DNA from: Anaeramoeba ignava BMAN
Lineage: Eukaryota > Protista > Anaeramoebae
Assembly (NCBI GenBank): GCA_028826165.1
Contig: JAPDFW010000063.1
Coordinates: forward strand, 1,379,719-1,443,718
Length of the DNA stretch: 64,000 nucleotides
Reading direction: 5' to 3'
Both the position numbers and the translations under genes were made by a program. Each line of letters starts with the position of its first letter. The first letter of the stretch is position 1. Under the pieces are notes generated by a model. That model did no database searches. It had not been told where the DNA came from and saw nothing but the letters and a program-made list of their open reading frames with translations. This document shows, in pieces, positions 1 through 64,000 of this stretch.

Positions 1-859
1 GCATAATTTGATTTTAACATCCAAAGGGAAATTGATTGGATTTGGAGATAATTATTCTGGTCAATTAGGAATTGGAGATAGTTATTTTGAATTAAGTCCT
101 ATTCAAATTGAACTTCCTAAATTAAGATTTAATGAAGATATTTCTAATTATCATGTTTATTGTGGATATAATAAATCATTTCTTTATTATTCTCCTCTTT
201 CTTTTTCCAATCTTGAAGAAGATTTGATAAAATTATTTAGAAGAAAAGAATTTTGTGATATTTCATTTAAAACAGAAAATGAAGAAATAATTGAAGCTCA
301 TAAATTAATATTGAAATATAGATTAAATCAAAATCAAAATCAAATTGAAAAACTTGAAGAAATTATTTCAAAAAAATCAATTAAAGAATCAAATCAAATA
401 TTTGAAATGATTTATTCAAATAATTCCAAAATAAATCCAATATTATATTCTGAAATTAAAGAAATTATAAATTCCAATGAAAAAATTGAAGAAACAATTA
501 AAAGAATTTATTTAAATGAAAATGAAAATGAAAATGAAAAAGATTTTATAATTGAAAGAAAAGAAAAACAATATAAATTTCCCAAATTAATATTAATAAT
601 GAGAAGTGAATTATATCGAGGAATGTTTTTATCTGTAACAGAAGATAAATCTAATAAAGTTACAGATTATAGTGAATTAAGTAATAAATCATTTCAAATA
701 TTTGAATATTGGATTTATTCAAATCAAATCAAAGAAGAAATTGAAATTACACAAGAAATTATTGATGAAATTCAAATTGGAATTGATTATTTTCAATTAA
801 ATCAAACAAATCCAAATTTATTTGATTTATTAATTAACAAATTTAATAATCAAAATTAA
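1..859 (+). CDS. RCC1-repeat + tandem BTB/POZ protein, array copy 1 (5' truncated by window)
   Basis: Last RCC1 blade (GFGDNYSGQLG) followed by BTB hallmarks CDISF...IEAHKLIL and a second BTB-like LIMRSELYRGMF...FEYWIY; near-identical to downstream copies. Confidence 0.85.
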   Translation, partial: HNLILTSKGKLIGFGDNYSGQLGIGDSYFELSPIQIELPKLRFNEDISNYHVYCGYNKSFLYYSPLSFSNLEEDLIKLFRRKEFCDISFKTENEEIIEAHKLILKYRLNQNQNQIEKLEEIISKKSIKESNQIFEMIYSNNSKINPILYSEIKEIINSNEKIEETIKRIYLNENENENEKDFIIERKEKQYKFPKLILIMRSELYRGMFLSVTEDKSNKVTDYSELSNKSFQIFEYWIYSNQIKEEIEITQEIIDEIQIGIDYFQLNQTNPNLFDLLINKFNNQN

Positions 860-1082
860 AATTATAATTAAAATTAAAATTAAAATTGTTTAATTTTTTA
901 AAAGAAATTATAATGAAATTAAAAGAGGAATTGATTATTTTCAATTAAATCAAACAAATCCAAATTTATTTGATTTATTAATTAACAAATTTAATAATCA
1001 AAATTAAAATTTTTTTCATTTTTTTTTTTCATTTTTTATCTTTTCCAAAAAAAATAAAAAAAATTAAAAAATAAAAAAGAAA

Positions 1083-2844
1083 ATGAATGAAATTATATTT
1101 TTTGGTAAAAATGAATTTCCAAAACTTATTAAAAATGAAAAAGAAATAATAACAAAACCAATTCAATTTAAATTTAAAAATGAAAATGAAAAACAAATTA
1201 AACAAATTTCATCAAGTTATTATTCAACAATTTTCCTTTTTGAAAATGGAAAAGCAATAGAATATTTAAATGAAAATGATTCAAAACCAAATCCTAAAAA
1301 AATCCAAATTAAAGAAAATATTCAAAAAGTAACTGTTGGTTATGAAAATGAAGCTATTTTAACAACAGAAGGAAATGTAATTGCCAAAGGATATAATATT
1401 AATTCAAATAATTCAAATGAAATTATCAACATTTCATTATTAATTGAAGATCCAAATGATAGAATAATTGAAGATATTATTTCTGGAGCTTATTCAATTT
1501 ACTTATTAACTTCAAATCAAAATGTTTATGGAATTGGTTCAAATCAAGATGATCAACTTGGATTTGATTCTGAAACACTTCCAGAAACACAAAAACCAAT
1601 TTTAATGATGAAAAATGTTTCTAAAATATTTTCAGGAAATTCTTCAAAATATGTTTTTCTTTTAAATTTAAATCAAGAATTATTTGGATTTGGTGATAAT
1701 AGAAATGGCCAACTTGGATTAGGAGAATCAATAAAAGAAATCAGAATCCCAAAATTAACCAAAATCAAAAATATTCCAAAAGGCGAAATAATTGATATTC
1801 AATGTGGATTTAATCATTCAATAATGTTGATTGAAAATGAAAACATAAAAAGAAAACTTTATTCATGTGGAAATTATAAATATAATGGACTTGGCAAAAA
1901 TAAAGGAAATACTTATGGATTTACTGAAATTAAATCATCTTTATTTGAAGATGATGATAATATTCTTGATTTTTCTGTTGGAACTGATCATACCTTGATT
2001 TTAACATCCAATTCAAAATTAATTGGATTTGGAAATAATTATTTTGGTGAATTAGGAACTGGAAATAGAAAAAATCAATTAATTCCAATTCAAATTGAAC
2101 TTCCTGAATTAAGATTTAATGAAAATATTTCCAATTATCATATTCTTTGTGGATATTACAAATCCTTTCTTTATTATTCTCCTCCTTCTTTTTCCAATCT
2201 TGAAGAAGATTTGATAAAATTATTTAGAAGAAAAGAATTTTGTAATATTTCATTTAAAACCAAAAATGAAGAAATAATTGAAGCTCATAAATTAATATTG
2301 AAATATAGATTAAATCAAAATCAAGAAAATGAAATTGAAAAACTTCAAGAAATTATTTCAAATAAATCAATTAAAGAATCAAATCAAATATTTGAAATGA
2401 TTTATTCAAATAATTCCAAAATAAATCCAAATATTATATTCTGAAATTAAAGAAATTATAAATTCAAATGAAAAAATTGAAGAAACAATTAAAAGAATTT
2501 ATTTAAATGAAAATGAAAATGAAAATGAAAAAGATTTTATAATTGAAAGAAAAGAAAAACAATATAAATTTCCTAAATTAATATTAATAATGAGAAGTGA
2601 ATTATATCGAGGAATGTTTTTATCTGTAACAGAAGATAAATCTAATAAAGTTACAGATTATAGTGAATTAAGTAATAAATCATTTCAAATATTTGAATAT
2701 TGGATTTATTCAAATCAAATTAAAGATGAAATTCAAATTACACAAGAAATAATTGAAGAATTAAAAACAGGAATTGATTATTTTCAATTAAATCAAACAA
2801 ATCCAAATTTATTTGATTTATTAATTAACAAATTTAATAATTAA
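1083..2844 (+). CDS. RCC1-BTB-BTB protein, copy 2 (one extra base near 2431 splits the ORF)
   Basis: ORFs 1083-2444 and 2590-2844 are colinear with intact copy 3; 'ccaaatattatatt' vs 'ccaatattatatt' in copy 1. Confidence 0.8.
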
Positions 2845-2980
2845 AATTAAAATTAAAAATCAGAAAGAAAATGAAAAGTTAAAAAAAATTTTTGATTATT
2901 TTTTCAAAATCCAAATTTATTATTTATTAATTAAAAATTTAAAAATCAAAAATAAAAAAAATTAAAAAATAAAAAAGAAA

Positions 2981-4777
2981 ATGAATGAAATTATATTTTT
3001 TGGTAAAAATGAATTTCCAAAACTTATTAAAAATGAACCATATAAAGTAACAAAACCAATTCAATTTAAATTTGAAAATGAAAATGAAAATGAAAATGAA
3101 AAACAAATTAAACAAATTTCATCAAGTTATTATTCAACAATTTTCCTTTTTGAAAATGGAAAAGCAATAGAATATTTAAAACAAAATGATTCAAAACAAA
3201 ATCCTAAAAAAATCCAAATTGAAGAAAATATTCAAAAAGTAACTGTTGGTTATGAAAATGAAGCTATTTTAACAAAAGAAGGAAATGTATTTGCCAAAGC
3301 AAAAAATATTAATCCAAATAATCCAAATGAATTTATCAATATTTCATCATTAATTAAAGATAAAAATGATAGAATAATTGAAGATATTATTTCTGGAGCT
3401 TATTCAATTTATTTATTAACTTCAAATCAAAATGTTTATGGAATTGGTTCAAATCATTATGGTCAACTTGGATTTGATTCTGAAACACTTCCAGAAACAC
3501 AAAAACCAATTTTAATGATGAAAAATGTTTCTAAAATATTTTCAGGAAATTCTTCAAATCATCTTTTTCTTTTAAATTTAAATCAAAAATTATTTGGATT
3601 TGGTGATAATAGAAATTGTCAACTTGGATTAGGAGAATCAATAAAAGAAACAAAAATCCCAAAATTAACCAAAATCCAAAATATCCCAAAAGGTAAAATA
3701 ATTGATATTCAATGTGGTTCTTGGCATTCAATAATGTTGATTGAAGATGAAATTGAAAATGAAAATGAAAATATAAAAAGAAAACTTTATTCATGTGGAT
3801 TTTATAGATTTAATGGACTTGGAATATTTCATAATGCTTATGGATTTACTGAAATTAAATCATATTTGTTTGAAGATGATGATAATATTCTTGATTTTTC
3901 TGTTGGAACTGATCATACCTTGATTTTAACTTCTAATTCAAAATTAATTGGTTTTGGAAATAATGCTTATGGTCAATTAGGAATTGGTGATGGTTATTTT
4001 GAATTAGATCCAATTCAAATTGAACTTCCTGAATTAAGATTTAATGAAGATATTTCTAATTATCATATTTCTTGTGGATATTACAAATCATTTCTTTATT
4101 ATTCTCCTCCTTCTTTTTCCAATCTTGAAGAAGATTTGATAAAATTATTTAGAAGAAAAGAATTTTGTGATATTTCATTTAAAACAGAAAATGAAGAAAT
4201 AATCAAAGCTCATAAATTAATATTGAAATATAGATTAAATCAAGATAAAAATGAAATTGAAAAACTTCAAGAAATTATTTCAAAAAAATCAATTAAAGAA
4301 TCAAATCAAATATTTGAAATGATTTATTCAAACAATTCCAAAATAAATCCAAAATTATATTCTGAAATTAAAGAAATTATAAATTCCAATGAAAAAATTG
4401 AAGAAACAATGAAAAGAATTTATTTAAATGAAAATGAAAATGAAAATGAAAATGAAAAAGATTTTATAATTGAAAGAAAAGAAAAACAATATAAATTTCC
4501 AAAATTAATATTAATAATGAGAAGTGAATTATATCGAGGAATGTTTTTATCTGTAACAGAAGATAAATCTAATAAAGTTACAGATTATAGTGAATTAAGT
4601 AATAAATCATTTCAAATATTTGAATATTGGATTTATTCAAATCAAATCAAAGATGGGATTCAAATTACACAAGAAATTATTGATGAAATTCAAATTGGAA
4701 TTGATTATTTTCAATTAAATCAAACAAATCCAAATTTATTTGATTTATTAATAAATAAATTTAATAATCAAAATTAA
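2981..4777 (+). CDS. RCC1-BTB-BTB protein, copy 3 (intact, 598 aa)
   Basis: RCC1 blade motifs GSNHYGQLG, QCGSWHSIML, VGTDHTLIL, GNNAYGQLG; C-terminal tandem BTB. Confidence 0.9.
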   Translation: MNEIIFFGKNEFPKLIKNEPYKVTKPIQFKFENENENENEKQIKQISSSYYSTIFLFENGKAIEYLKQNDSKQNPKKIQIEENIQKVTVGYENEAILTKEGNVFAKAKNINPNNPNEFINISSLIKDKNDRIIEDIISGAYSIYLLTSNQNVYGIGSNHYGQLGFDSETLPETQKPILMMKNVSKIFSGNSSNHLFLLNLNQKLFGFGDNRNCQLGLGESIKETKIPKLTKIQNIPKGKIIDIQCGSWHSIMLIEDEIENENENIKRKLYSCGFYRFNGLGIFHNAYGFTEIKSYLFEDDDNILDFSVGTDHTLILTSNSKLIGFGNNAYGQLGIGDGYFELDPIQIELPELRFNEDISNYHISCGYYKSFLYYSPPSFSNLEEDLIKLFRRKEFCDISFKTENEEIIKAHKLILKYRLNQDKNEIEKLQEIISKKSIKESNQIFEMIYSNNSKINPKLYSEIKEIINSNEKIEETMKRIYLNENENENENEKDFIIERKEKQYKFPKLILIMRSELYRGMFLSVTEDKSNKVTDYSELSNKSFQIFEYWIYSNQIKDGIQITQEIIDEIQIGIDYFQLNQTNPNLFDLLINKFNNQN

Positions 4778-4940
4778 AATTAAAATTAAAATCAAAATCA
4801 GAAAGAAAATGAAAAATGTTTAATTTTTTAAAAGAAATAATTAATGAAATTAAAATCAAAATTAAAATCAAAAATTTAAATTTAAAATTATTAAAATTCA
4901 AAAAATCCAAAATTATTTTTTCATTTTTTTCTTTTCAAAA

Positions 4941-6732
4941 ATGAATGATTGTTTATTTTTTGGAAGAAATAAAGAGCCAAAACTTATTAAAAATGAACCA
5001 GATAAAATAAAAAAACCAATTCAATTTAAATTTGAAAATGAAAATGAAAATGAAAATGAAAATGAAAATGAAAATGAAAAACAAATTAAACAAATTTCAT
5101 CAAGTTATTATTCAACAATTTTCCTTTTTAAAAATGGAAAAGCAATAGAATATTTAAATGATTCAAAACAAAATCCTCAAAAAATCCAAATTGAAAATAT
5201 TCAAAAAGTAACTGTTGGTTGGGGAAATGAAGCTATTTTAACAACAGAAGGAAATGTATTTGCAAAAGGAGAAAATATTAATTCACAAGATCCAAATGAA
5301 TTTATCAATATTTCATCATTAATTGAAGATACAAATGATAGAATAATTGAAGATATTATTTCTGGATCTGGTTCAATTTATTTATTAACTTCAAATCAAA
5401 ATGTTTATGGAATTGGTTTAAATCAATTTGGTCAACTTGGATTTGATTCTGAAACACTTCCAGAAACACAAAAACCAATTTTAATGATGAAAAATGTTTC
5501 TAAAATATTTTCAGGAAACGATTCAAATTCTGTTTTTCTTTTAAATTCAAACCAAGAATTATTTGTATGCGGATACAATTTTTATGGCCAACTTGGATTA
5601 GGAGAATCAATAAAAGAAACAAAAATCGATAAATTAACCAAAATTCAAAATATTCCAAAAGGTAAAATAATTGATATTCAATCCAGTGATTCGATTTCAG
5701 TAATGTTGATTGAAGATGAAAATCAAAATGAAAATCCAAAAAGAAAACTTTATTCAAATGGCTATTATGGATATAGTGGAATAAAAAGTAGTCACTATAT
5801 AAGAGAATTTACTGAAATCAAATCATCTTTATTTGAAAGATGATGATAATATTCTTGATTTTTCTGTTGGAAGAAATCATACTTTGATTTTAACATCCAA
5901 TTCAAAATTAATTGGTTTTGGAGATTATGATTTTGGTCAATTAGGAACTGTAATCACAGAAATTCAAAGAATTCCAATTCAAATTGAACTTCCTGAATTA
6001 AGATTTAATGAATATATTTCCAATTATCATATTTCTTGTGGAACTTTCAATTCATTTCTTTATTATTCTCCTTCTTTATCCAATCTTGAAGAAGATTTGA
6101 TAAAATTATTTGAAAGAAAAGAATTTTGTGATATTTCATTTAAAATAGAAAATGGTTCAATAATTGAAGCTCATGAATTAATATTGAAATATAGATTAAA
6201 TCAAAATCAAAATGAAATTGAAAAACTTCAAGAAATTATTTCAAAAAAATCAATTAAAGAATCAAATCAAATATTTGAAATGATTTATTCAAATAATTCC
6301 AAAATAAATCCAATATTATATTGTGAAATTAAAGAAATTATAAATTCAAATGAAAAAATTGAAGAAACAATGAAAAGAATTTATTTAAATGAAAATGAAA
6401 ATGAAAATGAAAAAGATTTTATAATTGAAAGAAAAGAAAAAAAATATAAATTTCCTAAATTAATATTAATAATGAGAAGTGAATTATATCGAGGAATGTT
6501 TTTATCTGTAACAAATGATAAATCTAATAAAGTTACAGATTATAGTGAATTAAGTAATAAATCATTTCAAATATTTGAATATTGGATTTATTCAAATCAA
6601 ATTAAAGATGAAATTCAAATTACACAAGAAATAATTAATGAAATTAAAATTGGAATTGATTATTTTCAATTAAATCAAACATATCCAAATTTATTCGATT
6701 TATTAATTAATAAATTTAATAATCAAAATTAA
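4941..6732 (+). CDS. RCC1-BTB-BTB protein, copy 4 (extra A near 5836)
   Basis: ORFs 4941-5843 and 5833-6732 join; 'tttgaaagatgat' vs 'tttgaagatgat' in paralogs. Confidence 0.8.
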
Positions 6733-6950
6733 AATCAAAATCAAAATCAAAATCAAAATTAAAATTAAAATTAAAATCAAAATCAGAAAGAAAATGAAAA
6801 TGAAAAATGTTTAATTTTTTAAAAGAAATAATTAATTAAGTTAAAATTAAAAATTAAATCAAAATCAAAATTAAAATTAAAATCAAAATTAATATTAAAA
6901 TTAAAATTCAAAAAATCCAAAATTATTTTTTCATTTTTTTCTTTTCAAAA

Positions 6951-8834
6951 ATGAATGATTGTTTATTTTTTGGTATAAATGAATTTCCAAAACTTATTAA
7001 AAATGAACCAGATAAAATAAAAAAACCAATTCAATTTAAATTTGAAAATGAAAATGAAAATGAAAATGAAAATGAAAAACAAATTAAACAAATTTCATTA
7101 AGTTATTATTCAACAATTTTCCTTTTTAAAAATGGAAAAGCAATAGAATTTTTTACAGATCAAGAATATTCAAATCAAAATCCTAAAGAAATCCAAATTA
7201 AAGAAAATATTCAAAAAGTAACTGTTAGTGTTCAAAATGAAGCTATTTTAACAAAAGAAGGAAATGTATTTGCCAAAGGAAGAGATATTAATTCAAATAA
7301 TTCAAATCAATTTATCAATATTTCATCATTAATTGAAGATATAAATGATAGAGTAATCGAAGATATTGTTTCTGGAGATAATTCAATTTACTTATTAACT
7401 TCAAATCAAAATGTTTATGAAATTGGTTCAAATCAATATGGTCAACTTGGATTTGATTCTGAAACACTTGAAAAAACAGAAAAACCAATTTTAATGATGA
7501 AAAATGTTTCTAAAATATTTTCAGGAAATTTTTCAAATCATGTTTTTCTTTTAAATTCAAATCAAGAATTATTTGGATGTGGTGATAATAGAAATGGCCA
7601 ACTTGGATTAGGAGAATCAATAAAAGAAACAAAAATCTATAAATTAACCAAAATCCAAAATATTCCAAAAGGTAAAATAATTGATATTCAATGTGCTTCT
7701 TGGCATTCAATAATGTTGATTGAAGATGAAAATGAAAATGAAAATCTAAAAAGAAAGCTTTATTCATGTGGATTTTATAGATTTAATGGACTTGGAATAT
7801 TTCATAATGCTTATGAATTTACTGAAATCAAATCATCTTTATTTGAAGATGATGATAATATTCTTGATTTTTCTGTTGGAAGAAATCATAATTTGATTTT
7901 AACTTCAAATTCAAAATTAATTGGATTTGGAGATAATGCTTATGGTGAATTAGGAATTGAAGATGGTTATTTTGAATTAAGTCCTATTCAAATTGAACTT
8001 CCTAAATTAAGATTTAATGAAAATATTTCTAATTATCATATTTCTTGTGGATTTCGAAAATCCTTTCTTTATTATTCTCCTTCTTCTTTTTCCAATCTTG
8101 AAGAAGATTTGATAAAACTATTTAGAAGAAAAGAATTTTGTGATATTTCATTTAAAACCGAAAATGGAGAAATAATTGAAGCTCATAAATTAATATTGAA
8201 ATATAGATTAAATCAAAATGAAAATCAAATTGAAAAACTTCAAGAAATTATTTCAAAAAAATCAATTAAAGAATCAAATCAAATATTTGAAATGATTTAT
8301 TCAAATAATTCCAAAATAAATCTAAAATTATATTCTGAAATTAAAGAAATTATAAATTCCAATGAAAAAATTGAAGAAACAATTAAAAGAATTTATTTAA
8401 ATGAAAATGAAAATGAAAATGAAAAAGATTTTATAATTGAAAGAGAAGAAAAACAATATAAATTTCCAAAATTAATATTAATAATGAGAAGTGAATTATA
8501 TCGAGGAATGTTTTTATCTGTAACTGAAGATAAATCTAATAAAGTTACAGATTATAGTGAATTAAGTAATAAATCATTTCAAATATTTGAATATTGGATT
8601 TATTCAAATCAAATTAAAGATGAAATTCAAATTACAAAAGATATAATTAATGAAATTCAAATTGGAATTGATTATTTTCAATTAAATCAAACAAATCCAA
8701 ATTTATTTGATTTATTAATAAATAAATTTAATAATCAAAATTCAAAATTAAAATTAAAATTAAAATTAAAATTGTTTAATTTTTTAAAAGAAATTATAAT
8801 GAAATTAAAAGAGGAATTGATTATTTTCAATTAA
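6951..8834 (+). CDS. RCC1-BTB-BTB protein, copy 5 (C-terminal LKLKL extension caused by a 1-nt insertion near 8741)
   Basis: Full-length ORF colinear with copy 3; usual end KFNNQN followed by a shifted hexamer repeat. Confidence 0.88.
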   Translation: MNDCLFFGINEFPKLIKNEPDKIKKPIQFKFENENENENENEKQIKQISLSYYSTIFLFKNGKAIEFFTDQEYSNQNPKEIQIKENIQKVTVSVQNEAILTKEGNVFAKGRDINSNNSNQFINISSLIEDINDRVIEDIVSGDNSIYLLTSNQNVYEIGSNQYGQLGFDSETLEKTEKPILMMKNVSKIFSGNFSNHVFLLNSNQELFGCGDNRNGQLGLGESIKETKIYKLTKIQNIPKGKIIDIQCASWHSIMLIEDENENENLKRKLYSCGFYRFNGLGIFHNAYEFTEIKSSLFEDDDNILDFSVGRNHNLILTSNSKLIGFGDNAYGELGIEDGYFELSPIQIELPKLRFNENISNYHISCGFRKSFLYYSPSSFSNLEEDLIKLFRRKEFCDISFKTENGEIIEAHKLILKYRLNQNENQIEKLQEIISKKSIKESNQIFEMIYSNNSKINLKLYSEIKEIINSNEKIEETIKRIYLNENENENEKDFIIEREEKQYKFPKLILIMRSELYRGMFLSVTEDKSNKVTDYSELSNKSFQIFEYWIYSNQIKDEIQITKDIINEIQIGIDYFQLNQTNPNLFDLLINKFNNQNSKLKLKLKLKLFNFLKEIIMKLKEELIIFN

Positions 8835-8964
8835 ATCAAACAAATCCAAATTTATTTGATTTATTAATTAACAAATTTAATAATCAAAATTAAAATTTTT
8901 TTTCATTTTTTTTTCATTTTTTATCTTTTTCAAAAAAAATAAAAATTAAAAAATAAAAAAGAAA

Positions 8965-10740
8965 ATGAATGAAATTTTATTTTTTGGTAAAAATGCAAAA
9001 CCAAAACTTATCAAAAATGAACCAAATTCAATAACAAAACCAATTCAATTTAAATTTGAAAATGAAAATGAAATTAAACAAATTTCAACAGGAATTTTTT
9101 CAACGATTTTCCTTTTTAAAAATGGAAAAGCAATGGAATATTTAAGGTATTCAAAACCAAATCCTAAAAAAATTCAAATTGAAAATATTCAAAAAGTAAC
9201 TGTTGGTTGGGGAAATGAAGCTATTTTAACAAAAGAAAGAAATGTATTTGCCAAAAGGATGGAATATTAATCCAGATAATTCAAATGAAATTATCAATAT
9301 TTCATCATTAATTGAAGATCCAAATGATAGAGTAATTGAAGATATTGTTTCTGGAGATAATTCAATTTATTTATTAACTTCAAATCAAAATGCTTATGGA
9401 ATTGGTTCAAATCATTATGGTCAACTTGGATTTGATTCTGAAACACTTCCAAAAACAGAAAACCAATTTTAATGATGAAAAATGTTTCTAAAATATTTTC
9501 AGGAATTTGTTCTAATTGTGTTTTTCTTTTAAATTCAAATCAAAAATTATTTGGATGCGGATATAATGAATATGGTCAACTTGGATTAGGAGAATCAATA
9601 ACAGAGATAAAAATCGAAAAATTAACCAAAATCCAAAATATTCCAAAAGGTAAAATAATTGATATTCAATGTGGAAATAACCATTCAATAATATTTATTG
9701 AAGATGAAGATGAAATTGAAATTGAAATTGAAAATCCAAAAAGAAGACTTTATTCATGTGGGAACCATATTTATAATGGACTTGGGAAGTTTGAGGATGT
9801 AAGTAAATTTATTGAAATCAAATCACCTTTATTTGAAAATGATAATTATATTCTTGAAATTTTTGTTGGAAGTTCGCATACTTTGATTTTAACTTCTAAT
9901 TCAAAATTAATCGTATTTGGAGATAATTCTTGGGGTCAATTAGGAATTGGAGATACAAAATATCAATTAATTCCAATTCAAATTGAACTTCCTAAATTAA
10001 GATTTAATGAAAATATTTCTAATTATCATGTTTCTTGTGGATATGACAAATCATTTCTTTATTATTCTCCTTCTTATTTTTCCAATCTTGAAGAAGATTT
10101 GATAAAATTATTTAGAAGAAAAGAATTTTGTGATATTTCATTTAAAACCAAAAATGGTTCAATAATTGAAGCTCATAAATTAATATTGAAATATAGATTA
10201 AATCAAAATCAAAATGAAAATCAAATTGAAAAACTTAAACAAATTATTTCAAAAAAATCAATTAAAGAATCAAATCAAATATTTGAAATGATTTATTCAA
10301 ATAATTCTGAAATAAATCCAAAATTATATTCTGAAATTAAAGAAATTATAAATTCAAATGAAAAAATTGAAGAAACAATGAAAAGAATTTATTTAAATGA
10401 AAATGAAAATGAAAATGAAAAAGATTTTATAATTGAAAGAAAAGAAAAACAATATAAATTTCCAAAATTAATATTAATAATGAGAAGTGAATTATATCGA
10501 GGAATGTTTTTATCTGTAACAGAAGATAAATCTAATAAAGTTACAGATTATAGTGAATTAAGTAATAAATCATTTCAAATATTTGAATATTGGATTTATT
10601 CAAATCAAATTAAAGATGAAATTCAAATTACACAAGAAATAATTGATGAAATTAAAATTGGAATTGATTATTTTCAATTAAATCAAACAAATCCAAATTT
10701 ATTTGATTTATTAATAAATAAATTTAATAATCAAAATTAA
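8965..10740 (+). CDS. RCC1-BTB-BTB protein, copy 6 (+1 A near 9255, -1 A near 9460)
   Basis: Three consecutive ORFs (8965, 9242, 9472) colinear with paralogs; both shifts lie in A-runs and compensate. Confidence 0.8.
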
Positions 10741-11280
10741 AATTATAATTATAATTAAAATCAAAATTAAAATTAAAATTAAAATTAAAATTAAAATCAA
10801 AAATAAAATTATAATTATAATTAAAATTAAAATTAAAATTATAATCAAAATTAAAATCAAAATTAAAATCAAAATTAAAATTAAAATTAAAATTAAAATT
10901 AAAATTAAAATCAAAATTAAAATCAAAATTAAAATCAAAATTAAAATTAAAATTAAAATTAAAATTAAAATCAAAAATTAAAATTAAAATCAAAATTAAA
11001 ATCAAAATTAAAATTAAAATTAAAATCAAAATCAAAATCAAAATTAAAATCAAAATCAAAATCAAAATTAAAATCAAAATTAAAATTAAAATTAAAATCA
11101 AAATTAAAATTAAAATCAAAATCAAAATCAAAATCAAAATTTAAAATTAAAATTAAAATCAAAATTAAAATTAAAATCAAAATCAAAATCAAAATCAAAA
11201 TTAAAATTAAAATTAAAAATAAAATTAAAATTAAAATTAAAATTAAAATTAAAATTAAAATTAAAATCAAAATCAAAATT
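10738..11280. repeat. (AAAATT/AAAATC)n hexamer microsatellite, intergenic
   Basis: Direct reading; produces the spurious ILIL/FNFD ORFs. Confidence 0.95.
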
Positions 11281-11339
11281 TTTTTTCATTTTTTTTTCAT
11301 TTTTATCTTTTTCAAAAAAATAAAAAAAGAAAAAAGAAA

Positions 11340-13178
11340 ATGAATGATTGTTTATTTTTTGGTCGAAATTATTCTCCAAAACTTATCAAAAATGAACCAA
11401 ATTCAATAAAAAAACCAATTCAATTTAAATTTGAAAATGAAAATGAAAAACAAATTAAACAAATTTCAACAGGAAAGCTTTCAACAATTTTCCTTTTTAA
11501 AAATGGAAAAGCAATAGAATATTTAAATGAAAAATATTCAAAACAAAATCCTAAAAAAATTGAATTTGAAAATATTCAAAAAGTAACTGTTGGTTATGAA
11601 GATGAAGCTATTTTAACAAAAGAAGGAAATGTATTTGCAAAAGGAGAAAATATTAGTTCACATTACCAAAAATATCCAGATAAATTTATCAATATTTCAT
11701 CATTAATTGAAGATCCAAATGATAGAATAATTGAAGATATTGTTTCTGGAGGAAGTTCAATTTACTTATTAACTTCAAATCAAAATGCTTATGGAATTGG
11801 ATCAAATAGATCTTGTCAACTTGGTTTAGATTATGAAACACTTAAAAAAGCAGAAAAACCAATTTTAATGATGAAAAATGTTTCTAAAATATTTTCAGGA
11901 AATAATGCTTTTCATGCCTTTCTTTTAAATTCAAATCAAGAACTATTTGGATGCGGAGATACTCTTTTTTATCGACTTAAATTGAAAAATCCAAAAGAAT
12001 TAACTCAAATCAAAAAAATTCCAAAAGGCAAAATAATTGATATTAAATGTGGATATTATCACATAATAATTCTAATTCAAGACAAAAAAGAAAAAGAAAA
12101 AGAAAGCCAAAATCCAAAAAGAAGACTTTATTCATGTGGGAGTCATATTTATAATGGAATTGGGAAGTTTGAGGATGTAAGTAAATTTACTGAAATCAAA
12201 TCACCTTTATTTGAAAACGATGATATTCTTGATTTTTCTGTTGGAAGTTCACATACTTTGATTTTAACATCTAAAGGAAAATGGATAGGATTTGGAAGTA
12301 GTTCCTCTGGTGAATTAGGAACTGAAAATACAAAAAATCAATATTTTCCAATTCAAATTGAATTTCCTAAATTAAGATTTAATGAAAATATTTCTAATTA
12401 TCATATCTCTTGTGGATATAATAACACATTTCTTTATTATTCTCCTCCTTCTTTTTTTAATCTTGAAGAAGATTTGATAAAATTATTTGAAAGAAAAGAA
12501 TTTTGTGATATTTCATTTAAAACCAAAAATGGAGAAATAATTGAAGCTCATAAATTAATATTGAAATATAGATTAAAAGAAAAAGAAATGATTGATTATC
12601 TTCAAGAAATTATTTCAAAAAAATCAATTAAAGAATCAAATCAAATATTTGAAATGATTTATTCAAATAATTCTGAAATAAATCCAAAATTATATTCTGA
12701 AATTAAAGAAATTATAAATTACAATGAAAAAATTGAAGAAACAATGAAAAGAATTTATTTAAATGAAAATGAAAATGAAAAAGATTTTATAATTGAAAGA
12801 AAAGAAAAACAATATAAATTTCCAAAATTAATATTAATAATGAGAAGTGAATTATATCGAGGAATGTTTTTATCTGTAACAGAAGATACTTCTAATAAAG
12901 TTACAGATTATAGTGAATTAAGTGATGAATCATTTCAAATATTTGAATATTGGATTTATTCAAATCAAATTAAAGATGAAATTCAAATTACACAAGAAAT
13001 TATTGATGAAATTCAAATTGGAATTGATTATTTTCAATTAAATCAAACAAATCCAAATTTATTTGATTTATTAATTAACAAATTTAATAATCAAAATCAA
13101 AATCAAAATCAAAATCAAAATCAAAATCAAAATCAAAATCAGAAAGAAAATGAAAATGAAAAATGTTCAATTTTTTAA
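11340..13178 (+). CDS. RCC1-BTB-BTB protein, copy 7, with (QN)n linker and C-terminal CaaX (CSIF)
   Basis: Intact 612-aa ORF ending ...QNQKENENEKCSIF*. Confidence 0.9.
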   Translation: MNDCLFFGRNYSPKLIKNEPNSIKKPIQFKFENENEKQIKQISTGKLSTIFLFKNGKAIEYLNEKYSKQNPKKIEFENIQKVTVGYEDEAILTKEGNVFAKGENISSHYQKYPDKFINISSLIEDPNDRIIEDIVSGGSSIYLLTSNQNAYGIGSNRSCQLGLDYETLKKAEKPILMMKNVSKIFSGNNAFHAFLLNSNQELFGCGDTLFYRLKLKNPKELTQIKKIPKGKIIDIKCGYYHIIILIQDKKEKEKESQNPKRRLYSCGSHIYNGIGKFEDVSKFTEIKSPLFENDDILDFSVGSSHTLILTSKGKWIGFGSSSSGELGTENTKNQYFPIQIEFPKLRFNENISNYHISCGYNNTFLYYSPPSFFNLEEDLIKLFERKEFCDISFKTKNGEIIEAHKLILKYRLKEKEMIDYLQEIISKKSIKESNQIFEMIYSNNSEINPKLYSEIKEIINYNEKIEETMKRIYLNENENEKDFIIERKEKQYKFPKLILIMRSELYRGMFLSVTEDTSNKVTDYSELSDESFQIFEYWIYSNQIKDEIQITQEIIDEIQIGIDYFQLNQTNPNLFDLLINKFNNQNQNQNQNQNQNQNQNQKENENEKCSIF

Positions 13179-13459
13179 AAGAAATAATTAATTAAATTAA
13201 AAGAGGAATTGATTATTTCCAATTAAATCAAACAAATCCAAATTTATTTCAAATTTATTTAAAGAAAAATTAAAAAGAAAAATTAAAAAAAAAAAACAAA
13301 ATTTTTGATTTGTTTAGTTTTCGCATTTTATTTCCAAAAAGAATTTATTTTATTTTTTCATTTTTTTTTCATTTTTCTTCATTTTTTTTTCTCTTTGAAA
13401 AGTTTTTTTTTTGTTTTATTAATTTTTTTATTGAAAAGAATACTCAAAAAAATTTTAAA

Positions 13460-16400
13460 ATGGAAAATGAAAATTTAAATGAAAATGAAAATGAAAATGA
13501 AAATGAAAATGAAAATGAAAATGAAAATGAAAATGAAAATGAAAATGAAAATGAAAATTTAAATCAAAATGAAAAAATTGTTTTAGAAAGTTTTCATGAA
13601 AAACCAGCAATTGAAATTCAAAGAGTTTTTCGAGGATTTCTTTCAAGAAAAAGAGTTAAAAGTGGTATGAAAATCAAAATTAAAAAAAAATTTAAATTGA
13701 AAAAAAAAATGGAATTTTTCTTTTTATTTCAATTTTATAAGATGAATTTAAAAAAGCGAGAAGAAGAAACTTAGCAATTTCCGAATTAATTGCTACAGAA
13801 GAAAGTTATCTTCAACACCTTTACATTACAATCAATTATTATTACAATCCATTAAAGAAAAAAAAAATATTAAAATCCCAAATAATTCGAGAAATTTTTT
13901 CAAATGTTCAAATTATTTGGCAAGTCAACTCAATTCTTCATGAGAAACTACTTGAAAGAAAGCATAGCAGAAATTTGTTTTGCTATGGAGATGTTCTCGC
14001 GGATTATGTACCTGTCCTTATTAAGCCTTATAGCGATTATGTTAATAATTATAATAATGCCATTTCACTTCTTGAAAAGTTCTCAAAACATAGTTCTTTT
14101 TCTCGATTTTTGGAACAAATTTTAGAAATACCTCAGGTAATGAACCTTCAATTATCTGCGTTGTTAATCACGCCTGTGCAGAGAATTCCTCGATATGTTC
14201 TTCTTTTTCATGTAAATTGGCTGATCAAAAAACAAATACCCAAATTTTTTTCTTTTTTTTATGATTTTTGATTATAAAATTAAATGGTTGTTTTATAAAT
14301 AGGAAATTGTGCAAAATACTGAAAAAGAGAATCCAGATTATTTGCACTTTTCAAATGCATTAACAAAAGTGAAGGAAGTTGCAGAAGAAGTTAATAAAAG
14401 TAAAGAAGAATTTGAAAACCTTTCCATTCTTAGAAAAAATTCAATCAAGATTTCGTCAAGACGAACAAGTAGTAAGTATTATTTGGCACATTGTACCGCT
14501 CAATTCACGGAGTGTTTAATTTTTTGCTCTGATTTTTTTGTGTTGATTCAATAGGATTTAGCAGTTGTGGGAAGAACCTTTCTTTTGGAAAAGAAAATAC
14601 AAATGGATGATACTGTAAATCGCAGGAAATATATTATGTTTGTTTTCTCGGATATGATCCTCTTTGCCAAAAAACGCACCACTGATGGCAAGCTTTTCTC
14701 CAGACACTTTATATCAATGAGGGATGTTAAAATGGCTCTTGGAAAAGAAATTCAATTCTCTTTATATATTTCTCCTCATTTTCTTCTGATCTGCAAAGAT
14801 GATAATGAAAAGAAAGAGATGATGAGTTTAATCATTAATGCAATGAATGAATTTCATGAAACAGAAAAATATTTAAAAGGTGAATAAATTTTTCTTTTTT
14901 TTTTGAATAATTTTTTTTGACATTTTTTTTTGATATTTTTTTAGATACAATTTCTTGGAAAAGAATACCTGCTCAAGGAGAAGAAATTCCTCCAGGATTA
15001 AGTGGAAGTTCTTGCTGTATTATTGATGAAAAATTATATATATTTGGAGGTGAACGTAATAAAAGAGCTTATTCAAATAAAATGTATTGCTTTGATTTAA
15101 AAGAGTCGAAATGGATCAAATTAAATATTCAAGGTCAACCCCCTTGTCCAAGATCTTTTCAGTCAGTTTCTTCAATCTCTTCCTATATTTTCGTATTTGG
15201 TGGTTCTGATAATAAACAAAGATATGGAGATCTTCATATTCTTTTAACAGGTAAAAAAAAATTTATTCATTTAAAAAAAAAGTGTCAAAAAAAAAATTTT
15301 TTTCACCTTTTTTTTTTCCAATTTAAAATTAATTTTAAAAAATTTTTTTCTTCTTTTTAGATTCAATGGAATGGATTAATAACCCAGAAACAACAGGCGA
15401 ACCACCAACACCACGTTCAGGGCACTCTCAAGCTGTATTAATGAATCAATTATGGATTTTTGGAGGAAGAGGAAGTGATGATTCTTTTCTTGATGATCTT
15501 TATTTATTAGATTCAAATACATATTGTTGGTTTCATATTTTAACAAATATTGATGCACCAAGTCCATCTCCTAGAAGTTGGCATACAACTACTTTTATTG
15601 GATCCTCTTTAGTTTTGTTTGGTGGTGCTATTTTTTCGAAATCTTTACAAGATTTGTGGATATTTAATACAGGTATTAATTAAATCAAATCAAATCAAAT
15701 CAAATTAAATTAAATTTAAAATCAAATCAAATTCTAAATCAAATTCAAATTCAAAATCAAATCAAATAAAATCAAATTCAAATAAAATCAAATCAAATCA
15801 AATCAAATCAAATCAAATCAAATTAAATTCAAATCAAAATCAAATAAAATCTAAATCAAATCAAATTTAAAATCAAATTAAATTTAAAATCAAAACCAAA
15901 TCAAAATCAAATAAAATCAAATAAAATCAAAATCAAAATTAAATCAAATTCAAATTAAATCAAATAAAATCAAATAAAATCAAATTAAATCAAAATCAAA
16001 TCCAATTTAAAATCAAAATCAAATCAAATTTAAAATCAAATTAAATTCCAAATTAAATAAAATTAAATCAAATTAAATTAAATTAAATTTAAAATCAAAT
16101 TAAAATCAAATTTAAAATCAAATTAATTAAATCAAATCAAATTAATTAAATTAAATCAAATTTAAAATCAAATCAAATTCAAATCAAAATCAAATAAAAT
16201 CAAATCAAAATTAAAATCAAATAAAATCAAATTCAAAATTAAAATCAAATTAAATCAAATCCAAATCAAATTAAATTTAAATTAAATCAAATTAAATCAA
16301 ATCTAAAATTAAAATCAAATTAAATCAAATTCAAAATCAAATCAAATTTAAAATCAAATCAAATTAAATTAAATTAAATTTAAATTAAATTTAAAATCAA

Positions 16401-19400
16401 ATCAAAATCAAAATCAAAATCAAATTTAAAATCAAATCAAATTTAAAATCAAATTCAATTAAATTAAATTTAAAATCAAAATCAAATCAAATTTAAATTA
16501 AATTTAAAATCAAATCCAATTTAAAATCAAAATCAAATAAAATTCAAAATCAAATTTAAAATAAAATCCAAATCAAATCAAATTTAAAATCAAATCAAAA
16601 TCAAAATCAAAATCAAATTTAAAATCAAATTAAATTAAAATTAAATTAAATCAAATTAAATCAAAATTAAAATCAAAATCAAATTAAATTAAATCAAATT
16701 AAATTAAATCAAATTAAATAAAATCAAAATCAAAATTAAATTTAAAATCAAATCAAAATCAAATAAAATCAAATCAAAATTAAAATCAAATAAAATCAAA
16801 TCAAAATCAAATAAAATCAAATTAAATTTAAAATCAAATTAAATTAAATTTAAAATCAAATTAAATTAAATTTAAAATCAAATTAAATTAAATTTAAAAT
16901 CAAATTAAATTAAATTTAAAATCAAATTAAATTAAATTTAAAATCAAATTAAATCAAATCAAAATCAAAATCAAATTCAAATCAAATCAAAATCAAATTC
17001 AAATAAAATCAAATTAAATCAAATTAAATTAAATTTAAAATCAAAATCAAATTTAAAATCAAATCAAATTCTAAATCAAATTCAAATTCAAAATCAAATT
17101 CAAATAAAATCAAATTTAAAATCAAATCAAATCAAATCAAATCAAATCAAATCAAATTAATTAAATTAAATTTAAAATCAAATCAAATTAATTAAATTAA
17201 ATTAAATCAAATTCAATCAAAATCAAATCAAATTAAATTAAATTAAATTCCAAATTAAAATCAAATCAAATCCAATTTAAAATCAAAATCAAATAAAATT
17301 CAAAATCAAATTTAAAATAAAATCCAAATCAAATCAAATTTTAAATCAAATTCAAAATAAAATCCAAATCAAATAAAATCAAATCAAATTTAAAATCAAA
17401 TTAATTAAATCAAATCAAATCAAATTAAATTTAAAATCAAATCCAATTTAAAATCAAATCAAATCAAATCAAATCAAATTCAAATCAAATTTAAAAAAAA
17501 GAAACTGGAGAATGGAAAGAAGCCCAAGCAGAAGGAGAAAAACCACCACCTAGATTTACACATTCAGCAAACCTTGTTGGAAAAAAACTATTTATTATTG
17601 GCGGCAAAACAGCAATGAGTAACCATAATGATGCCTACTATCTCGACTTGGAGGATTTCACATGGAATCTAGTCAACGAACATGGCGAGAAATCCATATC
17701 ACGTGCGCGTCATACAGCAATAACTCTTGATAACAAACACATCATTTATTTTGGAGGAGAAGCTGAATCCAAAAAATTTGATTTTTTACACATCATAGAT
17801 ATATCATATTCACAAGGAATTATAAGCAAAAGAAAGCAAAGAGCTCATGAACAAAAATTATACGAGCAACTGTTCCAAAAAGAACGAGAGGAAATGAAAA
17901 AAAGAATATATGAAGATGATTCAAGTACGAATGACACAAGTGATCAATTTAATCCTTCCCAAAATACAGAACCCAGTGATTCTTTGATAAGTGATTCCGG
18001 GGATAGAACCGATGACGAAGATACAGACAGCACAGGCAACTCAGGCTTGTCTATTAAGAACCAAATACAACTAGATACGCAAATGCCCAAAAATGAGAAA
18101 TATGGGATCAAAAAAGAATTTCCTAAAGAAAAGAAAACTATCAAAATGCACAACGTTGCTGCTCAACAACAACCCGTCTTCGACTCTTTACTGTCTCAGC
18201 TCAGACAATCAATGGACGAGAAAGACAAATCATTGACTTTGACTATGAAACGATTGAAAAAATGGAAACCATCACGTCAAATCCATCCACTCCCTAAAAA
18301 TATCCACAAATCTCGTAGAAACTCGTTCTCACAAAATTTTGAGTCTATTGTCTTTTTTAGATCTTTTCATAATTTTCCTTCTCGTTCCAGAAAAAGATGG
18401 TCACTTCCTTCATGGTTCAGTTCCCAGAATTCAGAAATACACTCCAAAAAATCTTCACAACTTCAATCAACTCTATCCAAAAAACCCAATATCAAAAAAT
18501 TTTTTGCAAAAACAAAAACAAAAACAAAAACAACTCCCAAAAATTCGTTAAGAGCAAAAAGTGGATTGAATCATAAATCGCAACTCAACTCAAATGGGAA
18601 ATCTTCTCAAAATCGAAAAATTCACTTAAATCTCAAAATTCCAACGAAAACAAAAAAAAAGGCACTTCCACCACTTCCACCTAAAAAAACATCACCAAAT
18701 TCATCAAATCTATCAAATTCTGCACCAAAACCTCTGACAAAAACATATTCACAACAATCACTCCCTAGTTTTGAACAAAAAAGTTTAAATTTATTTAGTA
18801 CTCCTTTCACAAAAAAAGTGGAACGTCCTTTTGTTTCTCCAAAAACTTCTTTTGTTCCAAATATAGCAATAAAAACAACAGATTCTATCAATATAAAATC
18901 ACCAAACATTCAAAATTCAGAACAACCCTCTTTGCGTTCACATTCAAAAAAGCTTCCACGACCCAAAAAAGCAGCACCCAAATTAACATCAACCCAAAAT
19001 GAAAATCAAATTCAAAATCAAATTCAAAATCAAAATGAAAATGAAAATGAAAATCAAATTCAAAATCAAATTCAAAATGAAAATGAAAATGAAAATGAAA
19101 ATGAAAATCAAATTCAAAATGAAAATCAAAATCAAAATGAAATTCAAAATCAAAATCAAAATCAAAATCAAAATCAAAATCAAAATGAAATTCAAAATCA
19201 AAATCAAAATGAAATTCAAAATCAAAATCAAAATGAAAATCAAATTCAAAATCAAATTCAAGATCAAATTAAAAATCAAATTCCAATTCAAAATCAAATT
19301 CAAAATCAAATTAAAAATCAAATTCAAAATCAAATTCCAAATCAATCAAAAAGCCTTTCTTTACCTCAAAATACAGGACAAAATATTGCTCATTCAGCAC

Positions 19401-19966
19401 CATCTGTCCGTAAAACAAGAAGAAGAGCCCAATTAGTTTCCAAGCTCTCGAAATATCAAACACTCGATAGATCTGAATTAAGAAAAAATTTTCCTCAATT
19501 CCAAAAAAATAACAAAACTCAAAATGAAAGCGCAAATCCAATTCAAACTCAAAATAAAAATCATCTTAAACAAAAGCTCCAATTTGATCAAACCAATCCA
19601 AAAGATGAGAAAAAAAAACTAAATCCAAATAGGTTAAATCAATTTGAAAAGAATTTGCAACAATTTGAGAAAAATCAAACATTAATTTCAACGACTCAAG
19701 ATCCAAAAAAAAATCAAAATTTGATTTCAAAAAAAGAAAATGAGCAAAACCAAAATGAACAATATTTAAATGTTTCTCAAAGTAATGAAAAAAAACCACC
19801 TGAAAGACCTTTAAAAAAGCCTCCTCAAAAGCCTTTACAACAACCTCCTCAAAAACCTTTACAAAATTTATATGAAAATTTACCTCCAAAACTCCCACCA
19901 AGACCAACTAAATCTAAGAGGAATTTAATTTCAAGAGAACTTCCAAAACCTCCTCAACAAAAATAA
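13460..19966 (+). CDS. Multi-exon RhoGEF: IQ motif - DH - PH - Kelch repeats - long disordered Pro/Gln/Asn-rich tail
   Basis: IQ: IQRVFRGFLSRK; DH: ELIATEESYL, LLITPVQRIPRYVLL; Kelch: LYIFGG, PCPRSFQS, PTPRSGHS, PRSWHT, PRFTHSA; intron 15673-17501 joins in frame (FNT|ETGEW). Confidence 0.8.
15673..17501 (+). repeat. 1.83-kb GT-AG intron filled with (AAATC/AAATT/AAAATC)n
   Basis: GT at 15673, AG at 17500-17501; interior appears to be A/T/C only. Confidence 0.85.
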
Positions 19967-19997
19967 TTTAAATTTTATATCATTTTCTTTTTATTTT

Positions 19998-20345
19998 TCA
20001 ATTCAATGCAATCCAATTTTCAATTCAATATTCAATTCAATGCAATCCAATATTCAATTTAATCCAATATTCAATTCAATTCAATTTAATTCAATTCAAT
20101 ATTCAATTCAATATTCAATATTTAATATTCAATTCAATTTAATATTCAATTCAATATTTAATATTCAATTTAATTCAATATCCAATTCAATTCAATTCAA
20201 TTCAATTTAATTTAATTCAATTCAATTCAATATTCAATTCAATATTCAATTCAATTCAATTCAATTCAATTCAATTCAATTCAATTCAATTCAATTCAAT
20301 TCAATTCAATTCAATATTCAATTTAATATTCAATTCAATATCCAA
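19998..20345. repeat. (TTCAA)n / ATATTCA degenerate microsatellite, intergenic
   Basis: Direct reading. Confidence 0.9.
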
Positions 20346-20684
20346 TTTGTTTTTTACACTTTCTTTTTTAAAAAATTACTTAATTTTACTTTATGATTAA
20401 ATTCATTAAATCAAATCAAATTAAAAAAGGAGAATTTTTATATTTTGTTTTATTTTGTTTTATTTTGTTTTTTTTTAAAAAAGTGGAACAAAGAAAATTT
20501 TTCCTTTTTTCCTTTTTTCCTTTTTTTTTTCCACTTTTTTTTTTTTAATTAAAAATGTTTATTTTGCTTTGATAATATTTTAAAAAAATAAAAATAAAAA
20601 TAAGTCAATGTTAGAACTGTCGAATTCCAAAAAAAATAAAACAAAAAAAAATTTAAATAAAAAAAAGGAAAAAAAGAATTCATT

Positions 20685-20715
<31 letters not shown>

Positions 20716-20724
20716 ATTTTTAAA

Positions 20725-23368
20725 ATGAGTTTCGATTACTTATTTAAAGTAATTATTTTTGGTGATTCGGCTGTTGGTAAAACATCTTTAATTAACAGAT
20801 ATGTTGTAAATATTTTTTTATTTATTTGCTTTTTGATCCTTTTTTAAAAAAAAACAATTAAAATTTAATTAAAAAAAAAAATCAATTAGGATAATACTTT
20901 TTTTACTGAAGTTCCTCCAACTTTTGGGGTTGAATTTGTAAGTAAAATTAAAAAAAAAACGAAATTCCATTCTTTTTTTTTTTTTTATTCTTTTTTTTAT
21001 TCTTTTTTTTTTTTTTATTCTTTTAAAAAAATTAATAAAAATTTTTAGAAAACCAAAGATCTTCAAAATGAAAGAGAAACAACAAGACTTCAATTAGTAA
21101 TTAAATTAAAAATATAAAATCATAAAAAAAAAATTTTTTTTAATTTAAATTTTTAAATTAATTTTTTAAATGGAATTTTTTTTTTTCTTTTTTTGCCCAC
21201 AAAAAAAATAAATAAAATTAAAATAATAAAAAAAAAAGTGGGACACAACTGGACAAAATGATTGTCGTATACCTTTTACTTCATCGATTTACAAGTAAAT
21301 TAAATTAAAAATTAAATTAAAAATTAAATTAAAAATTAAATTAAAAATTTTTTAATTTTTTTTTTCTTTTTAAAAAATAAACAAAGAAATGCACATGGAA
21401 TCTTAATTGTTTTTAGTCTTATAGATGAAAAAAGTATCCAGGAAATTGAATACTTTATTCGAGAAATTGATGACTATTGTACTGATAAGATTGAAATTAT
21501 TCTTGTTGGAAATAAATCAGATCTTCCAAATCAAATTTCAAATGTTGAAGAACTTGTGAAAGTAAACATTTTTATTTCTAAAATTTAATTTAAAAATAAT
21601 ATTTAATTCCAAAATAATATTAAATTTAAAAATAATATTTAAATTCAAAAACATTATTTAATTTAAAAATAATATTTAATTCAAAAATATTATTTAATTT
21701 AAAAATAATATTTAATTTAAAAATATTATTTAATTTAAAAATAATATTTAATTTAAAAATAATATTTAATTTAAAAATAATATTTAATTCAAAAATAATA
21801 TTTAATTCAAAAATAATATTTAATTCAAAAATAATATTTAATTCAAAAATAATATTTAATTCAAAAATAATATTTAATTCAAAAAATATTTAATTTTAAA
21901 AAAATAATATTTAATTTAAAAATAATATTTAATTCAAAAATAATATTTAATTCAAAAATAATATTTAATTTAAAAATAATATTTAATTTAAAAATAATAT
22001 TTAATTTAAAAATAATATTTAATTTAAAAATAATATTTAATTTAAAAATAATATTTAATTTAAAAATATTATTTAATTTAAAAATAATATTTAATTTAAA
22101 AATAATATTTAATTTAAAAATAATATTTAATTTAAAAATATTATTTAATTTAAAAAAAATAATATTTAATTTAAAAATAATATTTAATTTAAAAATAATA
22201 TTTAATTTAAAAATAATATTTAATTTAAAAATAATATTTAATTTAAATTTAAAAATAATATTTAATTTAAAAATAATATTTAATTTAAAAATAATATTTA
22301 ATTTAAAAATAATATTTAATTTAACTAAAAATAATATTTAATTTAAAAATAATAATATTTAATTTAAAAATAATATTTAATCTAAAAATAATATTTAATT
22401 CAAAAATAATATTTAATTTAAAAATAATATTTAATTCAAAAACATTATTTAATTTAAAAAAATAATATCTAAATTAAAAATAATATTTAATTTAAAAATA
22501 ATATTTAATTTAAAAATAATTAATTCCAAAATAATTAATTTAAAAATAAATTTATTTAATTTAAAAAAAATAATTTAATTTCAAAAATAATATTTAATTC
22601 CAAAATAATATTTAATTCCAAAATAATATTTAATAATTTAAAAATAATATTTAAATTTAATTTAAAAATAATATTTAATTTAAAAATAATATTTAATTCA
22701 AAAATAATATTTAATTCAAAAATAATATTTAATTCAAAATAATATTTAATTCCAAAAATAATATTTAATTCAAAAAATAATATTTAATTCAAAAATAATA
22801 TTTAATTTAAAAATAATATTTAATTCCAAAAATAATATTTAAAAAATAATATTTAATTCAAAAAATATTTAATTCAAAAAATAATATTTAATTTAAAAAT
22901 AATATTTAATTCAAAAATAATATTTAATTCAAAAATAATATTTAATTTAAAAATAATATTTAATTTAAAAATAATATTTAATTTAAAAATAATATTTAAT
23001 TTAAAAATAATATTTAATTCCAAAATAATATTTAATTCAAAAATAATATTTAAATTCAAAAACATTATTTAATTTAAAAATATTATTTAATTTAATAATA
23101 TTTAAATTCAAAAACATTATTTAATTTAAAAATATTATTCAATTTTTATTAGGAACATGAATTGAGCCATGATTTTAAAATTTTCAAAACAAGTGCTTTA
23201 GATGGATCAAATGTTTCAACTATGTTTGAATATTTAACTGAACAAATGAAATTGAAAAATCCAAAAACTCAAAGAAACATCCAAAAGCGAACTGATGATG
23301 ATGATATAATAAAAATAGGAGGAGATAAAGTTCCTGAAATTCATAAAGAAAAAAGAAAATGTTGTTAA
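20725..23368 (+). CDS. Divergent Rab GTPase (6 exons), C-terminal CC prenylation motif
   Basis: Spliced: GDSAVGKT, PTFGVEF, WDTTGQ, LVGNKSDL, KTSAL, ends KRKCC*. Exons 20725-20805, 20890-20937, 21049-21096, 21239-21294, 21387-21561, 23153-23368. Confidence 0.88.
21562..23152 (+). repeat. 1.59-kb intron filled with ~18-bp minisatellite AAAAATAATATTTAATTY
   Basis: GT 21562, AG 23151-23152; in-frame join LVK|EHEL. Confidence 0.85.
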
Positions 23369-23559
23369 TTTTCTTTGTTTCTCTTTTGATTTTTCTTTAT
23401 TTTTCTTTATTTTCTTACTAAAAAAAAAAACTCTTTTTTCCGATTTCCAATTAAAAAGTGAAATAAAAAAAAATTGAATTTGAAATTTGAAATTGTTTAT
23501 TTTTGAAAAAGAAAAGTCTATTTGAAAAAAAAAAAAGAAAAAAGAATTTAAAATTTAAA

Positions 23560-25420
23560 TTAATTTTTACGAAGAAATCTTTGTAAAGCTGGAAGTGTTT
23601 TTGTTTTTTCAACATCTTGTTCTTGAAATTGTTTTTTTTTTCTTTCTTTTGCTTGAATACTTCTTTTTTCATTTGCAATTCTTCTTTTTTCAATCATTTT
23701 TTGTAATTTAAGAGTTTGTTCATCAATAACATTTTTTTGTTTTCTTTTCAATTTACGTTTTAAACGGGTTGTTTGACTTATAAAAGGACGTTGGTAATTT
23801 TGTGTTGGATTATTTGCTTCGAAATTAATTTTATTTTTTTGAAGAGTAATATCTTCTCGCGAATCAGCAACATTGCCAACAAAATTAGGATCAAGAGTAA
23901 TCATTTCAGAGGGAACTTTTTCGAGCAGATTTTTTACAGTTTGTTCTGCTCTTTCTTTTCGAGTTGCAAATGGATTATTTTCATAAGTATCAATATTGGG
24001 TTCACCAGCACCTGGTATAATAAGGCTTTGGAACCCATTAGATAATCCAACACCAAGAACATCTTCGAAAGGAGAAAACATAAGATTTTCGATGGTATTT
24101 GAGTTAAAGTTGTGGGAAAGATATAAAGGAATTAAACGGAATGTAGAATTTTTTTGGTTTTGATTTTGATTTTGATTTAGATTTAGATTTTAAATTTTGA
24201 TTTTGATTTTGATTTAAATTTTGATTTTGATTTTGATTTAAATTTTGATTTAGATTTTGATTTGTATTTTCATTCAAAATCTCATTCATAATTTCATTTG
24301 AAATTTCATTCGAATTCTCATTCACAATCTCCATCTTCTCTTTTTCTGCTTCATTTATCCAATCTTTCCATATTAAAACTTTATTTGAAAATCCAGCAGC
24401 TAATAAATTAGTCTGACTAATATCCAAAGAAAGTGCTGGAGAATTGATCTTTTTAAAAGAATATAAATAATGGAATTTGCGAAGATCCCAAATTTTAATT
24501 GAATTATCAGTGCCTGAGGTTGCCATATAACGGCCGGTATCATCGATTGCTAAATCCTCGACTCTTCCACGATTAACAAAAATTTTAGCGACAGGTTTAT
24601 GGAGATTAGGGGAGCATAAAGAGACGGTGCCATTTGAATGGCCAAGATGAATAATAGCATTATGTTTATTTTGCTTCATGGCATAACAAGGACCTAATTT
24701 TGTGGGGATCTCAGCAACAACAGTACCAGTGGAAACATCTTGATATTTAAGATATCCAGAGTTGCCGATGGATGTGAGTAGAAAATGGTAGGGTAGATAC
24801 TCGAGTCTGTTTACGTCTTGGTGGTTTCGAAGACAGTGAATTTCGACACCATTCGAGTCGTAAACATAAGTGTATTTTTTTTGTGCAACAGCAAACATTG
24901 CCTCGTTTTGCAGGAACACAACGTCCCGCACTGCCTCTTGCGCTTGCAACTCACATTTCTTTGAGGATCTATACCAATCAAGAAGCGCAACATGTCCAAG
25001 TTTTGAACCCATAAGAAGGTATCGACCTGTTCTGTCGTATTTTATTCTATATGGTCCAAGTTTGGGTAATTCTAACTTGAAATTCTTGTGTCGACTTCCA
25101 ATCTCAATCTGCTCAGCTATTTCCTTTTGTTTTGTTTTGTATGTTTCTTCGTCTTCTTTCTCAGCTTCTATATATCCTGGTGTTTTTTGTACAAAAAGCT
25201 CCATCTTTGCTGAGTTTATTGCTGCTTCGTGAAATAAATCTTCTGAATGCTCAAGTTTTGCTTTCAGTTTTTTGTTTTGAATTCTTTTTGTTTTTGTCGC
25301 TTTTCCTCGTTCATATTTTTTACTTTTTGTTTCTATTTCTTCATCGATTTGGTTTTGTCTTTCTTTAAGTTCTTTAATTTCTTTTTGAAGTTTTTTATTT
25401 TCGAAAACTTTGAAATTCAT
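23560..25420 (-). CDS. WDR46: U3 snoRNP/SSU processome WD40 protein UTP7/WDR46 (homopolymer frameshift near 24170)
   Basis: LGPYRIKYDRTGRYLL, FAVAQKKYTYVYDSNGVEIHCL, LEYLPYHFLL, and BING4CT motif FEDVLGVG...IPGAGEPNIDTYENNPF. Confidence 0.9.
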
Positions 25421-25570
25421 TTTAAAAGAAAGAAAAATGAAAAATGAAAAATGAAAAATGAAAAATTTTTTTTTAATTTTTTCTTTCAATTTCTCTTGTT
25501 TTTTTTTTTCTCATGTTTTCCAAATTTTCTTGTTATTTCTCTTTTCATTTTTCTCTTTTTTTTTTTTAAA

Positions 25571-26044
25571 ATGCTTAATCTTCCAAAAATCTTAAATCAA
25601 GGAATTTATTCTAATCATATTAGATCAAAATCTCAAAATCTCATTTTTGATAAAAAATTTCAAGATAAAATCATTTCTTCTGAATTTATTTCTAGAGATG
25701 CTAAAGCGGATTTTACTTACAATTTATTATTGAAAAAAATGCAAATTGAAAAAAACAAAAAAATTCAAGAGAAAATTCTTCTTAGAATTATTAATTTTAA
25801 AATTAAACAAAAACTTTGTTCTTCTTCTTCTTTACTTTTTCATGATCCTCATCAAGATCAAAAAAGAGAAAAAGAAAGAAAATTAAAAATTCAAAATTTA
25901 AGAAAAGCAGAAAATTTGAAAGAAAGATTAAGATCTCAAAATCAAAATTTAAAAAAAATAAATTTGATCAAAAATAAAATAAATTTGATCAAAAAAAAAT
26001 TAAAAAAAAATAAATTGGACTTTGACTTTGACTTTCACAATTAA
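25571..26044 (+). CDS. Hypothetical basic coiled-coil protein
   Basis: ATG after aaa context, ~157 codons, divergent from UTP7; no recognised domain. Confidence 0.45.
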   Translation: MLNLPKILNQGIYSNHIRSKSQNLIFDKKFQDKIISSEFISRDAKADFTYNLLLKKMQIEKNKKIQEKILLRIINFKIKQKLCSSSSLLFHDPHQDQKREKERKLKIQNLRKAENLKERLRSQNQNLKKINLIKNKINLIKKKLKKNKLDFDFDFHN

Positions 26045-26177
26045 TTGTTTTTTATTGTTCTTTTTTTTTTTTCGTTTTTTGGGTTTTTTGAATTGTTTTT
26101 TCTTTTTCTCGATCAAAAGAAAAAAAAAGAAATGAGAAGAAAAAAATGAAAAGAATTTTTTTAATGAATTTTTTTTT

Positions 26178-27728
26178 TTAAAGAATTCGTGATTTTCTTA
26201 TTGCTCGAAACCAACTTTCTTCTTCTCCAAGAAGATCAAACCATAAATAAAAGACCTCTTTTGTTGTTCTTAATTCCAAACAATTTGGTTTTTTTGTGAC
26301 AGATTTATCCACTCTTGTAATTTTAAGAGTTTTATTAAGTCTCATTTGATAAGCTGGTTCTTCCTATTCAATAGAGAAATGAATATAAATTTAATTTTGT
26401 TTTTGTTTTTGTTTTTGTTTTTGTTTTTGTTTTTGTTTTCTGGCTGATCTCTTTTTCTTTTTTTTTGTTGTTTTTTTTTTTTTTGATCATTTGATTATTT
26501 ACAGTTTTTTGATTGAAAAATACAAGAAGCCCGTTCCATAAGCCAATATCATAAGAAGTCCATTTATTTTTCTTCAACAACACAAGTTGAAGACCTTTTG
26601 CGGGATTTTCTTTGACTTTAACATTGGTTCTAAGAATAACAGGAGTTGCACGAATTGCAGCAAGTTCTTCTTCTGGATCAATAATTTGAGTTTCATCCTC
26701 TAAAGGTTGATCATTGGCTTGTTCTATGGGACTTGGGCTTAAATGAGGAAGTTGACTGCGATTTGTAAAAGAATGTGATCGCACTTCTTTTGTATTTTGA
26801 GTGGAAAATTCTGGCACTTCTTTTATTCTAGAAAAAACATTTGATTGAGCTCCTCTTTTTAAAAGAGGAGAACCTTGCATTTGTTGTTGTTTTAATTCTT
26901 GCTCTTTTTGTTGTTGTTGTTTTAATTCTTGTTCTTGTTGTTGTTGATCATATGAGTTCATATCGAATGTTCCATTTTCGATATCAAGTTTATCTTTTTT
27001 GAGAAGCTCAATTTCGCTCTCAATCTTTTGAATCTCACTGACTAATTGACTCATTTGTTTCTCATGGTCTTTTTGTTCTTGTTGGCTCTCTTGATTGAGT
27101 TCGCGAACTAATTTCTGCATCTCTAAGATTTGCGAAATGGTTGCATCGTTTCTGCTCATTTCAAGTTTTTTTTGTAAATTTGCCAGAGTTTCTTTCAGTT
27201 GTTCATTTTGAACATGCAAATCTTGGTGATTTTCTTTTTGTGCGTCATATTTTTGTTTGAAAATGGTTGATTGGCTTTGTAATTGATGCATTTCTGTTTG
27301 CATTTTGTTTAAGGGCTCTTCAGTTTTTTGGATGAGCTCTGCTAAATCATCTCTTTCTTGCTTTAATTTTTGATAAATTTCTGCAGAATCATCATCTTCT
27401 TTCTCTAAAATTTGCTCTTTTTCTAAATCTGGGGCAACATCAAGCTCTGAATAGTTTTCGTTTATATGAAAAAGAAGCTTTGATTTCTCTTCAGAAATTG
27501 TAGAAAGAAAAGGTGTCAGTCGTTGTAATTCAGAAACAAGTTCTCCAATTACAACATCCTTTTGTTTAATAATCTCTACGAATTGTTCAACAACTTGTAC
27601 TTTTTCTTGAGATAGATTTTCTTCGAATTGCTGTTATGGCAAATGCAAATGATATTTTTAATAAAGTTTTTTTTTTTTAATTTTTTTTTTTATTAATTTT
27701 TCTTTTGGCTTACATCTAAATCAGTCAT
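26178..27728 (-). CDS. Coiled-coil protein with C-terminal PH-like domain (3 exons)
   Basis: MTDLD|gtaagc first exon; long Q/E/K heptads; KKNKWTSYDIGLWNGLLVFF...KKPNCLEL...EEESWFRAIRK* typical of the PH terminal helix. Confidence 0.65.
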
Positions 27729-27969
27729 GAGAATTTAATAATTAAAAAAAAAGAAAAAAGAAAAACAACACACAAATTAAAAAAAAAAAACGGAAAATGA
27801 AGAAAAAAGGGAAGAAATGAGAAATTTAATGAAAATTAAAACAAAAGAAAAGGAAATAAAAATGAAATGAAGGAATCTAGAAAAGAAAAAAGTTTTTTCA
27901 TTTTTTTTTTCATTTTTTTTACTTTTAATTTTACTTTAGATTTTTTTTTTTAAACAGAAAAAATACAAA

Positions 27970-30481
27970 ATGGAAACTTTTAATTACTTTTTATTAATCA
28001 ATTTACTTTTAGTTTTCGTTTTTTCTAAAGACTGTTCAAATTATCTTTCAAAGGATGATTGCATTAGTAATATTTAAAAATTTGAAATTATTTTAAAAAA
28101 GGATACTTAATTTATCAAATTAAATAATATAAATTTAATTAAAATTAGATGGAAATGATCAATGTGATTGTGGATGGTATTCTTGCCTATTTAATGGACA
28201 AATTTACACTGTAATTTTTTTAATAATATTTAATTTCAATTTTTTTAATAACAATTAATTTCAATTTTTAATAATATTTAATTTCAATTTTTTAATAATA
28301 TTTAATTTGAATTTTTTAATAATATTTAATTTCATTTTTTTATAATATTTAATTTCAATTTTTTAATAACATTTAATTTGAATTTTTTAATAATATTTAA
28401 TTTCATTTTTTTATAATATTTAATTTCAATTTTTTAATAACATTTAATTTGAATTTTTTAATAATATTTAATTTCAATTTTTTAATAATATTTAATTTCA
28501 ATTTTTTAATAATAATTAATTTGAATTTTTTAATAATATTTAATTTGAATTTTTTAATAATATTTAATTTCAATTTTTTAATAACATTTAATTTCAATTT
28601 TTTAATAACAATTAATTTCAATTTTTTAATAATATTTAATTTGAATTTTTTAATAATATTTAATTTCAATTTTTAATAATATTTAATTTCAATTTTTTAA
28701 TAATATTTAATTTTAATTTTTTAATAACATTTAATTTCAATTTTTTTAAATTTTAGGGTTATGAGTAAATGGTTCAATATTTAACTTAAAAACTTCCAAC
28801 AATTTTAATTTATTTTTAAAGCAAATATTACAAAATATATTTAATTAAAAAATATATTTAATTATAAAATATATTTAATTACAAAAATAATATTTAATTA
28901 TAAAATATATTTAATTATAAAAATATATTTAAATCTAAAAATAATATTTAATTACAAAATATATTTAAATCTAAAAATAATATTTAAATCTAGAAATATA
29001 TTTAAATCTAAAAATATATTTAATTATAAAAATATATTTAAATCTAAAAATATATTTAATTATAAAAATATATTTAAATATAAAAATATATTTAAATCTA
29101 AAAATATATTTAAATCTAAAAATATATTTAAATCTAAAAATATATTTAATTATAAAAATAATATTTTAAATCTAAAAATATTTAATTACAAAATATATTT
29201 AAATCTAAAAATATATTTAAATATAAAAATAATATTTAAATCTAAAAATATTTAAATATAAAATAATATTTAAATCTAAAAATATATTTAAATCTAAAAA
29301 TAATATTTAAATCTAAAAATATATTTAAATCCAAAAATATATTTAAATCTAAAAATAATATTTAAATCTAAAAATAATATTTAAATCTAAAAATATATTT
29401 AAATATAATAATATATTTAAATCTAATAATATATTTAAATCTAAAAATATATTTAAATACAAAAATATATTTAAATCTAAAACAATATTTAAATCTAAAA
29501 ATATATTTAATTCTAAAAAAATATTTAATTCTAAAAATAATATTTAATTACAAAAATATATTTAATTACAAAAATAATATTTAATTACAAAATATATTTA
29601 AATCTAAAATATATTTAAATCTAAAATATATTTAAATCTAAAAATATATTTAAATCTAAAAATATATTTAATTATAAAAATATATTTAATTACAAAATAT
29701 ATTTAATTACAAAATATATTTAATTACAAAAATATATTTAAATCTAAAAATATATTTAAATCTAAAAATATATTTAATTACAAAATAATATTTAAATCCA
29801 AAAATATATTTAAATATAAAATATATTTAATTATAAAATATATTTAAATCTAAAAAAATATATTTAAATCTAAAAATAATATTTAATTACAAAATATATT
29901 TAATTACAAAAATATATTTAATTATAAAAATATATTTAATTACAAAAATATATTTAATTATAAAAATATATTTAATTATAAAAATATATTTAAATCTAAA
30001 AATATATTTAAATATAAAATATATTTAATTATAAAAATATATTTAAATCTAAAAATATATTTAAATCTAAAAATATATTTAAATCTAAAAATATATTTAA
30101 TTACAAAAATATATTTAATTATAAAAATATATTTAATTACAAAATATATTTAATTATAAAAATATATTTAAATCTAAAAATATATTTAAATCCAAAAATA
30201 TATTTAATATCTTTAAATTAATGTTTAAATTTTAATAAAGATGGTGCTTGAAAGGAAATGAAAATGGAGTTTCTAGTTCAGTTAATCCAGACACTTATTT
30301 ATGCCCGATTAATTCAGATGGATTTAATTATTTTTATAATTGTGATAAAGGAATTTCAAATTTAGGAATAGGAATGATTGTTGTTGGTTGTTTAATTTTT
30401 GTTTTTGTGGTTGTTTTCATAGTTATTTATATTAGAAAAAGAAGAAAAACAAGCAAATATATGGAAATTAAAACAAATTAA
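27970..30481 (+). CDS. Small single-pass membrane protein: signal peptide, Cys-rich PSI-like ectodomain, TM, basic tail (4 exons including an 8-nt microexon)
   Basis: METFNYFLLINLLLVFVFS-KDC..DDCI|NGNDQCDCGWYSC..IYT|GY|EWCLKG..C..C-TM-RKRRK; splice phases consistent. Confidence 0.72.
28211..28756 (+). repeat. Intron filled with ~27-bp minisatellite TTTTTTAATAATATTTAATTTSAA-like
   Basis: GT 28211, AG 28755-28756. Confidence 0.8.
28765..30240 (+). repeat. 1.48-kb intron filled with ~18-20-bp minisatellite AAAAATATATTTAAATCT/ATTAC
   Basis: GT 28765, AG 30239-30240. Confidence 0.8.
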
Positions 30482-30798
30482 AATGAAAATTAATAAACAA
30501 ATTAAAATTAAAATTAAAATTAAAATTAAAATTAAAATTAAAATTAAAATTAAAATTAATTTTATAAAATTTTTTTAAATTGAAAGTTTGTTCCAAAATG
30601 GAAAGAAAATTTACTGAAAAAGTAACCAATCAAAAAAAAAATGAAAGAAAAAAGAAAAAAGAAAAAAGAAAAAAGAAAAAAATCAAATTGAAATTGAAAA
30701 ATCAAATGGAAATTGAAATTGGAAAAAAAAATAAGTGATTTTGAAAAAAAAAAAGAACGAAAATGAGAAAAAAAAAAGATTATAAAAGATTGAATTGA

Positions 30799-32033
30799 TT
30801 ATGAAGAAGATCCACCGAAATTTTTCCAAGCTTTTTTGAGCTAAAAAAAAGAAAAAAAAAAGAAAAAAAGGAGAATAAGAATAAGAATAAGAATAAGAAT
30901 TAGAATTAAAATAATTAAAATTATTAAAATAGATAAATTACTTGTTTGCCAAGACCTTTCTTTTCCTTCTTGTGTTTCTTCTTGTCTTTATGAGATATAT
31001 GAGTTTGGTTTGGCATCATCATAGGTTGGTTTGGCATCATCATTGGTTGTTGAGGCATCATCATTGGTTGTTGACCCATCATCATTGGTTGTTGGCCCAT
31101 CATCATTGGTTGCTGGCCCATCATCATTGGTTGTTGTTGACCCATCATCATTGGTTGTTGGTTCATCATCATTGGTTGTTGTTGGTTCATCATCATTGGT
31201 TGTTGTTGGTTCATCATCATGGGTTGTTGTTGTTGTTGTTGGTTCATCATCATGGGTTGTTGTTGTTGTTGTTGATTCATTACCATTGGTTGTTGTTGAA
31301 CTTGAACTTGTTGAACTACTGGTTTCTTTGTGGATTAAAATTCATTTATAAAATTAAAATTGGCAAATTAAAATTCATTTATAAAATTAAAATTAAAATT
31401 AAAATTAAAATTAAAATTAAAATTAAAATTAAAATTAAAATTAAAATTAAAATTAAAATTAAAATTAAAATTAAAATTAAAATTAAAATTAAAATTAAAA
31501 TTAAAATTAAAATAAAAATTCAAATTCAAATTCAAATTCATTTATAAAATTAATATTAAAATTAAAATTAAATAAAAATACCTTTTTCTTTTGTTCCTGG
31601 TTTTCTTCCTTCACAATCATACCATTTTTCAAGAGGTTCACCACTCAAAAGTGTAGAAACATTAATACGGATAAAACCAAGAAGATCATGAGCACCAATT
31701 CTATCCCAATCACTGATTCCAACAATAATTTTAGCAGAATTGAGTTGGTCATTTTTGCAATTAAGGACATGGGTCTCATTCCAAACTGGATCAAGAGTTC
31801 CTTTGATAGTCTTACTTTTGAAGAAAGGTTTAACACCATTAATTGAAACTGAATAATAAGGATCCGACTTTAAGGAAAAATAAAAATAAATTAAAAATAA
31901 AAATAAAATTAAAATTAAAATAAAAATTAAATTAAAAATAAAATTAAGATTTGTTTTGTTTTACTTTTCCTCCAATATCTGCTGATTTTAGTCCTTTTGC
32001 CTCAATAACTTTAATATGTATTGGTGTAGTCAT
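30799..32033 (-). CDS. C2-domain protein with (PMMM[NGP]QQ)n low-complexity tail and basic C-terminus (4 exons)
   Basis: IKVIEAKGLKSADIGGK|SDPY...SKTIKGTLDPVWNE...DWDRIGAHDLLG = C2 with Ca-binding Asp residues. Confidence 0.82.
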
Positions 32034-32229
32034 TCTCTAAATAAAATAAAAAATAAAATTGAAAAATAAAAAGAAGAAAAAAAATGAAATTAAAAAAAAC
32101 TAAAAAAAGAATAAAAAAAAATTTTTTTTATTTTATTTTTTATTTAATTTATTACGCAGGCAAAAAAACAAAAGGAGAAAAAAAAAAAACAAAAGGAGAA
32201 AATTTATTTATTGTTTTTTTTTCTTAAAT

Positions 32230-35200
32230 TCAATCCTTTTTTAATTCTTCTTGATTAGGTTTTTTAATTCTCCATAAAAAATCTTTTAATTTCCAAACAA
32301 GACTTGAATTTTCATTCAACTGAAAAAAATCAGCAGATTCAATAAGCTCTGAAATAACGTCAAAAGAAGCAACAGGATCAATTTCATCAAGATAGAAAAA
32401 GGAGAACAGAAGTTGCATTGCTTGAAGAGATTTTCCTGAATATTCATGAACTTGATTTGAATCATCTTCGACACAAAGAAACATACTTCGGAAAAGATCA
32501 CTTCGCGCAGCAAGAACAATTTTATGGATTTCAATCGCAGTATCAGCCACAATAACCTTGAAGTCAAAGCTCTTACTGTCTTGTTGCAATGCGCTAAGAT
32601 CTGCTAATAGGCCGCGTCGACCCCTTTTTTTTGGGATCCAAATTTCGGGTAAAATGTGAATTTTTTTTAAAAAGTTCCCAATTTTTTGTTCGAAAAGAGG
32701 ATCCGAAAAATCAAATATTCCACTGTAAACAAATTGTAAAAAACTGGTTATTTCTGCGATTTTGGACTGCGAAAATATTGTAGTGAGTTGGGCAACTTTT
32801 TGTCTTGCATCAACAGAATTGTCGAAAAGTCTCAAAGCCAGAAATTGCGAATGAGCAGGCACAATTCCGTCGATACATTTTATGGAAAGATCCGAAAATT
32901 CCTTGCGGTTGAAGAAGCGCAAGAAGTCCTGATTAACGGAATAAAATGATTTGAAGAGATCCGAAAAATACGATCCCAAAGTTTGCTCGCCAAAACCAGT
33001 TGTGTCTGGATCATACGACAAAAGAAGCTTCACAAGAGAAACGTTTGTGGTTGCCAACACAATGCTTAATGGTGATTGGTCGAATTTATTGCGGATATTT
33101 ATGTCTGCTCCAAAATCAAGAAGAATTTTGACAAATGAGGTTGGAGCGCCGACATCACAAGCAAAAAGCAATGGAGTATTTTTGTAAGAGTCTGCATCAT
33201 TAACATGAGCTCCGTTTTTGAGAAGGGTCTCGAGTATTTGTGGCGAGGAATATAATTTGGCCTGGAAACAGAGATGGATGCAGTTGTAACCTTCCTTGGT
33301 GCGCATATTTGGGTCAGCATCGTTTGCAAGAAGAAGATCAATAACAGCGATATCTGCATCGTGAAACACTGCGTAATGAAGAGGTGTCCATCCTTCTCGG
33401 TTTGCTTTCTTGACATTACTTCCCTTCTTAATCAAGGAATCAATGATCTGAAATTTGTGATTGAATTGGCAAGCTAAATGCAATGCAGTGTTCTCATCAG
33501 TGTCTTCTAAACAGATAGACTTGGGTTCAACCTCTGCAAGATAATCCACCGTTTCCCATCTTGCTCCGTTCATAATCGCAACCATCAACGGGGTTTTCCC
33601 TTGCGAATTTGTCAGGAGAAAGTTTGCTTTATGAGCATCCAAAATGCGCAAAATTTCGAGATCGTTGTTTTTGCGTAAAACTGCAAAATGCGCTGGGCTC
33701 TGCTTGTTGACAACGCATGAATTAACATCAGCCCCGATCGAAATGATGAGTTGAAGAGCATCTATAGGGTTCTCAGAACCGAGCGCATAAACAATTAACG
33801 ATTGACGAAAAGAATCTTCGAGATCCGGATCAATTTTCTTGCTAATCAAGCTTTTCAGAACAGCAATATCCCGTGAAGTGCGAAGCGCAAGATGGAGTGG
33901 ATATTGCTTGAAGTTATTTACTGCGGCCACATCCGCGCCTGATTCCACAAGAGCGCGTATCGTGCTTGAATCCGCAAATGTGTTCGCGCACGCATAATGA
34001 AGTGCAGTTTGATTTTGGTTATTTCTGGCATTAACATCAACCCCAATCCCATCCAACAGCAGAGAAACAAGTTCGGAAGAAGGGATTGCTTGCGAACATA
34101 AAAGATGCAATGGTGTATTTCCGTCCACATCAACTGAATTTATGTTGATCTGATCTGCACTATCTTGATTTTGAATGGAAATTTTCTCAATAATTTTTTT
34201 GAGAATTTTGACAACATTTTCTGGAGATCCAAACAAACAAGCAAAATGAATAACGGATTGATTAAATTTGTTTTTTATCTTCAAGTCAAGATCTGGATGA
34301 TCAATTAACGAAAAAACAACCGCCAAAGGGGATCTCATATCCAAAGCAAACATTAAAGGAGTAAGCCCCTTTTCGCTTTCAATCACGTTGATTTCATTCC
34401 CTTTTTTTGATAGAAAAAACTCTATTGTATCAATTTGATTTTTTTCAATTGCAAAAAACAATGGTGTTTTATTTTTAGGACCAGGTATGTCCAATTTTGC
34501 TCCATTTTCTAGGAGCATTTCAATAATCTCCACAGAGTAACTATTCAAGATCGCATAATGAAGAGCACACATATGCTGCTTGTTAGCCATGTTTATGTGG
34601 CGCTTGGAGATACACGAGAGAATTATTTTTGGATCGCGAATTTTTCCCGATTTCAAAAGAAAAATCAAGCTTGTATTGAACGAACCATCGGTCATGTCGA
34701 TGCGTGCTCCAGATGAAAGAAGAGCCGAGATTGCCTCCATTTGCTCGCTGTTCTCCATTGCGTAATGGAGGGGTGTTCTCAAATGCATATCTTGAGCATT
34801 AATTAAATGTTTTTGCTTTTTGATAATAAATTTGGGAATTTTTGGATCTGCTTGTTTTTTCATCATTACAAGATGAATCAATGCTTGGTTTTCAGTGTTC
34901 AATTTAACTGAATCGAACCACAGCATTTTTATCATTTCTTTTGGATTGTTAGCTGTCAAAAGCGCATAATGAATCGCACTTTGGTTGTCAAAGTCTGCCG
35001 CTTCAATATTTGCTCCTCTGTTGACAAGCTCAGTGATTATCTTACTGTCACTGCCATTCATGCACGCTAAATGTAACGGTGTTCTTTTCTTCCATTTCTC
35101 TGTGGCATTGACATCCGCCTTGTTGTCAAGAAGAATTGTTATGATCTCAATGCCACAATTTTCTTGACAGGCAACATGTAATGGCGTTAATTGAGCCACA

Positions 35201-35388
35201 TCTTTACTATTGACATTGATTCCTTTTTCAAGAAGAAATTGAATGGTTTCTTTTTGGCTTTTAAAGATTAAGGCTTGGTGAAGAAAAGTTTGTTTATTTT
35301 TATTTGTTTTAAGGAAGAAGTTTTTATTTGTAATTTTGCGTAAATTTGCAAGATCATTTAATTTTATTAAATCTACAATTTGGTTCAT
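32230..35388 (-). CDS. Ankyrin-repeat + tandem BTB protein (1052 aa, intronless)
   Basis: Many TPLHxA/TALHxA ankyrin repeats; C-terminal FSDLSI..VPAHSQFL and FDFKVIV..IHKIVLAARSDLFRSMF BTB domains. Confidence 0.9.
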   Translation of the reverse strand: MNQIVDLIKLNDLANLRKITNKNFFLKTNKNKQTFLHQALIFKSQKETIQFLLEKGINVNSKDVAQLTPLHVACQENCGIEIITILLDNKADVNATEKWKKRTPLHLACMNGSDSKIITELVNRGANIEAADFDNQSAIHYALLTANNPKEMIKMLWFDSVKLNTENQALIHLVMMKKQADPKIPKFIIKKQKHLINAQDMHLRTPLHYAMENSEQMEAISALLSSGARIDMTDGSFNTSLIFLLKSGKIRDPKIILSCISKRHINMANKQHMCALHYAILNSYSVEIIEMLLENGAKLDIPGPKNKTPLFFAIEKNQIDTIEFFLSKKGNEINVIESEKGLTPLMFALDMRSPLAVVFSLIDHPDLDLKIKNKFNQSVIHFACLFGSPENVVKILKKIIEKISIQNQDSADQININSVDVDGNTPLHLLCSQAIPSSELVSLLLDGIGVDVNARNNQNQTALHYACANTFADSSTIRALVESGADVAAVNNFKQYPLHLALRTSRDIAVLKSLISKKIDPDLEDSFRQSLIVYALGSENPIDALQLIISIGADVNSCVVNKQSPAHFAVLRKNNDLEILRILDAHKANFLLTNSQGKTPLMVAIMNGARWETVDYLAEVEPKSICLEDTDENTALHLACQFNHKFQIIDSLIKKGSNVKKANREGWTPLHYAVFHDADIAVIDLLLANDADPNMRTKEGYNCIHLCFQAKLYSSPQILETLLKNGAHVNDADSYKNTPLLFACDVGAPTSFVKILLDFGADINIRNKFDQSPLSIVLATTNVSLVKLLLSYDPDTTGFGEQTLGSYFSDLFKSFYSVNQDFLRFFNRKEFSDLSIKCIDGIVPAHSQFLALRLFDNSVDARQKVAQLTTIFSQSKIAEITSFLQFVYSGIFDFSDPLFEQKIGNFLKKIHILPEIWIPKKRGRRGLLADLSALQQDSKSFDFKVIVADTAIEIHKIVLAARSDLFRSMFLCVEDDSNQVHEYSGKSLQAMQLLFSFFYLDEIDPVASFDVISELIESADFFQLNENSSLVWKLKDFLWRIKKPNQEELKKD

Positions 35389-35481
35389 TAAATATTTTTG
35401 TTAACAGAAAAAAAAAATGAAAAAAAAAATAATTTTGATTTATTTTTTCATTTTTTTCTTCTTTCATTTATTCTTTTAAAA

Positions 35482-37529
35482 ATGAATAATTCTTTAAATG
35501 TTTTTTGGAATGAACAAGAAATTCGTGCCTTTTATAAAAATTATAGAAAATTTGGTTGTTTTTGGAATAGATATAATGATTTACCAAGAAAAACACCAGA
35601 AATGATGAAGATTTTTTTTCAAAAACATCATCGCGTTTTAGATTCAAATCAATTTTCAGAAAATCTATTTGTTAGTTTAATAAAAGATGATGATTTCTTC
35701 AAAGAATCAACACAAAATACACTTATTATACCTCAAGAAAATGATTCAATCAAAATGCAAATTGAAGAAAATTTAAATTTAACGGAAGAAATTCAAAAAT
35801 CTATTAAAAAAAAAGATCCAAATTTCCCGTTTTTACATTTTAATTTTCCAGATCGAAAGTATTTAATTCATTCAAAAGAAATGAAGCAAAAAAATGAATC
35901 GAAAGAATTAATGATTGAGTCAAAACAAAAAAAGAATGAAAAATTTATTTTAATCAAAGAAAAACAAGAAGAAAAACAAGAAGAAAAACAAAAAGAAAAA
36001 CAAAAAGAAAAACAAAAAGAAAAACAAGAAGAAAAACAAAAAAATATAGAAATGGAAATTGAAAGCCAAAAGGATTCAAAATCAATGCATTTAAAAAAAG
36101 TAAAAACTCGAGTTAATCTTCCAAAAAAAAATCGATTTCAAGTTGAATCATTACCACAAGAAAATAATGATAATAAGCAAAAAGAGATACAAGACAAAAA
36201 ACAACAAAACAAAAATGAAATTCAACAAACTGAAAAAAATCCTATTCAAAGAGGTTATTCCAAAAGTATATTTAGAATGGAAATTAAAATTCATTTGAAA
36301 ATTAAAATTCATTTGAAAATTAAAATTCATTTGAAAATTCATTTATAAAATTCAAATTAAAATTAAAATTCATTTGAAAATTAAAATTCATTTGAAAATT
36401 AAAATTAAAATTAAAATTCATTTATAAAATTCAAATTAAAATTAAAATTAATTTGAAAATTAAAATTAAAATTAAAATTAAAATTAAAATTCATTTGAAA
36501 ATTAAAATTCATTTGAAAATTAAAATTAAAATTAAAATTCATTTATAAAATTCAAATTAAAATTAAAATTCATTTGAAAATTAAAATTAAAATTAAAATT
36601 AAAATTCATTTGAAAATTAAAATTTAAAATTAAAATTAAAATTAAAATTCATTTGAAAATTAAAATTCATTTGAAAATTAAAATTCATTTGAAAATTAAA
36701 ATTAAAATTAAAATTCATTTATAAAATTAAAATTCAAAAAAAAAAGATAACAGAAAATTCCAGAAATTACAACACGCACAAAGTAGTTGGCTAGAAAAAC
36801 TTAGTGGACAAATTTCATCAGACAGAATTAGGAAATTTTGTATTTGTGAATGGTTTGTAGCAGATTCAATTATCCCATTTTTCGAAGATTCCAAAGTGAA
36901 AAAAAAATTACAAACAAAAAGTGGGAATTTTCGAAAAGAATTAACAAAACTTGAATGGAGAATTTTAAAGACTCAATTATTTGAGAAGGAATTATCAAAC
37001 AATTCACAACAAATATTAGTGAATGCAAAGAAAAAACAATATTACAAATATTCACCAGTTGAGTACCGAAATTCGGAACAAGTTTATTTTATCGATAATC
37101 AATTCCAGATTGATTTTGGAAAGATTATCAAACCTTCTCAAAATAGAAAGTTCTGGATTGATCCCTTTGCCAATAGGTGATATAATACGTCCTCCAGTTA
37201 AAGCTTCTTTTCTCAATATAAAAAGACAAGCAATCCAAAATAAAATCAATTCTGAAATTTTAATTCAAAATGATCCTTCAAGAAAAGTTGATTTTAAAAA
37301 GGAAATCCAATTGTTTCAACAAAGTTCACCTCAAATTATTCCTATTCAATCTTTAAAAACTAATTCCAAAATTGGAATTTATAATAATTTAAGGAAATTC
37401 TCTGCAAAAGTTAAAAGTAAACAAAAAAATCAAATTGAAATTAAATTTCAAGATGAAAATTTATCAAATATCTCTTTTGATGAAATTATTTTAAAAAATT
37501 TAAAAGTTTTATATTTAGAAAAACAATAA
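35482..37529 (+). CDS. LIN-9/ALWAYS EARLY-like (DREAM/MuvB) protein, divergent; intron 36266-36746, probable indel near 37175
   Basis: N-terminal SANT-like WNEQEIRAFYKNYRKFG..W; DIRP-like FCICEWF...LTKLEWRILK. Confidence 0.6.
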
Positions 37530-37936
37530 GAAAATCCAAAAATAAAACAATCCAAAAATTTTAAAATAAATAAATAAATAAACTTCCGTTATCTTTAATA
37601 AACAAATTTTCTTTTTAATTTTCTTTTCCAAAAAACAAAAACAAAACAATAAAACAAAAAATTTTTTTTCCTTTTTTTTAATTTTTTTATTTTTGGATTA
37701 AGAAAATTTTTCTTAATAAAATTCAATTTAAAAATAAAAATTAAATAAATGAAATGGTTTTGATCTGTATAATTTAATTTATTTTTTCTTTTAAAACATT
37801 AATTCATTAAAATAAAATAAAATAAAATTCAACTATCAAATTTTTTAAAAAAACAAAAATTCATTTTTTTTTCTTTTCTTTTTTAAATTAATAAAATTTA
37901 AAATAATAATTTAAATTTAAATTTAAATTAAATTAA

Positions 37937-40631
<2,695 letters not shown>

Positions 40632-40644
40632 TTTTGGTTTGCCA

Positions 40645-41030
40645 ATGTCAACTTCACTTTTAATTTCACTTTCAATTTCAACTTCACTTTCACTTTTAAT
40701 ATTAATTTCACTTTCACTTTCAATTTCAATTTCAATTTCATTTTTAATTTCACTTGCTACTTTTAATTTCACTTTTAATATTAATTTCAATTTCACTTGT
40801 TATTTTCAATTTCACTTTCAACTTCACTTTTAATTTCAATTTCACTTGTTATTTTCAATTTCACTTTCACTTTCACTTTCACTTTCAATTTCATTTGTTA
40901 ATTTCAATTTCACTTTTAATTTCACTTTCAATTTCACTTTCAATTTCATTTGTTAATTTCACTTTCACTTTCAATTTCAATTTCACTTTCAATTTCACTT
41001 TCAATTTCACTTGTTATTTTCAATTTTAAT
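40645..41030. repeat. (TTTCAC/TTTCAA)n degenerate hexamer repeat, intergenic
   Basis: Direct reading. Confidence 0.88.
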
Positions 41031-41304
41031 TCCTTTTTGATGATTCGCAAAAAAAATCATCAACTTTTTTTTTTGAATAATTTTTTTTTTCTCATTTTCT
41101 TTCACTTTCTTTTTTTTATTGTTTGCAATTTTGCAATTTTGCAATTCCACTTTTTTTTTTTCAATTTTCATTTTTAATAAAGAAATGTTAATTGTTATTT
41201 GTTATTTTTTATTTTTAAAACTAAAAAAAATTAACGAAAAAAAATCTTTTTTTTTGCTTTTTTTTTTTCATTTTTTTCTTTTCAAATTTCAAATTAAATT
41301 TTCA

Positions 41305-44300
41305 ATGCAAGAATCAGTAAAAAAAACAAACGAAAAAGAAACAAAAAAAACTTTTGAAGAGATCTTAAATTCAATGAAATCTAAAAATGATTTATTTAGA
41401 TCACCTTCTGCTCCGCCGTTAAATTTTGGGAATAAAGTATTTAATTTTAAAAACAAATTATATTTAGAATTAATAAAAAAAAATTTCTTTTTATTTTTTA
41501 ATAGTTTTCATTAATGAATAATTCTACAGATTTGAATGGAATAAATAAATGGAAAATGAATCAAATCAAACCAACAAATTTTTCAGAAAAAGCTTTAAAT
41601 CCTTTTTTTAAGTCAACTGGTACGTTATAGTTTTTTAAAACAAATTTAAAAACATTTAAAACAAACTCAAATTAAAATTTAAAACAATTCTCAAAACATT
41701 TAAAACAATTTTAAAAACATTTAAAATCATTCTCAAAACATTTAAAACATTTCTCAAAACATTTAAAACAAATTTAAAAACATTTAAAACAAAATCAAAA
41801 TCAAAATCAAATTCAAATTAAAATTAAAATCAAATTCAAATTAAAATTTAAAACAATTCTCAAAACATTTAAAACAAATTTAAAAACATTTAAAACAAAC
41901 TCAAATTAAAATTTAAAACAATTCTCAAAACATTTAAAACAATTTTCAAAACATTTAAAACAATTTTAAAAACATTTAAAACAAATTTCAAAAACATTTA
42001 AAACAAAATCAAATTCAAATTAAAATTAAAATCAAATCAAAATCAAATTCAAATTAAAATTAAAATCAAAATCAAAATTAAAATCAAAATCAAATTTAAA
42101 ATTAAAATTCAAATTCAAAATCAAAATTATTCAAAATAAAAATCAATTTAAAATTAAAATCAAATTTAAAATCAAAATTAAAATTAAAATTAAAATTAAA
42201 ATCAAAATTAAAATTAAAATTAAAATTAAAATTAAAATTAAAATTAAAATCAAATTCAAATTAAAATTTAAAACAATTCTCAAAACATTTAAAACAATTC
42301 TCAAAACATTTAAAACAATTCTCAAAACATTTAAAATCATTTTTAAAAACATTTAAAACATTTTTCAAAACATTTAAAACAAACTCAAATTAAAATTTAA
42401 AACAATTTTAAAAACATTTAAAATCATTTTCAAAACATTTAAAACAAACTCAAATTAAAATTTAAAACAATTCTCAAAACATTTAAAACAAATTTAAAAA
42501 CATTTAAAACAAATTTAAAAACATTTAAAACAAAATCAAAATCAAAATCAAAATTAAAATCAAATTAAAATTAAAATTATTCAAAATTAAAATCAAATTA
42601 AAATTAAAATTATTAAAATTAAATTCAAATTCAAATTCAAAATCAAAATTAAAATTAAAATTAAAATTAAAATCAAAATTCAAATCAAAATTAAAATAAA
42701 AATATGATTAGATCAACTGATCCCAAAATTTCTTGATCTTAAATTGAACCAAGAAACAAAATCAAACATAAATTTCCCAGAAAAAATGAAAGATAAAGAA
42801 TCGGAAGCAGTTCAAAAAAACAACATTAACAAACAAGAAACAACAGACAACAAAGATATTATAAACAACAACAACATGCCACTAACAGAGGAACCAAACA
42901 TAATACCAACATTCATTGACGACGAAGATCAAGAGCCAGATTGGCTTGAAAAAGACTTCATTTTAAATAAATTCTCTAAAGAAAAAACCAAAACTACACA
43001 AAATTCTCAAACAAAATTCGAATCACCACAACTGCAAAAAGCACCAGTAGCACAGGCATTCAATACCTTCCCATGGAACCAAGCACAACAAACTGAATAC
43101 ACAAATCAAACATACAATCCATTTTTACAATTCCAAAAAGAAAATTTTTTGGATCCAAAAATCAATCCAAAAAAACAAACAATTTCAAACATGAACAATA
43201 CCACAAAAGAAGAAATGAACAATAAACAAACAACCACAATGATGAATGGATTCAAACAAGACACACTACATTCTATTCCACGGACAGCATCTCCTGAATT
43301 CAACAACGGATTTTCTGACAGTATCACCGAATTGAATTCATCGAATCTTCGATATGAAGTTCCATATGAAGAAAACAGTAAGCAAAAGATCACTAAAACA
43401 CATTTTCACAATCTTTTGAGAAAATATCACAATTTTATTCAAAAGAAACTCTAAAAAAAAATTTTTATTTTCTTGAAAAAAAGATTTTGGATACTTCGCG
43501 GAAAATAATCAATCCTTTGTGTTTCCACGAGGATATTCAACCCAAGCATACCAGCGTAATTTTTACACGCCTCCTCCACGCGGGATGGTGCAATACTCAT
43601 ATCCTTATGACGCGTATCAAGGATATGGGAATTACAATGAGAATACAAAAAATCAATTTGGAAATTTTTTTGATCAATCAAGATTTTATTCTCAAGAAAC
43701 CGAGATTTCTATTCATAGAACACAGAGCTATGACAGGCAACAGAATTACCAAGATACAAGGTCTAATAACACTCACTTAGGTATATATTTGCAGGGTGTC
43801 AATAAGGTTCTTTCTGATATCGCTTTAAATCGCAATGTTCATTTTTATGGTTTAAAAGATGTTTTTGGTTCTTTATATGAATTTAGTATTGATCAACATG
43901 GTTCTCGTTTTATTCAGCTTCAGATTGAAAAGGCTGACCAATCTCAATTGGATAAACTTTTTCAGGAAATTCGTATTCGTTTTTTTGATTTGATTCAGAA
44001 TATTTTTGGAAATTATGTAGTTCAAAAATTTTTTTCTTATGGTAAAATATTCAAAATAATTCTTTAAATATTCAAAATAAATATTAAATAAATATTCAAA
44101 TAAAATATTTAATAAATATTCAAAATAAATATTAAATAAATATTCAAAATAAATATAAATTTTAAATAAATATTAAATAAATTTAAAATAAATATTCTAA
44201 ATATTCAAAATAAATTCAAAATAAATATTAAATAAATATTCAAATAAAATATTTAATAAATATTCAAATAAATATTAAATAAATATTCCAAATAAATATT

Positions 44301-46215
44301 AAATAAATATTCAAAATAAATTTTAAATAAATATTCAAAATAAATATTCAATAAATATTCAAAATAAATTTTAAATAAATATTCAAAATAAATATTCAAA
44401 ATATTAAATAAATTTTAAATAAATATTAAATAAATTTTAAATAAATATTCAAAATAATTCAATAAATATTCAAAATAAATATTAAATAAATATTCAAATA
44501 AAATATTTTAAATAAATATTCAAAATAAATATTAAATAAATATTCAAAATAAATTTTAAATAAATATTAAAATAAATATTCAAATAAATAAATATTCAAA
44601 ATAAATATTCCAAATAAATATTCCAAATAAATATTCCAAATAAATATTCCAAATAAATATTTAAATAAATATTAAAATAAATATTAAATAAATTTTAAAT
44701 AAAAATAAATATTAAATAAATATAAATAAATATAAATATTAAAATAAATATTCAAATAAAATATTAAATAAATATTCAAAATAAATTTTAAAAATAATTT
44801 TAAATAAATAAATAAATTTTAAATAAATATTCAAAATAAATATTAAATAAATATTCAAAAATAAATATTAAATAAATATTAAATAAATTTTAAATAAAAT
44901 TTTCAAATAAAATATTTAAAATTAAATAAATTTTAAATAAATATTCCAAATAAATTTTAAATAAATATTCCAAATAAATATTCAAAATAAATATTAAATA
45001 AATATTAAATTAAATATTCCAAATAAATTTTAAATAATTTTAAATAAATATTCAAAATAAATATTCAATAAATATTAAATAAATTTTCAATAAATATTAA
45101 ATAAATATTCAAATAAAATTTTAAATAAATATTCCAAATAAAATATTTAAAAATAGCAACCGAAACCCAAATTACTGAATTAGTCACAATGCTTAAAAAC
45201 AAAGTTTATATATTCACAACACACATATACGGATGTCGAGTGATTCAAAAAGCACTAGAAGTATCAAACGAAAAACAAAAAGAAGATATAATCAAAGAAC
45301 TCGAACCAAAAATACTTGATTGTATAGACGATCAAAACGGAAATCATGTGATCCAAAAATGCATTGAATGTTTACCTCAGAAATTAATTCAATTCATAAT
45401 AGACAAATTTGCTGAACAACCATTAGTTTTGTCAAAACATCCATATGGATGCAGAGTGATCCAAAGAATATTAAATCATTGCTCAGGATCTCAAGTTGTA
45501 AATATCAATTATGACCCCATTAACCCTTATAATACAATAAAAATAAAAATAAAAATAAAAATAAAAATAAAAATAAAAATAAAAATAAAAATAAAAATAA
45601 AAATAAAAATAAAAATAAAAATATAATATACAATAAAATAAAAATAACCCATTTTAAATTTCATCTAATTTTTAGGATAAGATCACAAAAGAAATTCTTA
45701 ATGTTTCTTCCGATTTAGTTTTCGACCAATTTGGAAACTATGTTGTTCAACATATCTTGGAAAATGGAACAAATGAACAAAGAAATATCATCATCCAAAA
45801 AGTGTTCGGAAAAGTTCTCAAAATGTCACAACACAAATACGCTTCAAATGCTATTGAAAAATGCATTGAATTTGGAACACTTCAACAAACTAAAAAAATC
45901 CTTAATGAAATACTCAAAACCATGTATCCTTTTTTTCTTTCTTCTCAAAAATACCACACCCATCTTTCCCTTCATCTCTCCTTTTTCTAATCATCTTCCT
46001 CTTTTGTTATTCTTATTTCAAATCTTAGTGATGTGCTTCAAATTATGGTAAATGATCCATATGCAAATTATGTCATCCAAAAATTTCTCGAAAAAGCAAA
46101 AGGAAAAGATCAACAAAGATTAATTTCTGCGATTAAACAAAATATTCATATACTTGATACATCTAATTATGGGAAACATGTTCTTGCTAAAATGACGGAT
46201 CTTGGTTGGATTTAG
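41305..46215 (+). CDS. PUM: Pumilio/PUF RNA-binding protein (multi-exon)
   Basis: N-terminal RSPSAPP motif; PUF repeats DQHGSRFIQ, FGNYVVQK, YGCRVIQK, QNGNHVIQK, YGCRVIQR, FGNYVVQH, YASNAIEK, YANYVIQK; long repeat introns 41620-42711 and 44042-45156. Confidence 0.92.
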
Positions 46216-46675
46216 TCCATTAATTAATTAGATATCTCTCAACTTTTTTTCATTCCAATTTCTTGAAACAATTTTCATTTTAATTTGAATTTTGATTTTG
46301 ATTTTGATTTTGATTTTAGTTTGATTTTAATTTAAATTTAAATTGTTGGTTTCAATTGAAAATAGTAGCATTTGTTAAAATTTTTGTGAACAAAAAGGAA
46401 ATTCAAGAAAAAGAAAAAGATTATTTTTTAAAAAAAAATTAACTAAATTTTTCAATTAAAAAAATAAATTCAAAAATAAATTCAAAATAAGATTTGAATT
46501 AATTTGATGAAAATTGAAAAAAAAATAATTAGTTTGTCAAAATTAAATTGAGTTTTTTATGAATTTTTAAATTACAGAAAAAAAACAAAAAAGCAAAAAA
46601 AAATTTTTTTAATTTTTCTTTTTCATTTTTTTTCTTTTAAATTCCTTTTAAATTCCTTTTAAATTAAAATAAGAA

Positions 46676-47707
<1,032 letters not shown>

Positions 47708-47862
47708 ATTTTTTTTTTTATTCTTGATTGATTTTTATTTTTTCTTCTTTTTTAAAAAAGAAAAAAATTAAAAAAAATTTTTTTTATCAAAATTCATTTT
47801 TCATTTTTTCTTCTTTTTAAAAAACAAAAAACATTTTCTACACATTTTTTACAATTTAATCA

Positions 47863-50526
47863 ATGTCAATTTCAAATTATCTTTTATCAGAATTAAATGT
47901 CAAAATACCAGTTACTTTAATTGACCCAACAACAAATCATATTTTTTTAGAACCAATTACTTTACAAACTGGAGAAACATTTGACAGAAGCACTTTACAA
48001 AAAACTCAATGGATTAATCCAGAAACAAATGAATTAATTGACCAATCAACCACTTTTCTTAATTTAAAAATTCAACAACAAGTTACTCAATTTCTTATAA
48101 ATGAAGCAAATCAAGTAAATTTTTTTTTATTAAAAGCGAAAAAAGCAAAAACAAAAACAAAAACAAAAACAAACACAAAAACAAATTAAAACAAAACAAA
48201 TTTAAAAAAAAAAATTTTAATTTGAAAAAATTTTAATTTTAAAATTTTAATTTTAATTTTAATTTTAATTTTAATTTTAATTTTAATTTCAAAATGAATT
48301 TTAATTTTAATTTTAATTTTAATTTTAATTTTAATTTTAATTTTAATTTTAATTTTAATTTTAATTTTAATTTTAATTTTAATTTCAAAATGAATTTAAA
48401 TTTTAATTTGAATTTGAATTTTAATTTCAAAATGAATTTTAATTTCAAAATGAATTTTAATTTCAATCTTAATTTGAAAATGAATTTTAATTTCAATTTT
48501 AATTTTAATTTCAATTTTAATTTTCAAAATGAATTTTAATTTCAAAATTAGTTTTTTAAAAATCTTATTAAGAAAAATGTAAATGAACAAATTGATTCAA
48601 TAATTTCATTTGTTAGTTTTCTTCCACATGAAACTAACATTACAATTAAGCAAGAATCTCAAACATTAATGGGAAATTTTCTTGAGAAACAAATGAATGG
48701 AATTGGATCTAAAACATTTAATGATTCACTTTCAAATTTAAATGATAAAAAAAAATACAAATTAATTCTTTATTTACTTCATTCAGATCTTCCAAAAATT
48801 GTTATTTCATTGTTTGAAAATGCACCTGAATTCTTAAAAGTTTTTCCTGTTGATAATCCTCAATTAATGACTAAATTAAAACTTGTTAATGATTTTAATC
48901 CTGATTTAATTGATCGTTTTATTCAAGTTCTTGTTTCTCAAAAAAGTTATTATCAAGTTGAACAATATTTTGATTATGGTAAATTATAAATTATAATTTT
49001 ATTTAATTTTTAAAATGAATTTTCAAAATGAATTTTTAAAAAAATTAGGTATTCCAATAGAAAAAGCAGATGAATATTATGAAGGAATGATTGATCAATT
49101 TAATGAAAATCGAGATATTACACCTTCATTTTGTGAACATTTTGTAAACGTAATTTATAATCACTTGTTTTTATCAACCAGAGATGAAGATGAACTTCTT
49201 TTATGTGCAAATATCCTTCTTAAAAAATGTGTTCCAATAATTTTAAATCAAAAAAACTTGATTCAAACAGAAGAACAGAAAATAAGAGCAATTCTTCATA
49301 AAATTGCATTAATATTTGCATGTTTTCCAACAATATCAAAAATTACAAGTGATATTTTCTCAAAAGAATTACTTTTTGTTTCGTGTTTTTCACAAGTTAA
49401 TGTTGATACAAAAATTGCACATTCAGGAAGAAAATTAATAAGTATTTTATTACAAAGATTTTACTATGTTGATGATGGAAGAATTCATTTTGGAAATGTA
49501 GAAAACAAAATATCAAGAATGATTTCTTATTCGGTTCAACTTCCATTTATTTTATTAGCACAAATCAATCAACAATTTACAGAAAATGATGTTTCAAAAC
49601 ATTTAAGTGTTCTTTCCGAAGCTATGAAATCAAGACTTTTATGGGAAACAAAATTATCAATTATTGAGAAATTTGTTGATGAATATTCAAATCGAAAGAA
49701 TATTAAAATTCCATTAGCTGAAGAATTATTAAGTGAATTATTTCGAGCAATTAGAATGTTTCCTTTGAATACTTTACCAAGTGTTTTATCAACAATTGAA
49801 ATTATTTCAAGAGGAAGTGATAATAAACCAAAAATTGCAGATCAAAAAGGAATTCAAATCATTTTAGAAGCAATGAAAATGAACCAACAAAAATCCACAA
49901 ATTCAATCATTTGCAATTCATACATTATGGGAAATATCACAATATTCAACAGAAAACAGACAAATAATTGCAAATTTAAATGGGATTTTATTAATTTTAA
50001 ACACAATGGAAAATTTCAGAAAAAATTCATTTCTTCAAACTTATTCATGTGCAGCTTTATGGGTTCTTGAAGTAACTGAACATAATAGGAATATTATTGT
50101 TGAACATAATGGAATTCAATCTATTTTGGAATCAATGAAATTTCATCCTAAAAATGGAGAATTACAAGCTAATGCATGTGGATCATTATGGAATTTAGCT
50201 GTTAATGAAGAAAATAAAAGAATTATTGCACAAAATCAAGGAATTAAGTTAATTTTAAATTCAATGATTAATCATAAAAATAATGAAAAAGTTTTAAAAT
50301 ATGCTTGTGGAGCTTTAGCAAATATTGCTTCTATTGAAGGTATTTTTTATTTTATAATTTTAATTTATTTTAATTTAATTTTTATTTTATTATTTTTTAA
50401 ATAGAAAATATTGAACAATTAAAAAATCAACAATTAAAAGAAATTCTTGATTTTATTTTCCAAAATTATTCAAATGAACCTTCAATAATTAAACAAGCAA
50501 CAAGATTATCAACAAGAATTAATTAA
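47863..50526 (+). CDS. U-box + armadillo-repeat E3 ligase-like protein (multi-exon, probable indels near 49.9-50.0 kb)
   Basis: U-box IPVTLIDPTTNHIFLEPITLQTGETFDRSTL...NPET...NLKIQQ; ARM repeats ACGSLWNLA, ACGALANIA. Confidence 0.75.
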
Positions 50527-50720
50527 AATTAAAATTTAAAATTAAAATTAAAATTAATTTCTTTTTTCTTTTCAATTAAACAAAATTAATTAAAATAAAA
50601 ACAAAATTTAATTAAATTTAATTTTTGGATTTTTTTATTATTTCAAATTAAAAAGAAAAAGAAAAACAAATTAAAAAAAGAAATAAAATTTGAAATTTGA
50701 ATTAGAAATTAAATTTAAAT

Positions 50721-51291
50721 TTAAAGATTTGAACGAATTTTTTTAACTAAATCAAGATCATTTTTCATAATTGTAACTCTTTTAGCATGAAGTGCACATA
50801 AATTAGTATCTTCTAAAACTTCAACAATAAATGCTTCAGTTGCTTCTTGTAAAGCTGCAATAGCTGCACTTTGAAATCTTAAATCTGATTTATGTTCATG
50901 TGCAATATCTCTTACTAATCTTTGAAATGGTAATTTTCTTAATAATAATTCAGTTGATTTTTGATATTTTTTAATTTCTCTTGTTGCAACTGTTCCTGGT
51001 TTAACTCTTCTTTGTCTTTTTGCTGCAACTGAACTTTTCTTTCCTTTTTGTCCTTTTTGTGCTGTTTTATGACCTTTTTGTCCTTTTTGTCCTTTTCTTG
51101 CTTTTTGTGCTGTTTTTTGTCCTTTTTGTGCTTTTTGTCCAGTTTTTGACCTTTTTGACCTTTTGTGCTTTTTGTCCTTTTCTTGCTTTTTGTCCTTTTT
51201 GTGCAGTTTTTTGACCTTTTTGACCTTTTGATCCTCTATGTGGTCTTTTTCCACTTGTTGATTTTTTTCCAGTTGATTTTGTTCTTGCCAT
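50721..51291 (-). CDS. H3: Histone H3 variant with repeat-expanded N-terminal tail (~190 aa after restoring two single A's near 51145 and 51162)
   Basis: Starts MARTK; histone fold [28 protein letters not shown]...[13 protein letters not shown]...[15 protein letters not shown]. Confidence 0.9.
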
Positions 51292-51399
51292 TTTTTTTTA
51301 AAAATTAATTAATTAATAAAAAATAAATTTGAAAATAAAAATAAAAATGAAAAATGAAATAAAAATTTATTTTTCCTTTTTATATTTTTTTTAATCAAA

Positions 51400-51458
51400 T
51401 ATTATCCAATAATTTTTGATTTTTATTATTTTTAAATCTCTTAATTTATTGGATAATA
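51400..51458. promoter_or_regulatory. Inverted pair of CCAAT boxes upstream of the H3 variant
   Basis: TATTATCCAATAA (51400-51412) and its exact reverse complement TTATTGGATAATA (51446-51458), 109-167 bp upstream of the H3 ATG. Confidence 0.6.
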
Positions 51459-51464
51459 GTGTTT

Positions 51465-53110
51465 TGATTTTATTTAATTAAAATATTTAATAAATAAAAT
51501 ATCTAAAAATATTCAATAATAATTAATAATATATTAATTTAAAAATAATATTTAAAATTAATCAAATAAATAATTTATAATTTAAATATTAATTAAATAT
51601 TAATTTAATTTCTTATTATTTATTTATTTAAAATATTTAATAAATAAAATATCAAAAATATTAAATAATAATAAATAATATATTAATTTAAAATTATATT
51701 TAAAATTAATCAAATAAATAATTTATAATTTAAATATTAATTAAATATTAATTAATTTCTTATTATTTATTTAATTAAAATATTTAATAAATAAAATATC
51801 TAAAAATATTCAATAATAATCAATAATATATTAATTTTAAAATAATATTTAAAATTAATTAAATAAATAATTTATAATTTAAATATTAATTAAATATTAA
51901 TTTATTTCTTATTATTTATTTAATTAAAATATTTAATAAATAAAATATCAAAAAAATATTTAATAATAATCAATAAATAATTTTAATTTTAAAAATATAT
52001 TAAAAATTAACTAAATAAATAATTTATAATTTAAATATTAATTAAATATTAATTTATTTCTTTATTATTTATTTGATTAAAAATATTTAATAAATAAAAT
52101 ATCAAAAATATTAAATAATAATCAATAATATAGGGTTAATTTAAAATAATATTTAAAATTAAATAAATAAATAATTTATAATTTAAATATTAATTAAATA
52201 TTAATAATTTTATTATTATTTATTTAATTAAAATATTTAATAAATAAAATATCAAAAATATTCAATAATAATCAATAATATATTAATTTAAAATAATATT
52301 TAAAATTAACTAAATAAATAATTTATAATTTAAATATTAATTAAAATATTAATTTATTTCTTATTATTATTTATTTAATTAAAATATTTAATAAATAAAA
52401 TATTAAAAATATTTAATAATAATCAATTATATATTAATTTAAAATAATATTTAAAAAAAATAATCAAATAAATAATTTATAATTTAAATATTAATTAAAT
52501 ATTAATTAATTTCTTATTATTTATTTAAAATAAAATATTTAATAAATAAAATATCTAAAAATATTAAATAATAATCAATAATATATTAATTTTAAAATTA
52601 TATTTAAAATTAATTAAATAAATAATTTATAATTTAAATATTAATTAAATATTAATTAATTTCTTATTATTTATTTAATTAAAATATTTAATAAATAAAA
52701 TATCTAAAATATTCAATAATAATTAATAATATATTAATTTAAAAATAATATTTAAAATTAACCAAATAAATAATTTATAATTTTAAATATTAATTAAATA
52801 TTAATTTATTTCTTATTATTTATTTAATTAAAATATTTAATAAATAAAAATATCAAAAATATTCAATAATAATCAATAATATATTAATTTTAAAAATTAT
52901 ATTTAAAATTAATCAAATAAATAATTTATAATTTAAATATTAATTAAATATTAATTAATTTCTTATTATTTATTTAATTAAAATATTTAATAAATAAAAT
53001 ATCAAAAATATTTAATAATAATCAATAATATATTAATTTAAAATAATATTTAAAATTAATAAAATAAATAATTTATAATTTAAATATTAATTAAATATTA
53101 ATTTATTAAA
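51465..53110. repeat. Tandem satellite, ~150-bp unit x ~11, almost pure A/T
   Basis: Marker TAATTTATAATTT recurs at 51571, 51719, 51868, 52020, 52172, 52319, 52473, 52623, 52771, 52922, 53069. Confidence 0.92.
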
Positions 53111-53246
53111 TAAAAAACAAATTCCAAAAATTTAATTTATTTTTTTATTTTTTAATTTTTTAATCAAAAAAAAATAAAACAAATTCCATTTTCCTTTTTT
53201 GATTTCATTTTCTTTTCATTATTTATTTTAGATTATTTTAGATTAG

Positions 53247-56200
53247 TTATTTCTTATTAGTTTTATTTGCTCCATAAATATAAATTAAAGAATCAGCAGA
53301 AATTGCAACTTTTAGATAATAAGGATGAAAACTTATATTATTAATTAATCCAGTTTTTGGAATAACAAAAGAATCAAGATAACCAATTCTATTTAAACTT
53401 TCTCCTCCAAAATCAAAAGCAGTTGCTAAATGATTTGAAGATCCACTATTAAATTAAAATTAAAATTAAATTAAAATTTGAAATTAAAATTGAAATTAAA
53501 TTAAAATTTGGAATTAAAATTAAATTTGAAATTAAAATTAAATTTTTATTTACCTAATAACTAATGGAAAACAATCATGTATATCAAATGCTGTCATTGG
53601 ATTAGATGCTGTAAATTTACTAATAGGTGATTGTTGTAAACTTAAATCTCGAACAACAATCTCTCCTTGAACTGATCCACTAACTAAATATTGTAAATCT
53701 TCTCTTTGTTTATAAACATTAATAACTCGTGAATTATGATCTTGAAAACTATGAACCAAACTTAATTTTGATCTAATATCATAAATAAAAACAGCTCCAG
53801 TATTTGATCCTGAATAAAGAAGATTTGGGTTGCTTTGATCACTACATAATGATTTAATTGAATGTTCACAATGTGTTGGAATTGTTGCAAATTCTAACTC
53901 TTTGCAAATATCCCATATCTTGATTTTACGTGTTCCTGTTGTTACAAATACATATCCATCATATTTATTAAAATCATAAATGCAATTCCCACTTCTTTTT
54001 GGTAAAACATCAAATTGTGGGAATGTTTTCCATCCAGTAATAAGTCTTGGTTCAAAATTTGTTTCTTTGAGTGAATAATCTCCCCAAATTTTCATAACTC
54101 CTTGACTATCTCCTATCATTATCAATGGGTTTTCTTCAACATCTTCGTTAATTAGTTTCATATACGTGATTTCTGTTCCTTCATCGTTTTTATTGTTGAA
54201 TTTTGTGATTATATTTGGTATTGATTTTTCCCAATTCCATATTGAGATTATTCCTTTATTATCACTTGAAAATAAAACATATTGAAATGGATGAAAACGT
54301 ACTTGATTTACTTTTTCAGATGAAATATCAATTACACATTTTTGTTCATTAAATTTGATGTTTTTATCTTTTACATTTTCACTGTTTTCAATAAGATATT
54401 TCTTTGTTTTTTCAAGAATTAATTCTTTTAATTCATCTGAATAAATTGTTCTTTTTTCTTGTTTTTTTTCTTCATTTGTTTCTTGTGTTATCGTAATATT
54501 AGTATTGCTTAATTTTTGATAATTTGATAATGAAGATTGTATTGGAAAATGTGATAAATTGCTTCTATTTATGTTTTTTCCATTTAAGTAATTGAAAGTA
54601 TTATGATTTTTTGTAATTTCCATAAAAGGCTCTTTGAAATATTGGCAATTCCATTCATAAAAATTAGAAACAAGTGGTTCTATTGTACTTTCTTTTTCTG
54701 AATTATATCCAATTTCAGGATCAGAATCATATCCTTGTAAATGATTTTCCAAAATATTTTTTTGTAAAGGTGATTTTCCTTTTTGAGGTTTTGGTGATTT
54801 TCCATTTATAGGTTGATTTATATTAAAAGATTTAGTTTTTTTCATATTTTCAGCAAAAAATGAAGTATCAGTAATTGATTCTTTTTCATTATCTTTTTCA
54901 TTATTTTTTTCAATTTCTTTAAATTTTCTTGGTGATGTTTTTAAGCTTGTATTAATTTTCTTTTCTCTAATTGAAGATTTGACCCTTCCACGAGGTTTAT
55001 TTGGTAATAAAGAAGAAGAACTATTATATCTTCTTAATTTACCTCGAGTATAACTTTGACTTATTGATTTAATATTTTTATTTGGATATAAAGAATCATC
55101 ATCTTCATCATCTTTATCATCTTTCCACATATCATTTTCTCCTCTACTTTTACTTTTTCTTCTTGTTCTATTTTTTAAAGGAAGCATAATTGTTGTTGTT
55201 TCAATGTTTGATTCCATGTTTAAATCATCTGAATATTCTGTTTCTCCATCAGAAAAAAAACTTCTTTTTTGAATTTCTTGTTTTTTCCAATAAACTTTTA
55301 ATCTTAATGTGAAATTAGAAGCAAGATCTTGAATTTCTGTAAATGGATCATTACATAATTGTGTTAAAGAATCCCACCATAAAGAAAATACTGTTGATTC
55401 ATGATCATAATTTCTTGAATTTTGTGGACTTTCTTTTTTTTCTTTATAATTATAACCAACAATTTTTCTAATTTTATCTTATTAAATTAAATATTAAAAT
55501 AAATATTAAATTAAATATTAAATTAAATATTAAAATGAATATTAAAATAAATATTAAAATAAATATTAAAATAAATATTAAAATAAATATTAAAATAAAT
55601 ATTAAAATAAATATTAAAATAAATATTAAAATAAATATTAAAATAAATATTAAAATAAATATTAAAATAAATATTAAATTAAATATTAAAATAAATATTA
55701 AATTAAATATTAAATTAAATATTAAAATAAATATTAAAATAAATATTAAATTAAATATTAAAATAAATATTAAATAAATATTAAAATAAATATTAAAAAT
55801 AAATATTAAATTAAATATTAAATTAAATATTAAATTAAATATTAAATTAAATATTAAAATAAATATTAAAATAAATATTAAAATTAAATATTAAATTAAA
55901 TATTAAAATAAATATTAAAATAAATATTAAAATTAAATATTAAATTAAATATTAAATTAAAAATTAAAAAAATAAATATTTAAAATAAATATTAAATTAA
56001 ATATTAAATAAAATATTAAAAATAAATATTAAAATTAAATATTAAAATAAATATTAAAATTAAATATTAAATTAAATATTAAAATAAATATTAAATTAAA
56101 TATTAAATTAAATATTAAAATAAATATTAAATTAAATATTAAATTAAATATTAAAATAAATATTAAAATAAATATTAAATTAAATATTAAATTAAATATT

Positions 56201-59200
56201 AAATTAAATATTAAATTAAATATTAAAATAAATATTAAAATTAAATATTAAAATAAATATTAAATTGAATATTAAATTAAATATTAAATTAAATATTAAA
56301 TTAAATATTAAAATAAATATTAAAATAAATATTAAAATAAATATTAAATTAAATATTAAATTAAATATTAAAATAAATATTTACTTTCATGACTACAAAT
56401 TAATTGAGTTAAAACAATTAATAATTCTTTCCTAACAATAGAACTTCCATCATGAAGTGCAACTAATAATGAAACACTCATACTCAAAATTGCATTTTTT
56501 TGTTCTTCATTTTGAGATGAATTTCCAATAAAAGTTGATAAAGCATAAATTGAACTTGCTCTAACTTCAGGTGAACTATCATTAAGTAATTGAATAAGTT
56601 TATCAGCTGCTGCTTCTCTAAATCCTGTTTCTTTTGCTTCATCATAATCTTCCCAAAGTTTAGATAAACATAAACACATCCATTTCCGAATTAATCCATC
56701 ATTTGATTCTAATTTGGAAAGACAAATCTGTAATAAATTTGCTGATAAACATTCTCTTTTTCCTGAAGAATTATTATTTTGTATTTTAGATAAAATAAAT
56801 CCACTCAAAATACTATTTGTTGTCTCAGCTGAAAAAGAAGATAATGTATCTATAAAATAAAGAAGACATCTTTTATCTTTAACAAGTTCTTTTTGACAAC
56901 TCTGTAAATTTTTTGTAAAATATTATTTTTTTATGTGTGAATGTGAATATAATAAAAATCTTCTTATAAATTCTGTTTTTAAATTTACTTCATCAAAACA
57001 AATTATTTTTGCCCAAATAAAAATTAATAAATTTTTTAAATCAGGATTAGAACTTTGTAAAAGAGTTAAAACATAAGGAAATATTCCAACATCCAAAGAT
57101 TGATAAATAGCCCAATCTCCCAAATCAAGAAATCTAGCCAAAAGAAATAAGGCTCTTTTTCTATCTGCTTGACTTAATAAAAATTGTAAAATAATTGGGA
57201 GATGAATAATTCCACTTTTGATTTTAGTTCCTGAATTAAGCCAAATTTCAAATGCTGTTAATTGATCCTTAAAAAAAGTATTTTGTTGGAATTGATATTT
57301 TGGATTTATCATAAATAAAGGAAGTTGAGAAATACAAAAATCAACAGAAAAATCCCAAGTTTTCCAAAGTGGATGATTCCATGTTGAAGGTATTTGAGGA
57401 TATGTAAATGTTGTGCAATTCATAGTGTGAAGAATTCTTTCAGCCAACAAATAATTTCTAAACAAACTTGCAACCAAAATATCTTGTCTATATAATTTAT
57501 GGAATAGTTTATGAGGCAAAATATCCCAAGCGATTGTATCTGTAATTGATGTAAAAATCCAATTTAATTCTCCCAAAGCTGATTTTCTATCTGAAAATTT
57601 TCCTGGAATTTTATTAATCATATCATTATCTATATTTTTTAATAAAATATTTGCTCCCATTTTTGAATAAAAATGCCAATTTAATGCTATTTTCATTGGT
57701 GTTGTTAAACAACTTGTAAATAAATCTGCTGGAAATTTTGGATTTGTTGGTAGTTCTTCTTCTCCTCTACAAGGAGCAAGAATGATATATTTTATTTCCT
57801 TTTCCTTTTTTTTTTCTAATGTTTTTTCAAGTTCTTTTTCTAAATCATCTCCAATTTTTTCATATTCTTTAAAAGCTGGTAAAAGTAAATCTGCTTTTGC
57901 GCAATCAAAAACACAAATTAAAGGTCTTCCAAGCCAATCTATAACATCATATATTGATAATGGTATATATTGTGTATGATTTTGATTGAAAATCCATATT
58001 TCTTGATTTTTTGTTGGTTTTGGAACTCCATGTCCATTATAATGAAATAATATTCTATTTTCAGTAATTTTTTTTAATCTTATACATGATTTTCTAAATT
58101 TTTCAACATATGGATCACTTAATTTTTCATATAAAATCTTTTTTTTAATTAAATATAAGAATAAAAATATATTTATAAATAAAAATATATTTATATTTAT
58201 ATTTATATTTATATTTATATTTATATTTATATTTATATTTATATTTATATTTATATTTATATTTATATTTATATTTATATTTATATTTATATTTATATTT
58301 ATATTTATATTTATATATTTATATTTATATTTATATTTATATTTATATTTATATTTATATTTATATTTATATTTATATTTATATTTATATTTATATTTAT
58401 ATTTATATTTATATTTATATTTATATTTATATTTGATATTTATATTTATATTTATATTTATATTTATATTTATATTTATATTTATATTTATATTTATATT
58501 TATATTTATATTTATATTTATATTTATATTTATATTTATATTTATATTTATATTTATATTTTATATTTATATTTATATTTATATTTATATTTATATTTAT
58601 ATTTATATTTATATTTATATTTATATTTATATTTATATTTTATATTTATATTTATATTTTATATTTATATTTATATTTATATTTATATTTATGTTTATAT
58701 TTTATATTTTTTTTATTTTATATTTATGTTTTTATATTTTATTTATATTTTATATTTATATTTTTATGTTTATATTTATTTTATATTTTATATTTATATT
58801 TATATTTATATTTATATTTATATTTATATTTATATTTATATTTATATTTATATTTATATTTATATTTATATTTATATTTATATTTATATTTATATTTATA
58901 TTTATATTTATATTTTATATTTTATATTTATATTTATATTTATATTTTATTTTATATTTATTTATATTTATATTTATATTTATATTTATATTTTATATTT
59001 ATATTTATATTTATATTTATATTTATATTTATATTTATATTTATAATTTATATTTATATTTATATTTATATTTATATTTATATTTATATTTATATTTATA
59101 TTTATATTTATATTTATATTTATATTTATATTTATATTTATATTTATATTTATATTTATATTTATATTTTATATTTATATTTATATTTATATTTATATTT

Positions 59201-59675
59201 ATATTTGTATTTATATTTATATTTATATTTATATTTATATTTATATTTGATATTAAATCTACTCTTGGTTGCCATTGTTTATATTGTTTTTCAAGTGTTT
59301 TTTCAATATCTTCAATAGCTTGATTTTGAGATTTTAAAAATGGATCTATCCAACATTGTAAAATGGAACAATTATCAGGTTTATCAACATCTGGTGGATT
59401 GATTCCAATATTTAAACAATAACAAATTAATCCATGTGTTGTTTTTATCTTTATTTCAAAAAAAAAGTAATTTAAACAATGATTTTGATTTTAATTTTAA
59501 TTTTAATTTTGATTTTGAATTTTATTGATTTTGAATTTTGATTTTGAATTTTCTTTCTTTCTTTTTTTTTTACTCTTGTTTTAATTCTCCAATCAGTTTT
59601 TTGTAAATAATTTAAAGGAATTGTTTGTGGTTTATGATGTTCTTGAAAAAAAAAAAGTTTATCTTGATAATTCAT
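53247..59675 (-). CDS. RPTOR: Raptor/KOG1 (TORC1 subunit): RNC domain, HEAT repeats, WD40
   Basis: DWRIKTR|IKT..CLNIGINPPDV..CWIDP, RILFHYNGHGVPKPT, LGELNWIFTSITDTIAW, RQDILVASLFRN, SPEVRAS; repeat introns 58138-59262 (TAAATA)n and 55478-56384 (12-mer). Confidence 0.93.
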
Positions 59676-59853
59676 TTAAATTTTTAATTTTTATTTTTCT
59701 TTTTTATAAATATCTAAATATTTTTTTATATTTAATTTAATTTAATTTAATTTAATTTAATTTAATTTAATTTCCTTTTCTAATTTATTTCCAAATAAAA
59801 AAAATGAAAAAATGAAAAAATGAAAAAATAAAAAATAAAAAATAAAAAAATAA

Positions 59854-59925
59854 CTCGGGTACGGGGAATCGAACCCCGATCTTGAATGTGAAAGACTCAT
59901 ATACTAACCATTGTACTATACCCGA
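59854..59925 (-). tRNA. trnE-UUC: tRNA-Glu (anticodon TTC)
   Basis: TCGGGTA/TACCCGA acceptor stem, D-arm GTAC-AATGGTTA-GTAT, anticodon loop CTTTCAC, T-arm CGGGG-TTCGATT-CCCCG, downstream T-run Pol III terminator. Confidence 0.95.
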
Positions 59926-59949
59926 TTTAATTTAATTTAATTTAATTTT

Positions 59950-60960
59950 AAATTATTTTTTTTTCTTATTTTTTATTTTTAAAAAAGTAATATTTTTAAA
60001 TATTAATTTTATTTTTTTATTTTTTTATTTTAATTTAATTTAATTATTTTTAAATAATATTAAATTATTAAATTTAAATAAATTTATTTACAATTTATAT
60101 TTTATATTTATTTTTATTATTAAGAATATATTTTTAAATTTATTTTTATTTTTAATATTTTTATTCCACTTTTTATTTTTATTATATTTTTATTCCACTT
60201 TTTTTTTAAATAATATTAAAATATTAAATTTAAATAAATTTATTTATAATTTATATTTTATATTTATTTTTATTATTAAGAATATATTTTTAAATTTTAT
60301 TTTTATTTTAATTTTTATTCCATATTTTTAATAATATTAAATTATTAAATTTAAATAAATTTATTTATAATTTATTTTTTCTTATTTTATTTTTAAAAGT
60401 AATTTTTAATTTTTATATTTTTTTATTTTTTATTTTAATTTATTTTAATTATTTTTAAATAATATTAAATTATTAAATTTAAATAAATTTATTTATAATT
60501 TATATTTTATATTTATTTTTATTATTAAGAATATATTTTTAAATATTATTTTTTATTTTTATATTTTTATTCCACTTTTTATTTTTTTATATTTTTATTC
60601 ACTTTATTTTTTTAAATAATATTAAAATTATTAAATTTAAATAAATTTATTTATAATTTATTTTTATTTTTATTTTTATAATTTAAGAATTTATTTTTAA
60701 ATTATATTTTTATTTTAATTTTTATTCCACTTTTTTTATTTTTATATTTTTATTCCATTATTTTTAAATAATATTAAATTATTTTAAATTTAATTAAATT
60801 TATTTATAATTTATATTTTATATTTATTTTTTATTATTAAAATATATTTTTAAATAATATTTTTATTTTTATATTTTTTAATTTTATTTTTTTATTTTTT
60901 ATTAAATTATTAAATTTAAATAAATTTATTTTTTTTATTTTTATTTTATTTATTTTATTT
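59950..60960. repeat. Degenerate AT-rich tandem repeat, ~120-160-bp units x ~7
   Basis: Core AATAATATTAAATTATTAAATTTAAATAAATTTATTT recurs near 60051, 60207, 60330, 60456, 60613, 60765, 60900. Confidence 0.8.
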
Positions 60961-61110
60961 TGATTTGATTCAAAAAAAAAAAAGAAAAAAAAAACTATTT
61001 TAGAGTTCATAAATTAATGTTAATAATAAGAAATGAATTATACAAAAGCATGTTTGAATTAAATTTTCAAGATTTATTTAATCATTTTGAAAAAAAAAAA
61101 TTTATAAATT

Positions 61111-62580
61111 CTAATTGTGAAAATATATTTCAATTTCTTCAATTTCCCATCTATCTGAATTTGAAAATATTTTCCGATTTTCAAAATCGGATTCTAAAAA
61201 TTGACTTGGAATTACATAAGAAAAACCAAGACTATCAGAACTTCCACTTCTTAAATTACCATCAATAGATAAATCCGAATTTCCAAAATAAGGACCATGT
61301 TTAGGTTCATATCTTAAAGCACAAAGTTCTTGACCAGGTTCTATTGGTAATTTAAAAGGTTTTGAATTTAAAGGATTTTTCAAAGAAAATAAAAAAGCAT
61401 TTTCATCTTTAATCCAATCACCAAGATAAATTGAATGTTCTTTTATTTTTGATTTATCCCAACCAACTGATGTGTATCCTCCAAAAATAAAACCATCTTT
61501 ACTTTTGATTACAACAAGTGTTTTTCCCTTCCCATCACAAATTTCATGGAATTTTACACATGAAAATCCATTTCTTTTTGCTGAAAATCCCAATTTTATT
61601 GATTGAAAAAATATTGGATCATCGATCCATTCTTTTAATATTTTGTAATAACCAATATTTTTGAAAATTCCAGATTGGAAATCAATTCTTGGAGTAAAAA
61701 TTAATGAATTTTTCTTTTCTTCTTCTTCTCGATAAATTTTTTTGAATGAATCTTCATAATTTGAATTATCAAAAGGAGCAACAGAATAATATTCGAAAAT
61801 TTTGTTTGAAATTTGATTTGGAATCAATTCCAAATTGGAAAATTTAGAGAAGTCTTCGTTCCTGAAATCAATGAATCTAATTTTATTGAATAAATTTGAT
61901 AATTTTAGTTTAATTTTTGATTTTTCTTGATTATCCATTTCATCAATTTTTTTTGGGATATTTTCTTGATTTTTAGCCCAATCAATAAGAAATTGGAAAA
62001 TATCAAGTTCTTCTGCAGCAATATCATTAGAAGAGATTATTTTAAGAATTTGATTTTCTTCGAGTTGATAGAAATAAGAAGATTTAGAAAATTCAATAAA
62101 ATGAGAGTTTATAAAATTATAACAAGAAATTGATAAATCATTTAAATCAAGCGATTCAGAAATTTTAAGGATATCAACAACAGTTTCAATTCCACAATTT
62201 TGGATTATAAAATTTGAAGTAGATTGAATTAATTCTTCTATTAAATATTTAACTGAAAAAATTAAAATATTGATTGCATTATTTATTGTTAATTCAAGTT
62301 TTCCTGAATAAAAATATTGTAAAATTGATGATAAAGTGTTTTTTGAAACATCTTGTAAAATTATTTTTCCTTCATGAAATTCTTTCATTTTAGAACGAAA
62401 TAATGAATTAAAATATTGACTTCTTGATGATAGAATTGATTTATGACATTTAAATACAGTTTGTTGATTTTCATTTATTTTGCAAATTATATCGAAATCA
62501 TTAAATTGATTTTGAAGATTAAATAAATTTTCTAAATCTTTTGAAAGTTTTTCTGTATTTGAATAAAAAGAAGAAGACAT
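61111..62580 (-). CDS. BTB-BACK-TLDc protein (intronless)
   Basis: FKCHKSILSSRSQYFNSLFRSKMKE (BTB); EELDIFQFLIDW..IRF (BACK); GFSCVKFHEICDGKGKTLVVIKS.DGFIFGGYT, GPYFG, EIEIY (TLDc). Confidence 0.9.
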   Translation of the reverse strand: MSSSFYSNTEKLSKDLENLFNLQNQFNDFDIICKINENQQTVFKCHKSILSSRSQYFNSLFRSKMKEFHEGKIILQDVSKNTLSSILQYFYSGKLELTINNAINILIFSVKYLIEELIQSTSNFIIQNCGIETVVDILKISESLDLNDLSISCYNFINSHFIEFSKSSYFYQLEENQILKIISSNDIAAEELDIFQFLIDWAKNQENIPKKIDEMDNQEKSKIKLKLSNLFNKIRFIDFRNEDFSKFSNLELIPNQISNKIFEYYSVAPFDNSNYEDSFKKIYREEEEKKNSLIFTPRIDFQSGIFKNIGYYKILKEWIDDPIFFQSIKLGFSAKRNGFSCVKFHEICDGKGKTLVVIKSKDGFIFGGYTSVGWDKSKIKEHSIYLGDWIKDENAFLFSLKNPLNSKPFKLPIEPGQELCALRYEPKHGPYFGNSDLSIDGNLRSGSSDSLGFSYVIPSQFLESDFENRKIFSNSDRWEIEEIEIYFHN

Positions 62581-62840
62581 TTTAAAATGAAATAAAAAAA
62601 AATGAAAAAACAAATTATGAAAAAAAAATAATTTTTTTGAATTCATTTTTTTCATTTTCATTTTTATTCCATTTTTAAATTTCCATTTTTTCTTCTAATT
62701 CACCTAAAAAATAAATTAATGCAACAGCCCTATAAAATTGCAATTGGAAAATGGGCACAAATACAAAAAAAAATCAAACAAACAAGAAATAATTTTTTTG
62801 AAAGAAGCATTTCAGTAAAAATTAAAATGAAAAATTAAAA

Positions 62841-63935
62841 ATGAAAAAAATTAAAAATAAAAAAAAAAAAATGAAAAATAAAAAAACAATCAAAAACTGC
62901 GCATATAAAAAGATCAGCCAAGTATCATTCACACCAATCCACAAGGAAACGTTGAGCACGGAGATGCATGAACAAGAAAAAAACCGAAACTACTTGAGCG
63001 CAGAAATACAAGCGAAGGATCTACTTGACATGATCAATCTGTTCATAGAATGTTTCCCTTCAGGAAGACTCAGCAAGAAATTTGTGATTATTCGGGACAT
63101 AATTGCGATGCCAGAGAATATAAAACGAATTTCGACGAAACAAACAAATCTCTTTCATCTTTATCATTGGTTTGTTCAACTCAGCATGAAAGATTTCCAG
63201 AACAAATTTGCGGAGCTTGATCTCAACCAGGAGATGTTCAAATCTGGACTACAAATCCCAATATATCACATTCTTAACTTGCTGTCATTGAGCCGGAAAT
63301 TGCATTCTTATAAAAATAACAACGACATCATTGATCATCCCCGCATGCCGAAGTTCTTCCAGATGGGGTCGCTCGAGGACTAATGGGGGCGCAATTGGAT
63401 GGGGGTGTATCCAGACGCGGAAAGTGATGAATCACCTGAAAATTCGGACTCAAGTGAATCAATTGAAGAAACGGTTTCAATTTCGACGTCAAAAAATAAG
63501 ATCGACGCGTTCCACTTTAATCATTTGAACAACAAGAAAACTCACGTGCGCGTTGATGAGGAGTATGTTCCTAGTTTCAAGGTGATCTGGTTCGACTCGG
63601 CAAATCCAGAACAAGATGAATTGCGAAAAGACATTGTGAATGAATTGAAAAAAATCGAAGATGTCAATTTCATCGTGAGCTACACAACGCAGCCAAATAA
63701 GAAGTACATCAACCAGATCTACCACAGCTACTTCCGCGGTTCTGTTCGCGGCGAGATCCGTGCCATTATTGCTGCCGAAACGGCTCTGGAGTTTGTCCCC
63801 ATTCTGCGCAAGGAAATCAAGTGCGTAGAATTCCCCATTTTGATATACTGTCCGAACAACGCGACCACAAACGATATGACGATCGAGATCTATAAATCAT
63901 TCATTGCTGAGAAGGGTTCCAAAACGTGTGGGTGA
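62841..63935 (+). CDS. Unknown GC-richer gene: two in-frame ORFs separated by one TAA (63381-63383); probably continues past an intron at the window end
   Basis: ORFs 62841-63383 and 63399-63935 share a frame; VIWFD...PILIYC segment resembles a receiver-like alpha/beta fold; true start uncertain. Confidence 0.45.
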
Positions 63936-64000
63936 CTGACATCCGAAAAATCCTTTTTCATTTCTGTTCCATTTTCAGTTACCCGCCTTCGCCACAGAGC

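What the first reader, a model, noticed from the sequence alone, without database searches (positions are those of the whole stretch)
50721..51291. Histone H3 variant with ~20 tandem K(G/A)Q repeats inserted in the N-tail
Seen: after ARTK4STGKK9STSGK14RPHRGS the tail runs [67 protein letters not shown]. Two A's must be restored in A-runs, giving 190 aa, about 54 more than canonical H3. The canonical K27/K36 context is replaced. The fold keeps Q68, F84, T107 and canonical loop-1 length, so it does not meet the usual CenH3 criteria. Inference: a novel H3 variant whose tail is a polyvalent lysine array (multiplied modification sites, with KARK echoing the ARK motif) or a built-in H1/protamine-like DNA-compacting arm, e.g. 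for cysts or AT-rich satellites.
Basis: partly seen in the sequence, partly recalled or inferred. Interest (0 to 1): 0.8.

Follow-up and report, generated by a model that had tools for sequence, protein, structure and literature searches.

The report
Anaeramoeba's everyday long-tailed histone H3
This is one of five near-identical genes for the ordinary histone H3 of the very AT-rich amoeba Anaeramoeba ignava, whose tail carries a 65-residue lysine-every-third-residue array found in no other organism searched; the two frameshifts in this copy are most likely sequencing errors.

Summary
Window 50721-51291 (-) reads as a histone H3 with 19 K-x-x(-x) units plus KGKK in its tail, broken by two 1-base losses in A-runs.

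The organism is Anaeramoeba ignava (Metamonada, 81% A+T).

This is not a rare variant. It is the bulk H3: five copies against four each of H4, H2B and H2A, with no canonical 136-aa H3 found. A 16-base promoter box occurs 17 times in the genome, and all 17 sites lie upstream of core histone genes, this copy included. A sixth, diverged paralogue (P0121, fold dS about 1) keeps a similar array but lacks the box.

The array was found only in these six genes, both in the genome and in 1.84 billion protein representatives.

This copy has no private substitution. The assembly is Nanopore plus Pilon, so the frameshifts are probably homopolymer errors (about 75%). GenBank bridges the breaks with a spurious 85-nt intron.

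Function is inferred only: a built-in polycationic arm (tail charge +35 against +13) that binds DNA and may be tunable by acetylation.

The scan had already found this family on other DNA of this genome (s1-692295).

The parts
50721..51291 (-). Histone H3 gene copy (GenBank M0811_07055). As assembled, the frame is broken twice. The stop codon is at 50721-50723.
   Evidence: Pfam PF00125 E=2.4e-37 on the frame-2 piece.
51229..51291 (-). Conserved H3 head, residues 1-21. K4, T6, K9, S10, T11, G13, K14 and P16 sit at canonical positions.
   Evidence: Alignment A1. Of the 21 residues, 19 are identical in paralogue P0121.
51036..51228 (-). Lysine-periodic array, residues 22-86 of the intact protein: 19 K-x-x(-x) units plus KGKK. 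It is 193 nt here and 195 nt in the intact copies.
   Evidence: The array occurs only in the six H3 genes of this genome.
51161..51164 (-). First frameshift site: A4 here, A5 in all four intact copies.
51143..51147 (-). Second frameshift site: A5 here, A6 in all four intact copies.
51131..51215 (-). The 85-nt GT..AG 'intron' of the GenBank model (P0001, 161 aa). It bridges both frameshifts and is judged spurious.
   Evidence: reproduces P0001 only with an 85-nt deletion; the segment is 65.9% A+T, like the coding array, against 92-95% in the flanks and 91.86% for real introns (PMC11550330).
50724..51035 (-). K27-like and K36-like remnant of the tail, then alpha-N and the histone fold (residues 87-190).
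   Evidence: gap-free alignment to PDB H3.3 chains, E=2e-42; helices at 101-119, 122-133, 138-171 and 177-189.
51399..51414 (-). Proximal histone-promoter box AATTATTGGATAATAT, about 120 nt upstream of the ATG.
   Evidence: all 17 genome-wide matches lie upstream of core histone genes, and the reversed control pattern gives 0. One search supports this.
51441..51463 (-). Distal partner box (TATTATCCAATAAAT), in inverted orientation to the proximal box.
   Evidence: it is conserved upstream of the H3, H4 and H2B genes.

Best explanation
Shown: the window holds one of five near-identical copies of the bulk histone H3 gene of Anaeramoeba ignava. The protein is 190 aa and about 21 kDa. It has a canonical H3 head (K4, K9/S10, K14). 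A 55-residue net insertion then replaces the K18-K23 stretch with a lysine-every-3-4-residues array that has no acidic residue. A K27-like GKKS, a K36-like AAKR and a gap-free H3.3-type fold follow. These genes share a histone-specific promoter module with the H4, H2A and H2B genes.

Inferred (about 75%): the two 1-base deletions in this copy are uncorrected Nanopore homopolymer errors in a multi-copy region that short-read polishing could not resolve. On that reading the copy is functional.

Inferred mechanism (about 40-45%): two such tails leave each nucleosome beside the entry and exit DNA. Together they add about 44 positive charges and act as a built-in polycationic arm. The arm would clamp linker and adjacent DNA, helping to wrap and compact an 81% A+T genome. 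Its lysines resemble amplified K18/K23-type acetylation sites, so acetylation could dial the charge down.
For: Copy number and absence of any other H3. Promoter box exclusive to core histone genes, 17 of 17 sites. All 5 variable sites among the copies are synonymous, and the window copy has no private substitution. The paralogue P0121 has diverged to fold dS about 1.0 and dN 0.098 yet keeps a 60-odd-residue array with the same K spacing. The array is 34% G+C in a 19% G+C genome, against the mutational bias. It is H3-specific within the genome and has no relative among 1.84 billion representatives or in the tail word search. Tail charge is +35 against +13. The assembly method was Nanopore, Racon, Nanopolish and Pilon. 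The gene has 24 A-runs of 5 or more. At least 9 bromodomain matches and a MYST acetyltransferase gene show that acetyl-lysine machinery exists.
Against: Two deletions 18 nt apart are unusual for either explanation. The other 16 core histone gene copies are all intact, so residual errors are not rampant. DNA binding, acetylation and even presence of the full tail in chromatin (it could be clipped) are untested. H1 genes exist, so an extra linker-binding arm is not obviously needed. No orthologue with the array was seen among annotated A. flamelloides proteins, so the array may be young at the genus scale.
Confidence: 0.6

Rival explanations
1. The window copy is a real, very recently inactivated pseudogene of the bulk H3 family. 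Both A-run deletions exist in the DNA, and the locus makes at most a 74-aa truncated product.
For: The frameshifts are in the deposited assembly. Two rounds of Pilon did not remove them. All 16 other core histone gene copies are intact, so errors are not everywhere. Five H3 copies against four of each partner leaves one spare.
Against: There is no private substitution in 571 nt of gene, and the promoter boxes are intact. Both changes are losses of one base in A-runs, the typical Nanopore error. Identical paralogues defeat short-read polishing. Other follow-ups on this assembly also met suspected homopolymer frameshifts (s1-698228, s1-703071; unchecked notes).
Confidence: 0.22
2. The array is chiefly a multivalent modification and reader platform: about 20 iterations of a K18/K23-like site that recruits bromodomain or other readers with high avidity. 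On this view it is not a DNA-binding arm.
For: The insertion sits exactly where K18-K23 lie, and its units (K, T/G/A, A, Q) resemble KQLATKAARK. The genome has at least 9 bromodomain matches, a MYST acetyltransferase, a few SET-domain matches and chromodomain matches. H3 K9-K27 acetylation is conserved across eukaryotes (10.1101/2021.11.30.470311).
Against: There are no modification data. Unmodified, a +35 tail will bind DNA whatever else it does, so this view overlaps the best explanation rather than excluding it.
Confidence: 0.3
3. The array is a selectively neutral low-complexity expansion made by replication slippage on A-rich codons. It is tolerated because the tail is disordered, as with the insertions common in proteins of other AT-rich genomes.
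For: It is a tandem DNA repeat with 9-nt and 39/48-nt periods. The genome is 81% A+T. The tail is predicted to be unstructured, in a low-confidence model. Array length and unit mix differ between the two paralogues.
Against: It is the most G+C-rich part of the locus. It contains no Asn or poly-Lys runs. The K spacing of 3-4 and the lack of acidic residues are kept in a paralogue with fold dS about 1. Differences among the five copies are all synonymous. The motif occurs in no other gene of the genome.
Confidence: 0.12
4. It is a specialised H3: a centromeric H3, or a stage-specific compaction variant (cyst or sperm-like).
For: No clear CenH3 was found in the genome scans. Long N-terminal extensions are common in CenH3s (general knowledge).
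Against: There are five copies, a promoter shared with the other core histones, and no other H3 to serve as bulk. Loop 1 has canonical length, and Q68, F84 and T107 are kept.
Confidence: 0.03

Closest known systems
Canonical histone H3 / H3.3 (e.g. PDB 4hga_B, 3av2_A)
   Same: ARTK head; alpha-N plus histone fold aligning gap-free to residues 40-133, with 50-59% identity to canonical-type H3s over the aligned region; an H3.3-like SAAIAAL motif; K4, K9/S10, K14, K56 and K79 present.
   Different: A 55-residue net insertion of lysine-periodic repeats replaces the K18-K23 stretch. The tail is 96 residues against 41, and its charge is +35 against +13.
Paralogue P0121 (KAJ5079986.1, 'histone H3-like 5-related', A. 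ignava)
   Same: Of the 21 head residues, 19 are identical. The array has the same K spacing. The fold is 85% identical.
   Different: Single copy. It lacks the histone promoter box. Its array is dominated by KGH-KTAQ units. It is probably the replacement-type H3.
Sperm-specific H2B/H1 with SPKK repeats (sea urchin) and plant H2A.W with a KSPKK tail (general knowledge, not tested here)
   Same: Core histones carrying appended short basic repeats that bind linker or minor-groove DNA and promote compaction.
   Different: Those are specialised variants on H2B or H2A with S/T-P-K-K motifs. Here the repeats sit on H3, have no S/TPKK motif, and are in the constitutive bulk histone.
Linker histone H1 C-terminal domain
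   Same: A disordered, lysine-rich stretch of about 100 residues acting at the nucleosome entry and exit (general knowledge).
   Different: H1 is a separate protein with a winged-helix domain. A. ignava encodes H1-like genes as well (PMC11550330 supplement).
Divergent H3 tails of other protists (trypanosomatids, PMC12400321) and K-rich tails of Lokiarchaeota histones (10.1101/2021.11.30.470311)
   Same: Lineage-specific departures from the conserved H3 tail; lysine-rich tails arising independently.
   Different: Those diverge by substitution or are unrelated tails. None is a tandem-repeat insertion inside an otherwise canonical H3 tail.

Membership tests
Histone H3 | Core histone domain (Pfam PF00125) above the curated cut-off | tested here: met
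   128.3 bits against a cut-off of 26.4 for the window's frame-2 piece; 118.2 bits for the intact 190-aa protein.
Histone H3 | N-terminal ARTK head, then alpha-N and the three-helix fold collinear with solved H3 structures | tested here: met
   gap-free alignment to H3.3 chain residues 40-133, E=2e-42; invariant columns shared with 10 canonical H3s; helices in the expected places, in a low-confidence model.
Histone H3 | Assembly into nucleosomes with H4, H2A and H2B | not testable with these tools
   Partner histone genes are present. There is no biochemical evidence.
Bulk (co-regulated, multi-copy) H3 | Copy number matching the other core histones, with no alternative canonical H3 | tested here: met
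   5 copies against 4 H4, 4 H2B and 3+1 H2A. The only other H3 genes are one paralogue with a similar array and one distant histone-fold protein.
Bulk (co-regulated, multi-copy) H3 | Cis-regulatory element shared with the other core histone genes | tested here: met
   all 17 genome-wide matches of the 16-mer box are upstream of core histone genes, including the window copy.
Bulk (co-regulated, multi-copy) H3 | S-phase-coupled, abundant expression | not testable with these tools
No histone 3' stem-loop was found, but that feature is not defining outside animals.
Centromeric H3 (CenH3) | Lengthened loop 1 and divergence at Q68, F84 and T107; usually a single gene | tested here: not met
   no loop-1 insertion, and all three residues are kept; five copies.
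Processed or decaying pseudogene | Frame-breaking changes present in the organism's DNA, accompanied by other decay | tested here: inconclusive
   Two frameshifts are in the assembly. There is no private substitution and the promoter is intact. The read check was not possible.
Collagen-like Gly-X-Y repeat | Uninterrupted Gly at every third residue over many triplets | tested here: not met
   GQK runs are broken after 2-3 triplets by KTAQ, KAR or KAQ. Pfam Collagen matches only the paralogue, at E=0.043 and below the cut-off.

The most novel reading that the evidence does not exclude
In Anaeramoeba ignava the whole H3 pool may carry an about 20-fold amplified K18/K23-like module. This module would work as a built-in, acetylation-tunable polycationic clamp on entry, exit and linker DNA. 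That would be a new way of organising bulk chromatin, possibly evolved to wrap one of the most A+T-rich eukaryotic genomes. It would also mean that the most conserved histone tail can be rebuilt in a free-living eukaryote without a back-up canonical H3.
Probability: 0.35. Interest if true: 0.8.

Novelty: new variant of a known kind. Interest (0 to 1): 0.6.

Why it matters
The H3 N-terminal tail is among the most conserved protein segments in eukaryotes, and its K9-K27 lysines carry modifications conserved across eukaryotes (10.1101/2021.11.30.470311). Here the only H3s of an organism have that segment expanded into a 65-residue lysine array. This nearly triples the tail charge, and no canonical H3 remains in reserve. 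If the protein is what sits in chromatin, it offers a natural experiment. It would show how much of the 'histone code' layout is dispensable, how tail charge shapes nucleosome wrapping on extremely A+T-rich DNA, and whether core-histone tails can take over linker-histone-like roles. For annotation, the GenBank model of this copy (161 aa, with an 85-nt intron) is wrong. In addition, the exact 190-aa product of the intact copies is absent from the 15-billion-protein collection searched.

Tried and rejected
One caveat: the Rfam scan took whole paralogous loci (L001, L003) by reference, and the flank of L003 (as of L005, which was not scanned) is paralogous to that stretch.

2. Relatives of the tail. 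The word search on residues 1-92 found only the two A. ignava models plus a collagen-like chance hit. The exhaustive phmmer search found only P0001. The long 'H3' hits I fetched were mis-modelled canonical H3s or H1-H3 fusions.

3. A. flamelloides orthologue. None appeared in the top lists, although the paper lists more than 30 H3 genes per strain. Their tails remain unseen.

4. Exact look-ups of the 190-aa protein, of the 74-aa frameshift product and of the L028 protein found none of them in the collection. This is uninformative about reads.

5. CenH3 hunt. The only extra H3-like match (L028) gives a weak CENP-T_C hit, so it is not a CenH3.

6. Histone 3' stem-loop: none found.

7. AlphaFold monomer: mean pLDDT 51. 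It is usable only to say that no structure is predicted for residues 1-100.

8. Collagen-like reading of the GQK triplets: rejected.

9. The 85-nt intron: rejected on composition and on the intact paralogues.

10. Joined sequences. I did not search any joined or read-through version of the window gene. Its pieces were searched apart, and the intact paralogue L003 was used by reference. The only joining was a local script test of which deletion reproduces P0001.

Full report
**What is in the window**

On the minus strand an ATG at 51291 opens a reading frame that starts [21 protein letters not shown] and continues with K-G-Q-type units. The frame fails after 44 codons. A short stretch continues in a second frame, and the rest runs to a TAA at 50721-50723 in the third frame. 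The third-frame piece matches the Pfam core-histone domain at 128 bits.

**The reconstruction is confirmed by paralogues**

A six-frame scan of the window's own 42.8-Mb assembly with PF00125 found six H3 genes. Four of them (L001 and L005 on contig 91, L003 and L004 on contig 64) have uninterrupted 190-codon frames.

The DNA alignment and a site-by-site comparison give three results:
- The five copies differ at only five coding sites, all synonymous third positions.
- The window copy has no private substitution.
- Its only private differences are A4 instead of A5 at 51161-51164 and A5 instead of A6 at 51143-51147.

**Organism and annotation**

- The best database hit is P0001, a 161-aa 'hypothetical protein M0811_07055 [Anaeramoeba ignava]', on a contig of 1,443,718 bases. 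That length equals the position in its contig of the window's last base.
- P0001 can be reproduced from the window only by deleting 85 nt. The GT..AG version of that deletion is 51131-51215, which spans both frameshifts.
- That 'intron' is 65.9% A+T, like the surrounding coding array. The flanks are 92-95% A+T, and real A. ignava introns are 91.86% A+T (PMC11550330). I take it to be a gene-predictor artefact.
- The exact 190-aa sequence is not in the 15-billion-protein collection.
- The genome paper lists five H3-family genes for A. ignava in its PANTHER table and does not discuss histones in its main text.
- No paper in the searchable library discusses Anaeramoeba histones.

**It is the bulk H3, not a minor variant**

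The genome holds these core histone genes:

| Histone | Copies | Notes |
|---|---|---|
| H3, 190-aa type | 5 | the window copy is one of them |
| H3 paralogue P0121 | 1 | 184 aa, diverged |
| H4 | 4 | |
| H2B | 4 | |
| H2A | 3 | plus one variant ending in SQVY |

No canonical 136-aa H3 was found. A permissive protein search with the fold found only the same six genes plus one distant histone-fold protein, L028. L028 gives only a weak CENP-T_C match.

About 90-170 nt upstream of the ATG, the H3, H4 and H2B genes carry an inverted pair of CCAAT-containing boxes. The H2A genes carry two or three copies of one of the boxes. The 16-mer AATTATTGGATAATAT occurs 17 times in the whole genome. All 17 sites are upstream of core histone genes, including window 51399-51414. 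The reversed control pattern occurs 0 times. The diverged paralogue lacks the module, as expected of a replacement-type H3.

The CenH3 criteria are not met. Loop 1 has canonical length, and Q68, F84 and T107 are kept.

**Anatomy of the tail**

Aligned with ten canonical-type H3s, the protein shows a single 55-residue insertion after the K18-equivalent position.
- Head: K4, T6, K9, S10, T11, G13, K14 and P16 sit at canonical positions.
- After the array: GKKSS resembles ARKSA around K27 and is a twin of the TGKKST motif at K9. AAKRQ resembles GVKKP around K36. The K27/K36 context is therefore reduced, not simply replaced.
- Array (residues 22-86): 19 units, namely KGQ x10, KTAQ x3, KAQ x2, KAR x2, KTGQ x1 and KGH x1, followed by KGKK.
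- Whole tail: 96 residues with 27 Lys, 8 Arg and no acidic residue. Net charge is +35, against +13 for a canonical-type metamonad H3. The protein is 20.95 kDa.
- At DNA level the array is a 9-nt repeat with 39- and 48-nt higher-order periods.

**Signs of selection**

- The array is the most G+C-rich part of the locus, 34% in a genome of about 19%. This runs against the mutational bias.
- All differences among the five copies are synonymous.
- The paralogue P0121 has diverged to dS about 1.0 and dN 0.098 in the fold. It still keeps an array of about 60 residues with the same lysine spacing (3 residues fifteen times, 4 residues five times) and only one acidic residue.
- The array motif occurs in no other gene of the genome.

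These points argue against a neutral slippage product.

**Uniqueness**

- The tail word search found only the two A. ignava models.
- An exhaustive phmmer search of 1.84 billion representatives gave 17,008 H3-like hits. Only P0001 matched through the tail.
- Long hits that I inspected were mis-modelled canonical H3s.
- No annotated A. flamelloides protein with such a tail surfaced, although that species has many H3 genes. [quoted passage not shown]

**Frameshifts: error or pseudogene?**

Indirect evidence favours assembly error:
- Both changes are one-base losses in A-runs.
- The gene has 24 A-runs of five or more bases.
- The assembly was built from Nanopore reads corrected with Racon and Nanopolish, then polished twice with Pilon on bowtie2-mapped reads. 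Such polishing is weak where five identical copies make short reads ambiguous; this last point is established practice and my inference.
- The copy shows no other decay, and its promoter boxes are intact.

Against this, the other 16 core histone gene copies are all intact. I put error at about 75% and a real recent pseudogene at about 22%.

**How it probably works (inference)**

H3 tails leave the nucleosome between the DNA gyres at the entry and exit site (established structural knowledge). Two 96-residue tails add about 44 positive charges per nucleosome compared with canonical H3. The most economical reading is a constitutive polycationic arm that binds linker and neighbouring DNA. Such an arm would stabilise wrapping and compaction of an 80.65% A+T genome.

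The unit composition resembles the K18-K23 stretch that it replaces. The genome also encodes at least nine bromodomain matches and a MYST acetyltransferase. Charge tuning by acetylation, or multivalent reader binding, is therefore plausible.

H1-like genes exist, so the tail does not replace a missing H1. The AlphaFold model has low confidence (mean pLDDT 51). It places the four expected helices and predicts no structure in residues 1-100. None of this mechanism is shown.

**Relation to earlier notes of the scan**

The same protein family was flagged before on other DNA of this genome (s1-692295, s1-707795, s1-686708). One follow-up reached the same 'everyday H3' reading. I reached it independently from copy number and added the promoter-box evidence. 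That follow-up says the repeats replace the K27 region. My alignment suggests instead that a K27-like GKKS remains. Notes s1-698228 and s1-703071 report other suspected homopolymer frameshifts in this assembly; they are unchecked.

**Verdict**

I class it as a new variant of a known kind. Interest is 0.6, resting on a bulk H3 with a rebuilt tail that the literature searched does not describe.

Noticed in passing
window 51399-51414 and 51441-51463; the same module in L001, L003-L005, L007-L014 and L016-L019: A histone-specific promoter module made of an inverted pair of CCAAT-containing boxes (TATTATCCAATAAAT ... AATTATTGGATAATATTTGATT) 90-170 nt upstream of the ATG. All 17 genome-wide matches of the 16-mer are at core histone genes. 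The H2A genes carry 2-3 copies in one orientation.
   Followed up: yes
L028:982-2082 (G000 contig 58, about 44.3-45.4 kb): A 367-aa protein with acidic SE/TE repeats, a (TRKKQ)n basic repeat and an H3-like histone fold followed by about 110 more residues. It gives only a weak CENP-T_C match (E=0.0022). The scan noted it earlier as a possible H3-H4 doublet (s1-698221). No clear CenH3 was found in this genome.
   Followed up: partly
L007-L010 (H2B), L011 (H2A variant), L016-L019 (H4): H2B has an extended N-tail with KGKGKGKG runs (152 aa). One H2A paralogue ends in SQVY, an H2A.X-like motif. No H2A.Z was evident in the PF00125 scan.
   Followed up: no
L006 (G000 contig 20, about 23.7-24.2 kb) = P0121: A single-copy H3 paralogue (184 aa) with a KGH-KTAQ-dominated array and no histone promoter box. 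It is a likely replacement-type (H3.3-like) H3.
   Followed up: partly
window 49015-50404 (+): An armadillo-repeat gene next to the H3 copy changes reading frame somewhere before 50006, which could be an intron or another indel. The same gene end flanks the H3 copies L003 and L005, so the H3 gene lies in a segmental duplication.
   Followed up: no
L029 (G000 contig 81, about 368.7 kb): A linker-histone (PF00538) winged-helix match preceded by a K/S-rich N-terminal region; the open frame ends in what looks like an intron. The genome paper's supplement lists two H1-family genes.
   Followed up: partly
window 51131-51215: GenBank model M0811_07055 (KAJ5076191.1, 161 aa) removes 85 nt of coding array as an intron to bridge the frameshifts. 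The exact 190-aa product of the intact copies is not in the protein collection searched.
   Followed up: yes
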